From Vermamoeba vermiformis (lineage: Eukaryota), in assembly GCA_045837725.1 (NCBI GenBank), contig JBEWZL010000132.1, positions 1 through 64,000 on the forward strand: a stretch of 64,000 nucleotides of DNA. The letters are read 5' to 3'. The stretch's first letter is position 1. Each line of letters begins with the position of its first letter. A model generated the notes under the pieces. It had not been told where the DNA came from and did not search any database. It was given only the letters and a program-made list of their open reading frames with translations. This document shows, piece after piece, positions 1-64,000 of the stretch. The translations under genes were made by a program, and so were the position numbers.

Positions 1-301
1 GTCTAATAATCTACTTTAACTTCAGTTTGCCAAAAAAAATACTGCTTGAAGGCTGTTTATCAAACAACTTGAGTCCTCACATTGGCAGCATTGGTGAAGT
101 ATGGGTAACACGCTTGCTAACTTGAAATACCAACTGAAATAATTAGTAGCCACCACCTACTACCTATTAGAGCATATTCTGAAGGTCCGCACCAGGGTTG
201 CCCATACATTTCCATTGCTTGCAAAACAGGTTTCTAAAAAAGAGTACCAACTCTCTGCAAACTTCATTTATTTCAGTTCTACCACTTGTTTCCCTTGTTT
301 G

Positions 302-518
302 AAGGCAGTCCTACGTCCTGCCTTGATCTTGTTCAATTGAATTTTTGCCAAATATTTGCAGAGCCAGTCAGTGCCTGTTGCCTGCACTTCTTGAGGGGAG
401 GCAGGGCCTTCATCCCTGCCTCTAAACTGTTACAGCCTCCACAAACACTTTAAACACAATTGTATCAATGCAATTATATCATTTCCCTCTGATTGCAGGC
501 AGTCTTACAGCCTGCCTG
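302..518. repeat. Three related AGGCAG...CTGCCT hairpins spaced about 97 bp apart; probable decayed mobile-element remnant
   Basis: Stems at 302-324 (aaggcag/ctgcctt), 398-422 (gaggcaggg/ccctgcctc) and 496-518 (caggcag/ctgcctg), in CpG-poor non-coding DNA. Confidence 0.5.
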
Positions 519-1101
519 GTAACTGGTATCAAAAAAACCAGCTAAATTGCACCTTCTGCAACCTAATCTGCAAATTTGCAGATATGGTACTTTATTTAAA
601 TTTATCACCTTTTTCAATTATTTTCATACTCTTTATTCATATTTTGAACCCTTTTTACAAGCAGCACATCAATTGCGCAATTCAAATTTTTTAATTTTTT
701 TCGCACTTTGCCGAATCCTTTCCAAAATCAATTTTTAAGCTTGTAACAGCATATTTACATGTATTAAAGGTATTATTTTATTATTCTGATCATCTTTTTT
801 TACCAAAGCCTGTCATCAGCAGTGTCTTCTGCCCCGTCTTCAGTTGTTGTCATCGGCACCCAAATTTTCGCAAAATTATTTCGGACTTACCTCAACTTTC
901 TCATTGTTTTTGATAATTTGGGCATAATTAGCCTCCTCTGAAGTGTATTTGGGCAAATTTTGAGACGCGCTGCCCTCGGCCTAGCGGCCTCGGACAGCGC
1001 CGAAGATCCCATTGTATACCCAGGTTGAACACAGACCCACGACCTTATGTACAGTGCTGTGACACTATTATAATTAATATATCACCTGCTAAATCAGCCC
1101 A

Positions 1102-3541
1102 ATGAGTGACAGATCTACTGGTAAGAAAATAATTTATTTAATAATTTCCGAAAATTGTTCGAGTTTTACGTAATGTCGTTTTAACACCAAATACTATAGA
1201 TTCCTGGGTCGATTCCATTGATATGTCAGATATATTTAATGACTATGTTGATGACACCACTACGACAGATCCTTTCGACGACGTTGACATGTCGTCGATG
1301 TTTGAAGGTATTTTTATTACGCACAGTAATTGCGAAAATTAATGATTATTTGCCAACAGATTGGGACCAAAATTTAGCATTAGTTTATCAACCTCCTAAC
1401 AAACGACACTATAATTCAAAGAAATCGACAGTTGTCGAACGACGCCAGCCAACTGTGAAACTTGCACACGGATCACGATTTGAAAACGTTCAAAATGAAC
1501 AATGCTGCTCACAACAATGCTTGCAATTGCTTTCATTATCTCAATTGAAGCGAATTCGATTACCTTTTATTACCAAAAATGAAAGAGAAAGGTGTGTATG
1601 GCATGTCCTTAGTATCTTGCGACTAACACTCAACAGATCAGACTGGTTGTTGGATGTTTTGCGAGCTTCATCAATTAACAAAGGAGACGCATTAAAGATA
1701 GTATACAAGCTTGATGGCCATGTAGTGTGTCGAACTGCGTTCACAAAAGCATTGGGAATCAGCACAAAAAAACTTTCATCAGTAGTTAACTTGGTGAAAA
1801 CACAAGCAGTAGTTATTGTCCCCCATGGTAATAGTCTTCGACAATACAAGACTCCTCAGCGCGACAAAGTGGAAGCCTTCATTCTTGGATTGACAAATGT
1901 ATTTTTTGACGAGCAACCGGACTCTGACGAATGGCATTGCCCAATCATCTTGAACAAAAAACTCTTATATGAAGAGCTGTTAGAACAGAATACTCATAAT
2001 CCCCCTTCAAAGCAAGTGTTTTACAGCACAATTCAACATTACCAATGGATCAAATTTCCGAAAAACACAAGACTAGGAAAATGCGATGAATGTGTCAAGC
2101 TCAGAATGTAAGTACATATGTTTATAGCAGCAGATCTGATTCCAATGTAGAGAACTAAATCGAGCAAAACGGGAAACAGCAGTTCTAGTGCAGCTTATCA
2201 AACAAAAGTTGCGTGATCACAACACTCTCCAAAAGCTTGAACGTCTAACTTACGACACACGAAAAACATTTGATGCTACAATTCTATGGCAGACTATCTG
2301 GGATGGCTACTCAGGAGTTTTAATCCCACACATTTCATGGCCAAATTTCCCAAAGAGTTGGCTTCGCTTGCCGCGTCTTCGATTACAGGTTTCTGGTGTG
2401 ATCAATCATAACTTGGGAGTGAAAGAGCTGTATGTGTCTATAGCCCAGCAATTCGATCACGACAGCAATTACAGCATGAATCTACTGGCTATTCATATCT
2501 CAAAACAGCTTGCCAACGGACACTCTCTCCCTTCAAAATTAGTATTCCAATCAGACAACTGTTGGAGAGAGAACAAAAATATTTTTGTTCTTGGATTCTT
2601 TGCAGTTATCCTGCTGAAGAATCTCACCAAAGATATCTATTTCATCTGTTTACTGCAAGGACACACACATACAGATATTGACCAGCAAAATGTCCCGTTC
2701 GCAAAGGGACTAAAGTCATATGATTTGAAGACAGGTGCAATTGAAGATGTACAGCATTACGTTGATAATTGCTATGAAGAACAACCCCCATCAATCCATT
2801 ATGTGTCGACAATTTGGGACCTTAAATCTTGGATAGCCCCCTATCTACCAAAGTTGCAGGGGCATACCAAACCTCACGTCTTTTGGTTAACTCGAAATGG
2901 CAATGGGCATGTCGTTATGCGCTGGCGAGACTTCACTTCGACTGGTAATTATTCCATGTTTTGTATATAATTTCGAATTTAAACTTTCCATAGATGAGCA
3001 ATGGCAAGGAGGAGAAGATGGAGAACCAATCACAATTCTCACTGGGTTACCAGATGGCCAACCTCAACCAGTCAAACCGCACAAAATTGAAGATAACATA
3101 ATAAGTGCGACACGTCGAACTTACGACAAATTGTCCGAAGAGGAGCAACAGTATTATGAGCACCTGTTTCAGGGAAGACAAGTGGAAGATGATGATACGG
3201 CATTAAGGTTTTTGTCAGTTCAGCTTGAACAACCTTCCACTGTTGATTCCCCTCTTAGCTTCCTTCCGAAGCAAAAGCAGGTCAAGTGGAAATCGACAAC
3301 TAAAGTAACTGTTCTGACAAAAGCAGCAGTTATTAACAACCCTATCCAAACCAATATTCAACTTGACGAGGATGATATTGACGATTATGACGCACCAATC
3401 ATCATGCAACCAAGTTCTGAGACTGCTTGGACTGCAAAGCAATTCCGAGGACTAACCACTGCCAATTACGGTCGTTCACAACGTCAACGCTCCGTTCAAA
3501 ATTATGCAGAAAAACTTAACAATAACACAAACGACGAATAA
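1102..3541 (+). mobile_element. Spliced DDD transposase of the Sola-like / DUF7869 type, apparently intact (about 6 exons)
   Basis: ATG at 1102, and GT-AG introns join ORFs 1218-2111, 2188-2970 and 2897-3541. Motifs: CC-x3-C, VCRTAF..ALGIS, KCDEC, TIWDG, QSDNCWRENKN, GHTHTDIDQ. Confidence 0.75.
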
Positions 3542-3914
3542 TAAAAAGTAGCATTTTTTTCTTTTTACAAAATACACTTTTAGATTCATTTCACGAAGAT
3601 GGCTGAGGACATGGGTTTTTCGCCAAAGGTCAACAACATCAGGATTGGTAGTTGAATCCTTGCAAACTAGTATTCAACTGCGTCAAGAGCTTTGTTTGCG
3701 TGAATCAGGATGATTGCAGAGGTAAAGATATTACACCTCTACAAGTGGTACGAAAAGTGTATTAATTGACTGTAGGGCTGCAAAGATGTTTAAAAAGAAG
3801 ATAATTTAATATTTTTGCTCGTTCTTTGATTTTAACTGGTAATACTACTGGATGAATGAATGGTGATGGCAGAATTACACTACCAAAGGCATTTATTTAC
3901 AGATTTCAATCATA

Positions 3915-6465
3915 CTACAATCCCAATTCTTGTTTCAGTTTATCACGTTCAGATTGGTTGCCGAGTATTTCCAAAGTGTTAATGAAGTTGTGGCGATCAG
4001 TGACTTTCGGAAACAATAATTTCAAAGCCTCCACTTGTTCTGTTGCAAGTTTGAACAGTGAAATTGTGATCTCCTTGGCATCTGCACTGGTGATTGGAGG
4101 CAGGTTGGAAATTTCATGTTGCAATTGGTCCAGTTGATTCATAGTAAATTGCTTGCTGTGAAGTTTCCAAATTAACGCTGTGACTTTTGAGTTTGTAGGC
4201 TGAGGCTGCAAAGATTGGCCAAGATATGGAGGTAGTGCATTTGGGAGTTGAGGGTTAGGGTATGCCCTTATCTGCTCCTCTGAGTGAAGTGGAGCTTTAG
4301 GTGGGATAGCTGTATTATATGAACTTTGAAGTGCAGGGTATACTGGTGGATAAAGATGTGATGCAGGTGATAAACTGTTGTGGTAATAATAATCAGTTTG
4401 GTTTGATTGAGGCTGTGGTGGCTGATAAAAATTCTGACTCATTAGTGGACTGAATTGAGGTGGAAAATATTGCGGATGAGATTGCATGAGTTGTGAAGTC
4501 TGTTGCTGCAAATGAGCTGGACTAAATTGACTTTGACTCAATGGACTAGGAGAGTACTGTGGTTGAGCTTGATGAATCTGCCGAGATGGGTGGTAATGTA
4601 CATTAGATGGTGATCGATTTGGAGGAGGAGGAACTCTGACAGTAATAACCTGATGTGGGTATTGAGGTGGGTATTGAGGTGGGTATTGAGGTGGCTGTTG
4701 TGATTGGCTGAGATGGCTGAACGGAGGTGGAAGTTTGACATGGTCTGAGGAATACTCGGTGAACCAGACATTCTCTCTATGGCCATCAAAAAATCCAAAC
4801 ACAATCAGATAATCTACTTGTTGTGCACCAAACAGCTGGAGATAAAATACATTGCCGGACTGATTTCTGAACTGCGCTTCTTTGACACTAAGAAAGGCAG
4901 AGTTTGTTCTAGGGATTGCAGGCTCGTTTGTGATGAGCCAATGGGCGTAATTCTTGCACAATGTGTTGCCTTTGGGAAGTGGCCCAGCTGCTGCAACTGC
5001 TCTTTTGAGGTGCTCATCTTTGTCGTTCTCAAGCGAGACAGGAATATCGTTGAACCGGATATACCAGATCCGAGAAAGGACCATCCCTTCATTGTTGTTT
5101 CCAAGTTGATCGATCGTTACTTTTTTAACTGGTTCGCTGCTTTGCAATTCGGAAATTGAGCGGGGGTGGTAGTTGATGGGTGGCACAAAGTCGAGACCAT
5201 TAATGACTTGAAATTTCATCTTTTGCAACTCTTCAATACACTCCTGGATAGTAGGTCGACTTTCAGGGTTTTTCAGGCAGCACCTGGTGATTAATAGGCG
5301 AAAATCCAAATCCGTCACGTTCTCGGCGATTTTCATGATCATTTGTTTATCGTCTTCAAATAACAGTGGAAAGTTCTTGTTTGTGATCATGTGATACATA
5401 ACAGCTCCAAAACTATAAAATAACATTAATATTATTGCTCGTAGGTAATTGCTTTTTCATCGCTGCTTGAAAGTGCTCAATATCTCAGCTTTTCTAAATA
5501 CGGCACGTCCACTAAATACCAATATAATGAAATCAACATCTACTCTCTATTCGCTAAATTTGGAAGGTGCACGTGATTATGAAGCACTGCAACTTCCCCA
5601 TGCACGCCAAAATAACTAGATCTTGTTTGTAGAAGCAAATGGACTTACGAATAAATATCAACTTTGGTGCCATATGGTTTTTCAAGCACTATTTCTGGTG
5701 CAGCAAATCCATTCGTGCCGACTCTCGAACTCGCTTTGGATTTTTGGGTGAGAATTCTTGCCGCTCCGAAATCGGCCAATTTAGCACGTGTCGATTCTTC
5801 GAAAAGCTTTAAAAACTATTACTACTAATTTAGGAGCAATATTATGGATAGTAGACTCACCAGAACATTTTCGCATTTGAGATCTCGATGAATGATTTTT
5901 TGTGAATGAAGATAAAAAATAGCCTGAGCGATATCGAGGGCAATTTGAACAGCCTTTGACTTGTCTAATGCACCTTGAGTGAGTAGCAATTTATGTAATG
6001 AACCATTCTCCGCCAGCTCGAGCACCAGCATCGTGTCATTGTCATCTGTTGTGACGCCAATGAGCGACACGATACGGTCGTGTCGTAAAGAACTAATAAT
6101 ATTTATATTTAATAAATAATCATCATTTTAAATACATACGATAAGACTTTGGCTTCTTTCAAGAGCTCTTCTTTTTCAACGTAATATTTTAATTTTTTGA
6201 CTGCGATCCGTTGGCCGTTCCAAACACCCAAATAAATAACACCAAAGCCGCCTTCTCCTAATTTATCATTCCAATTTAATTCTATTTCGTTGAAGGGAAT
6301 TTTTAGAACGTCATCCAATTCAGGTTTTGAAACTCGTGCCCGATTACGATTATTTTCCCTAAAAAAATCATTTAAAATTAGAATAAGTCGTCTTAAAATT
6401 AACGGAGCGATATAGGACGTCAAAAGTTTCGAGATTCGCTTTTTACACGATTGAACTTACTCCAT
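3915..6465 (-). CDS. TKL-group protein kinase with Pro/Gln-rich tail and C-terminal DUF4476-like helical domain
   Basis: Spliced start ATGGA|GGAA (MEENNRNR). Motifs LGEGGFG, IAVKKL, HRDLKCEN, LADFG, FAAPE. The C-terminus KLLFPKVTDRHNF...SERDKLK resembles DUF4476. Confidence 0.85.
4655..4693 (-). repeat. 12-bp coding tandem repeat (GTGGGTATTGAG)x3 encoding PQYP repeats
   Basis: Directly visible; encodes PPQYPPQYPPQYPH. Confidence 0.9.
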
Positions 6466-6652
6466 AGGGCGGGTCGGTAATGACGATGATATACGTGTAT
6501 TAATCGATGCACTTTTACATAGCTTGCAAATGTTTCTTCAGGACGGTTGTGTTGCCTGTCTCCGCTAGTTTGGAACAAAAGATCTGATGAAGTCAACGAA
6601 CAAACCAAACGACCAATTTCAAAGTTTTTATCATTTATTTACAAATATACAA

Positions 6653-9319
6653 TTAATGCTTGCTAAAGCTGTCTTGTAATCGTTGCATGATTTCTTTCGC
6701 TGAGGGCCTTGCTTTTGGATCGTGCTGCCAACACTCGGTAATTATCTGTTGGAGCACTTTATGGCAGGTAGTCGGAATACTTGGTCGTTCATTTTGCAGT
6801 GCAGCTTTCATCATAATCTGTAATTGTTAGGTAGATGCAATTAAAACGCCGTAACATACCTGCAAAGGAGTTAAATTCATGTCGGTGAACGGAGCGTAGC
6901 CAGTGACCATTGCGTACAACATCATGCCGTACGAGTACATGTCTGCCTTCTCCGAGTACACTTCGTTGTTTAGAATCTCTGGTGCACAGTACGAAGGCTA
7001 CACGTCTATTAGACACGAGCACTCTTTGATGTTAATGTTTAACTTACCGTGCCTACTTTAGTCATCACAGCTGTTTGAATTTTCTCGCGTGACACTCCAA
7101 AATCAGCAATTTTAGGATTCAGATCGTCACCAAGCTACAACGCGTTAGTTGAGTGAATCAACGAGTGCATGCACGACGTACCAAGATATTCTCCGGTTTC
7201 AGATCGCGATGAATAATTTTGCACGAGTGCAGGAAGTCAATGCCAACAGCGATGTAATACGCAATAGTCACGAGGTCCTTGAGAGGCATTTGATCCTTGC
7301 ACTTGTCGATGTAGTTCGCGAGACTCTGCGGCATGAATTCCATCACGAAACATAGTTTGGGCGGTTTGAGACACGCACCAAAACACTTGACTACATTCGG
7401 GTGTTGCACTTTGCTGATTGTTTGACGTGTCAATAGAGTACTATAGTATTGCGCACTGTAATAAGCGTCGTGTTTGACGTACCAAAGTAAAATGACCTCT
7501 TTCATGAACATCTTTTGCGCCTCTTTGTCTTGTGACGCGAGAATTTTAATCGCAACGGGTACTCGTCTATAAGTGCCTTTCAACACCTAGGCAACAATCA
7601 TCGGATTAGCTAGTGCTCGGCATAGCACTAAGACTTAAAATTACCTCGCCAAAGGCACCGGCCCCAAGCTTCTTGCCCACGCGCAGCTCGTGAAAATCGA
7701 TCTCAAACGTACTACGTCGCACTGTCCGTAGTTTGGTGTCAAAATGTCCGACGGAGCCGTTGTTCTGATCAGTTTTCAACACTGAAGCTGTCTCGTTGCT
7801 GTCGCCGACAAAATTTGCAAGTAAAGTATCTGAATTGCGATTAATAACGCTGTCATTACGCATCGTGTCGTTACTCTTTGCCACATCTTTCATTGGTGAG
7901 GCTAATGTTTTCATTACGACGGACTTGGTCACGGTACTGTTGGACTGGAACGAATTTTGCTCCACGTCCATCGGCGTCAAGTTCTGATGCAGACTAGTGC
8001 CCGCAAATGAATCAATATCGACCATTGGTGTTGCGCTGAACATCATTGTGCTCAATTTCCTCGTCAATTTGCGCTTGCCGGGCGTTGATTCCTGCGAGCT
8101 GATCATCGGCTCAGCGCTGTCCTCGTAGAACAGAGCTTGGCTAGAGTTATTTGCAATGGAGTCTTGTGACTTGTTGACTATATCAATGTCGATTAGCGTG
8201 CTTTGTTGAAGTGTTTTAGAGTGCGTTTTGTTATTGTTAGAATTGTGGTTGTTGTCGTGGTCAACTCCGTTCTCATCGTGCGTGACTTTGTACGCATCCA
8301 AATCCTACAAGAATATCATATTAGTACAGCGTATAATATGTATATCTAACGTACTGTTTCTAATGACATGAGTGAAGGTCCTTTCATTATCTGTTTGCTT
8401 TTCAAGCGCGATGATCTACGCACCGGGGTATGTTCTTTTGAAAGAATGACTGTCGCTGCGACGTCATTGATCTGTTCAAACGTTAATCAGAACAGAATCG
8501 TTCGTGAGATGCCACCGCGGCACAACTTACCTCGACGTCGTCCTTTTCTTTGTTGGGTGAGAGACTTCGTCGTGTCTTGGCTTTAACGACGCGTCTGGTC
8601 GATATTTCTTCAGGCGAGGCAACTGACGTTAAAACTTCTTTCCCGCGCGTTTTGACCGGAGTTAAAGGCTCGCTGTCTTGGGACTGACTCGGCGACAGCG
8701 TTTTTTGAGACGAACTTAGACCACCCACATCCATATGAGCCTCTATTCGCTGCCGCTTTGGGACTGGTTGCGACTGCTCTGGTGGCTCGCGGCGGATAAT
8801 AGGAAAACAAGACGATTTAATTTCACCGTCACTACAAAGAGATCTCGTTAGGCGCAGTTGAACTTCACAAGTGTTGCAACGATAAAAAAACGAAATTAAC
8901 AAATAATTAACGTACATTATTTGTCCAGGAGGTTTCAAGTTCGTGATCCAAGTAATATCGTGGCCCTCTTTAGATTTTTGCGCCCATTCGTTTTTTTCTT
9001 TGATATTTTGCTCCATAAATTCGTATTTATTTATTGTGACCTAATGACCAATAATTAGCACGTGTGTAATAATTATTGACCAAATTATATTTTAATTGGG
9101 ACGATTTTTTCTATGAAATCTGACACCCCAATTAAATAACAGCGCTTAATCGCCAAAAACCTCATGCGATAATTCAAATAAATTACTTACGCAGCGAACA
9201 ACACCGCCGTACTTCACTGGACGATTTTCAACGGGGATGTAACCGAATCTCGTTTGAATGGCCCTTCCATCGCCGTGTATTCCAAAATGGATATCAAGTA
9301 AATCATCCTCAGTAAACAT
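6653..9319 (-). CDS. TKL-group protein kinase with long N-terminal region of unknown function
   Basis: LGAGAFGE, VAIKIL, HRDLKPEN, IADFG, YCAPE across GT-AG exons; stop TAA at 6653-6655. The 5' exon (MFTEDDLLDIHFG...) splices in frame, but the N-terminal model is less certain. Confidence 0.8.
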
Positions 9320-9407
9320 GTTGTGGTGGAAAGAAATATCTACCAACAAAAGGCGCGAACCAAATTAGAATATTTTTGGATATTTTTTATTGCACACAAT
9401 TCGCACA

Positions 9408-11125
9408 CTACTCGGGAGCCCTTTTTCTCCTTTTTCTTGACTCGAGTGGATACAGATGCCGTGATTTCTGTGGTTTTCCGACCCCTGCAAAAACGAGAAC
9501 CATACTGTAGATCAAGATCAACGATCCGTAGATTGACAAAAACACCCAATCCAAAATCTTCGCCGCGTCAGGACGACCATTCTCGGTAAGAATGAACGCA
9601 ATGACGTTTTCGACAATGCTGAGCATAATACTGATGTACGTAACGACGAGATATCGCGACACGTGCGTGGCGTGCGAGATCTTAGGTATCTCTTCGACAA
9701 TAACGAAATTTAGAGCGACCTATTTGCCAGCATGAGCGCTGAAGAATCATTTAAAGTGATTGTATATGCCACGTACCGCTGCCAAGAAGAGCGAGGTTGC
9801 TGTCGATAGCCGACCAACCAAGTCACTCGGTTCTACGAAGAAAATCGCCCAGTTCATGACACTGACGAGCATCACCAGCATAATGAGGCCTTTGTAGTAC
9901 CCTACGAGTGATCAATAAGATTTCGACACTTGGCCCGTCCACTTACCAGTTTTGCGTTTGAGCTGTACCTCTAAGCAAATCTGCGAGTAATTGCGCTTGT
10001 CCTCGAATGAATACGGCTTTTCCTGGAACGTTCAAATGGACGTGAGTGTGTTGAAGCAAAAATCGATGCTTACTTCGAATATCTCCAGCGGACCCACAAT
10101 CTCCCATTCAGGCATCTCCATGTTATAACACATGTCATCGAGCTCCTCTCTGACGCACGTTAACTAATGATCGATAAGTAGCTGAGTGAAGACCCACCGC
10201 TCCGTGAAATCGATGAAATGACAGTTGCCGATGTCCCAGATCCGTGACGTGATTCGCAGACTAATTAAAAATTAACAATAGTGGTAAATGTATGTTTACT
10301 TACTTGATAATTTGAAGATCGAACGGGAATTGTTTCAGGTTGAGTGGCACGTGTACCGTCGCTCGAAATTTCTGTTTGAGCGAAAAAATGTAATTCAAAC
10401 AGCTCGGCTGAGGCGTTGACTTACTGAATAATAGTTCACTATTCCAAAGGGGCTGAAATCATCGAGCATCCAATACTAAATTAGGGTTAGCTAAAGTTGC
10501 TGTTAAGCACTCACCGTTCCCTTATCACCTTCAGGGATCTGCTTCGCTTTGAAAGTTCATGTCCGGTATCCATATTTTTGTTACATCGAAATCATCGCCT
10601 TTTTTGCCTGTAAAAAGAGATCGGATCACCAAACATTTACTTTTCGCAGTTATTTCAGAACGAACCTATCAAGCTTTTGTCTCGCCACCACATCTCTAGA
10701 GAAAATTCCATAAATACAGTCTCGTCGAAGCATTTAAAGTTCACCATCTTCGTGACGTAGAGGTTGACCAGAACATAATGCTTGTCAAAAAGCCCTGGAG
10801 CTCCAGAAGGATGAAGTTGCGCTAATCTTGCAATGCTGTAATAGTTCATTATTAATAATAGTCACTATTATCAATAATGACAAGTATTATTGTGCATACA
10901 TATCGTTCGTTTGCGACTCGCTGCGTATCTCGCTCCGTGACTGCATTTTGAAGAAGATTTTCGAACTGCGACGGCTCTCCATTTGGAAGGCCTTAACAGA
11001 AGAGTACTTTGCTATTATTACAGGATTAGCTTGAGCAGGCATTAGTGCATTTTACCTTTGGCCCAAACAGATGCGCTTGCGCCGGCATTGCTGGTCGAGC
11101 ATTCGCTGATACTTGTGTCGCTCAT
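9408..11125 (-). CDS. Cys-less pentameric ligand-gated ion channel subunit (Pro-loop receptor), copy 1
   Basis: Beta-rich ectodomain with MWWRD, Pro-loop VPLNLKQFPFDLQ, PEWEI and pre-M1 LKRK. Four TM segments, including RLSTATSLFLAA and the M2-M3 loop EIPKISHAT. Confidence 0.85.
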
Positions 11126-11290
11126 AGTCTTTGCTGTGCATCGCATTAATGTCGCTTGTCGGGTCAGTATTTGAAGGGACCTGCATTCCAATTTAATAAC
11201 CTAAAAAGGAAATTATCTTGTGTAACCCGGAAATCTTCTGCTTTGCTCGGTGTCACACCATAGGCTGCTGTATCAATAAATAACGCATAT

Positions 11291-12877
11291 TTAATTGACC
11301 ATCGCTGCATCAAACACTAAATTTCCCATGTTTTTTTGCAGTGCCGTTCGAGTGTTGACTCGTTTCTCGGGTGGGAATTGGTGCGGTAGTTTCTTTCCTT
11401 TACGCGTGCCAATAATCACGAGAACGATGCTATACGTTACTACGACAGCACCGTATACGCCTAAGAACACCCAGTCTAATATCTTGGCCGAATCCAGGCT
11501 CGCATTGCTCGCTAGGATAAACGCAATTACGTTTTCAACGATGCTCAACATTAAGCTGGTGTAAGTCACCAAGAAGTACTTGGAGACGTGCGTGCTGTGC
11601 GACACTTTCGGAATCTCTTCTCCGATCACAAAATTGAACGCAACCTGCGCCAGTTAGAGACAAAAGAACGAGACAGAGTACTTACGGCAGCCAAGAACAG
11701 CGTGACACCAATTGACAGGCGCGAATCAAGTGCTAGAGGGTCCAAGAAAAATACGGCCCATTGCATGATGCTGATCAAAAGTACCAAGAAAATGATGTTT
11801 TTCAGGTAATAGCCTGTTGAGTAAATTAATTTTCGATAACAACGCGACGATGTAGTATACCTGTTTTACGCTTCAATTGAATCTCCAAACAGACTTGCGA
11901 ATACTTGCGTCTATCCTCCGGCGAGAATGGCTTTTCCTAAGGTGTGCGTTCAGTACGTACACGAACTCATAAAAATTATCTACGTACTTCATATACTGTA
12001 AGTGGAGTCAAATTCTCCCAGTCTTGCATGTCCATATTAACGAGCATAGCATCCAATGCGTCCCTGTGACCAAGTTTAATAGCCACTCATTACACACATG
12101 GCCGTCTTACTCCGAAGTAAAATTCTTGAATACACAGTTAGCCATTCCCCAACTTCGCGAAGTGATCCTCAAACTTTAAAGAGGTTAGTTTCGAGCAAAG
12201 GTTTCACGGTGCTTCGTACTTGATTACTTGCTGGTCGAACGGAAATGACTGCAGCTCCAGCGGCACGTGCAACGTAACGCGAAATTTCTAAAATGTTAGA
12301 AAAAGTCGCTAGATCACGTATTAACTTACTGTAAAATAGCTGACTATGCCATAAGGACTGAAACGGTCGAGAATCCAGAACTACGAAAGAGAAACTTAGA
12401 ATCAACACACAAGAGTCGAATACGTACAACTCCTTTATCACCATCAGGCACGTGCTTGATTTTGAATGTACCCACAACATCGATTTCTGGATTCCACACC
12501 TTTTTTGGGTCAAAGTCGTCGCCGGTTTTACCTACAATGTTATTACTGACAGCTTATTAAATGGCTGATTGCTACCTATCAATTCTTTATCTCTCCACCA
12601 CATCACTAGCGAGAACTCTAAAAACACCGTCTCTTCAGCACTTTCAAAGTTCTCCATCTTCGTTACGTAGAGGCTCACGAGCACGTAATGCTTGTCGAAC
12701 ATTTCAGGCGCTCCGTTGGGATGAAGCCTCGTCAGGTGCTCAATACTAGTGAAGTACCTCTCATTAGCATCATTAGCAGCGAATTTAAATTACCTACACT
12801 TCGGCTGCTTGTTGGTCAAAGAAGATCTCATCTTCGTCGTCCGACTCATCGCCTCGAGATGACTGTTTCGACTCCAT
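11291..12877 (-). CDS. Cys-less pentameric ligand-gated ion channel subunit, copy 2 (tandem paralog)
   Basis: Same exon layout as copy 1; HVPLELQSFPFDQQ, RLSIGVTLFLAA, EEIPKVSHSTHVSKY. Confidence 0.85.
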
Positions 12878-13283
12878 TTTTATAGCTTTGATAGATTTTC
12901 CTAAAATTAAAGGTCAAACTAACTGATTGACTTTGCAATAAATAAATAAATTTACAATTTATATTTTTTTTAACGCTCGAAAAATTAAAGAGGGTCAACT
13001 CTTGCAGTTCTTAATTATTCATATGCAGGGCCTTGTTTATAAATTATTGAATAATTAATTGGAATATTTACCTTTCGTTGACAGGTTGGATCCTTTGCTA
13101 GCCAACGAGTGCTCGCTAGAACTATTGTCGTCACTCATTCCTGACCAATTAATACCTCGGCATATAATATTGCAAAATTGCGAGCTCTCTTAACCCTAAT
13201 TAATTGATGACGTTAATAACTGACAAAAACTGTCAAGTTGTACTTACTATTTACAATTTATTTACATTTATCATATTATTCTG

Positions 13284-15170
13284 CTACTCTTTGTTGAAGA
13301 ACGAAGTGATGCCTGGCTGCTTACGGTCTGGCTCAACCTTTGGCATCGTTTTTTGTTTCTTCTTCGTTGGTGACTCTTTAACGACTTTGTCAATCTTTCG
13401 TTTCTTATTGTTCGTAGTGCTTTCTTCTTTGGCTTCAATTTTTTCGATTTTTATGTGCGTTTCTTTCGCTTCCACTGTTTCTACTTGCGTGGCTGTGTCA
13501 GATCCCAAAGCTGTTTGTTGTGACGCAGGTGTTCCAGCCGTATTGTTGTTATTATTCGTTTCATCTGCCGCTTTTTTCTTTGAGAAGTAATAAGATATGC
13601 CACCAAACTTCTTCTCTTTTTCAATCACTTCACCGACCCAGTCAAAAACTTCAATCTTGTCCGAGGCCACTGCGCTCAACTTGGCTGTTAGATTCTTCGC
13701 GTTTCTCATCGACTGGTCGTCTTGGTTCGTATTCCATAAGAAGTAAATCACGAAGCGCTCGTCGGCTGAAAGATCCGATTTGAACTTTGGTTGATTGTCG
13801 TCAGCGAACTTCATAAGTAATTTGACCCAATTGTCAACCTCTTCGTCTGTAAGCATACGATCCAAACCCTAATATCGTGTTAATGACACAGTGTAAGGTC
13901 TTCTATTTTCTCCTTACCTCTCGCCTGTGCACACGCACATACATCAGATTGCGATGAGTCTTAGCGAGGACTATGCGAGGCAATCGCTGAGGAGCACGTG
14001 TGCCGTCCAAGTACTTGTACTCTGTAACCACTTTAATACCAGGTGTCTTGTTCTGCGACGCAGGTTGTGTTGACTGCGAAACTTGGCTTTGGTCAGGCAC
14101 TTGTGTCGCAGGTTTGAAGCCTCCGCTTGATGCAGCTGCCACTTGCCGTTGCTGTTTCTTGAACTCGACGCTCATTCGTATCGTTTCATCGACGCCCTTT
14201 AAGCATTAGAACCAACGATGGCTTTGGATCGGTTACTTACAACAAGAATAATGTTCAAGCCTTGAAGCCAGGTTACTGTCTGCTCTAAATGTTGATCATC
14301 GAGCCATTCAGCTGACCTAAATTCGACAGCCATTACGGACCCTGGCAGTAATTGACGCTGACAATATTCGATCCATTGGCACGCGGCAGGAGCTGGTTTG
14401 AAATGCGATGGGAATTGAAACAACACAGGGCCTGAGAATTATTAGCTATCGTGCGCTTACACGCTGCCGTCGTTAACATACCGAGCTTATGTTCAGCGTA
14501 CGCGGGCATAATAGAGTCGTTGAATGCCTGCCACAAAGTGGATTGAGCGTCTGAGCTCATTTGAGCCCATTGAATAGAGACAGGTGACGGTAAAACCAGC
14601 ATTTCAGAAGGTAACTTGGCCTTTACCACGGCTGGCAACTTGTTTATGTCGTCTACTTGCTGCGGTAAGAAATTAATTTCCTGGAAATCTCAAACAAATG
14701 TGATCTCGCGCCGAACCACACACGAGCGCATTTGACTCATCTCGCGTATCATATAGGGTATACACATACCTGCATAGTAAACATTTGAAAGGCCTTAAAA
14801 GTAAAGATGAACTCCTTGGGCGTCAGCTGTCATAATAAAAATATTGATTAAAATATTCTGAGACTTCAAAAATTAATAAAAACAAGATAAATATAACAGT
14901 AATAATTGATATTACTATAGGAAAAATTTTTTGGTGTAAGATACATACGTGAACCCATTTTGTCACTCGATCAACTGGTGGAATAGCGTAATTCGATGAA
15001 TCCACTTCCACGCATGGCATATGGGTAGAAAAAAATCGTAATCGCTCTGAATTATTTGCACACCCTTTCGGATAAAAGCCACAGGTGAGCAATGACGGAT
15101 CTGTCCAAGAACAAACCCCGTGCTTGATTAGAGGCTTATGATAGCTTTCTTCAACTGTGTTACTGTTCAT
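13284..15170 (-). CDS. DUF72 (UPF0759/YecE-like TIM-barrel) protein with basic tail and C-terminal PIP box
   Basis: GVCSW, FYP, VEVDSSNYAIP, FTFKAF, FQFPSHF, AVEFR..W, YVRVHRR, EEVDNW, NTN...NA over about 6 exons; ends KQPGITSFFNKE. Confidence 0.85.
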
Positions 15171-15343
15171 GGTGAAAATAATTTAATAAGAAAACGTCTC
15201 CGCAACAAAAAAAAGAACGCGGGAAACTAGCGTGATGTCGTGTGCAATGTGCAGGTTTTGTAGGAACCGAAGTTTATTCTATACAGCGTTTTAAAGTAGA
15301 AAATTACATGAATGGTAAACAAAATTGTCGTATTTTAGCGGAT

Positions 15344-16217
15344 CTAAGCCAGATCGAATAATAAGAACTCGGCGTTGCCTTCACCAGTACTCTCGATCTC
15401 TAATTCGTCCTTAGCATCTTCAATGAATGCACCGTCACCTTCTTGCAACTCGACGCCGTTGATCTTAAGTGCCGACTTGTTTCTAGACTGGATGAGGTGA
15501 AGATAGCCGAAACGTGCATCCGGCAGTCTGTAACCGAGTTTGTTGCTTCTCTCCAATATAGATGCGAATACTTTGCTGTCTTGATTCACTTTGATCGCGT
15601 CTTCACTCTATAAACACATCAGTACGAGCTTCTTTAATAATATTTATCAAAAGCACTTACGTTTGGAGCCACGACGAGACGGAGCTTGTTTTTCTTCTCC
15701 TCGTCGCTAAAGTGCTTTGTATAATAAGCAGGCTTCAATTCGTTCTTGTTAGGGGATATCCACATTTGAAGGAAGTGCACGGGCTCGGTTTTTGAGTCGT
15801 TGAACTCGGAGTGCGTGATACCAGTGCCAGCACTCGTCATTTGAATATCACCTCGCTTGATGTGCTCTACATTGCCCATACTATCTTTGTGCGTCAAGGT
15901 ACCGCTCACGATATACGAAAAGATTTCGAAGTTTTTGTGCGGGTGGGTACCAAAGCCCTCAGTTGCTGAATAAACGATTATTAATAATTTATTAAATAAT
16001 TTGAATAACTTGAATCATAATTCAAACATGCGCATCACTTACGTTTAACTCGATCTTCGTTTATGACACGCAGATTTCTGTAGCCTTTGAATTTTGGATC
16101 ATAGTAATGTGCAAACGAGAACGTGTGGTATGATTGCAGCCAACCAAGATCTGCATAGCCGCGAGCTTCAGATTTGCGAACTACTATCTTGGCGATTTTG
16201 CTAACTGCGGATTTCAT
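15344..16217 (-). CDS. Pirin family protein (YhhW-like cupin)
   Basis: [54 protein letters not shown]; 3 exons. Confidence 0.95.
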
Positions 16218-16680
16218 GTGTTCAAATTGACTTGAGAATGAGAAATGAAAAATAACCGACCGAAGAAGATTTTATAATTTTTGGATTGAAATCTTCTGGT
16301 GCGGACCGTTGGAAGATTCCAGAAATAGACCTACCTTTGCTCAATTTTTGATTCTTCTGGTTCAAATATTTTTTAGTTGATTTATGCCCACCCTTTTAAC
16401 TACTTGGTTGCTCGTTATGAGTCAATTAAGCTAACACGACAAATCCAGCTTGAGCGGGTTGTTGCCTCGAGTGAAAGCCCTCACCTTATCCGAGTTCTGA
16501 ATTTAGTGCCAGTTTCATAATATTATTTGCTTTCGTGGTCGTGTTGCTGCAAGGAAATTTGTTTTGATTTTTGAAACACGTCAAAAGGTTTACAACAGGA
16601 CCCTGTTCCAAGACCTTCGAAGGCGATAATATTTGTATTATTGTATATTTGTATAGTGTACATTATTATATCTGTAAATA

Positions 16681-19600
16681 ATGTCTCAAAGAGAAGATCG
16701 ACCCACACCTTACCTGCCCGATCAAACACCTTACCCAAACGGCGCAAATGGACTAAGCAATTTACCTGGATCAAATTTGCCAAGTTCTTTGCCATTGTCT
16801 CAATTGCCGGGCCTTGGACAGGTACGATCGCATTTTTACTCGGAAGTCTCAAAATTTAAATGCATTTACTGGTTCAAATTTGCAATAACAATCAATTAAT
16901 TTGTTATAACGAGATTTGATTGCGAGAGAAAACTGATTGATAAAATTTTTCAATTATTATTTTCTCGATCTGTTCTGAATTGACACCTCAACAACTATTT
17001 GGAAGTACTCAATTGATGGCCACTTATTTATATTTACTATCGATTGCGTTTATTTTTCTTGCTGAAGAGAGCCAGTAAAATTAGCATTTATTTGTGTCCC
17101 CCGCGTGATTTTTTATAATAACATCGACCAACAGTCACCAACACCACCCCAGCCCTCGTACAACCAAAACGGGCCTAGCGTCCAACAGCAACATGCCGTA
17201 GTGACCAATCAACACCAGTTCTATCCGTACCCACCTCAAGTGCCAGGTCAACAACAGCCGATCCAACCTCAACTCGGTCCAGTGCCACACTCAAATTTGC
17301 CAGGTACGGTCATTTAACTAATTGGGCCATGAAACTTAGTTTATGAGCCTTATTTGCAATATATAATGCTTCCGTATAATTTTTAATTATATCGATTTAA
17401 TTGTTGACACCTCCTATGCACACTTTTATAATTTGATGTCATATTTGCATGCTATTTTACAATATATATGCTATTATACGTTTAAGCTCTTGCGTACGCT
17501 GTCGAGGCTTTAAAGGTATTCGCGCTGGCGAATTCCAATTCTGCCGTAAATAGTGTGAATCGCAAAGCACTCTATAAATGTTATTATATACACCTCATAT
17601 CTATTCTTCGCGCACACTCTCTCATTGGTACAACGTATTTCGTATCTTTACGATTGATGGCGGACAATTTACCATAGACAGATAAAATTTAGACGCGGGA
17701 GATTACAACTGTGATTACGGTGACATTTTTGCAATATTGTACTCGAAATATCAATTATATCTCTGACATGCGTTTTTACGAAGGCCAAACTGTTACTGGA
17801 CAAACACCGTATCCTCATGCTGGACCGTCCGCATCACATCCGCAACCGAGCGTTAATGCGCCAACTCAACATATTCCACAACAACCTCCACAACATGTAC
17901 AGCCTCCACAACAGCAATACATTAATAGCAATAATAATGCTCCGGTTAGTCCTGTGTCGCCATATATGCACACACATCCACAGTACCCACAAGGTAACGG
18001 ATCTCTCATTCACTCAGCACCACTGCCGCAAAGTCCAGTGCACAGCGTAGTGCCGCAGCAGTCACAATACGGACCAATGTACAGCAATGTTCCCGTGCAG
18101 TCAGGCTTGTACCCGGGTCAATTTGCGACGCAACCTCACTCGCCGGGTCACATCGTTTATCAAGGACAGCCAATGAATAGTAAGAGCGCATATTATCAAA
18201 TAATTGACGTGCTTACCGTGCTTTAGTGCCACCAAATGAACTTCCACCGAATCCTATTCACGTACCGGTCGGTCAAGGTTACGGACTTAGACACACCATA
18301 CCACCGTCACAACCAGTCTACAGACCAGGTAAGCATAATCATTACATATTCGTTATTTAAAATATCATTTCACTTTACCTGGTGCAAAACCACGGCAGTG
18401 AGGGCTGTTCGTACCAAAGTGCCACCTAGGATGTTGTGATACCACGCTAATTAGGGTCAATTTTTTATCACGGAATTATTATTTAAGACTATCACGATTA
18501 ACCATTAATGTCATTACATTCGGTTCATTATTTGTTCACGTTATTTCGCAAAATTTCTAATCATCCTTCCTGCAGTCGATGTCGTTGTAAAACAGACGCA
18601 GCAAGGCCAAGCGCTCTTCGCACCTTCATCTCAAGCAGTCGGACCTGTTTCTACAGCTGTACAGCAAGAGAAGCCGAGTTTATTTTACGATGGTATGTAT
18701 CATCCTCTTCTCATCCAAATCGTGACAAGACTGCACGTGTATTTTAACTGCACACATAATGGTGTGTGCAGCACATATATGTGTATGTCCATGAACTTTG
18801 TGTGGTGTTTCAACTTTCGAACGTAATCGAGGCGCTGAAATTTCAGATACTTTGAACAGCGCGTTGCAAAATCAGCAAGCTGACTGTTTAGCAGCACGTA
18901 TTATCGCATGCTTTAATATTGACCGCTCTCATTTAAGGTCCCCGCTCTCCTCCGTTTTTTATCAAGTCAAGATTGAACAATCTCGTCCTCGATGCTAGGG
19001 TAAGTAGTATTCGACCAATATATAAGCTTTATGCAAGTCCGACACCTAAAAGAATACCGCGCGAAGAGTGACATGCGATTAAAATTCCTCTTGCGCTTTC
19101 TTTTTGTACTCTGGGAACGTTTCAAATTCAAGCAAAAGAAAATTATAGGACTCTTCAGTACCATGCAACGCGGCTCGGCATGTCCTATGCACATATAATT
19201 GTATTTGAAACTTTACGTGGCTTCGCATAATGCCGAAATTACATTGCAATTATTGTTCGGCAAACTTCCGAAAACAGAAATTTTGCCATTCATTACTTGA
19301 TTTGGCTCACAATTAGAAATATATGAACTTAACTATTGCTTTCAATAGGGTACCCCTGATACCATTCGCCAAGGAACGCATCTGTGCGTCTGGCCGAAAA
19401 AAGAAGGAGACAACAGCAACCAGTTGTGGCGATGGCGACAAGATGGATCGATTGAATCCTTTGCCAATCCACTGTTAATATTAGACGTTGAGGTAAGTAG
19501 TTCGAACTTCTTAGTTTTCGCGCCATCCGGATGAGGCAGCAGGATGAAATTTATTATTCCGCACATCCACGCTCGTTCTTTCCATAATAGACCTCGTCAT

Positions 19601-20876
19601 TATTTTCAGTTTCGAAATAAGGTTAGCTTATCGGCCCATTTGACAAACTTACCGAAATTGATCTTGGCCGATCGTTTGCCAAAGATGATACGACTGATAT
19701 GTCAATATGTGCTAGTAGTTTAAAATATTCAATGTCGACGACATCGAGTAACTTTTGATTAACCTGAATCGGATAAAACCACAGCCAGTGAACAGAATCT
19801 TTGTGACTGGCATGACACAACTAATTTATATTACAAATTAAAAATTTAACTGACGACGTGCTGTCTTCGAGCATTCGAATTACGACGAGTAAATTAAAAT
19901 TTAATAGATTCTGAGCGATTTTGTTCAATTTTGCCTATCGCAGATGTGTTCTTTACGGTCCTTGCCGGTGCTGTTACGAATACCGAATAGTTGACCTCTT
20001 GCATTTGTAGCTCTCATACTAATACCTACTCCCTATAGCTGAACACCGGTGACGTATTTCTTAATTCGCCAACCGGAAGCCCTTCACAGAAGTGGACAGT
20101 TACGGGCCACAAGTTCCTCGTCAACCGCGCGCACAATCACGTAATGGACATTAAGGTAACTGCGCAATGCTGTGTTCATTGAGCTCGATTGGTTTGCTGA
20201 TTCAAAATTAGGGCGAAGTCAAGGACAAAGCGACAGACGTGATTGTGTGGCAACACCACGGCAAGAAAAATCAGCAGTGGACCTTAGAATACATGGCCAC
20301 ACCGTTCTACATCAGAGTAAGTCCTCTTCGCTCGCGCCCGAAAGTTATTTCGAACAAGTGTCACTAAAGTGTGATTCATTTTGTAGTGCCGTAAAACCGG
20401 TTTAGTGCTGGACCTCGCGAACGAAGCTACTGCCAATGGCACCAAAGTTGTTCTAGCTCCTAAGAAAGACCATGGTGAGTTCAATTAACGCCATTGCATT
20501 TCAATTCTGCTTACTTAACGTGTTCAATTCTTGGGACAGATCCCGACTCCCAGCTCTGGCGATGGAAAGGGTTCAATATTGAAAATGCCAAGGCGGGCAA
20601 AGTATGTAGTTCCCAGTAGGATCTTTTCGGTTCAATCGGGCTCACATTTGATTTTTATTCTGGCAGGTGCTCGATCTTGATACCCGCAATGGCAACGTGA
20701 TCATCTGGCGGTGCCACAATGGTACAAATCAACAATGGATATTCGATGGTGATAGGCTAGTTAACAAGGAAGACGACAAAGTGCTTGATTGCGACAACAA
20801 AGAGCATCCGGGAGTACAACCGATCTGCACCAAGCCTAGCACAAATCCTCTGCAGTTCTTCGATCTTGCGTCATAG
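16681..20876 (+). CDS. Pro/Gln-rich protein with two C-terminal ricin-B (beta-trefoil) lectin domains, no signal peptide
   Basis: Low-complexity P/Q/Y exons (16681-18330) splice into exons with QxW repeats: FFIKSRLNNLVLD, NQLWRW, SQKW, NQQW, SQLWRW, NQQWIF. Confidence 0.75.
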
Positions 20877-21740
20877 TCGTAAGTGTTTATGCATGTTATT
20901 ATTTTGAAAGCGGGCTATCCTATGCTAATTAAACGGATCGAAGCCACTTTAGATCACAAATTTCCTTTTTGGCTACGTGAGACACCGCGAAGGAAATTTG
21001 ATTCTATTTCCTCGATTCGTTTTCACACCGCCGCGGTAACTTTATTGTCCGAAGAACTGGTTTCGCGTTGTTGATAAAACCGCTACAAAAATAGGATTAC
21101 AATCCATACAAAAAAATACTTGCAATAACTCACTACTACCATCAAAAAAAACGCGCAAGCTTGAAAAGGCAATCGATTGCCCTCGGGAGGTGAACCGAAC
21201 GCAAAAAAAATCTTATTTGATAAAATTTATTGGGCGGCAGTCATTTTAAATTATTCCAATTTGTGTTTTGAAACAATCTTAAAAATACGATACTTCGAAC
21301 CCCGCTGATTATATGACATTCGTAACGACGATTTATTGGCAACCTTGCCGTACGATAAGAGAGCGATGCCGAAATTGAATTTGAAGTTGAATACGAGTCA
21401 AGACTGAAGACGGAATCACCCTGATAATTGGGGAGAAAGTCTATTGCGACGTACAACAGCTTAACGGCATTTTTTAAAGGGCAAATCTTTGCAAAGAATG
21501 TCGAGCACGTGTTTTTCCAAATATGGAATTAAAACCGAGAGGATTTGCTCTGTAATTTTTGTTTTCAGGTTTCATTATCCAGTTTTCTAACCAATCGGTG
21601 ACCACGCATCATAGGCCACCAAGCATAATCTTTGGATACCTAATCACCTCAGTTGCAAGGCCTGCCCTACAAAACGTCTTGCCGACAAATCCACGCAACC
21701 AACTAGCAATCCTCCGCTTGCCATCCAATAGACCAAAGAT

Positions 21741-23924
21741 ATGGACGTAAATAGTCAGGTACGAATTTTGAAACGCAACGGGACTGAAAAAACTGACAGT
21801 TTGTTTTCGATCGCAGATGAATTATTCAGACTCGCAAGAATCTTTTGAGTCGCCCTCACCTAGCCCCTCTCCAACCCACGTAGCATTACATAGAATCAAT
21901 ACCGTGTCTATGATCGTAAGTAGTAAAGCGATTTAGTTTCGTGTGCATCTCAAAAGTTTACGGTCGGGTTTCGGATAATCTTTGATGTTTGCTTTTGCCT
22001 TTTATCATATTTACACCTTTTTTTTTGTAGCACGAGGAGAAGTGCTTCTGCTGTGGTTCCTCCTCCAGACCAGAATCCAGATTGATCAAGTGCAGTTTTT
22101 GCCCCATGTCGTACCATTATGAATGCCTGCCCGCTGGTACTGTCATAACTACACCTCGCTGGTAAGTTTAATTATGATTGCAGTTCTTTTTTTTGCGGCG
22201 CGAATAGAGTTCTTCGTTGGGTTTCGAAAAGATGCGGCAAACTGTTTTTTTTTTCTTTCTCCATCGTGATTAAATCTATTAGAACTAAAGTAATTAGTGG
22301 TTTTACTAAAACCCGCGCTCGTGTAACAAAAGGTTTTCAATCCGTCTTAATTAGGATATTCTAAAAGTAGAGCATTCCGACAACTCTCTTACGCTCCGCT
22401 CCTCGCCCTACTAACACCTGCACTTAAATAGGGGTTGTCCAAGCCATAAATGCGCGGTATGCTCTGCTCCGAGCTCAAAAAGTAAAGGTCGGATGTTCAG
22501 ATGCGTCTTTTGCCCGACTGCCTTTTGTTTGTAAGTGATCCCTCAATAACTGCATCCATGCACGTAGTTCAAGCGAAATTTTTATATTATTTAAACTCGT
22601 GCGAAAGTGCACGTGTACGTTAAACGGTTAATAATGAATTTTCAAACAGAGCGCACGTCTCGGCGACTTGCAAAAAAATCGAAGAGAATCCTTACGAAAA
22701 CAGCGGTTACAACTGCTCTACTTTCAAATTTATTGTTTGTGACAACTGTGAGGTAAGTTAATCGAATCCAGACCGGCAGAGCTAGATCTTGCCCGGTACC
22801 GGGCCTATATTGCGTACCATCCCTAAGTTTGACCTTATACTAACGTTTTCGCATCTAGGGCCGCAATGACGAATACTTCCAAAAAAGGAAACTCGCTTTC
22901 TTATCGGGATCTAACAACGAGGACAACTCAGAGACCCGACCTCTCAAGCGATCCCGAACTGATTCTTATAGCTCAGCTGGATCTGCCGAGGAGCGTGCCA
23001 TGGGCTACGCCTCGTCCCCGAACGATTCTCCCGTTATCGGTCGTGCCAGACAAAAGCCGGATGAGGAGTTGGTACAGATCTTCAAAGAAGTTATCGGATC
23101 CAAATTTCGGCTACAAAAACAGTTGGCCGATGAAATTGGCATAAGGTAAATCATTAATTAATACCGGCGAAACTTTTCTCTTAATTCCTAAATTTAGACT
23201 AACTTTTACCATATTTAGCCAACCTATTCTTAGCCAATTTCTAAATTCCGCTACACGAAATAATGGCTGGAGACTTTTGGAGGAGAAACTCCGTTCCTGG
23301 TGGAGCCTTAAGAAAGAAGAGTTTGAGACGTACAAAGAACAAAAGAAGCTCGCTCGTCTTTCAAACGATACGGCGAAAGGTCAGATCAAGGCTGAAAGAC
23401 GCAACAGATCCATCAGAGCTTCGTACCATTACGGAGAGAACAACCGTGGCTCAATCGACTCGCAATCTAGCAACGAGTACAACGAGGTCTCGCACGCTAG
23501 TGGCGACAGCTACAACTCTGGCGAGAGCGACTACTCCCCGCGCAACTCGCTCACGAGCAAAGAGGAGGCCCTTCAGCCCGCCAACAAGGTGCAGTACACT
23601 GGCTACACTAGTACCGCTGCTCCCCAATACGCTTTCATGTACGCGTATCCCACGCACGTGCCTGAAACAAACTACGCGTACCCTCAACTTCAGAAGAACT
23701 TTGTGACCTCTGTACCCCTCAACCAACACGCAGAGGTACAACAAACTCATCAAGCTGCCCTTCAGACTTATGCAGTCCACTACGACCATCACAACACCGC
23801 TCCTATGGTCGCCAACAACGCGGCGCAAAACACCACCCACTCTAACGCCCAACATCAAGCTTACATCATGCTGGATTACAACAACTACTGGGCCACCGAC
23901 GCCTTCCCTCAACACTACCACTAA
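21741..23924 (+). CDS. Nuclear protein with NSD-like PHD/C5HCH zinc fingers, an XRE/Cro-like HTH and a Tyr/Gln-rich tail
   Basis: Exons encode CFCC...CSFCPMSYHYEC...WGCPSHKCAVC...CVFCPTAFCLAH...CDNC, then LQKQLADEIGISQPILSQFLN. Confidence 0.8.
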
Positions 23925-24509
23925 GCGACGTACGAATATGTTATTATGTATATATACTGTAAATAGTTGCGGGCGAATATCAATAATATAATAATGCGAC
24001 AAAACACTGTATTTTTAGAAAAACAACTTGTACTTTTAGAAAATAATACTCAATAAACCCAATTAAGATAGCTGTTGTTGTTCTTTATTTGAACTTCCTC
24101 GGAGAAAAATTAAGATGCGGCCGAATCCATTTCGAACTCGGTCAGACACTGATCTGAATCTCCTACGGAGTTACCCGCTGCAATCATCACCAAAGGTCAA
24201 CTGCGGAGCCATTCCTGGTTAGTCACAGAAATTCGAAATATCGCCGTCCCGTTTCTCCGTGTCCGGCAATATTTCAAGCTGCTGTTGTTCCATTAATTGT
24301 GCTAAAACGAATAACAGTGCATAGCACACGACATCTAACACAGCAAACTGTATTTGTTTCGTAATTTGACTCCTTTGTTTCGCTCAGTCAAACAAAGGAC
24401 CGGATTGACTCAACGCGCTTTGACGAGTCAGCATCACCAGCACCATAACAAATCTTACCCCGCAGAAACATTATTCCCGCAAAAGAGCGCTGAAATTGTA
24501 ACTAAGAGA

Positions 24510-26008
24510 ATGGCTGATAACTTACAATCGCGAGTATTCTCCGTGATCGGACACAATGAAAATCTATCTCGACCCCTTTTCCACAAAGGAAAGTATGGTA
24601 ATCCATGGGACACTTGGTAGGTATTTTTAAAAATATTTAGACATTTATTTAGCCTATGGCATGTCGCGCGACATCTGCCTTTGTAAAAACAACCCAATTA
24701 ATTGCTAAATTATACTTAGGGGTGGAATGCCAGGCCTTCAGAAAATTATTAAGTGGCGATGGAGTGGCTCTCGCCCCAAAATGCTTTCGAAAGAAGAACT
24801 CAACGAGGTATGATCCGATAGCAATTATCTTCTTATTATATGATGATTATCATTTAAATTACATGATTTAATTATACTTCCCCAAATTAAAGCCTTTCGT
24901 CAAATTAGTAATTACTAATTTTCATAAAGCAACTGCCGGTTATCGAGACGAACTGGGAGGCCATTAATAATCCACCAGCCGATCAATTGCAAGTCACGTG
25001 GATCGGCCACTCGACGTTCCTCGTGCAAATCGACGGTTTGAACTTTTTGACAGATCCTGTAAGTACTTCCGATCCGCGACCTTTACTCGATCCAATACTC
25101 ATGATAGTGAACTAGGTCTGGTCCGACAGATGTTCCCCCGTACAGTTCGCGGGACCTAAACGATTCCGCCACGTGCCATTTGAGATTAAACAACTGCCTA
25201 AAATAGATTTCGTGGTCGTATCTCACAATCATTACGATCATCTTGATCACTATGCCGTGACCACACTACAGCACCATCAAAAAGAACATCCACCTGTTTG
25301 GATCGTGCCCAGCGGTCTTGGCAAATGGTTCAAGGATAATTTGAGTCACAAGCCCGAGGTCGTCGAACTCAACTGGTGGGACTGCGTGCCTCTCAGCGAT
25401 AAAGTTGAAGTCACCGCCACACCTGCACAACACTGGTAGGTCCTTCCTTAGGCTTGCAATTTAACAACTGATATTAACACCAGTTCTCAGGTCCAAGCGA
25501 GGTCCAACAGACGATTTCTACACGTTGTGGGGAAGTTACGTCATTCACAACAAAACAACGGGCAAGAAAGTCTTCTTCGCAGGCGATACGGGCTACTGCT
25601 CTGCGTTTAAAGAGATTGGAAACAAATTCGGATCGATCGATTTAGGCTTGATTCCTATTGGTGCCTATGAGCCAAGGTACGCACGGGCTTCCATTCTAGT
25701 TTGACACCTGTAGATCTGACCCTTTATCTTACAGAAACATTATGAAGAACCAACACGTCGATCCCGAAGAAGCTGTTATGATCCACAAAGACATTAATTC
25801 GAAACAATCAATCGGCATGCATTGGGGCACATTCGTTTTGACAGACGAAAAGTTGCTGGATCCGAAGTTAACACTCGAAGGAATTTTGGCACGAGAACAA
25901 ATGGATCCTAATGAATTTATCACACTTACTCATGGTGAGACTAGGAAACTTGTACATAAGACGGTCACGATTAACAACCAAAATGTGAATAATACCAATC
26001 AGCAATAA
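24510..26008 (+). CDS. NAPEPLD: N-acyl-phosphatidylethanolamine phospholipase D-like metallo-beta-lactamase
   Basis: NPWDTW, TWIGHST, LTDPVWS.RCSP, SHNHYDHLD, PAQHW, FAGDTG, PIGAYEP, MHWGTF. Confidence 0.9.
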
Positions 26009-26312
26009 ACCAGCTGCTTAATAGAGGGTCTTAGAGTTTCATCGTAGGGTATGAATTCAAGCAAAGCCTTTTGATTCAAAAAAAACCGGTAAGCAAAGCT
26101 TCACGTATTTTGGCAAAATAATGAAATAAAGCCTAATTTAAACACACGCCTTTGTCCCCTGCCGACGGGACGGGTGAATACTCTAGCCTTCTCACTTTGA
26201 GCCTAGAAATTCACCGTAAATAATTGCTTAATTATTTAAGATTGTTCGTGCTTGTAGCGAAGCAAATACGAGGAGTTGGAAAAGAGATCGCTAAATCCAA
26301 TTTTATTTTTTG

Positions 26313-26597
26313 TTACTGCGGTTTAGTTTCTACCGGTTTGTTATTAATACCAGCCTCCTTTTCAATAGAGGTCGAAGTATTATTTGCTTGCTTTTGTGGC
26401 TCAGTCACTGGCTCGTTGGATTCTTCTGAAGACTTTGGAGTACTTGTGCTGGCGGTGTCTTCCGTCATCCACCGTTCAGGCACATAATAGTCGTGTCCAT
26501 CTTTACCACTTACTCGTTTTAGCACTAATAATGATATTAGCAACGGATGCACACTTCGTTAATAATAGTGCTATTAATAATTTCGCTTACTAAACAT
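26313..26597 (-). CDS. Small (72 aa) hypothetical protein MFMLKRVSGKDGHDYYVPERW..., two exons
   Basis: ATG TTT A|gtaagc intron (26590-26525) ag|TG CTA joins the start to ORF 26313-26524. Confidence 0.55.
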
Positions 26598-26758
26598 TAT
26601 TAAAAGGTTGTTGGTAATTGTGGTCGTATTGTTGCTATAGTAATTGATTAAATTAAAATACTTGGGCCAAAACAGTTAAGAACCGGAAATTCCGAAGTCC
26701 AAGGAAAAATGAAAGTCTTGTTCGAGACTTACAGTCTTGGCAGTCTGTGATGGTACCT

Positions 26759-27923
26759 CTAAAGCAGGTTCAATGTCTCCATTTTGAATTCAGGCAATTT
26801 CTTCAGGAACTCGGCAAGATCGGTTGGTAACGGATCTACCAGCGAGATCTGCTGCTTTGTAAACGGGTGAATGAAGACTAATCTATACGAATGCAAGAAC
26901 ATGCGTTGAAGGCCATATAAATCACGCGCCATATTGTTAATTCGTCCTTTGCCGTACATCCGATCTCCAATGATCTGATGTGCCTTGCTCGCTAAATGCC
27001 TAGAAAACGACATTATTACATCACTTGCATAATTGATACATTGGAAGTTGACGTGAGGGCTTAAGTCTAGTGTCTAAGCTAAATTTTCTTGCGGATGTAC
27101 CTTCGAATCTGATGTCTGCGTCCAGTGACTATTTGTGCCTTCAATAACGAGCTGTTATAAAATTCTGAGATTTTTTCAAAGCGAGTTTCAGCTGGCTGTT
27201 GCTCTTTGCTCTTCTTTGAAAGCTTGGTCAACGGTCTCGTTTCGATCCTGCAACACCAACAATGAGAATTTGCTGCATATCGATACTATCACGATAATAT
27301 AAGCACAAGGTGCGCTAATTTACCATTTATCAGGTGTAGATCCGCGCACTAATGTGATGTACTCTTTGACGGCTGTTTCAGCTTTCAAACTTTCTTTCAA
27401 CGTTTGAACGTGCTCGCTTTCTAATGCCACCACTATAATGCCACTTGTTTGGGCGTCTAATCTGGAAAATAACTGATATTAGCTTCAGGAGATCAGATGC
27501 GATCGCAGGGTTTTGCTTAGACCCAAGTTTAATTCGAGATTAAACATAAAATAATACTCTCAATATTATTACCTATTTATAAAGTAGACTTTCGTTTTAA
27601 ATAACTCAGCCAATACGTCAATCAGAAAAACGATCTCGCCATCTCGTTGACAAATATCGCTTGGATGAACTACCATATTTGGTGGCTTACTAACTACGGC
27701 TAGATATTTGTCTTGATATAATATACGAATCTAAAATTGGGGAATAAAAATAAATAAATATTTTTACTTCCAGCAATAAACTGTCATATAAATCCTTTGT
27801 CGCAATACAAATGCTGCTCTATATAAGTTCTTGAATTAAAATAGCAAATATTTGAACTATTACCTCTGGTTTTGAGGGCAGATCCGCCTCAGTAGATGTC
27901 GCTTGTTGCTGGTCTTTTTCCAT
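26759..27923 (-). CDS. RluA/TruC-family RNA pseudouridine synthase
   Basis: ILYQD..AVVSKPPNMVVH, catalytic NRLD..TSG, TGRRHQIR.H, IIGD..YG, RMFLHSYRL.F.HP. Confidence 0.92.
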
Positions 27924-27958
27924 CGTCAACTTCCGTTACTATCAATAATATTGAATAA

Positions 27959-30080
27959 TTACATGCAATTGTGGTCGTTACGTGAAGCACGACGACTAAA
28001 CAGAAATGTCAACAACCGGACGCCAAAAAAGTATGGTGCGCGTTTTGTTAACCCGCTTAATCTCCAGGTAATCTTGTTGTCACCATTGATGCTACTGCTG
28101 TATCTGTTTGAATTCCTTATGAACCCAGAAGTAAGCGTAGCAACTGGCCAATTCCGCGCCTTCCTTCCCAAGCTGCTGGAAAAAGTCGAACGTTGTTCAT
28201 TTGAGGGCTAGGTGTCGTAATAACTGCAACTTGTAGTTGTGAGGATTAGAAGCGAGATATAACAGTCTTAATCAGAACCTGAAGTGCGACTTTATTCGAA
28301 TCAAATAAGACCTCCAGTAGGTTCCAAATAAGCAAAAACAAGCTTTTGCATAAACTCATCAGTGTCGGAGTTTGAATTCGAATCCGGTGATAGCACAACT
28401 ACCCTTGGTTGCCATCTATTTGCATAAAATAGATCTATTTCGGAGCTGGCCTGACTAAACAAGCGTGCCAGATAGTTTACAATTGCTTGGTAGTCATCTC
28501 GATCTTCTGTTTCAGAATTGTTATTACTCGTGAGTAATGCCCTTAAGTCTGGGAAATCCTCCGCAACTGCCTCCCAATTGACTTCTCGGTTGAATTCTGC
28601 GCAATCAAAAAGGCGTACGATGAATGCGCTGGGTATTGGGTCCAGCTGCTTCGCTGACGCCGCAATAAGTTCTTTTAATAATCCGAGACTCTCGTGGATA
28701 TAATTATGATGATATTTGAAGTTTTCTAGTCTCTTGTCAAAATGACGCACGTTGACCTACAGATCCGGATCAGCCACTTTTGATCAATGAACAGCTTCCA
28801 TACGACTTACTATTAGTACTATCGCAGTGATGAGATTGTCGCTTAACATGTATTTCTCGCGAATTGTAGCATAATCGAGCACTCTCGACTCTTCAGAAGG
28901 AATCACAAAATGACTTCAAACAACGACCATTAATATGACGAACAGTGCTCTAATGTCACATGATACGTACTAAAAGTGCATGCCAACTTCATGAAAGTAC
29001 ATCACCTGTTCAGCAGGTCTCCAGTAGTGCGCTGCGAATGATTTTTTGACGTTTTTGCAATGAGGCTGAACGCCGTACATGGTGCACAGTCTATTCCAAA
29101 TGTGTGCTTCACTGCACGCTACAATTTATGATTTGTTAGTGAAATTAGTACATTTCGGAGTGCTCGAAACCACGCCAAATCGTGCCCTGCTTCGCCGATA
29201 CATACCTTCGTATAATGCTTTGTTACATTTAGATAAGTTAACGATGTCCACTGGATGCGTTAGATATGCTGCAATACTCCATATTAAGTCATTCGGCATT
29301 GCTGAGAACAACGGAAATACGCCCGAGCCTGCGGATCCAAAATCAGTTGAGTACTGTGTATGATCAGGATATAATAGGAATCATTACTCTTCGTCAGTTG
29401 GGGCGTTCTTTTTAGTTTTTTTAGCGTGCTCAATGCCTCGCATGACAAGTAATATTCACTGAAAAGAGAAAGTGTTGGTGGTTTGAACTTGGCCATATAT
29501 TGCTCTTTCGTTGTCCATATAGAACGCATCATATTATATGTTTTTTGGTTTTCCTCGGTGTTTAAGCTCGCTATTGCTGAGAGTATCTTCGGATCATCGT
29601 GCGAAAATGGATCGAGTTGTTGCAGCCATTCACAAATCGGTTGCTGAATGGTTTGTGAGCCTTGACTACATAAATATAATTGTACCGTACTTCGAAGAAT
29701 CGTTGAGCATTTTCTTGAAGAAACAACAAAGACTTCGTTTTGAGTATCGGCCAAAGTAATTCTGTTTCATCTTCTGGTATCTTTCCTAAGCCCTTGAAGT
29801 TTTGATAGCTCCGAATAGATTTAATAACGTCGTGTACGGTGTCTCCTTCGACATCTGGCAACAGAATAAACCGGTTATTAATTTATTTTTAATTACTTAA
29901 TTTAATAGAAATCAAATAATTACCAAAATAAAGCGACCGAATAACGCTTGGCTGGTACTTAGGAATGCGATGCTGCGTTATTTTTTTTTTGCTCTTTTTC
30001 TTTTCTGTAACAACGGTCAACGATCCCGCGACAATTAGCAGGCTTTAGCAGGCTGAATTACCTTTCTTTTTCTTCTCCAT
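27959..30080 (-). CDS. F-box protein fused to a degenerate G-alpha-like C-terminal half
   Basis: The spliced F-box reads LFSAMPNDLIWSIAAYL...NLSKCNKALYEACSEAHIWNRLC. It is followed by ITAIVLIVNVRHFDKRL...NYIHESLGLLKELI, which resembles G-alpha beta4-alpha3. Confidence 0.65.
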
Positions 30081-30617
30081 TACTTTATTTACTCATGTTA
30101 ATATTGAAAAATCTCTTCTCTGTAGTTAGAGTCCGAAAACAAAAATAAACTAACTTTTTTGAAATTTACTCTGTTGGTGAACCACATTCGTTCTGGCTGC
30201 CCTTCCACGACGAACAAGAAAAATTCATTTCACGAACACCAACGCTTGGGAGGCTACTAATTGAGTCCTGAGCTTTAGCATAGTTTAATTTTTCTTGTTC
30301 GGCGATCACACCGTTTGTGGAACTTCGCATTTATGCCACCTTGCAATTCCTAGGAGTGACTTAATTTAACCCGAAGTTCATTTTTCTGCTCTATCCTAGG
30401 CATACGTTAGCGTCGGATCTTGGCTAATTCATGAACTTCGTACCACACTACCAATTGACAAAGGTCAAGTGATTTATTAAATGATTGTTGTTATACTGCA
30501 ATTGAACAAGTGCAAAGACATTGTCGACAAAACACCGCATTAACGGATGTGGTCGTGACAAGTCTAAAGTAGTTACATAGTGGTTATATGAAACAATAAA
30601 GCTCTGGCTGTACGAGC

Positions 30618-31943
30618 TCAGTACTCTTGGCCTCCTTGAGGTTCGTTGGGCTTGAACTTGGGCAACAAGGCCATGTGGATGTTAGGCATTACCTATCAAA
30701 AGAAGGTTATGGTGAGATCTAATTGCTCGAAGAATATTTAAACAGAAGTTGTTCCAATATAGCACTATACGTACACCGCCACCGGCTACAATGCACTTGG
30801 CGTACAACTTGTTCAACTCCTCGTCGTTTTTGAGAGCGAGCGTAATGTGACGGGGAATGATGCGAACTTTCCTGAAAAACACAAATACAACATTAGGCGC
30901 AACTCTGTATTATCACAATGGGCACTGCTACGTACTTGTTGTCACGCGATGCGTTGCCAGCGAGTTCTAGAACTTCAGCGGTCATGTACTCGAGCACGGC
31001 GCACAAATAGACAGGAGCTGATAAAAGCAGATCTGGTCAGTTCCGACGACTCAGACGAAGAAATAACGCCGCCCAGCAATACAATATCAAGGGATTATAG
31101 AGTGCTCGGACTTACCTCCATTACCAACACGGTGCTTGGTCGATTTCTTCATTAGTGTGGCTACACGACCAACGGGGAACGTGAGGCCAGCGCGTTGACT
31201 CTTTGAAGTGGCACCGTTCTTGCCTCCACCTGCCGTGATGTTGCAATTGTACTTGGTGACTGCCTTGGTACCTAATATTACTACGTATTAGTCACTGGAA
31301 TAGAATTATCTGCTGGTAAATTAACTGGATCCGGATCAGATCGAAACAAAGACTACATCCGGTAATTGCATTGTTACCAGTACCAGTTAACAATCTAAAA
31401 TATACTAGTATATAATGCAGTACCTTCGGAGACGGCGTGCTTGGCAAGTTCACCAGGCAAATGCAAACGAACAGCAGTTTGAATTTCACGAGATGTGGTA
31501 GTGTTTTTGCCTTGAATGCTGGTCAATTCGTGGGCAGACTTGGTGATCATATTGAACAAGAACCAAATAGTATCGCCCATAACAGCCATGGCTTTGTTAC
31601 TAATGCCAGTGTCAGGATGCACCTTACCAAATAATGCGTCAGAACAAAATCAATAATCGTAAATGTACAATATTATATTAAACAAGCAAATATAGAGCAA
31701 TTATAAGCGTTAATTAATTTCAGTATCGATAACGTAAATTAAATACTTGATTGATCTGGATATTTTAATCTTATATCATAGGTAACAGGCTAATAATAAA
31801 TAATAACAACAATTATATAAAATAATTAACGCTTATAATTAATTTGAGTTTGAACGGCCAGATTCACTCACTTGTTTAAGAACCTTGTAAATGTAAGTGC
31901 TCCAGTTCATAGTACCGCTTCTTTTTTGTCCACGTTTACCCAT
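30618..31943 (-). CDS. Single-chain histone H2B-H2A fusion (doublet), 226 aa, 6 exons
   Basis: Exons 31943-31872, 31622-31424, 31271-31116, 31017-30936, 30871-30775 and 30692-30618, all GT-AG and in frame. The H2B motifs ([46 protein letters not shown]) run into H2A motifs ([49 protein letters not shown]). Confidence 0.95.
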
Positions 31944-32112
31944 TGTGCTGTGTTTGATGTGGACGTTTGTGGGTGCCAAACAAAAATAAAGATCTGAATT
32001 AAAATTTCCAGGAACATACGATCTGATTTTCGGTAGGGGAACCAGAAAAAATACGGAACAAACACTACTACGTGCGGAAATAATTTATAATAGTACAAAT
32101 ACAACTTGTTTC

Positions 32113-35100
32113 TTAATTTTCAACGCTTATTAACACGAGATCTATAGCACTGCTACTCTCCGAGTTTGTGGCAGCTTTGTTCAGTCCGTCTTGAGTGTAT
32201 ATAGGCACTCGCTCACCAGTCGCTTGGTCTCGGTAGTGCAATAATATGGTCTTGCCCTGAACACGATTACAATCGTTAGAACAAGGGAAAACAAAAGTAG
32301 ATCGCGTGTCATACCTCTTCCCCAAAATACATTTCTACGAGCTTACTGATCGATAACAAGTTGAATTGATTTCGCTCGATCATTATACTCTGGCGACGGT
32401 TTCCTAACTCACAATTCAAACTGATAAGTTGCTGAAAAAACATGTTAGTTCGGATCGACTAGATTTGTCACAAAAAAAAATACTTACTTGTGTCTCTCTA
32501 GCTTTCTTTCTGAACGCAGCTAATCTCTTTTTCTTCCACTGATCGAAAGTAACTTGCTCTGCGAAATCATTAGCATTGTGTGAGTTTTCTTGTTGCTCGA
32601 TCTACAACTTACCAGCGAGCTGTGGGCTGATCTCCAAAAATCTCAAATAAGAAATCATCAACGTCTTGTTGATGTTCTCTTCGAGCAGATTGACAAGGGT
32701 CTCTTTATCAGTCTCGTGCTTCGTGCAGAACACGCAAGCCACGTGCGAAAACATATCACTGCCGTATTCCAACTCGAAGGCATAGGGCTCCTCTGTACCA
32801 TAATAATATTAACACATATGCGCTGATAAGGCAAAGTAAGCTTACCCTCGTAAGTTCTATGCAAGACGACCTCGTCCAAGCCAATTTGATATTTGAGCAC
32901 CAACTTGCGTTCCTTGTTGGTCTGGATCTTGGTCTTGGTGTACAAGAACAAATCATTGAACAAAAAGTAATAGCCACGTGATTTGTTCCTGCTGGCCTCG
33001 TTAAAGCGGAACAACTCTCCTTCAGACACCAAATAACGTCCTTCCTTGATCAAATTCAGATCCTAATCGAACAATCCACATTAATATATATATTACAGTT
33101 AGTATTTTCATTTGACGTACGTCTTTGTTTGATTTTCTGAGCTGATTTTCAATTTCTTGTACGCGCATCAAGTTCTCACGGTCACCGCGCTTCTTGTTGC
33201 TCTTGCCTACGAGTGTCTCGATCAAATTGTACGCATTCACCGTGACTGGATGATCGGCCGTGTTGCGCGACTGCTTTTCTAACTCCTGTAATTAAACAGG
33301 TTAGTTTCAACACGCTCTTTTCACATCAAGTAAGGGCACTTACGGATAATAAGAGCGGGTATTTACAAATTCGTTGAATGGGCTTAATCAACAAGGCGTT
33401 AATGTCCAAGTTTCGGCACTCGCGTCGCAAGTAACAGTACTATATTTACAGACATTAGGGACGAAGTAAATACACGAGTTAATCGTTCGAAACTTACTTC
33501 TAAGAAAATATCCAAATCGTTATTTGTTGCTCGAAGTTCTTTGATGTTTTGATTGACGGAGTCTTGTTTGCTGCAAAATTCCAAATAGACATCGAGATCT
33601 TGAGCCTAATAATAGATCATTCGTTAAAACCAAGAATTGACCTATAAAAAGGAACATCGTACCATATCTACGAAGCACTTGGCAATATTCATATGTGTGG
33701 GCTTATCCAACACCTTCTCGAACATTCCTAACAGCTTCTTGTGCACTTTGTACAAGTCTTCAATGTTCGCGAACATCTTGTCTAAACTTTCAGCCGACAA
33801 AATTTCTTTGCTTCTCAACGGTTGCAAGAAGATCTAAAATATTTTAATATTGAGCATAATGCAGCATTAAATGGAAAGGTTGTTACTTACTTCAATAATG
33901 ACTGATAGATCGTAAACGTAGTCTTTTTCCGTTAGAATGATCTCCTTAATCAAGTTATTATCGGTCTTAATTCGCTCCTTTAACTCGCTCGTCGATTGAT
34001 CTTCCAAATTACTATAAATAGACATTAGCAAGAAGTCAAATCAATAGTCCATTCAAACCAAAACTTACGTCTCGTCCTCTTCTTTTGCCGATTCAGTCAA
34101 TGCTTTCGACCCTCGTTTGGAAGCTTATTAAGAATAATATGTTAGCCCTAGAACGATTAAAATATTAAGAATGATGCGTACATGACTCGGACTGGCCATC
34201 GAGTCTTTGTTTAGTCACCGAGGAAGTCTGAAGAGCCTTTTCAATATCGTCTGTCGATACACCTGTCGAGTTCCTTGAAGGCTAAAAATTAAACATAATT
34301 AGTTAGAAATTGGAATTAAGTAATTACTTGGGAACAGTTTGGGACTTACTCCACCGCCAGACAGTTGTTCCTTATGTCTGAACCACTTTCTCAGCTTCGG
34401 CTGACCTTCGCCTTGAGTATTAGCAGGGGCAGTTTCAGGCGAAGAGGCGGCATCGGGCGTTGAAGATCTGGACGCATCCAGGCTGTGCGATGAGATTGTT
34501 TTGCCAATAATGCTATTTTACGTTAATTCATGATTACTGACTATTTTATACGCTTACTCAAACTCGTCGCCGCTAATGGCATTACGCTTAGTGGATCCGC
34601 TGGAAATCTTGGGCGGCAATGTTTTGAACTTTTCTTTATCTTTCCTCTTGGACTTCTTCTCTTTCTTTGACTCCTCTTTAGGACTAATAGGAGGTGTTGA
34701 GACGCTAGAGTTCAGTGAGCTCCTGTGGTACCGTTAGAACTAATTCTGGATCCGATCTGATTATTACTTACGCGCCGGATGCAGAATCAGACAACTCGAG
34801 TTCATCTTTGCTGGAAGACGATAACCCCTTTGACTTCCTCGAGCCCTTCAGTTTCTTGCTACTGGACAGCTTCTCCTTCAACTTTTCTTTGTCTTTTTTC
34901 GTCAACGAGTCGCTGTGGCGCGATGACTTTGGCAATTGCGAATCACTCGCCATTCTGTTCATAGGTGGTTGCTCTAAACAACAATTAGTTACAAATGCAG
35001 CATATGACATATTAATAGGCTTTGTGGCAATTTAAATATATGTCTTAGTCAAAGCACGTACCGTGAGAAGGAGCGCGGTCAGGTTGATTCTCGGGCACTT

Positions 35101-35941
35101 CTTCGGTTTTCTTTTGAGGTGGCTTCGGCAGTGGCTTAGGCTTCTTAACCTCAGTGTTAACGTCAGGAGAGGAGACTTGATCGCCTGTCGGTGTCAAGGG
35201 TTCACGAGGCGACGCCTTAGCACTTCTCGGTGAGCTCGCTGCACTTGAACTTTGACTTTGGCTAGGAGCTGTTCTTGGTGAGGTCGGAGGGCTGACATTG
35301 AGCTTGGGAACCGAGGGGGCCGATTTGTTATTCGATTGGTTCGTTTTATTCTGGTTGTTTTGAGCTGCGTGTGTACCATTAGTGCTCGCTCCATTAACGC
35401 CGCTGGATATCGTGATGCCTTTGCTCGTCGTCTTTTGTAAGTGGGTCGAGCCAGCAGCTTGTTTGGGCGCCACAGAACTGAAATTTCTCGCGGCTTGTTC
35501 CTCGGCAGCTTTTTGGAACTCCAATCGAGCCTTCTTGATATCCACAGGTTTAAATACACTGCTATCGCGTCGAGGGTCTCGTCTATCAAATCGAGGACTC
35601 TCTACTGGCGATGCTGCCGCTGCTGCCTCAGAAGTATAGACCACCGAAACAGTGGGCTCGTCGTTGTTTCGATTAGCACCAGTAGAACGAATATACACCA
35701 CGACTTGTCGCGATACGTTTGGATTAACAAAGGTACCTGCGTTGCGTCCAGGAAGTGCTTGGTTTAGGGACAAAGTCGAGGGAGGTGCGGATTGCACGCG
35801 AACACTCTGCTTCGGATTCAGTGTTGTTGGTGTGGTTTTGGCTGGTGCCGCTGTGGGGGCAGCTGCGCCATTAGTTTTTGTGGCATCTTTTGATTGCCAA
35901 AAGGCTAAAGCTGCCTTTTTTCTTTCTTCGGCGGTCGACAT
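32113..35941 (-). CDS. Dbl-family RhoGEF (DH-PH) with low-complexity N-terminus and C-terminal PB1-like domain
   Basis: IKEIILTEKDYVYDL, MFANIEDLYKVH, LIKPIQRICKYPL; PH motif EGEL...YYFLFNDLFL; C-terminus LHYRD..GERVPI..Q..L. Confidence 0.9.
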
Positions 35942-37067
35942 CTAATTGTTCAAATTCGAAATAACCAGATCTGCGACGGCTATGATTCTATAAATGATTC
36001 GTTAGTATTTGCCGTGTAATTTGATGCAATAGAATGCATTCTATGATGTAATGAACTTTCTACGTATCTTTGTGATGAAGATTTTCTTTTTAATTGCGAT
36101 CGTGAATTAATTTTATTAAATTCAATCTTGAGTAGCTAATTCTGCGATATATTTCGTACTTATAGTTTAAGTAAATCATAATCAAGCCAAATTGGAATTA
36201 CTAATTAATTTGCCAACGAATTAACGTTAATTGGAATTACTGTCGGACAAGCGAAATAATAGCATAGAATAAAACAATAAATAATTTATCAAAAGAGATT
36301 TTGTTGTGGATGAATTCCTACCTATAATAAAGCGGGATCGTATTGGTCTCGTTCACTCGATCGATCACAAAATCATGGGACCTGTCCAATAAGATATCCT
36401 CCGAATAATATCAAACAGCCAATATACCACTTGTATATTATTCAATAATACAGTTAAATAAATAATACCAAAACGAAACCAAATTTCATAAATACCCAAA
36501 CACGAGCACCATGCGACCCGACAAAGATGTGGAGTATTCCGCTATTAAATGCATAACATAGTACAGCAAGCACGGCAAGGGGGCATTACAAACGTTCATT
36601 CGCCATCCCAGGTAAAGATTTTTTTGGTACTAGCAGCCGCAAGTATTTTATTTAAAAACTATTAGAAAATTAGTGCTATAGTATATGCGATACATATATA
36701 CCATTCGGCACTGTATACTCGCGGAAATAAATTTATTTGCAATTTCTGCGGTAATTATTGGTGCTACTCAAGCACCCTTTGCGATTTACATGTCTAAAGG
36801 TGTTAACTAAAAATAATGGTACAAAAAATAACGAGGGGTTAGATTGAAATCCCGCAGGTATTTAATTTATTCTCGAGATCCTGGTTCTATACAAAATTTA
36901 CAAGGGTATATTTACATCAACATTCTATTTCACATAAGACTATTCTATGGGATCGCAGGGTTAATATATACATTCTCGTGCGATCCAATGCTCAAAAAGT
37001 CCTTCGGCTATGTACATTGCGCATCCAAATATTTGTTCGCGGATCAGCTGACTGAAATCCTTCCTTC

Positions 37068-38365
37068 TTATTTGTCAGCTTTGCTGCTCTTGCTTCCCTT
37101 CTTGAAGTTGAACAACGACAAGAATCTAACGCCCTTGCTCTTCTTCTTGATGCTCTGCTGTTGCAAGTCGTCACGAGGGGCGATTTCTTTTTGTTCCTCT
37201 TCGTCGTTCAACTTGTTGGCAGCTTTAGCCATTGAAATAGAGCTAGAGCTGTTCTTGCGGACGGCGTAGAGGCGAGGAATAAGACAAGTAACGGGTTCTT
37301 CGTCGATGTGCTTCACATCCAAGTACTTGAAGTAGCTCTGCCAGAGCAAGGTCTCCCAGCAGGCTTTGAACTCATCTTCGATGTTCTTATCTTTCTTTTC
37401 GTCCTTAATCTCCATGATGTGCGTGCCTTGCACCTTCTATTATATACAGATGCGTTAGTACCTTAATCTACGCAAATCTAATCGTTCTAGAAAAGTGAAA
37501 TTTCTACTGTTTCGATGGATCTGATCTAAACTTACCTCATTGAAGTAATCGCAAACAATTGCTTGAAAGATATATTTGTCTTCTTCTTGCTTGATTTTAA
37601 CTTGAATAGAGACAGTTGATCGTTGTTTAGTGCTGTCCAAGTTGACCTTTCCCTTAGATTCGGGTTGTACTACAATTCGGAACGGAGAAGAGCAAACCTA
37701 AGCGGCGAATTTAATGCAATGACTCTTTAACTAGATTTACGCGGAATTACTTACTTGGATAAAGTATTGCAAGCCGTTTCGCTCGAAGAAGTTAAAAACA
37801 ACCTTGGAGCAGAGCTGAGTAGTTTGATTTTGGACGAATTGGCATTCGGAGACGGCGATAACTGGAGGTACTTTCACAACGCGGTTTGCTATAATGACAA
37901 ACTGTCAGATCAAAACATAGAAATTAAAGCGGGATCCGAATCCATATCTTTCTGATTTTAATTAATTGATTGCAATGTTGAAGAATAATGTCTAAGTAGA
38001 GGAATATACACTAATTGTAGCTAATATAACAATAGAAATGCATTGGAAATTTACCAAATTCAGTGGCGAATTTCTTCCAGTTGGCACCGCTTGCAAGAAG
38101 CAAGGAATCGAGAACGGAGACATCCCATTGTTTGCACCAAGGCTTCCATAAATAATCGCTATCGGCAATCTAATAAATAACAATTTAGTATTCATGAGTT
38201 TTTAAATCCGCCTAATTTTTTTAAAATTACCTCTTGAAACTTCTTATTGGTACGCGAGAATACAGATAAGTCCTTTGCGGTTAAATTAGACAAAATAGTA
38301 GTGACCAATTCTGTTGGCAAAAGGTTCAAGCACGGCTGCTCGGTGTTGGCAGATCGTCGGCTCAT
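37068..38365 (-). CDS. F-box protein
   Basis: N-terminal LNLLPTELVTTILSNL.AKDL..FSRTNKKFQE|IADSDYLWK, spliced to ORFs 37455-37640 and 37068-37433. Confidence 0.8.
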
Positions 38366-39069
38366 TTTTTTTGATGTAAACGTGTAAAGGATCTGTTAAG
38401 TGGTCGCTACTTAGGTGCAATAATGAAAATATCCCTTCGGAAACAGGTAGACAGTTTTATCGGGTCCTTGATGTTCTGGTTCGCTCAAATCTACTCGAGA
38501 TTTGCCTTTTTCGTTTTTTTTGGGCAGAGTCCGACGAAAATTCAAGATATTTGGCGATATTTTTCAATCTAATGAACGCAGCTAACAAAGGTAGCATGAC
38601 AACTAAAGGAATTGCATTCGATGATTCGCATCCCGCTCTTACAAAAATAGCTTGAAGGAAATCCGCTTAAACTTCGTCGACGGAAGGCAGCAACGTTTTG
38701 GTACTATCCTATCTCGACACGGATCGTACATACAAAATTATGCATTTAATCATCAGAACAAATACACAGCAGTTTGCTTTGTTAAGCGAAACAGGTATTC
38801 CAGCATTAAATATTGATATAAAAATACAAAAATCTGGTTAACGACATACCAAAGGTAAAATTATAGGTAGGGGTTAAATATAGGATGCCTTTGCATTTGT
38901 TTATTATTTTAAAATTAATTTTGCTACTGGCTTGAACGAAGGGCGAATAGCCAGCTTTCTCTGGTAATAATATTAAAATACCCAGCACGGAACAATAACT
39001 CAATAGCGTAATATTCAAAATAATTACCCGTAGTACGTCGTGGTACGGGCCACATTGCCTAAATAGTAC

Positions 39070-39210
39070 GCCAAAATCGTACCTGACTTATCCCAAGCGG
39101 CCTAATGAAAAGGCCAATACGATAATACTTGCGTGTGCTCTTCTATTTACTTATAACTCGACGAGATGGCCAAAATCGTACCTGACTTATCCCAAGCGGC
39201 CTAATGAAAA
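39070..39210. repeat. Perfect 42-bp direct repeat (39070-39111 and 39169-39210) in a divergent intergenic region
   Basis: gccaaaatcgtacctgacttatcccaagcggcctaatgaaaa occurs twice with a 57-bp spacer. Confidence 0.95.
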
Positions 39211-39670
39211 TCCAGGCCGTTACCCTGCTGTGGCTAAAAATTAAGTTTTTTCAGTGAACGAGATAAAACTTGTCGGTAACTCCGTCCGATTGATGTACAG
39301 CGATTTGAGAAGGATAATTAAAGCCTATGAGGGGTCTCAAGACTATCTGAACTACCGCAATGCGTGGCGCGGAGCGGATGTAAGTGTGAAAGTGGATGGC
39401 CAGCGAGATCGAGAGACCTTGCCCCAAATGTAACCCGAGATGATCAAAAGGGAATGTGAGTTTCGATCAAATTGTGAGCCTGAATTGTCTATAAAAGGAA
39501 ACTCGGTCTGGCTCAAAAAAATAAACTGAAAAACGAATTTTAGTTTTGTTGTAATAAACGAAGCCAACAAGCGCAAGCCTTTTTGTCATAGAAGAAGGTC
39601 GCACAACAGCGCTATACTTGTACATCCATATCTGTATATTATATTCACCAAGTAGAAATCCAACGTTGAG

Positions 39671-41925
39671 ATGCAGTGTTGTGGTGGTGGCGGCAGTCAA
39701 ACGGATACTCAAGCCACCGCGCAGTCAAAGGAAATTGATAAAGGCTTGAAAGGCGAAAAGAAGACCGCGAACAAGAAAATTAAATTATTGCTTTTGGGTG
39801 AGCTTGCTAATATCAAAAATAATTTAGATTGATCAATAGAAAAATATTAAATGGATGATTTCATACTAATTATTTTTGCGTAAATATAGGTATTGGTGAT
39901 GCTGGTAAAAGTACATTTGCCAAGCAAATGAAAGTGCTGCATAAAAATGGATTCTCACCGACCGAGTTCGACCGATTTAAAAACGTTATTCATGACAATG
40001 TTATCACATCGATGAGACAAATATTAGATTTTGCAGAGAAGCATGATTTAACACCAAAGAAATTACAAGTAAGTGATTAATCAGGCAAAGTTGGGAATCC
40101 TTTGGCCAGATCTACGAACAAATTCGAATTTACGATTTGTGCAATCTCGGTAGCATCCATTTGCTACTACATCTTGTACTCACGTATATTCATTTAATTA
40201 TTCGACTGTAGTATATTGATTCAAGCTCATGTTATTCAATTCGAATCTAACTGTCATATCCGAAGGATTCCATTACCGCAGTTCACAATGCTACTGATTT
40301 CAATGCAGACTTAGCAGAACATATAGGGTAAGCATCTTATATTCCCATATACAAGCTCTGAATTTTCTGATTGCGTTTGAATCTTCCAAAACGAGACACC
40401 AGATTTAAATCTAACACCTCTCCCTTTGTTAGAAAATTGTGGAAAGACAAGAATATTAAGAAAGTATGGGAAAGACGAAACGAATTCGCTATCATGTCCT
40501 GCGCAGACTAGTGAGTATCAGTTTACGAGACTCGATGCAGAGTTCATTTTCTCCATTCTCTATTTTGAGCATTGGGAGTGCGAGAAATATGAACAAATTA
40601 ATTATTAAGATATTATGCACGATGAATGATACTCAGGAAGGCTCTAACAAGTCTTTTTTTCCTTAATCCAGCTATTTCAATGAGCTTGATAGAATCGCTC
40701 AAAAAGAGTATACACCGACTCAAGACGATATTCTTCGCTCCAAAATGCGAACTACAGGTGTTATTGAAACTATATTCGAGGTACGTCTAGAGATTTTTGC
40801 CTAATATTAGCATTAATTAAATTGATTTTTGACTTGACATCCGCCAATTGATTTGTGAAAGGTTATAAATATGTACACGGAAGATACTATAGGACACGGC
40901 AAAAAATTGCAACTTTTCGAGGGGACTGCCTTGATAGTTGCAATCAATTTGTCGTTTCCATATCTTATTTATTCCGCTGCAAGTGCGCGGTGTTATTTTT
41001 ATCACAAAAATAATCATTTTAATATCGTTTCGCGATATAAAGCGCTTATTATAATAATTTGATACTGCGGGCTGATTTGAAGGTCTTGCCAGCGTGCATC
41101 ACTCGCGCAAGATCTGAAAACTGAGCTTCAGTTGCAAATTGCAATTTTCTGCAATATTTGTGCGACAATACGACGTGTATTTATTCTAATACTTATTTTG
41201 AATAGGCCTCAGATATTGAATTCAGTCTGGTCGATGTCGGTGGTCAACGAAGCGAACGACGAAAGTGGTTGCACGTATTTGAAAATGTTACTGCCGTTAT
41301 TTTCTTGGCTGCTTTGGATGCATGTAAGTACCAGATATATATTCATATTCAAGAGACTAAGCGTTCTAGAGCTCGTTACAAACTCGAAAAGAATTTTGTT
41401 TAAATTTAGTAATTAAAGCTGAAATTGTGTACTAATTGCATTGTTATTTATAGATGATATGATGTTAGAAGAAGCACCCGATGTTAATCGAATGACTGAG
41501 TCTCTCCGCGTATTCCACGAGATTACCGGATCTCAATGGTTCAGAAACACTTCTTTTATTTTATTCTTAAACAAGAGCGATTTGTTCGCCGAGAAGATTA
41601 AGCGAAGCCCACTGAACGTGCTCTTCCCAGAATACGAAGGTAATTAACTCTTCTTCGAAATTCTCAAGCCCGTGTAACGGCGCATCTGATCCCGAAACGA
41701 AATTTGTTCAATTTTTGATTTTGGTTCTAATTTATTTATGTAGGTGGAGACAATTCAGAGGAGGGTCTCGCCTTCATTAGAGAAAAATACAAGATGAATT
41801 TTGGAGGCCAAACTTTGTACCATTACGAGACTTGCGCGATCGACACGAAGAATATCGAACGAGTATTCAATGCCGTTAAGGATACGTTGATTGCTAAAGC
41901 CTTAAAAGAGACTGGTTTCATCTAA
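39671..41925 (+). CDS. Heterotrimeric G protein alpha subunit
   Basis: [45 protein letters not shown]; starts MQCC. Confidence 0.95.
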
Positions 41926-42305
41926 ACGGTGGATGCCTAGTCTTCTTTTAATCTTATAATCTTATTTATAAATGCGTTTTTGATTTTTCAAATTGTTTGC
42001 AATAATAGCAAAAGGAGGATAAAGCTCTTTTGTTCGAAATAATCGCGGATAATAATATAAAATAACATGTGCAAATAACTCTTATTTATAATACCAACCC
42101 AATAACACTAATAATATTTTTTTTGATAATTCCGTTCCATTACTCGGACAATTGAGAAATAACTCCTTTTATTTTGTACTCAAAAGAGAATTGTATAAAT
42201 ATAAACGTTCTTTTGTTTCACCCAATAATTCTTTCGAAAATAGAACTCCGTGGATTCGACCGACATATTATGCATCAATATCAAAATACAAAACGAATAT
42301 ATAAC

Positions 42306-44220
42306 TTATTTCATATGCATCATCTTCGAGTATTCCTTTTGGAAGAAAGAAACACCGTTTTCTTTCTCTGGATGCAGCAATCCAATCGAGTAAATTCCGT
42401 TGTCCAAATTCTTTTGAACATTGATGCAGAGATCCAAATCTTCCTTAGTTAATGTTGAATTAGTGTCAGCGAGCTTCTCGTGGCTGTTGAGAGGATCGGC
42501 AGGGTTCTCGAAGAAGGTGTAGATCAGTTTCATCTTGTTGTGCGAGACAGGTTCCCAACGCTCAATGGACGTGCCGTAGCTGTAGATGTTGAGGCCCAAG
42601 TTGGGATAGAGATAGACCCACATGCCGCTGTTGTCCTCCTTGCCTAATGTAAGTCATAGTTAGCTAATCGCGCCTTGTTAACTGGTTGCAACTCAGGTTC
42701 AAACACGCGATCCGAAAGGGACCTAATGTGAACTCTGTCACCGAGCAAATAGCATATTATGGCGAAAAAGAGTTATTATAATAGTATCAATACTAGTGCA
42801 TTGCCTATTATATGCTCTTGAAGGTGAGGATAAAGTTTTTTGGATCTGTTACGCACTCGCGGATCTCCGTCACTATTATCAAGTCACTTACCTTTACGAG
42901 TAGGCACAGAGTGAATGGCATGACCACCGCCCATGGGGTGATTCCAGACATCAACCTTGTAGTAGCGGCAATCGACTACTTTGTCTAAGGCTGGATGCGC
43001 AACAGGCACGTGATAACCTTCTTGATAATTGTCAACGTAAGTCTTCCAGTTAATATCGACTTCGTGTGTGGCCTCTCTGAAGTATTTGTATGTCTCGAGG
43101 TTATACTTCTCAGTCAGCTTGACCAAAGGCCCCAAGTACTCGCGCAAAGAAACGGATGTGGATACGTCCAAGTTGACGAAGACCCAGTTGCTACAAAGTG
43201 GTTAGTAAGAAGTGTTAATACAACGGATTATAGTGTACGTACTTCCAATGGTCTACTTTAATAGGGAACAACGACAGGCCTTCCTTGAGATCCTCGCTCA
43301 AATCCAAACTAGCGGCCTTCTTCAATTTACCAGATTTATCATACAGCCAGCCATGATAACTATAAGTATTTTCTATGATTAGAAACGGTAATCCTACGTA
43401 GGATACTAAAGAACGTACCCACAACGAAGAGATTCGCATTTGCCGGAGCTACCGAAGGGCAAGACGGGGTAAGCACGGTGTCTGCATACATTATGGAAGG
43501 CATTGATTTTTCTCTCTTCATTCCTATTTGAATCATAGTTAATTTTGTTGGGTCACGACAATTTACTAATCTGGTCCAACGGCTAGATCGAAATGTGATC
43601 TCGAATGAAAGGCGATTTTGAGGTAAAATTATTCTTGACGCACGTGTTATATTATTGTGATCATATTTTGACCGCTGATCGGTTATTTTATTCAAGATCG
43701 CGTCCTTTCAATCGACAAAAAAAGATATTGCTCCAACCTTAATTCCGAAGCAGCGCAAAATAGGGAAAATTATTAATATAAAGTACTTACTTCATTACCA
43801 CAATAGGAAGGCTGCCGACGGTGGCTGTGAAGTAATCGCCAGGTTCTTTAAGTTGATCTAATCTACCGACGCACTGCCAAGTCTTGCCGAAGATGTTCTT
43901 TTTCTCTGCATCAAAAATCTAAAGTAATTGTATTAATTATTGGCTCGATCGAGTCTGCGTATTAACCTTGGAAAAGTCAATCCGCATTTTTTAAAATTTA
44001 AGAAATTTACCTTTGGATCTTTGTAGAAATCAGCAGGAAGAGTCCACACTTGATCTTTATGGACTTCATTGAGGTTGGCGGCTTTTTGAGCGGCTTTTGT
44101 CGTATAGGCCCTAGCAAACAGCATTGTGGCCTGCGATCGAGCCGTCTGCGAGCCTCGTGCGGCACGAAGGATGGTTTTGCTCTTTGTTACAACTCTTGAA
44201 AGTAAGGTAAGCGTATTCAT
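42306..44220 (-). CDS. Rieske non-heme iron oxygenase (choline monooxygenase-like) with predicted mitochondrial presequence
   Basis: NVCRHR...C.YHGW Rieske motif, NWK.YVDNYQEGYHV...H, YPN, ED...C..VQ.NL; Arg/Ser/Thr-rich N-terminus. Confidence 0.9.
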
Positions 44221-44619
44221 ATTCTAGAATGTTTGTTGCTTCCTTTATCTAGCGCTACAACAAAACAGATCCGATCAAGAAAAAATTTTACGACCGCCAC
44301 GTGATCGCTGGGTTGAAAACCGTAAAATACCTTTATATTCATGAATTAACAAAAAAAGCAGGCCGAAACCAATGCTTCCAGATAACCAGCGTTGCTCTAG
44401 CGCGGCCAAGAAAAAGATCAAACCACAGATCCGTTTCGCGTGGCCCAAAGTGCAAATAATTCAACAATATCTCTCGAGGAGACGGTAAGCGACTTATTTG
44501 TAAAGGCATTGCATTGTTTTAAGCTGAAAAATCTTCGGTTTATTTTGGGTACCATACCAAAATAGAGCTGGTACTTCTAGCATTGTTTATTATGTACTAC
44601 AAAGATAGCATAATATTAT

Positions 44620-44967
44620 CTAAATTTTGTTGAACGCAAAAATGTCTACTGAACGAATTTGGTCTTCATCTGCTTGCAAAATTTGATCGGTAAGGTCGTC
44701 GACCGACAATTCGTCTTCAATAGTGCTTATAATGCGCATTTTTACAATTCCATAAGCGATAGGGATAATTTGTACAGCTCCCCAGCAAACCAGACCTGGC
44801 ATCTGGATTGATTTAATTTTGTTCTCGAGTTCTTTGAGCACGTCTTCTGCAAGATTGGGTTCGCTGAGAGAAATATCGAATATTACGGATGATTTGCCCA
44901 TGATAGTCTTTCGGGTGCTATGTTTTGCTTTCTGCTTCTGATCTTCCTCTGTTGTTTGAAGGATATG
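44620..44967 (-). CDS. Elongation factor 1-beta/delta-like guanine nucleotide exchange domain (5' end uncertain)
   Basis: KSSVIFDI...IKSIQMPGL..WG.....IAYGI.K...IEDE.SVD.L...SVDI.AFNKI. Confidence 0.85.
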   Translation of the reverse strand, partial: HILQTTEEDQKQKAKHSTRKTIMGKSSVIFDISLSEPNLAEDVLKELENKIKSIQMPGLVCWGAVQIIPIAYGIVKMRIISTIEDELSVDDLTDQILQADEDQIRSVDIFAFNKI

Positions 44968-45221
44968 CTAATACTAGGAAATTAAGATGCTTTTATGCTC
45001 TCCAGTCACATCATTAAGGATGGATACCCCCTCCAGCTTCTGTTCAATTTCGCGGTGATTCTCCAAACTCCCCCTCTGACCCACACCTCTGACCACCTGT
45101 CAGGAAAGCTTGGTTCGGTTTAGAATTTCAATTTTTCAATGAAATCGTAGCTAGTAGTATTACATTCTCGTTTATTTCACAAATACGAGCAGTTTAGCGG
45201 GACTGCATTATTTGGCCGGGT

Positions 45222-47514
45222 CTAATCCGTGTGGCTATCCGCAAGAAATTCAAAATTTTGTTCAAATTGCGCTATGACAGTCTCCATTGATGGTCGATCT
45301 TTAGGATCTTTGCTCCAGCACTTTTCAATAATGTCAACCAGTCGCTGATCTGTTCCTTCGGGCAGCTTTTCGTGTGCGCCTTTGTCTCGAATATCAATGG
45401 CTGCGGCGAATATATCTTCGTCGTCAAAAGGAGCCTTTCCAGTCAGAATCTCGAAGCACACATTAGCGAACATCCAGACATCTGTGAGTCAAAAGAGGTC
45501 GGTTAGCGAGACATCCATTGCTGTCGTGTCGGACGTACCTGACTTTGGCGAGTACACTTGACTTGCAATCGACTCTGGTGCCATCCACTTGACTGGTCCA
45601 ATGTTGGTCTTGGTTTGACCCATCTGCTCATTTGAAGTCACGAATCGTGACATGCCAAAGTCCTGGAAAAAAAGTGTCAAAAACTATTGTGACGCAGTCA
45701 CCGACGAATGGTGTAAACACGGTGGAATTTCACAGTGACGAATTGCTTGGAAAGGAGGAGGCGATACGTACCGAAATCTTTGGTTGACCTCGATTGAGCA
45801 AGATATTTCGTGCAGCCAAGTCTCTGTGCACGATATCATTGGTGTGCAAGTGGTAGACACCGCATGCTGTGCCATACATCAACTTCAATCTCTCGTTGAA
45901 AGACAGGTCAGGATTGTCCTTGAGATACTTCTCGAGACTGCCACCGTTGCAGTACTCGAGCACAATGGCTGGCTGAGCGCCGTCAGTGCAGATACCAATC
46001 AACTGAACGATGTTTGGATGAGGTTTCATCTTGCAGTAGAGATCTGCTTCGTGTTGGAAGTCTTGCAATGCTTCGATTTGATGGTAGTACTTGACTGCTA
46101 CTTTCGCGTTGCTGAATTTTGCGATGAATACTTTGCCGTAGTTTCCGCTACCGATTTCTTTCTCGAGCTTGATCTGCGAAGCCATGACACGGTTCTTTTC
46201 GTTGCTAATGTTCGGACTTCCAGACGGGCTGCCGTTCAGTGAAGGCACTGCGCCGTAGATCGTTTCGCCGGAGTTGGTGCTCGTCAGCTCGTCTTCGTCT
46301 TTCTTCTCTTTCTTCTTTTTCTTTTGCATCTTTTTCACGCCAAAGAAAACTCCGAGGAATATTGCGGCGGCACCAGCGACTGAGAGCGACACGCCGAGGC
46401 CAATGCCCAAAGCGTCCGGTCCTGGCGGAGCTGTTCCGTTGACAGATGGTTGATTGACATTGTTGACAACATTAGGCGTGACTTGTGTAGGACTATTGCT
46501 CGTAGGAGTACCAGCTGTTGGCGGAGGATTTTTGAGCTCTGCAAATAGTCTGTTAGTTCATGAACGGCTCGTTCAGAGAAAACATACCAAGACTCATAGT
46601 CGGACCTGTAAAATTGACCGATCGTCGACTAGCGAACTCCGTCTCATCACTGCCACTAGCTATTAGCATAAAAGTGAGCCTGGCTGTTAAATTATTAGTT
46701 TGGATCCAAAGTCGCATTTCGATCTGGTACCTGGTGACGGGTTTGCAGGAAGCCAAGCTGTTACTACGGTTGTAACATCAAACACCATTTTTGCATCTGC
46801 TATGGGAGGTATGATGTTTGTCGTGATATTCGCGTAATTGGTGAGAAAATCCGCTACGAAGCGATCACTTGTCAGTTGTGATTGATTTTGGGTCAAGACT
46901 AGACTATAAAGTCCTGTTCAATACTAATTGAATTTTAAAATCATACCCATATTATTCCAAGTAATTGAACCCGAATTCCAAGTTTGAGTTGAATTGCAGA
47001 TGCACAACGTCATCGTTTCTCCACTTGCAACAAGAATATTATCGCCAAAGTACAAAATAAGCCTATGCGTTGGTAACAATTAATCATGATTTATGGCAGT
47101 ATAGTCGAAGCCTTACTTGGCGCTGATCACTTCCCAGCTGGTCCGATTGGCAGGAAAGTCCCAACCGACAAAGCCGCGAAAGTAATACAAATCAGTTTCG
47201 TTAGGACTTCGTACTCTGATTACATCTAAAAATATATCTCGAAATACATCGTCTGGGAAACCTCTGGCAACGAATCCGTCATCTGAGCTGATAAGATCGA
47301 GGGCTGTAAGAATATAAATTGTCAATACTCACAAATTGAATTAAATTAATATGTGGTTAAGCTTAGGCGGTTAGGTTTTTTAAAGGTGAATAAAAATTTA
47401 GAATTGATTTAACAAAAAGTATTTTTTTTGCTGGATCCATCACTTACTTTGAGAGTACGTTAGGCAGCTAAGCGCATAAACGCATAATATTGTAATTAAA
47501 GTCCTGCAGGTCAT
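45222..47514 (-). CDS. Receptor tyrosine kinase-like protein, copy 1 (signal peptide, DNRLRE/CBM96-like ectodomain, TM, kinase)
   Basis: Signal MTCRTLITILCVYALSCLTYSQ, TM GIGLGVSLSVAGAAAIFLGVFFGV, GSGNYG, HRDLAARN, DFG, PVKWMAPE. Confidence 0.9.
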
Positions 47515-47847
47515 TATGTCCGGATTCAAAGTAAGACTAACTTGATGGTGACGTGCGTCACACCATGAAGTGTCAAAAAATGAAACGGATCTACCCCTTC
47601 TGTTGTAAAGTAGTAAATCTATCAATAAAATAAAATTAAAGCTTTGACTAAACTCAATAACGAGCACAACGCCAATTTTAGCCGGTTTACGTAATTCACA
47701 ACGGTTGCGGGTTTACGTTAAGGCTGACTACTTTTTTAGTAAGTTTTAGACAAACCTTAGTTAGGTCATGACACAGGAAGTTCGTAATTTGATATTAAAA
47801 TGTTATTTACACAGGTTATTCTAGAATACATAGGTTCGTGACCGGAT

Positions 47848-50216
47848 CTAATCGCTTTCACTTTCGCCAATAAAATCGAACTTTTGTTCGAACTCTTCAA
47901 TAACAGTGTCCATTGACGGCCTGTCATTCGCGTCTTTGCTCCAGCACTTTTCGAGAATTTCGACCAGTCGCGGATCTGTACCTTCGGGCAGTTCAGGATG
48001 TTTTCCGTTATCTCGGACATCAATAGCGACAGTGAAAATATCTTCGTTCTCGAAGGGAATCTTATTGGTGAGAATTTCATAGCATACATTAGCGAACATC
48101 CAGACATCTATTCGTTGAAAGTTGTTAGTGGACAACAGATCCAAAAGTTCGTTTGTAGAACGTACCTGACTTTGGCGAGTACACTTGACTTGCAATCGAC
48201 TCTGGAGCCATCCACTTGACTGGTCCGATGTTGGTCTTGGTGTGGCCCATCTTCTCGTTTGAAGTCACGAATCGTGACATGCCAAAGTCCTGGAAAAAAT
48301 GTGTCAAAAACTGATCTGTCGACAGATGGTGTAAAGACGGTTAACTTTGCTGTTACAATGACTGATTGCTTGGAAAGGAGCGAGTGATACGTACCGAAAT
48401 CTTTGGTTGACCTCGATTGAGCAAGATATTTCGTGCAGCCAAATCTCTATGCACGATATCGTTGATGTGCAAGTGACACACGCCACAAGCCGTGCCGTAC
48501 ATCAACTTGATCTTCTCTTCATCGGATAACAGTGGGTTGGCTTTGATGTACTTGTCGAGACTGCCACCGTTGCAATACTCGAGCACAATGGCTGGCTGAG
48601 TGCCATCAGTGCAAATACCAATCAACTGAACGATGTTTGGATGAGGTTTCATCTTGCAGTACAGATCTGCTTCGTGTTGGAAGTCTTGCAATGCTTCGAT
48701 TTGATGGTAGTACTTGACTGCTACTTTTGCATTGTTGAACTTTGCAATGTACACTTTGCCGTAGTTTCCACTGCCAATCTCTTTGTCGAGCTTGATTTGT
48801 GAGTTCTTAATGTGCGTGTTCACGACGCTGTTGGGACTACTGCCACCAGCGACACTAGAGCTAAGAGGCACTGCTTCGTAGATAGTTTCAGTTGGTCTAG
48901 GACTCTCAGCATCAGCAGCTTTCTTCTCTTTCTTCTTCTTTTGCATTCTTTTCAGGCCGAAGAACAATCCGAGGAATATGCCTGCTGCTCCAGCGACTGA
49001 CAGTGACACGCCGAGGCCGATGCCTAGCGAATCTGGTCCAGCAGGGGCAGTGCTGTTTAGATTGGAGTTGTTATTGTCCACTTGAGGTGTAAGCGCGTTT
49101 GGCGTGACTCCCGCGGGACTGTTGCTGGCCACCGGTGCACCGGATGTAGGGCCACTAACAGGTCCCGCGACAGGTCCTGCGACAGGTGTTGTTACTGGCG
49201 CTGCTACTGGCGCCACTGGTGCGACAGGCGGAGGTGTTCCGAACGCTTTAAATTCCGTTAGTTCATGAATGAATGGTTCAGTGAAAACATACTGAGTGAC
49301 AGGGTTGGAGGCGAGTATTTTGTCGATCTCTTGCTGGCAAATTGAGTTTCTTGGGCTGTAGCAGCATTGAGTATCAAGGTCAGCCGTGCTATAGTCAAAA
49401 TAAATAAGAATAAGTCTACTGTCGTCGGAAAATTGTGCGCCGATCCGTACCTGGCGCGGGGTTCGCTGGCAACCACGTATTAAGGGCGTTGGTAATATCA
49501 TACGTCATTTTACCGGCCGATAATGGAGGAATTACCAGGGATGAAAGTATTTGAAAATTTGTGCGCCAAGCAGCTGATTTAAAAAAACGGTTAGATCACA
49601 CTTGTTTTTTACTGTCGGAATTATAATCGAATCATACCCATGCTATTCCATGTGAATGTAGCTGAATCCCATGGGCTAGTTGAGACGCATAAGCCCAAGG
49701 TCATTGTGTCTCCACTAGCGATCAGAACGGTGTCGCCGAAGGGCAAAGTCAGTCTTGAAGTATTAGATCAGTTAATATAATAATAACTTCGTAGTGTAAA
49801 ATAGTATTATTAACCTACAAGGCACTGCTGACCTGCCATTCGGTTCTATTAGCTGGGAAGTCCCATCCAACAAATCCGTAGAAGTAGTAAGTTGGATATG
49901 AGTCACCACTCGTAGGACTGCGAACCCTAATTACATCAGGAAATAAATCCGTCCACGTGTAAGTAACGTCGTCCAAGCCTACGAATCCATCATCCGTGCT
50001 TATAAAATCGATTGCTAAATAAACAAAAAAATGGTTAAAACTAGGTCGTATATTATTGTCTTTTGGGCCTTTGACAAAATAAAAAGAAAATTTTGAATTT
50101 ACGAAAATTTAACGGTCAGTGCACCGATCTGCCACACGTTTTGTTTACTTACTTTGTGCGGAGGATAGTGCCCACAACAATGACAGTAATATAATAAATA
50201 TAGTCTTGCCAGCCAT
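47848..50216 (-). CDS. Receptor tyrosine kinase-like protein, copy 2 (tandem paralog)
   Basis: Signal MAGKTIFILLLSLLWALSSAQ, PVA-repeat stalk, TM, HRDLAARN, PVKWMAPE; same exon structure as copy 1. Confidence 0.9.
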
Positions 50217-50503
50217 TAAGTCTGATTCAAAATAAATAATCAATTCGGTACAAAGACCGTAAAGTTAGTCTTTACGCCAATATAAGAGTGAACGCTGAAA
50301 AAGCGGCTCTGATTGTGCTGGACGTGATTGTGAAGAAAATAATTCAAATTTTAGGACCAAAACTAATTTCCTCCCTGCCAAATTTGGAGTTACGGATCCT
50401 CGTTTTGTGAATTACATTTAAATTTTAGTGTTTTGGCCCTGCGGTTATGAATCGATAAATAATTTATTTACATAGTGCATAATGTGTTGACGTGCTCCGT
50501 CTC

Positions 50504-52629
50504 TTACTCTTTCTTGTCTTGGTGGTTTTGTTTGTGGCGCTCAACTAATCCGGTGTAAGCACCATTCATTGCCAATAATTCTTCATGCGTGCCTTGTTCT
50601 ACAATACGACCACCTTGCATAAAGCAAATCTTATGGGCGTTTTGAATGGTCGTTAAACGATGCGCGATTATGATAGTCGTGCGACCGCGCATGAGCTTGT
50701 CAAGCGCTTCTTGAACTAGTCGTTCGCTCTCATTGTCGAGGGCGCTGGTGGCTTCATCGAGCAACAAAATCTTCGGGTTCTTGAGCACTGCTCGGGCAAT
50801 GGCAATACCTAAAAGTACGAGGTCAGCACGGAACTGTTGAGCTTGCTAGACTTTCAGACTTACGTTGTTTTTGACCACCCGAAAGCTGCGTACCACGCTC
50901 ACCAACAGGAGTGTCGTAGCCGAGAGGCAGAGCTGAAATGAAGTTGTGCGCATTGGCTTGCATAGCTGCGTGTATCATCTCTTCTTCAGAGCAATCAGGC
51001 TTGCCGTATCGAATGTTCTCGCCAATGGTGCCAGAGAACAAAGTAGGCTCTTGACTGACGAGACCAATGTTGGTGCGCAAGAACGACAAATCGTAATCGC
51101 GCGTGTCAACTCCGTCGATCATCACAGAGCCTTCGCTGGCGTCGTAGAATCGTTCGAGCAATTGAATGACAGTGGATTTGCCGCCACCAGAAGAACCAAC
51201 GAGGGCGACTTGTTGGCCGGGCTCGGTAGCTAAATTGAGGCCGTTGAGAATAAGGGCATCAGGGCGGCTTGGGTACGAGAACTTGACGTCTCGCATTTCA
51301 ATGCGACCTTCAGTCATTTGTTTGACCTCTCCAGATACGATTAGAGGCTTTCTTTCGATGACTTCGAATACAGCCACTGCAGCACCACGTGCCTTGGCAA
51401 TGTCGGGTAGAACTTGCATGACTTGGCCAAAACCCATGGCACCGAGAAGAATAGCAAAGAAGACACCAATGACGTCACCAGGGGCGTTCTCGCCTTTGAT
51501 GATTAATTGACCACCGTACCAGAATCCAAGCGCCATGACAGCGAAGACGAATAAGTTGGAGAAGCCGTAGCCAAGGCCGCGGATGTGGGCGCGCTTCTTG
51601 CCAGACTTGTATGCCTTGCTGAGCACTTCATCGTGTCGGGCAATCACAAATCTTTCAGCAACGAAAGAGAGCACCGTCTTGATGCCAGAAATAGCCTCTT
51701 GGGCCACAGTACTAGCAGTGGCAGCTTGCTTGGTCGCACGCTTTGCAGAGCTCGTCAGCAAGTAGCTTTCAAGGGCACCCGATGCGATGAGAGCGGGAGA
51801 CGAGGCTAACATTACAAGCGTCATCTAATACAGACACGTGTCATTAAAACTAACTGGCTGTCAAACTATGAAACACGTACCTTCCAGCCGAGATAAAGCG
51901 AGATAGCGATCGATGAAGCGGCTTGCGAGATGTAAAACATCAACAAACTCATCTTCTCAGAAACTCCCGCCAAAATCAACGCTGTGTTCGCTGACAAAGT
52001 ACCGACAAGTTCTCCCGATTGTTTGACGTCAAAGTATCCGGCCTAATGAATCCGTTAGTCTATCATCTCGAGTATAAGAATAATTCACACGTACCTCTTG
52101 TGCCAATAATGACTCGAAATATCTCGCTCTAATGCGCACAATGACCTTTTCACCGACTGTGATCCACATCATGTGTGACAGGTAGCCAAAGAGGGCACTA
52201 CCAATGCCAACACAAAGGAAGATAATAGCTAAAGATATGGTCAGTAACGCATCACTCATGTTAATTGTGACGTACCTATTTTTTGTACTTCAGCTTCGAG
52301 TACCGCGGGATCTTGCGGTGTAAAAAACAAGTTGAGAAGGTTTCCCATGAGCAATGAAAAGGCTGGATATGATACACCGTTGAATAGTGCGACTATAGAT
52401 ACGCATATGTCATTAGTAACTTTGTTGTGTACGTCGGAATTGAGATCTATCGCTTACAGATCGAGCCAAAAGCCATCATAGGGCGAAGGTCAGAAGCAAC
52501 GTCTAATATTTTGCTTAAAGGCACTGCAGGTGCGGTGTCTTTTTTGAACAGTTTCTTGCATCCGTTGTCCTTCTTGTTCTTTTTGACACTGGACGCGTCG
52601 TTTGGCATCTGAATCTTGACTTCAGCCAT
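50504..52629 (-). CDS. ABCB (MDR-type) half transporter, TMD-NBD
   Basis: Walker [11 protein letters not shown]-loop VSQEP, signature LSGGQKQR, Walker [13 protein letters not shown]-loop IAHRL. Confidence 0.95.
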
Positions 52630-53201
52630 TTGCTTTTGCTTCTGTTCACAGTTTTGCTTGATTAAACTTATTGATAATTTTAACCTTTTATGTTTGTCGT
52701 AAAAACTTCCGGGCTGGATGCTGATCGGAGGAGATCAGCACTTTAGATTTGTTCCGAAACCCCTGAACTTTGTGAACAAGAGAAAAATTCAGGACTTTTT
52801 TTGGTATTATTACGATAAAAGATCGCCTGGCTCGCGCGAATTATCTTTTACGGCCAAGGAAAGAAATTAAATTTCAAGGCAATATCCATCCGCTTCTTCA
52901 AGCACGTAATTACAGCTGCCAACGAATGATAATAATTTAAATGATATATACACTAATTTTACATACGCTGTTGTCACGTCATACTCGCGGATGAGCTGGT
53001 CGAACTCGACTGCACCAACTAGTTCTAAATGATGATAATAACCTCGTTGGATAATACATTATTTGTGATTGTATAAAATGATTGAAAAAAGACCGAGATT
53101 TTGTGGTTGTGGTGCTCATCTAGCTAGATGAAAGACAAAGTGATCGCGAAAATGTTAGGCGATTTATTATTACTTAAAAGAGACGACTCATTAAACAAGC
53201 A

Positions 53202-54217
53202 CTAAAAGCAAGTGTTAATGTTGTTGGCTGCAGGGCAGCAGGTCGAGTTGGAAGCAGGACAAACGGATGCGAATGGTGTGGTCGTAGCGCAGCAGAACTG
53301 ATGGTTGGGATCGTAGCAATGAATAGCGGAGCGTTGTTGACAGCATGACTATATTAGGAAAGGTAGGTAAGTTGAAACTGGTTGAAGAGGATCTCGGGAT
53401 CGAAATCTGGCTCAGACTTACTTGACGTTGTCCGCCGCTCAAAGGGCAAATAGTTCTACCTCCTAATTGAGATTGGCAACAGGTTTCACCGGAATTGGGA
53501 GTGAAGCAGATCGGAGTCTGGCTACCAAACGAGAGACCGCAGCAGGTTTGGCCAGGAGGACAGAGTTGACCATTAGAGCACACGCGAGACAAAGGTACTA
53601 TGCTACCCGAGCTACATCTATAATTCAAAGCATTAGTATTGATTAACAAACGTTTATGAAAGTAGATCTGAAAATTCATTATTTTTCCGTTACACAAAGA
53701 ACCGTGACATTACTACGCGATATTTAATATGACACTATCTATTATTACCTGTAAAGATTCGGATTATAGCATGTAGTACCGCACAGGGAGTCGTAGACAC
53801 TGCAGAGTTTGCAACCGTGAGCAGATGTCAAGCAACGGTGCGTCTTGCGATTGTAGCATTGGTTGCCGCACACGCCATCGTTCTTGCCACACAGTTTTCT
53901 GTTGTCTGCACACGTGTGGGTGTTGGGATTGTAGCACACAGGACCTTTAGATTGAAAATTCGTTAGATATGATTCTGATTTCATTATGGAACCGCAATTA
54001 ATACACAATTCTCGCGTAAAGCGTATAATATCATAGTAACAATCGATTTAGCTTGAAATCATAACTTCAGTTAGAGATCTGCTGTACCTAGCTGTGCATC
54101 ATGACAGCAACGGTCATGAGCGCCACAGTGACAGTTGTTTTCGACTTCAGTGATGTCACCTAGTGCGTAGATGATGAAGACGCCGATGAGCAAGCTAAGG
54201 AACAGAATAGTTTTCAT
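53202..54217 (-). CDS. Secreted cysteine-rich repeat protein (CG..CY.P..Y.C repeats, possibly carbohydrate-binding)
   Basis: Signal MKTILFLSLLIGVFIIYALG; repeats CYNPNTHTC, CGNQCYNRKTHRC, CGTTCYNPNLYRC; 4 exons. Confidence 0.75.
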
Positions 54218-54921
54218 AGCGAAAGAGTTGGATCTAACTTGAAGGTTGTTACGTGGTGTTAGATTGATTTAAAATAGCATTTCAAAACGAAATTTATACC
54301 TGGTGCAGAGAATCTGTTCGTGTTACATGTGAAATGTCGTGTAAAAGCAAACTGAAACCTTTCGTGACCCGGATGTACCTTTTTTGACGTTTCCTTGACG
54401 GATAATTGCTCGAATATTCCAAATTCCAACGCTAATATGGCCAAAGGAAGAAAAATAATGCACGTGCAGCTTCTAAGAATACCAAAACCGTTTGTTTGAA
54501 CCAAATTGGAAAAAAATTAGGCTGGATCTATTTCAGTCTTAGCTGCAATTTCGTTATTATTGAGGTTGCCATTCCATTAACGATTGTTATTGAAATATCA
54601 TCTAGCAATTATCGTAGTTTGAGAGTAATTTCAAAAATTTTGCTGGATCCTGAACGTTTTTCAATTTCTGTTCGTTATTGATTTAAAGTGGATTTATTAT
54701 GATATAATAACAAGATAATGATACAAAAGATTACGACATGAAAATTTGAACGGACTTACGGAACTCCGGACGATAAGAATTCAGATCTTAAATGGAAAAA
54801 GTTATTAATAACCGGGTCAATAAAATGTTACTCGATATACTATATTAAGCATATATAGAGAGAGGATATTGCTCGTAACAGCGTTGTATTACCTGTTTGA
54901 GGCAAATCTGCTCATCCGCTC

Positions 54922-55817
54922 TTAGTTCGTTCCTAGCAGCTTGATTTTCGAAATTTCGCAAATCTTCTTGGCTTTAGGGGTCACATTTTTAGTTACTACG
55001 ACGCAAGCTAAGACCACTTGTGGATTGACAGATTTGTACAGTTTGCCGATGCGGATTAGCAGAACAACATCAGCGATATCTACATTCTAAATATGAATGT
55101 TATTAATATACTATGTGTGTCAAATTAAATGACTTGATATCTGTATGGCTTCGACTTAATTTAGCTAAAATTTTGAATTGATATTAACTATTCAATTACA
55201 GTATTACTTTGCAATTAAATAGTTTTAAGATATTATTATATCGTGCAAATAGATATTAACGTTAAACTAATGATACGGCAAAAAATTTGGCCTAGATTTC
55301 ACGCACGTTAATTAAAATTAATTATACTAGGCTTCAATTAGCTTTGTAAACCTTCAAAAAATTAAAGGATAATTATATTTAATGTAATTACCTCTTTCAT
55401 ACTGCATAAAAACGTATTATTGCCTTGTTTGATTACATCAACGTCGATCGTTTCAGGAAAGCCATAAACAGATCCTTTTTCATCCAAATAACTCCATTTT
55501 GATAACTCTGCACCAGGAAACTCTTTTAATAGTAATTCCTGAATATTTGGTGGCGGAAATACGTTTTGAACTGGTGCGGGTGTTGTTGATGCAGCTTGTT
55601 GCTGTTGTTGAGCATTAATAACTTGAGCTTGTTGCTGGGCTGCTACAATTTCTCCTCGAATTTTAATAAATTCATTGCGAATGGACTCGCTGATTAATGT
55701 TTTAAATTCGTTTCTCAAATCTTTGTCGCTCTTGATCAAATCTAACACTTGTGCTTTATTAGGCTGGCCTGTATACGTGCCTGTTGGACTGCTGCCTGAA
55801 TACGAGGACTGCATCAT
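54922..55817 (-). CDS. PD-(D/E)XK fold protein resembling prokaryotic DUF3782-type proteins, two exons
   Basis: KWSYLDEKGSVYGFPETIDVDVIKQGNNTFLCSMKE|NVDIADVVLLIRIGKLYK...VVVTKNVTPKAKKIC; intron 55391-55087. Confidence 0.6.
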
Positions 55818-56094
55818 TATGCTAGTGTTGATCAACGTAAATACGAACAACAAAAAAGAAAATCAAACCGTGTCAAAAAATGACAGGCTGTCACGCGAAA
55901 TGTCACGTTAAATTACGTAGCGAACGCCACCAATAGCACGTAATAACATCCTAAGCCTTAATATAACGATGAATATCATAAAATGAGCTTAATCAGGAAG
56001 ATTTTGGACCAAGCAAACAAAGTTGTTGGATTTATGTACAAACAAACTTTTATTACAAGAGCAAAAAGTTACTATATAATACAACGTTGATATA

Positions 56095-58250
56095 TTATAT
56101 TCCTAATGGTTCAAACACGAATTTCGGGCACAACAAAGCGGTTACAGTGACCGTCAAGTACTGCAACACTTTGACAACGGCTTTGAGTTGGATTCCACGC
56201 GGTGAAAATATGCCCATAAAAAACTTCTCATTACGGGCTCTATTTAAATCTTCTAAGATCTTTTCTTCGGCTAATTTCTTCGGATCTTTTTCTTCGACGT
56301 GGATTCCATTCGTCGATCCGTTCGTTAAACCATTAGTTTGTGGCTTCAACGTTATATTTTCGGCCTTAGGGATCTCGAACCAAGGTATTTTAAATAAGGC
56401 TAGCAATTTCTTAAGCACTGTTGTAATGAGAACTTTGCCGCCGAAATATGTAACCAAGAATATCGCTAGACCAAGGCCTAGTCTCTTTCCAAAGACTGGA
56501 AGAGGCGATGCTCGTGGGAATTCAATGCCTTTAGATATTCCGTGCGCAAATAAACTGCCTGGAATAGAAAATAAAGTTAGCATCCGGATCTAAATCCATT
56601 AAAACAAGTGAATTCTGATTTGGTTCGCTTAATATAATAATAGTCGTACTCTATGTACTGTATAATAATATATTATCGATTATTACATAGAGTACGACTA
56701 TTATTATATCGATTATTACCTAGAGCGACAGGAATGAGCGTCAAGGACACCATGTAACAATTGTTGCTTATTTGTAAGTTCCATCCTTTGCGATTTGAAG
56801 TGTAATATAAGGGATGAATAAGACCTTGTATAATATAAAACATTGCGACTGCCCAAAGCACTAAATAAAATAAACAAATTAGGAACTTGATCTGCAACTC
56901 GTACACGATAAAATTTCGCTAAGAAACTTTAAATATAACTCATGCTAATATTAATTAAGCTGTACATACCTGGTGTATTAGCGTTGACCATAGCAGTGTT
57001 GACTGACTTGAAAAGCAAGCCGGATGCAGTACCAATAATACCGCCAACAGCAATGCCAGATAAAACGTCGGGCAAATAATGGACGCCGAGGTACATGCGC
57101 GAGAATGAAATTAACGCAATCCATGAAGCAATTCCAGCACCCCAACCGAACTTAATTAACGGCGATAAGCCCGCGTAGTTGATCTTCGACGCGTACCAAA
57201 TTGAAACTGCGATAGGCAACGAAGTTGATTGAAGAGCTGTTGAGAAGTAATGAGTATGTATAACGTATTGTCATAATTAAATCATCGCTGGGTGTGTTCT
57301 GATTCAAAGAAAGTTTGAAAATCTAAAATTGGAAATTTAGCATAGATTAGGCCTAATCGTCATCTTTTGCTAATAATAGGCCTTAAATAATATGCGAATC
57401 ATATTATACTGTTCAGGATTATATTAAAATAAATAGACCGCTGATCGTGTTCGGTAAAATAAAACTTCTAATTTGTAACGAGTTTTCGTTATTATTTTTG
57501 ATTTATATATTTAACACTTACCGTGGGTAGAAGGGAATGCGTATTCGTTCTCGTTAACGTTCCTTCCTTTCCAAACTTTGGTCGAGCAAGGACGCGGGAC
57601 CGAGAAATAATTTTTGAGCATGTTGCCAATACTGAATCCCAGCGGTATTGCAAGGCATAATAGTCGGGCTATACAATTGATACAGATTAGCAATTAAAAT
57701 ATCTATTTAGAAAATAAATATCGTGGATCCGACTGTATTCACAAAAACAGTTGGAAACCGAGCAAGTTATTTGTTGATTTAAATGACGTATCGAACAATA
57801 TTATGTCTATAAAAATAATAGAGTTTGAAATGGGAATTTACTGGTTAATTGAGAAAATTTTTTTGACATCTACTTTCCGTTAGTTGTTGGATTTAAGAAC
57901 GTACCTAATTCAGGCGAGCCGAACCAATGCAAAGCGGGCAATAATGTGATATAGAATTCTTCGTCGCATGTTTTACTGACGAACAAGGCGATTTTGTCAA
58001 GGATCGAATGACGAAACTATTAAAATAAATTAGGCCTCGTGGTAAATTCGAAATTCTTTATAATTTATCTATAATCGTATTTGCGATGTCTATATTCAGT
58101 GTAAAATAATTTGTAGAAGTTGAAGAACAGTTTTTAATAAGGATCGGGTACCTTTTGACAAAGCAAGACGAACTCAGTCTTTTCATCCGCAGTGCCAAAG
58201 AGCCACTTGGATAGCCTTGTCTTTCCTAGTGGTACCTTCTGCTTCATCAT
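56095..58250 (-). CDS. PAP2-family lipid phosphatase (sphingosine-1-phosphate phosphatase-like)
   Basis: KNYFSVPRP (C1), EYAFPSTH (C2), SRMYLGVHYLPDV (C3), multiple TM segments. Confidence 0.9.
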
Positions 58251-59070
58251 TCAATTCTGTAACAAATAAAAACCAGATGAAAATTTTCGCGCTCTTAAAA
58301 AGCTGCGGAAATCGGTTGCGGAAGACACAGGAAATATTTCTAGCTACACAACACAACGTATCATAACTTATGTTGATGACAATAGCTCAATTGGAAGCAG
58401 AGAAGAAATTAGAGAAGAATTAACGGATCCAAAAATCGTTTAAATTTTGGAAGGCTGTTTCAAATTACTGGTTTAAACCTCAAATTTATTTCAGTTAATT
58501 TCAGTTTTTGGAGGCCATAATTTCACCAAGCATGCCCGAGTAATTGTAAGTTCAGCCCGTAATTTTGCACTACATCCAACACACGCAACCCCGTTTAAAA
58601 TAATACAACGCTTTTGTAATAAATAGTATAACTAATATAACTAATTTATAGCGTTATAGGATCAAAAGAGGTGGACCTGTCGTGGGATGTAGATTTCAAC
58701 TGAGAGACCCATCTGCTTTTGGCGTCGTAATTGTTTAGCCAAGGACCTTCTGTAATACAATAGCACTTTGTTGGCGGGAATTAAGGCGAATTGAACTAGT
58801 TGATTGCGCCATATTCTATCAAATTTCAATCGATTTTCGATGCTTCGATCTTGGCCAACACATCCACCAATCGTCGAGTACTGATGCTGTCGCGATCGGT
58901 ACAATAGTCATACATATCTGCACATCGTTTGACAAATGTTTGACCCGGACTTTTGTACTTTCTTACCGCGCTTATTAGTTGCATTGCCGGAGCAAGAAGA
59001 AAGCGCACACAACTCGCGCAATCAAATTTATTTATTCAATAGGACACCACAATAGGCGAGTAGTTATATA

Positions 59071-62000
59071 ATGCCTAAAGCTAAGAGCAATAAGAAGAAA
59101 AAAAATGATAAGAATCAACTTTCCGAGGAGATCCGAGTAAATTTGCCTGCATCCACTGAAAAAGATGGAAAGAAGAAAGATAAGACTAAAGAAGATTTAA
59201 GAAAGTTAGCGGGAGCTCTTAGATTTATTTATTACCCGCAAAGTAACGAGATCCGTACCTCGAAATATACTATCGTCAATTTTTTATTTTTGGTAAGCTT
59301 ACTAAACTTGAAATAATAATTGCTATATTTTTAAATATTAATCTGACGCTCGGCGGTAATATCTCCGTTCCGAATGTCACTCGACGGACTACCAATCCGT
59401 TCGGATCCTACTAGAAGGTCGACGGATCCCGGTTAATTAACCGATATTTAATAGGCGTTATACGAAGAATTCAAAAAACCATCTAATATTTGGTTTCTTA
59501 TCATCGCAGTCATTACATTAACGCCTGCAAGCCCAGTGCCAGCCAATCAATTCATCGTTTTTTTTGTTTTTGTCTTGTTCGTTGGCTTGCTTAAGGCAGG
59601 AATAGAAGATATAGTGAGTACTCTATTAATTCCGGTCGTTCCGAGCTCATTCTGATTTTATTTTTTTTCTCAGATGCGGCATAAAGCGGATGACAGAGTA
59701 AACTTACAGCCAGTCGATGTAATACGTGACGGTGCCGAAAAGCGAATTAAATGGAAAAATATCTTGCCTGGCGATATTATTAAAGTCAAATCCGGCGAAG
59801 AGTTTCCAGCGGACATGGTCCTAATTTCTAGCGCAGAAGCAAACGGGATCTGTTACGTCTCGACAGCAAACTTGGATGGGTAAGTAAAATAGCGCATCAC
59901 AGGGCGGAGTACGGCCAAATTATCTTCGTTTTTTTGATTTTACGACGGTTCTCTATGAAATTTCTTAAAATACTCATTTTTATTCCTGATCCAGCGATTC
60001 TTCGCGACGCTTCGTGATAAAATTACCATTTATATATACTAGTATATCTAATTATGCAATATATAGCGAAACGACGTTAAAAACCAAACAAGCGGTTAAG
60101 TCTTTGCACCACTTGAACACAACCGAACAATTAACGACGTTAAAAATGATAATTAATGCCGAAAGTCCTTCGCCAAAAGTCGATCATTTTAGCGCATATG
60201 TAAATGTTATGAGCGAAGAAGGATCAGACTTGGAAAATGGAAAAAACGCCAGTGTGGCAGTGGATCACAACAATCTTTTAATAAGGGTACGTAACAAATC
60301 TATTACGCGGGTAATATTAACGTTATATTATAGAGCACGGTATTGAAGAATACGGAGTATATTTATGGCGTTGTAATTTATTCTGGCCGAAAAACCAAAT
60401 ACGCCCTCAACACCAAGTAGGTCACTTTGAAGCCCCGAAATTTCATTACTAATTAACGGTTACAGTGATAAAGCACGTCATCGCAGAAGTCATCTCGAGC
60501 GCAAATTAGATCGATATGTTATTGGTATTGCAGCCACTTCCCTCGGCTTCACCGCCATCTACACAGTGCTGGGTGTCATTTTTCACGTACGTCAAAAAAG
60601 CTTAATTTCATTAGCATATTTAGACTAATTATATGTATCTACTAGATTTATTTTATCGAAGGAAAGCATTGGTATATTGAAGAAGACTATTCGACGGGTC
60701 AGTTAGCCGCGTTGAATTTTTTCTCGTTTTTGGCGGTCATTTCTGGCTTGGTCCCGTTAGCGTTGTATATCACATTGGACCTTGTCCGTTTAATTCAAGT
60801 ACGTAGCCGGCACCTTCATCAATACTATAATAATACTGACCCTATACAGATGTATATTATAAGTCACGATCCGAAGTTATACGACGAGGAGAAAGAAATG
60901 CGTGCAGCTTCAAAATCGGCCAATTTGCACGAAGAGCTCGGACAAATTAAATACATTTTCTCCGATAAAACCGGAACATTGACCAAAAACAAGATGATAT
61001 TCAGAACTGCTCGTATTGGTCAACAAGTTTATGGATCCGCTAAGCTGCACGAACCGACTTCTCAAACGTTCCAAGATTTCAACGAACAATACAAACTGCC
61101 TCATATGGAACATTTTCATTGGGAGGACGAAGAGATGATGGAACAATTAGTAACTTTGTCGCAGATCAAGTCATGTGATGGTAAGTTAATTTTTCCGGAT
61201 CTAACTTGAATGAACTCACCAATCAATATAGAACTCGCCAAATCGGAGTTATTTATGTTCTGGTTGACCGTATCATTATGTCATTCCGTTGTTCCCTCAC
61301 CGACGGAAGGTGAACATGATCCGCGAGGTAAATTTATCGGAAATTTTTTTTGTAGCAATAGCTAATAGAAACTATAGTCGTGGTCTATCAAGCGAGTTCT
61401 CCCGATGAAAAAGCATTGGTAGAAGCAGCGGCCCAATTTGGCTTTTTCTTCAAGAAGCGCGAGTACGAAGATATGGATCTAGAAATATTCGGCCAACCAT
61501 TCAAATTTCAAGTGCTGAATACATTGGAGTTCTCGAGCGATAGAAAGCGCATGTCGGTCATTGTTAAGTCCAACTTTGGCGATCATGAACGCATCTTCTT
61601 ATTGTCGAAGGGTATGCAAGATTTTTTTTGACTTTGACACTTTGACGGTTTGACACGTGTCATTTAGGTGCCGATGCGGTGATGGTCGAACGAGCTGCTG
61701 CTGACCAGCCTTTCATCGAAACAAGCGCAATTGACGAACAAACCCGTCAATTTGCTTACGATGGTTTGCGAACGATTGTGCTGGCGTTCAAAGAATTAGA
61801 TTTGAATGAATATGCTACCTGGTACGAGACCTCGTACAAGCCATCGGTTGAGAACCTTACTGACAGACAGCGATTGATTGATGAGGCTGCAGGTTAGTAC
61901 CAACATGGCACTAAACGCGGATCTGACATTTTTGCAGAATTGATCGAGAAAGACTTGACCTTATTAGGCATTACAGGCATTGAGGACAGTCTTCAAACGG

Positions 62001-63866
62001 ACGTTCCCGAAACAATTTCTCTTCTCTTGCAAGCTGGTATCAAGTTTTGGGTCGTGGTAAGTTCAACAAAATATTCCCTTATTTGGCTATAGTTTTAATT
62101 CGTGTACTTATGCAGACCGGAGATAAGAAAGAAACAGCTATTAATATCGCTGTATCGTGTCAACTTGTCACCGAGCAACATTTACTAAAAGTGATTGCGA
62201 AGGATGAGAGTGAGATCGGCCAAGCTATTGACACTTTTGATCGTGAGCTTAGTGACCTTGTTATTCAATTACACGGCTCTGAGTGCCTCGAAGAAGATTC
62301 AATCCACAAAAAAAATATTTGCAATCAAAAGAAGACCGTACATCTGGACAAAGAGATCCGTATTGGTGCAGTACTCGATGGGCATACGTTAAACTGGGCT
62401 CTTAATCACGACTTCAATCACTTTATGAAGCTCATTACGCGGTGCGATTCTGTCATTATTTGTCGTGCGACTCCATTGCAAAAAGAACAAGTAAGATCCG
62501 AACATTGCAATAATAATAACCTTTGATCTGTATTAATGATAATCTATTAGGTTGTTAAAGCTACTAAGAAATATTTGCCTCGAAGTCAAACTCTTGCTAT
62601 TGGCGACGGAGGAAATGATGTCTCGATGTTGCGTGCGGCGGATGTGGGCATTGGTTTGCCGGGTGAAGAAGGTCGTCAAGCAGCAAGTACGTTATATATA
62701 TATTCCTAAATTAATATATAATGGTTATTAATGGCTTTTCGCAAACAGTGGCTGCTGATTTCCAGATTGGTCAGTTCAATCGACTCGCGCGTCTGGTGCT
62801 TGTTCGTGGACGATATTTCTATACTGGCATGGCATTTTTCTTGTTCTATTTCTTTTATAGAGTAAGTAGCCGGTACCTATAATACGACAATAACATATCA
62901 TACTCATTGGCTATTAATAGAGTTTTGCTTTAATCGTGCCAAGACTGTGGGCCAACGGGTTTGCAGCCTTCTCGGGCATCAACTTTTACCAAGCTTTATT
63001 CGACGGAGGATTCAATTTGCGTAAGTTTGTAGTCTTTAATAGTATAAGACCGGCGAGCTAATACTCTTCTATTAGTTTTCGCGTCCATTCCTATTTTGGT
63101 AGTGACGGCAGGAGAGCGAGACATGGCACCCAAACTTTTGTTGCGATACCCTGAACTCTATAGAGATGTCGCTAATCATCGCTATTTCAATCGCAAGAAG
63201 TTCTCGTATTGGCTCTTACAAGGAATTTATCATGGAACTCTTGTTTGGGCCGTGCCCGTCTTGCTTTTCAGTTCTTCGTACCCGACCTCGCTTGGATCTG
63301 AAGGCGGCGAATGGGTCGTGTGTGCTGTTAGCATGTTCTATTTGGTAGTATTGGTTAACTTACAAGTCGCTCATAGAATATAGTAAGTTCTAACCTTTCC
63401 CTAAAACTCGATCGAGGATCCGAATCTAACTTTTCCTCGCAGTTATTGGACTACCGTGCATCATGCAGTTATCTGGGGCTCAATAGTCTTATGTTTAGCA
63501 TTGACTATCGTATACGCCATTCCATCTTTGAATTCCGAGTATTCTGGCGTAGCAGTCTATTTCCTATCAACTGCAGAATTCTGGCTGGGCCTCCTATTAA
63601 TTGTTGCCCTCGCATTTTTGCCGTCTCATACATTCTGGTACATTGCGCGCAATTACAATCCCTCGCCTATGGACATTGTTCAAGAGATCCAGTTACTCGA
63701 ACACCGTCAACATCACCATGAGCATAAACATCGTCATAGAAGCAATACACCGCCTGCAGTTGAGTTGAAAGCCAATGCGTATCACGTGGACGAAAACAAT
63801 CCGGATCCACCTCACACGCAACGGTCAGTGCACGCTGAAAACAATAGCAATAAAGAACAAAGTTAA
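59071..63866 (+). CDS. P4-type ATPase (phospholipid flippase)
   Basis: [63 protein letters not shown]. Confidence 0.95.
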
Positions 63867-64000
63867 TTGTGTTGTATTCGAATAATTCCTAAGCTAACGG
63901 CCATTAGTAGTAGAAATAATGATCTTATGATAACAGATCTGCCATCAATGCACTCAAATTGAGTACAAGAGTAATTAGTTAATCGAATGCTATCAAAGTA

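Follow-up and report, generated by a model that had tools for sequence, protein, structure and literature searches.

The question raised by this locus is whether a cellular eukaryote can encode the two nucleosomal histones H2B and H2A as one natural polypeptide. According to recent reviews H2B-H2A single chains are not confirmed in cellular organisms (PMC9145170, PMC11222145), and Talbert et al. propose an evolutionary ratchet that locks histones into separate proteins (PMC11222145). A table of cellular double-histone-fold proteins in a 2026 review contains no nucleosomal H2B-H2A doublet (PMC13088155). In the article text searched, no description of a cellular H2B-H2A fusion was found. Here, we analyse a candidate gene located in a window of 64,000 nucleotides (the whole stretch of DNA under study) from Vermamoeba vermiformis.

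The gene occupies positions 30618..31943 on the minus strand and is composed of six exons and five introns. The original prediction of six in-frame exons coding for 226 amino acids was reproduced by exon joining and translation, including the start, the end and the coordinates of exon 3. The coding sequence of 681 nt keeps an open frame with zero internal stops, and the protein has a computed mass of 24.6 kDa, a pI of 9.9 and a net charge of +17. Its features are the following:

30618..31943, minus strand: whole H2B-H2A coding region, ATG at 31943, stop codon TGA at 30618-30620
31872..31943, minus strand: exon 1, aa 1-24, basic N-tail of 13 residues and start of H2B helix 1; donor GTGAGT
31424..31622, minus strand: exon 2, aa 25-90 plus 1 nt, histone fold of H2B; the first half of helix 2 is divergent and part of it
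31116..31271, minus strand: exon 3, aa 91-142, end of H2B (helix C, KAVTKY), linker and start of H2A (RAGL..FPVGR, helix 1, L1)
31195..31248, minus strand: linker, aa 99-116, 18 residues by translation, with a high content of Gly, Ser, Thr and Lys
30936..31017, minus strand: exon 4, aa 143-169, helix 2 of H2A, containing the first glutamates of the acidic patch (LEY..AEVLE)
30775..30871, minus strand: exon 5, aa 170-202, H2A L2, helix 3 and helix C; the second part of the acidic patch (NDEEL) lies here
30618..30692, minus strand: exon 6, aa 203-226 and stop, docking/C-terminal segment of H2A (PNIH..LLPK), then a tail of 12 residues with GQEY at its end
31623-31871, 31272-31423, 31018-31115, 30872-30935 and 30693-30774, minus strand: five spliceosomal-type introns, all GT..AG, with lengths of 249, 152, 98, 64 and 82 nt in the order from exon 1 to exon 6

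The GC content of the introns is 24-46% versus 49% in the coding sequence; the 2-kb block of the gene has 40% and the blocks of the window range from 35 to 46%. As had been claimed, the H2B/H2A junction lies inside exon 3. It is part of a single continuous frame (stop-to-stop open reading frame 31087..31287) that contains neither a stop nor a start codon (Met) nor a splice site at this point. The Pfam, structure and database results reported here were obtained with the database protein P0001 (218 aa, 82% identical) as stand-in for the spliced window protein. Both share 177 of 215 residues in a contiguous alignment that is colinear over all five splice joins. In tblastn P0001 matches all six exons and the edges of the matches coincide with the exon edges, which means that the open reading frame did not arise by chance. 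The main groups of matches have E values of 3e-47 and 4e-34 (exon 2 is 79% identical), and residues 1-14 of P0001 match positions 31910-31869 of exon 1, this 14-residue match having an E value of 0.001. With Pfam, exon 2 alone gives PF00125 with 22 bits (E 2e-4), under the cut-off of 26.4, exon 6 alone gives PF16211 (Histone_H2A_C) with 20.6 bits versus a cut-off of 20, and exons 3-5 taken singly give no match. These weak scores are due to the pieces being only 24-66 aa long. P0001 itself contains PF00125 in two stretches (83.7 bits) and PF16211 with 38.4 bits. It is confirmed that the H2B-H2A observation is real: there is one gene and it encodes one chain.

In the window protein the H2B fold comprises aa 14-98 and the H2A part aa 117-226. 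Core histone H2B usually possesses a long basic N-terminal tail of about 30 residues. Such a tail is missing here, as only 13 residues precede the H2B fold versus 34-37 in full-length animal models; the very short N-tail of the original prediction is therefore correct. A linker had been predicted as well and is present, but its length is 18 and not about 15 residues. It stands in place of the C-terminal end of H2B and the N-terminal tail of H2A, and 18 is also the median length among 78 motif-defined doublets. The H2A part lacks its basic N-tail and does not have the standard helix1-L1 length: the FPVGR-to-APVY spacing is 16, which makes this region one residue shorter. Altogether the net charge of +17 is roughly half of that of a normal H2A/H2B pair (+33), and most tail modification sites of the normal pair are absent.

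Both folds are of the expected type. The H2B core and the human H2B moiety of P0256, a laboratory-made chain that aligns to the window protein without rearrangement, are identical in 56 of 85 positions, and the H2A core is identical in 65 of 91 positions to the human chain and is followed by the docking segment. The residues of LEY..AE..LE and NDEE form the acidic patch of H2A. These motifs are aligned with those of P0256, and KAVTKY of H2B as well as the docking segment and LLPK of H2A are kept, so that the retained motifs listed originally were all recovered. The same applies to the divergence of H2B helix 2, where 15 of 22 residues are shared with P0001 and only 4-8 of 22 with other relatives. 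Compared with P0001, 72 of 85 positions are identical in the H2B core, 85 of 98 in the H2A core and 10 of 18 in the linker; these identities indicate conserved folds and a looser linker. The C-terminus GQEY corresponds to an H2A.X-type ending minus the serine, i.e. the SQ[E/D]-hydrophobic motif of H2A.X is not complete.

The genomic surroundings are those of a cellular genome. The neighbours encode TKL kinases, an ABC transporter, EF-1beta, PAP2 and a P4-ATPase, and among the 33 larger open reading frames of the window that were scanned no viral hallmark family was detected. Together with the introns this agrees with the claim that the gene is host-encoded. A tblastn search of the window with H3- and H4-bearing chains gave no further histone gene, genes for H3 and H4 are absent there, and a tRNA scan of the window gave nothing. 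In 35 of 36 comparison loci that carry both genes H2A and H2B are located on opposite strands, head to head; at the window gene a partner histone gene on the opposite strand is absent. The gene also differs from replication-dependent histone genes, which have a 3' stem-loop and usually no introns: it has five introns, and neither the histone 3' stem-loop nor any other Rfam family was matched at E<=1 in 29800-32600 or at gathering score window-wide. Many protists polyadenylate all histone mRNAs, and the absence of the stem-loop is thus weak evidence on regulation. On the basis of gene structure, retained motifs and cellular surroundings the putative assignment as host-encoded obligate-dimer histone variant appears to be the best reading of this locus.

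The original prediction suggested a search for H2B and H2A on one chain in other genomes, and this search was productive. Among 260 retrieved relatives 177 are collinear H2B-then-H2A single chains, defined by one alignment across both halves. The closest named relative is P0235, a gene model of 218 aa from Balamuthia mandrillaris labelled 'Histone H2B type 1-A'. P0213 is an MMETSP transcript ORF denoted as 'complete', and P0215 and P0010 are EukProt Trinity transcript ORFs; this means that mRNAs for H2B-H2A chains exist in cultured protists. P0001 is a jgi entry labelled 'histone H2A', and P0002, in the same alignment as P0001, is 62% identical to the window protein. Like the window protein, the relatives P0001, P0235, P0213, P0215, P0010 and P0251 have an N-tail of 2-13 residues, a Gly/Ser-rich linker of 10-22 residues and an L1 spacing of 16, and their C-terminal residue is aromatic. 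Their annotation reads plain H2A or H2B or is missing altogether, and the divergent H2B helix 2 occurs in the window protein and P0001 only. Therefore, the H2B-H2A gene is not unique, but is part of an uncharacterised family of such chains that is unremarked in databases. The existence of this family makes the gene less of a one-off oddity and does not change its novelty with respect to the literature searched, where none of the relatives is described as a fusion. For Physarum, no fusion is reported in the accessible part of a histone inventory (PMC8600027). H2Bv3 of Dictyostelium was considered as a fusion precedent and rejected: the part of the source available treats it as the principal H2B and mentions neither an H2A part nor a fusion (PMC5333086).

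In the phylogenetic tree the window protein and P0001 are sisters (support 98) within a clade of 139 rows (support 97), with animal and engineered chains outside. Also in a tree of H2A halves 41 natural doublets are separate from 48 stand-alone or animal H2A sequences, with 2 label changes versus a mean of 29.7 after shuffling; the stand-alone set consists of proteins of <=118 aa, many of them probably partial. In the AU test the doublets as one group, defined after the first tree had been viewed, are not rejected (p 0.777) and score 16.4 lnL units better. This unity of doublets could reflect shared taxonomy and not a single fusion, as no stand-alone H2A or H2B known from the same lineage was included. 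Of 109 doublet rows 40, namely the window protein and 39 others, have a spacing of 16 residues between FPVGR and APVY, whereas it is 17 in all 97 scorable stand-alone H2A sequences (97/97). Among these 39 other doublets 32 end with an aromatic residue; among all 177 collinear chains SQxPhi is C-terminal in 19 and SQ[DE]Phi in 9. These aromatic and SQxPhi endings point to a putative descent of the H2A half from an H2A.X-type H2A. In comparison with canonical H2A.X-type H2A and H2B the fold sequences are alike and the QEY end of the window protein resembles H2A.X. In contrast, the canonical pair is encoded by separate head-to-head genes, whereas here there is one polypeptide with missing N-tails and the serine of SQEY changed to Gly. 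In the H2B core the other doublets share 52-57 of 85 residues with the window protein and the human chain 56 of 85, which means that doublets are no more alike mutually than they are to human canonical histones.

The proposed structure prediction was carried out on P0001 and gave an AF2 model of high confidence (pLDDT 90.5, pTM 0.84), in which low confidence is limited to the linker (pLDDT about 63) and the C-terminal region (residues ~190-218). The model superposes on the engineered single-chain H2B-H2A 6w4l with TM 0.97 (target), an rmsd of 1.1 A and 65% identity. The 20 best PDB sequence matches are all engineered H2B-H2A fusions, and the laboratory-made single chains matched in the structure search are 64-66% identical to P0001. 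In these constructs (the Xenopus chimera 6w4l, 7wlp, 8yjm and 4m6b) the C-terminus of H2B is likewise joined to an H2A with shortened N-terminus, the tails are trimmed, and the fold is nearly identical to the predicted one. The constructs are engineered, whereas the window gene is natural with its own linker of 18 aa, a shorter H2A L1 and a divergent H2B helix 2. The Foldseek matches of P0001 also include the histone domain of Sos (1q9c_B) with 21% identity.

Doublets of H2B and H2A are typical of giant viruses according to two papers (PMC9145170, PMC11222145), and a doublet of Nucleocytoviricota might have been integrated in the host, gained introns and become domesticated or merely tolerated. 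In agreement with this, the two ESM Atlas clusters nearest to P0001 have Nucleocytoviricota as commonest phylum (one is given as 'Viruses 91%'). The doublets of Marseillevirus (D2XB49) and Melbournevirus (7n8n_B) share with P0001 the H2B-then-H2A order and the overall pseudodimer fold (TM 0.68-0.79, target). However, P0001 is only 36% identical to each of these two chains and 22-45% to the ten top-ranking viral doublets of BFVD versus 64-66% to canonical eukaryotic H2B plus H2A in the constructs, a comparison of identities only. The relevance to viral doublets assumed in the original prediction thus holds for the shared architecture and fails for a special sequence kinship; as far as sequences can tell, the link to marseillevirus doublets is architecture, and descent is not implied. 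Another argument for a viral source is the contig L001 (35.8 kb, 57% GC, dense intronless ORFs mostly without family) on which a collinear doublet with about 51% identity to the window protein is encoded. The contig is 'virus-like' by gene density and ORFans and not by hallmark genes, its ORFs matching only generic helicase, AAA and glycosyltransferase entries in PHROGs and PDB sequence searches, and its doublet has full tails and groups with the tail-retaining set outside the window clade. While the viral doublets reside in viral genomes, the window gene has five spliceosomal-type introns and the cellular neighbours described above, and the cellular DNA-damage motif SQ[DE]Phi is kept in the 9 relatives already mentioned. 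Moreover, transfer from host to virus is equally possible from the same data. We consider a viral origin quite unlikely.

That the gene is an artefact, either an assembly chimera of H2B and H2A genes or an unexpressed pseudogene open by chance, is very improbable. There are precedents: according to Talbert et al. those putative eukaryotic fusions that were checked turned out to be mis-annotations (PMC9145170), and the animal H2B-H2A 'fusion' models in our set, P0243 from Ovis aries and P0202 from Auanema, are annotation artefacts. They resemble the window gene in having H2B and H2A on one predicted protein, but they retain full tails or a Met-initiated internal H2A, and their H2A sequences do not differ from those of stand-alone copies. 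In P0243 H2B stops at SEG and is followed by a Met-initiated H2A, and the H2A of the Auanema model is identical to stand-alone Auanema H2A. In contrast, the junction in the window is within one exon and not at a predicted splice between complete genes with start and stop retained, the frame is open through six exons, the identity with P0001 is concentrated in the folds, and both tails are deleted alike in the independent sequences P0001, P0002, P0235, P0213 and P0215. Simple read-through cannot yield the order H2B-H2A either, since H2A/H2B pairs are arranged head to head. The protein could, on the other hand, be produced and serve outside of nucleosomes, be it as a precursor cleaved in the linker to tail-less H2B and H2A, as a decoy that engages chaperones or proteins binding the acidic patch, or as a storage form. 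Cellular double histone folds with non-chromatin roles such as Sos and SPT3 exist (PMC13088155), the Sos domain being on the Foldseek list, and the loss of both tails and half of the net charge would weaken contacts with DNA and the nucleosome, while a flexible linker would be open to proteases. Nevertheless, the parts contacting DNA and octamer are conserved at canonical levels, the motifs of the acidic patch and docking segment as well as LLPK are kept, and the protein is still strongly basic. In addition, many solved complexes contain laboratory-made H2B-H2A chains as faithful equivalents of the H2A-H2B dimer, and Xenopus histones that were fused artificially assemble into nucleosomes in E. 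coli (PMC11222145). A non-nucleosomal role is therefore unlikely.

We suggest that the locus is probably a resident nuclear gene of a cellular eukaryote that encodes a natural single-chain H2B-H2A acting as pre-assembled nucleosome module, i.e. a histone variant. Its chain would fold back into an ordinary H2A-H2B 'handshake' dimer, by analogy with laboratory-made single-chain H2B-H2A, and each chain would represent a pre-assembled 1:1 H2A-H2B module. The module is expected to dock on the (H3-H4)2 tetramer via the H2A docking segment and the H2B C-terminal helices with the acidic patch displayed. Two doublets per nucleosome would probably be preferred, a homotypic preference predicted from the altered H2A L1. 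From the presence of introns and the lack of a 3' stem-loop, expression is presumed to be independent of replication. Besides the observed gene structure, homology, family, context and predicted fold of P0001, we infer that the chain is expressed and incorporated into nucleosomes, and as a histone variant it may lead to nucleosomes of altered stability or regulation.

Work on the origin of nucleosomes partly assumes that fused core histones occur in viruses and archaea and not in eukaryotic cells. A spliced gene with its junction in one exon and a conserved family with protist transcripts make this premise directly testable. The gene would provide a natural cellular system for studying the effects of a forced tail-less H2A-H2B dimer on nucleosome assembly, exchange and modification, for asking if fusion fits histone-variant biology and for following the direction of doublet movement between hosts and giant viruses. 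A far-reaching and rather doubtful extension is that the tail-less H2B-H2A chains, which occur in at least this organism, Balamuthia and several cultured protists, represent an old cellular lineage with introns. If true, eukaryotes would have remained able to use nucleosomal histones in fused form, and some giant-virus doublets may have been captured from hosts already fused and not be pre-LECA relics. Among the relatives with short tails, the entry P0251 is labelled MAG archaeon.

The doublet gene of Vermamoeba vermiformis was examined on both strands and is encoded on the minus strand. Its parts are the following.

Exons and linker of the doublet gene (window positions)
31872-31943, minus strand: exon 1 (joined frame)
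31424-31622, minus strand: exon 2 (joined frame)
31116-31271, minus strand: exon 3 with the H2B-to-H2A transition inside (joined frame)
30936-31017, minus strand: exon 4 (joined frame)
30775-30871, minus strand: exon 5 (joined frame)
30618-30692, minus strand: exon 6 (joined frame)
31195-31248, minus strand: linker of 18 residues (from the translation)

The six joined exons yield a frame of 681 nt without internal stops that encodes 226 residues, the protein length originally given. All five introns (249, 152, 98, 64 and 82 nt) start with GT and end with AG, and their GC content is 24-46% versus 49% in the coding sequence. The junction was claimed to lie inside exon 3, which holds true: the stop-to-stop frame 31087..31287 spans the transition uninterrupted and the exon-3 translation contains neither a stop nor a methionine at the join. 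The linker is short as proposed, but its length of about 15 residues has to be corrected to 18.

A query of 51 residues from exon 3 alone retrieved P0001 (218 aa) and P0002 (262 aa), two database proteins of greater length that each carry H2B followed by H2A on a single chain. The spliced window protein is identical with them in 177/215 and 136/219 positions, respectively. In tblastn P0001 matches the window in six of six exons, with match ends coinciding with the exon boundaries, and because it is a contiguous independent protein it validates all five splice joins. Judged from the sequence, the doublet gene is real in structure. Identity to P0001 amounts to 72/85 in the H2B core, 85/98 in the H2A core and 10/18 in the linker; on these counts the folds are more conserved than the linker, a pattern expected under selection on the folds. 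P0001 served as stand-in for the spliced protein in Pfam, structure and database comparisons. It scores 83.7 bits for PF00125, split over two stretches, and also contains PF16211; among single window exons, exon 6 reaches the PF16211 cut-off and exon 2 stays slightly under that of PF00125. The AT-rich intron 1 carries a 22-nt inverted repeat (arms 31699-31720 and 31819-31840, 95% complementary, 98 nt apart) whose arm sequence is absent from the rest of the window (expected by chance: 0). It could form a small hairpin, or a tiny inverted-repeat element may have left it as a footprint.

A phmmer search of P0001 against 1.84 billion representatives revealed that H2B and H2A occur on one chain elsewhere too. 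Most of the 150 best hits align to residues ~2-207 of P0001 in one stretch, and 177 of 260 retrieved proteins align with both halves of the window protein in one piece; under a stricter motif definition 78 chains count as collinear, and their linkers have a median length of 18 residues. Full-length relatives include a Balamuthia mandrillaris gene model labelled ‘Histone H2B type 1-A’ (P0235), three transcript-derived proteins all marked complete (the MMETSP ORF P0213 and the EukProt Trinity ORFs P0215 and P0010) and a protein labelled as archaeal MAG (P0251), while many unnamed records lie on contigs of ~900-1300 nt. The doublet gene is a member of a conserved and as yet uncharacterised family whose proteins are single-chain H2B-H2A histones of cellular type. 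A second set of unnamed collinear doublets (P0170, P0206, P0219, P0234, P0173 and P0181), separate from the tail-less class to which the window protein belongs, has a complete-looking H2A N-tail straight after H2B and linkers of 21-61 residues.

Animal gene models were set aside as artefacts. The NCBI models P0243, P0202, P0239 and P0154 chain two to four histones (H2B-H2A, H2B-H3-H2A, H2B-H4-H2A-H2B) and were rejected as natural fusions since they either retain Met starts internally or match stand-alone copies exactly: in P0243 from Ovis aries H2B is broken at SEG and followed by a Met-initiated H2A, and in P0202 from Auanema the H2A half does not differ from the stand-alone H2A of Auanema. 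This agrees with the sections of Talbert et al. (PMC9145170) considered here, in which no eukaryotic fusion of this kind was confirmed. According to the relevant part of PMC10919886 eukaryotes lack fused histones ‘as a rule’, and Table 1 of PMC13088155 lists no cellular nucleosomal H2B-H2A doublet. In the full-text literature searched (subscription journals and supplements lie outside this scope) no paper was found to describe H2B and H2A fused naturally in a cellular organism, including the sections covered of PMC13525598, 10.1101/2021.11.30.470311, PMC6450098, PMC5704553, PMC8600027 and PMC5333086.

A FastTree reconstruction of 178 collinear chains pairs the window protein with P0001 as its sister (support 98) within a clade of 139 rows (97) that includes the Balamuthia, MMETSP and EukProt proteins and leaves animal and engineered chains outside. 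Trees of the H2A halves compared doublets with stand-alone H2A of at most 118 aa. In the 214-row FastTree the doublet label needs 13 changes versus a shuffled mean of 71.3 (0/500 shuffles as low), and the window half falls into a doublet-only clade of 19 rows (95). An 89-row IQ-TREE (quick search, mixture model) that comprises no stand-alone histones known to come from doublet-bearing lineages separates 41 natural doublets from 48 stand-alone or animal H2A with two label changes. Holding these 41 doublets as one group, defined after the first tree had been seen and resting on only ~105 columns, was not rejected (AU p 0.777; constrained tree 16.4 log-likelihood units better). An independent character, the FPVGR-to-APVY spacing (H2A helix 1 and L1), agrees with the grouping. 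It is 17 in 97/97 scorable stand-alone H2A (4/101 unscorable) and in 5/5 animal or engineered chains, but 16 in 40 of 109 other collinear doublets, among them the window protein, P0001, P0002 and the Balamuthia, MMETSP and EukProt proteins; the remainder show 17 (41), other values (16) or are unscorable (12). A C-terminal Tyr, Phe or Trp terminates 32 of 39 L1-short relatives, and 19 and 9 of 177 collinear chains end in SQxPhi and SQ[DE]Phi, respectively. Because of these endings and the GQEY terminus of the window protein, its H2A half looks derived from an H2A.X-type H2A with loss of the phospho-serine in this species.

The acidic-patch motifs, LLPK and the KAVTKY lysine of H2B are retained as predicted, and the docking segment is kept as well. 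The proposed very short N-tail corresponds to an H2B tail of 13 residues, the H2A N-tail is absent, and the net charge is +17 versus +33 in a full-tail fused animal model. Since engineered H2B-H2A chains fold as native dimers, the natural chain would by analogy form an intramolecular H2A-H2B dimer with guaranteed 1:1 stoichiometry. H2A L1 is the contact site between the two H2A copies of a nucleosome, so its alteration suggests that nucleosomes with two doublets might be preferred. A replacement-type variant would fit the presence of introns and the lack of a stem-loop, an argument that is weak for protists. The doublet observation is confirmed and its reading as a host-encoded histone variant supported as far as sequence analysis reaches.

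Whether the protein is of eukaryotic or viral type was assessed via P0001. Its AF2 model (55-sequence alignment; pLDDT 90.5, pTM 0.84; low confidence only in the linker and in the C-terminal region, ~residues 190-218) matches engineered single-chain H2B-H2A best in the PDB (64-66% identity; 6w4l with TM 0.97 and rmsd 1.1 Å), and a sequence search of the PDB likewise gives engineered fusions as its 20 best hits. In contrast, the Melbournevirus nucleosome chain 7n8n_B ranks 38th among the structural matches (36% identity), and the ten best giant-virus doublets among predicted viral structures are 22-45% identical (Pithovirus LCPAC304 45%, Marseillevirus D2XB49 36%). By these comparisons the doublet protein is of canonical eukaryotic type without special kinship to known viral doublets. 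Two observations leave room for a viral connection: members of the Nucleocytoviricota are present in the nearest ESM Atlas clusters, and among 66 contaminant loci in prokaryotic genome assemblies one, L001, carries a true collinear doublet. Its 35.8-kb contig (57% GC, labelled Proteobacteria MAG) has dense intronless ORFs, mostly without family, and looks like a large DNA virus mis-binned as bacterium; it also carries an XPB-like helicase, an AAA ATPase and a glycosyl/pyruvyl transferase. The intronless L001 doublet (9920-10744, 274 aa, ~51% identical to the window protein) has full-length tails and groups with the tail-retaining P0060, P0170 and P0206 outside the window's clade. Separate H2B and H2A genes occur in 36 of the 66 loci, on opposite strands in 35/36 as the usual head-to-head pair. 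These loci (L002-L043), histone arrays with pairs often every 4-6 kb in bacterial- or archaeal-labelled MAGs, indicate eukaryotic contamination of those bins. More distant doublet-like matches across the junction were also seen at L063 (9989-10372, 28% identical, 152-kb contig labelled Candidatus Colwellbacteria) and L061 (14-244, 44% identical), both on contigs labelled bacterial MAG.

The window (GC 35-46%) consists of normal chromosomal DNA from a cellular eukaryote. No viral hallmark family was seen among its larger ORFs, which encode protein-kinase domains (Tyr/Ser-Thr type), ABC transporter, EF-1beta exchange, Rieske-type oxygenase, PAP2 and PH domains, a P4-ATPase C-terminus and DUF7869. 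A second histone gene was not found in the window, also with queries containing H3 and H4, nor were tRNA and Rfam families, or a histone 3' stem-loop near the doublet gene. Two kinase genes (45213-47064 and 47839-49755; Pfam PK_Tyr_Ser-Thr/Pkinase) are tandem duplicates that repeat at a period of ~2.62 kb, with six repeat blocks of 71-92% identity. Three adjoining plus-strand ORFs at 1200-3541 (303, 276 and 216 aa), the middle one with a strong DUF7869 match (152.9 bits), may represent a transposon-derived gene.

What the first reader, a model, noticed from the sequence alone, without database searches (positions are those of the whole stretch)
30618..31943. Nuclear, intron-containing single-chain H2B-H2A histone doublet
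Seen: six in-frame exons give one 226-aa protein with a very short N-tail ([10 protein letters not shown]), an H2B fold, a roughly 15-aa linker ([24 protein letters not shown]) and a complete H2A. The H2B/H2A junction lies inside exon 3 (31116-31271), so it is not a splicing artefact. The H2A acidic-patch residues (LEY..AEVLE, NDEEL), the H2B C-terminal ubiquitination lysine (KAVTKY) and H2A LLPK are retained. H2B helix 2 is highly divergent ([25 protein letters not shown]). Established: H2B-H2A doublets are the hallmark of marseillevirus nucleosomes, and those viruses infect amoebae, whereas eukaryotic core histones are normally separate genes. Inference: a host-encoded obligate-dimer histone variant, relevant to chromatin biology and to the origin of viral doublets.
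Basis: partly seen in the sequence, partly recalled or inferred. Interest (0 to 1): 0.92.

Follow-up and report, generated by a model that had tools for sequence, protein, structure and literature searches.

The report
Spliced nuclear H2B-H2A fused histone gene
A single-celled eukaryote expresses an intron-containing gene that joins histones H2B and H2A into one protein, an arrangement that reviews say had not been confirmed in any eukaryote, and it belongs to a wider family of similar fused histones that also includes a Balamuthia amoeba protein.

Summary
Six minus-strand exons give a 226-aa H2B-linker-H2A protein whose junction lies inside exon 3. Public RNA data skip all five introns at the predicted sites, and single contigs bridge H2B, linker and H2A. 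Differences in a diverged relative are mostly silent (21 of 31 changed codons). The halves are 64% and 69% identical to human H2B and H2A, and at most 57% and 59% to the 15 viral doublets compared; the neighbours are ordinary eukaryotic genes. They keep the acidic patch and H2B K120, have a remodelled H4-contact surface (H2B Y83 kept in 1 of 51), and mostly end in an H2A.X-like aromatic residue. The window's own end (GQEY) lacks the phospho-serine. Most likely it is an obligate-dimer variant histone that forms looser nucleosomes (inferred, untested). Origin is unresolved: a viral sister group is not rejected (AU p=0.29). Not found described in nine literature searches; one animal-only paper could not be read.

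The parts
31872..31943 (-). Exon 1 (coding): start codon, 11-residue basic N-tail, H2B helix 1
   Evidence: X16 record 2 and X5 record 12 cover it and splice to exon 2
31623..31871 (-). Intron 1, 249 nt, GT-AG, phase 0
   Evidence: joint skipping 249 nt in X5 and X16
31424..31622 (-). Exon 2: H2B L1, divergent helix 2 and L2, helix 3, start of helix C
   Evidence: Pfam Histone E=2e-4 for this exon alone; residue map
31272..31423 (-). Intron 2, 152 nt, GT-AG, phase 1
   Evidence: joint in all 4 runs, though part of that signal can come from other H2B transcripts
31116..31271 (-). Exon 3: H2B C-terminal helix with K120, 18-residue Gly/Ser/Lys linker, H2A N-helix, helix 1 and L1; holds the fusion junction
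   Evidence: bridged by X16 record 2 and X5 record 10, part-covered by X19 records 4 and 6; exon-3 query found P0001 at 74% over its whole length
31018..31115 (-). Intron 3, 98 nt, GT-AG, phase 1
   Evidence: 36 X21 reads and one X5 contig skip it
30936..31017 (-). Exon 4: H2A helix 2 with acidic-patch E56/E61/E64
30872..30935 (-). Intron 4, 64 nt, GT-AG, phase 2
   Evidence: joint in all 4 runs
30775..30871 (-). Exon 5: H2A L2, helix 3, D90/E91/E92, start of docking domain
30693..30774 (-). Intron 5, 82 nt, GT-AG, phase 0
   Evidence: skipped in all 4 runs (in X16 and X21 with one or two boundary differences)
30618..30692 (-). Exon 6 (coding): end of H2A docking domain, LLPK, C-tail ending GQEY, TGA
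30478..30617 (-). 3' UTR, at least 140 nt; no Rfam match (so no histone stem-loop found)
   Evidence: X5 record 8 reaches 30478, X19 record 3 reaches 30492; 0 Rfam matches at E<=1 in 30200-32200

Best explanation
A nuclear gene of a protist (probably an amoebozoan; inferred) encodes an obligate, self-pairing H2B-H2A dimer. It arose by fusion of eukaryotic H2B and an H2A.X-like H2A, and it belongs to an old, diverse family of such doublets. SHOWN: the gene is spliced, transcribed, under purifying selection and conserved as a fusion; the orthologue's model folds as an H2A-H2B dimer with a flexible linker. INFERRED: it is deposited as one unit beside host H3-H4 as a minority variant, next to ordinary H2A and H2B. 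Its disc face (acidic patch, H2B K120) still reads like a normal nucleosome to chaperones and remodellers. The H2B-H4 four-helix-bundle surface (E71, E76, R79, Y83 all changed here), the H2A L1 loop and the docking domain are remodelled, so the nucleosomes are looser or need a matching H4 variant. The fusion removes the free H2A N-tail and prevents re-pairing with H2A.Z or other H2A/H2B. In many relatives an S/T-x-x-aromatic end could act as a gamma-H2A.X-like damage signal; this lineage keeps the aromatic end but has lost the serine.
For: Splicing and bridging contigs. 21 of 31 changed codons are silent against 22.5% expected, p=1e-7. AlphaFold model of P0001: pLDDT 90.6, pTM 0.85; it matches engineered single-chain H2B-H2A at 1.0-2.2 A rmsd (for example 6w4l, 7ybf). 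H2A E56, E61, E64, D90, E92 and H2B E105, H109, E113, K116, K120 are kept in 51 of 51 eukaryote-type doublets. H2B Y83 is kept in 1 of 51, E71 in 1 of 51 and R79 in 0 of 51, against 16, 15 and 11 of 18 canonical pairs. DNA-contact arginines H2A R29, R42, R77 are kept and pI is 9.9. 59 of 77 high-scoring short-linker doublets end in F/Y/W (tail background 9.6%), and 26 of those 59 have S/T three residues before the end (background 14.6%). In the careful C20 tree a doublet-only group of 38 rows (88/79) is separate from canonical pairs (96/82), and a 99/93 branch cuts off the viral doublets. Marseillevirus doublets also lack the H2B tyrosine, still form nucleosomes, and are less stable (PMC8357426, passages).
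Against: No protein, chromatin or localisation data. Support for the family clade is moderate and the bootstrap had not settled. Half-trees are largely unresolved; in the H2B half the window joins two viral doublets at SH-aLRT 76. Holding the window with the viral doublets is not rejected (p-AU 0.289). No amoebozoan canonical H2A or H2B was available for the trees. The profile behind the aromatic-end count was built from rows I had partly chosen for that end. H2A R32 is changed (T), and the window diverges further than most relatives at H2B D68, R72 and E76, which also fits relaxed or non-nucleosomal use. Most environmental members lack genomic context, so some may be viral. That ordinary H2A and H2B exist in this genome rests only on loose read ends.
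Confidence: 0.6

Rival explanations
1. Function rival: a real, expressed doublet that is not built into nucleosomes. It acts as a soluble or DNA-bound acidic-patch mimic that titrates chaperones, remodellers or viral acidic-patch binders, in the way SOS1/ABTB2 double histone folds work outside nucleosomes.
For: The acidic patch is invariant while exactly the surfaces that join the octamer (H2B 63-86: 4 of 24 identical to human; H2A 30-45: 6 of 16; H2A 97-113: 8 of 15) have drifted. PMC13088155 (section 12) notes no evidence that the eukaryotic ABTB2-type proteins replace nucleosomal histones.
Against: H2B helix 3/helix C (32 of 35) and H2A 46-96 (42 of 51) are near canonical, DNA-contact arginines and the basic pI are kept, and viral doublets with larger changes still form nucleosomes.
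Confidence: 0.17
2. Origin rival (compatible with either function): an anciently domesticated giant-virus doublet that later gained introns.
For: Same domain order as viral doublets. AU test does not reject window plus viral doublets as one side of a branch (p=0.289). Weak grouping with two viral doublets in the H2B half-tree. The top Atlas cluster mixes Eukaryota (55%) and Nucleocytoviricota. The family shares loss of H2B Y83 with viral doublets (0 of 15).
Against: At most 57% and 59% identity to the 15 viral doublets compared, against 64% and 69% to human. Best BFVD match 45%. Three IMG/VR scans found nothing above 56% over the doublet. None of 24 viral doublet ORFs ends in Q-x-aromatic. The ML tree separates them at 99/93. 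No viral hallmark family among 52 window ORFs scanned with Pfam.
Confidence: 0.15
3. Origin rival: a surviving pre-LECA fused histone, retained in several protist lineages.
For: Great family diversity (members only 57-71% identical to the window). On the unrooted trees it lies between canonical pairs and viral doublets. An unchecked note reports a spliced doublet in a probable foraminifer.
Against: The halves are eukaryote-like with an H2A.X-type end. Other doublets nest inside canonical pairs (P0025, P0022), which shows that fusion recurs easily. An intermediate position is also what faster evolution produces. The trees are unrooted.
Confidence: 0.08
4. Polyprotein: the chain is cut in the linker to release separate H2B and H2A.
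For: The linker is flexible, Gly/Lys-rich and low in confidence in the model (block means 59-88).
Against: Linker length varies from 5 to 32 residues with no conserved motif. Engineered uncut H2B-H2A chains fold as native dimers.
Confidence: 0.05
5. Artefact: mis-assembly or mis-splicing of neighbouring H2B and H2A genes, as reported for animal predictions.
For: PMC9145170 (passages) found animal 'fusions' to be mis-annotations; many animal hits here keep an internal H2A start or a long spurious spacer.
Against: The junction lies inside one exon, with no H2B stop and no H2A start. Bridging contigs come from separate studies. An 85%-identical contiguous orthologue exists.
Confidence: 0.02

Closest known systems
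Marseilleviridae H2B-H2A doublet (Melbournevirus, PDB 7n8n chain B; Liu et al. 2021, PMC8357426) and other Nucleocytoviricota doublets, including clandestinovirus CV_ORF456
   Same: H2B-then-H2A order, connector of about 20 residues, no free H2A N-tail, loss of the H2B tyrosine that stacks on H4.
   Different: Nuclear gene with five spliceosomal introns among eukaryotic genes. Far closer to eukaryotic histones (64/69% to human). Acidic patch intact, H2A.X-like end. Orthologue only 36% identical to marseillevirus and 20% to clandestinovirus.
HSIH-DHF proteins (Miyake et al. 2026, known to me only through the review PMC13088155; the paper itself was not held) and the H3/H4 counterparts in PMC13520046
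   Same: Single-domain double histone fold with 60% or more identity to nucleosomal histones, including the H2B-then-H2A order.
   Different: Listed for Animalia only (Chordata, Arthropoda, Nematoda, Mollusca), from database sequence and structure searches. The animal entries I saw have canonical halves and often an internal H2A start. This gene is protist-type, RNA-verified and has family-specific substitutions.
H2A.X (SQ(E/D)-hydrophobic C-terminus; Talbert et al. 2012, PMC3380720, passages)
   Same: C-terminal Q-E-Y; many family members end in SQEY, SQEF or SQDY.
   Different: The window has Gly in place of Ser (GQEY) and P0001 has Ala; the H2A is fused behind H2B.
Engineered single-chain H2B-H2A constructs (PDB 6w4l, 7wlp, 2jss, 7ybf)
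   Same: Same topology; top sequence and structure matches.
   Different: Laboratory constructs from canonical histones, not natural genes.
SOS1 H domain, ABTB2/Cca3, Cca3S double histone folds (PMC13088155)
   Same: Eukaryotic H2B-like then H2A-like folds on one chain.
   Different: Only 22-30% identical to histones, mostly multidomain and regulatory; this protein is 64-69% identical and has nothing else.

Membership tests
Nucleocytoviricota H2B-H2A doublets | H2B then H2A on one chain with a short connector | tested here: met
   18 residues between the Y121 and R20 equivalents
Nucleocytoviricota H2B-H2A doublets | Encoded by a viral genome (dense, intron-poor, viral neighbours) | tested here: not met
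   five spliced GT-AG introns; neighbours are Tyr-kinase-like kinases, an ABC transporter, a P-type ATPase, a PH-domain gene, pirin; local GC 0.40 as in the rest of the window
Nucleocytoviricota H2B-H2A doublets | Strong divergence from eukaryotic histones (about 42% or less for Marseilleviridae; PMC9145170) | tested here: not met
   64% and 69% to the human halves
Nucleocytoviricota H2B-H2A doublets | Branches with viral doublets | tested here: inconclusive
   ML tree separates them at 99/93, but p-AU 0.289 for the constrained tree; half-trees unresolved
Nucleocytoviricota H2B-H2A doublets | Forms nucleosome-like particles with H3/H4 partners | not testable with these tools
   needs reconstitution
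H2A.X | C-terminal SQ(E/D)-hydrophobic phosphorylation motif | tested here: not met
   window ends GQEY; 15 of 59 aromatic-ending relatives have [ST]Q at that place
HSIH-DHF (per review PMC13088155) | Single-domain double histone fold, 60% or more identical to nucleosomal histones | tested here: met
HSIH-DHF (per review PMC13088155) | Animal taxonomic range and kinship with the animal entries | tested here: not met
   carp, nematode and human-derived rows fall with canonical pairs, apart from the window's group; Miyake's own sequence list was not seen
Core histones H2A and H2B | Histone folds, H2A docking domain, acidic patch, H2B K120 | tested here: met
   Pfam PF00125 twice plus PF16211 on the orthologue; model; residue map
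Core histones H2A and H2B | Separate polypeptides, each with a free N-tail | tested here: not met
Core histones H2A and H2B | Canonical H2B-H4 interface residues (E71, E76, Y83; roles of E71 and E76 recalled, Y83 from PMC8357426) | tested here: not met
   N, S and I in the window
SOS1/ABTB2/Cca3S double histone folds | Low identity to histones (22-30%), usually with further domains | tested here: not met

The most novel reading that the evidence does not exclude
Eukaryotes have an old, widespread and overlooked class of core histone variant: a fused H2B-H2A.X-like doublet with a remodelled H4 interface, present across Amoebozoa and perhaps other protist supergroups. It is either the donor of part of the giant-virus doublets or a survivor of the fused-histone stage proposed for early eukaryotes. 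Either way it overturns the idea that a ratchet before LECA locked core histones into separate chains.
Probability: 0.3. Interest if true: 0.95.

Novelty: new variant of a known kind. Interest (0 to 1): 0.83.

Why it matters
[quoted passage not shown] The rarity of eukaryotic fusions is part of the argument that viral doublets are pre-LECA relics and that tails and variants forbid fusion. A transcript-verified, conserved nuclear family makes both points testable: whether hosts of giant viruses could have supplied ready-made doublets, and how a eukaryotic nucleus handles a histone with no free H2A tail and a fixed partner. It also offers a natural single-chain dimer with an altered H4 interface for chromatin biochemistry.

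Tried and rejected
Whole-genome look for canonical H2A/H2B, H3/H4 variants and paralogues: no genome held; tblastn of the window alone found no second histone. Species names for the MMETSP and EukProt members, and cluster sizes, could not be obtained. Host lineage: an Atlas query with a neighbouring receptor kinase gave no informative taxa, so 'amoebozoan' stays an inference from the Balamuthia member, the gene content and the biofilm and root labels of runs X1 and X5 (X5 laid, X1 not). The GTDB scan returned mainly mis-binned eukaryotic histone clusters and one virus-like doublet, L118. Alternative intron-2 acceptors: 7 of 9 AGs give early stops; one (31281) adds three residues and has no listed read support; intron retention gives a 99-aa truncated H2B. 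Histone stem-loop: no Rfam match. Separate-half trees were too short to resolve. A quick LG+G4 tree on all 92 rows placed the window near the viral side with long-branch warnings; the mixture model on 70 rows moved it into the doublet group. I did not run a complex prediction, since a histone octamer would pass by likeness to solved structures. A search for a paper on H2B E76/Y83 contacts gave one off-topic listing, so the roles of E71 and E76 are recalled.

Full report
Observation. The gene lies on the minus strand. Six exons (31943-31872, 31622-31424, 31271-31116, 31017-30936, 30871-30775, 30692-30618) give 681 nt, 226 aa plus TGA, split by five GT-AG introns of 249, 152, 98, 64 and 82 nt (my first attempt had boundaries off by one or two bases). 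Exons are 38-54% GC and introns 24-46%. The end of H2B, an 18-residue linker and the start of H2A all sit in exon 3, and no Met lies between residues 49 and 131, so the locus cannot be read as two genes. Of nine AG dinucleotides in intron 2, seven give early stops, one adds three residues and one is the predicted acceptor.

Expression. One search listed 23 runs, 20 of which hold part of the stretch (at most 0.25 of its words, as expected for exons only) from 11 studies. I laid 4 of the 23. All five introns are skipped at the predicted sites: intron 1 in X5 and X16, introns 2, 4 and 5 in all four runs, intron 3 in X21 (36 reads) and X5. The two bins wholly inside introns 1 and 2 have zero depth in all four runs. 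X16 record 2 (404 nt, 9 differences) runs from exon 1 through exon 3 into H2A. X5 record 10 (355 nt, a more diverged type) runs from exon 2 through exon 3 and joins on to exon 4. Caveats: part of the intron-2 signal can come from other H2B transcripts, X19 is of unknown kind, contigs give no strand or level, and no run on record as DNA was laid. X21 holds raw RNA reads of a relative about 90% identical (307 reads of about 13 million read). Using the 37 X21 differences among the 40 rows shown (49 further rows were not shown), 21 of 31 changed codons are silent against 22.5% expected (p=1e-7); a few exon-2 rows may come from another H2B, and the 88% mapping cut-off favours conserved reads.

Context. 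Of 52 window ORFs scanned with Pfam, those with hits are Tyr-kinase-like kinases, an ABC transporter, a P-type ATPase, a ring-hydroxylating oxygenase, pirin, PAP2, a PH domain, an EF1 GNE domain, a metallo-beta-lactamase fold and several DUFs. None is a viral hallmark, and local GC (0.40) matches the window. No genome was held and the Atlas gave no lineage. An amoebozoan host is my inference.

A family, not a one-off. Exon 3 alone found 2 proteins among 20 candidates: P0001 (218 aa; 85% identical in both halves) and P0002. Searches with P0001 and with a 38-sequence alignment returned 275 proteins in all. After leaving out 67 named animal or human-reference entries and 11 unnamed animal-like ones, 181 of the remaining 198 (window included) have one H2B followed by one H2A, and 148 have a linker of 40 residues or fewer without a long extension. 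Named members are Balamuthia mandrillaris 'Histone H2B type 1-A' (P0093, 218 aa), two MMETSP transcripts and three EukProt transcripts whose species I could not see, and a protein labelled 'archaeon' MAG that is probably mis-binned. Of the 77 best-scoring short-linker doublets, 59 end in F, Y or W (16 of 71 among the low scorers; 9.6% background in the tails). Of those 59, 26 have S/T three residues before the end and 15 have [ST]Q. This is the H2A.X pattern as defined in PMC3380720 (passages). The scoring profile came from rows I had partly chosen for that end, so the contrast is biased upward. The window ends GQEY and P0001 AQAF: the aromatic end is kept and the serine lost. 63 of 77 linkers hold no Met. 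The named animal hits are mostly in the opposite order or keep an H2A start or a long spacer, as PMC9145170 describes for mis-annotations.

Anatomy. AlphaFold2 on P0001 with the alignment gave pLDDT 90.6 and pTM 0.85: two histone folds and a low-confidence linker. The best PDB matches are engineered single-chain H2B-H2A dimers (rmsd 1.0-2.2 A among the top 16), with Melbournevirus 7n8n_B at rank 38 and 36% identity. The spliced window protein itself was not folded. Numbered on the human reference (anchors H2B H49 and H2A R20, recalled), 51 eukaryote-type doublets, 18 canonical pairs and 15 viral doublets were compared. Invariant in 51 of 51: H2A E56, E61, E64, D90, E92, R77, R81 and H2B E105, H109, E113, K116, K120. 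Changed in the family: H2B E71 (kept in 1 of 51, against 15 of 18 canonical), R79 (0 of 51, against 11 of 18 plus 6 K), Y83 (1 of 51, against 16 of 18), S64 to D (41 of 51, against 0 of 18), the H2A L1 loop, and T101 (11 of 51, against 18 of 18). The window also changes D68, R72 and E76, which most relatives keep. Marseillevirus doublets likewise lack the stacking tyrosine and give less stable nucleosomes (PMC8357426, passages). The roles of E71 and E76 in H4 contact are recalled.

Origin. Structure search of BFVD gave best identities of 45% (Pithovirus LCPAC304), 39% and 36% (marseilleviruses) and 20% (clandestinovirus). Three IMG/VR scans (7, 32 and 9 loci) found nothing above 56% across the doublet; 3 of 24 viral doublet ORFs end in an aromatic residue and none in Q-x-aromatic. 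A careful LG+C20 tree used 70 of 92 rows (left out: the 5 longest viral branches, 14 environmental doublets, 3 canonical pairs) and 191 linker-free columns. A 99/93 branch separates the 10 viral doublets and 2 environmental ones from 58 eukaryote-type rows. Those split into canonical pairs plus 5 other doublets (96/82) and a doublet-only group of 38 holding the window, P0001, Balamuthia and all five transcriptome members (88/79; bootstrap not settled). Against this, forcing the window with the viral doublets is not rejected (p-AU 0.289), the quick LG tree put it near the viral side, and the half-trees are unresolved, with a weak link to two viral doublets in the H2B half. No amoebozoan singlets were in the trees, and most environmental members have no context. 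So a recent viral gift is unlikely, one old eukaryotic fusion is favoured, and the direction of any exchange with viruses is open.

Mechanism. Shown: a spliced, transcribed, conserved fusion whose orthologue models as an H2A-H2B dimer. Inferred (about 0.6): a variant dimer deposited as one unit beside host H3-H4, making looser nucleosomes that keep acidic-patch and K120 signalling but lack a free H2A tail and cannot re-pair. Rivals are a non-nucleosomal acidic-patch mimic (0.17), cleavage into two histones (0.05) and artefact (0.02). On the separate axis of origin, the rivals are a domesticated viral gene (0.15) and a pre-LECA relic (0.08).

Literature. Nine searches found no description of a protist or amoebozoan H2B-H2A doublet. 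I saw search passages of PMC11222145, PMC9145170, bioRxiv 10.1101/2021.11.30.470311, PMC8383183, PMC13520046 ('amoeb' and 'protist' occur 0 times), PMC8357426, PMC10919886 and PMC3380720, and passages plus section 12 of PMC13088155; all other papers as listings only. Four of these state that eukaryotic core-histone fusions are absent or unconfirmed. The 2026 review lists HSIH-DHF proteins (60% or more identical to histones) for animals only; the source paper, Miyake et al. 2026, was not held, and it or its supplement could list protist entries. No supplements were read, and most subscription papers are outside the library.

Verdict. Real and expressed; works like the viral and engineered H2B-H2A single chains but is not a member of the viral family on context or divergence. 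New variant of a known kind, interest 0.83.

Noticed in passing
window 31269-31870 (run X19): A low-depth contig (depth 2) joins exon 1 directly to exon 3, skipping exon 2; phases 0 and 1 make it out of frame, so probably splicing noise.
   Followed up: partly
window 31247 and 31454, loose read ends: X21, X5 and X19 hold a second H2B-like transcript that continues after the C-terminal helix into a different, acidic-then-basic tail, and X21 and X5 have reads with a canonical-type helix 3. This suggests a separate H2B (or a second doublet) in the same samples.
   Followed up: partly
window 30628-30642 (run X21): The diverged relative also ends in Q-E-aromatic without a serine before the Q, so the aromatic end seems to be kept after loss of the phospho-site.
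   Followed up: partly
window 44623-44901, minus strand: A short intronless ORF of about 93 aa that holds only an EF1 guanine-nucleotide-exchange domain (PF00736, E=1e-18), without the usual N-terminal part.
   Followed up: no
window 45733-46557 and 48356-49504, minus strand: Two neighbouring, closely similar single-pass receptor-like Tyr-kinase-like genes, probably a tandem duplication.
   Followed up: partly
window 1200-3541, plus strand: Three overlapping long ORFs with DUF7869 (E=1e-44) that look like a frameshifted transposon-type element (inference).
   Followed up: no
P0025, P0022, P0038, P0096, P0138: H2B-H2A doublets with near-canonical halves and Lys-rich ends that fall among canonical pairs: apparently further, independent fusions of unknown source.
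   Followed up: partly
P0274: A 369-aa doublet that also carries ubiquitin-like Pfam domains (PF00240, PF11976) and ends in an aromatic residue.
   Followed up: no
P0102 and P0114: Family members called as contiguous ORFs on 485-kb and 827-kb contigs and grouping with an MMETSP transcript; whether these contigs are eukaryotic or giant-virus DNA bears on host-virus transfer.
   Followed up: no
L008 17-763 and 956-2212: An intronless family member ending in SQEF, convergent with an F-box/MORN-repeat-like gene; amoeba or virus unclear.
   Followed up: partly
L118 4920-5744; L119-L182: GTDB MAG contigs hold a virus-like H2B-H2A doublet (L118, dense ORFs with a helicase-like gene) and many eukaryotic histone clusters, pointing to mis-binning.
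   Followed up: partly
L092 4320-6240: A viral contig with two tandem H2B-H2A doublets, one much more diverged.
   Followed up: no
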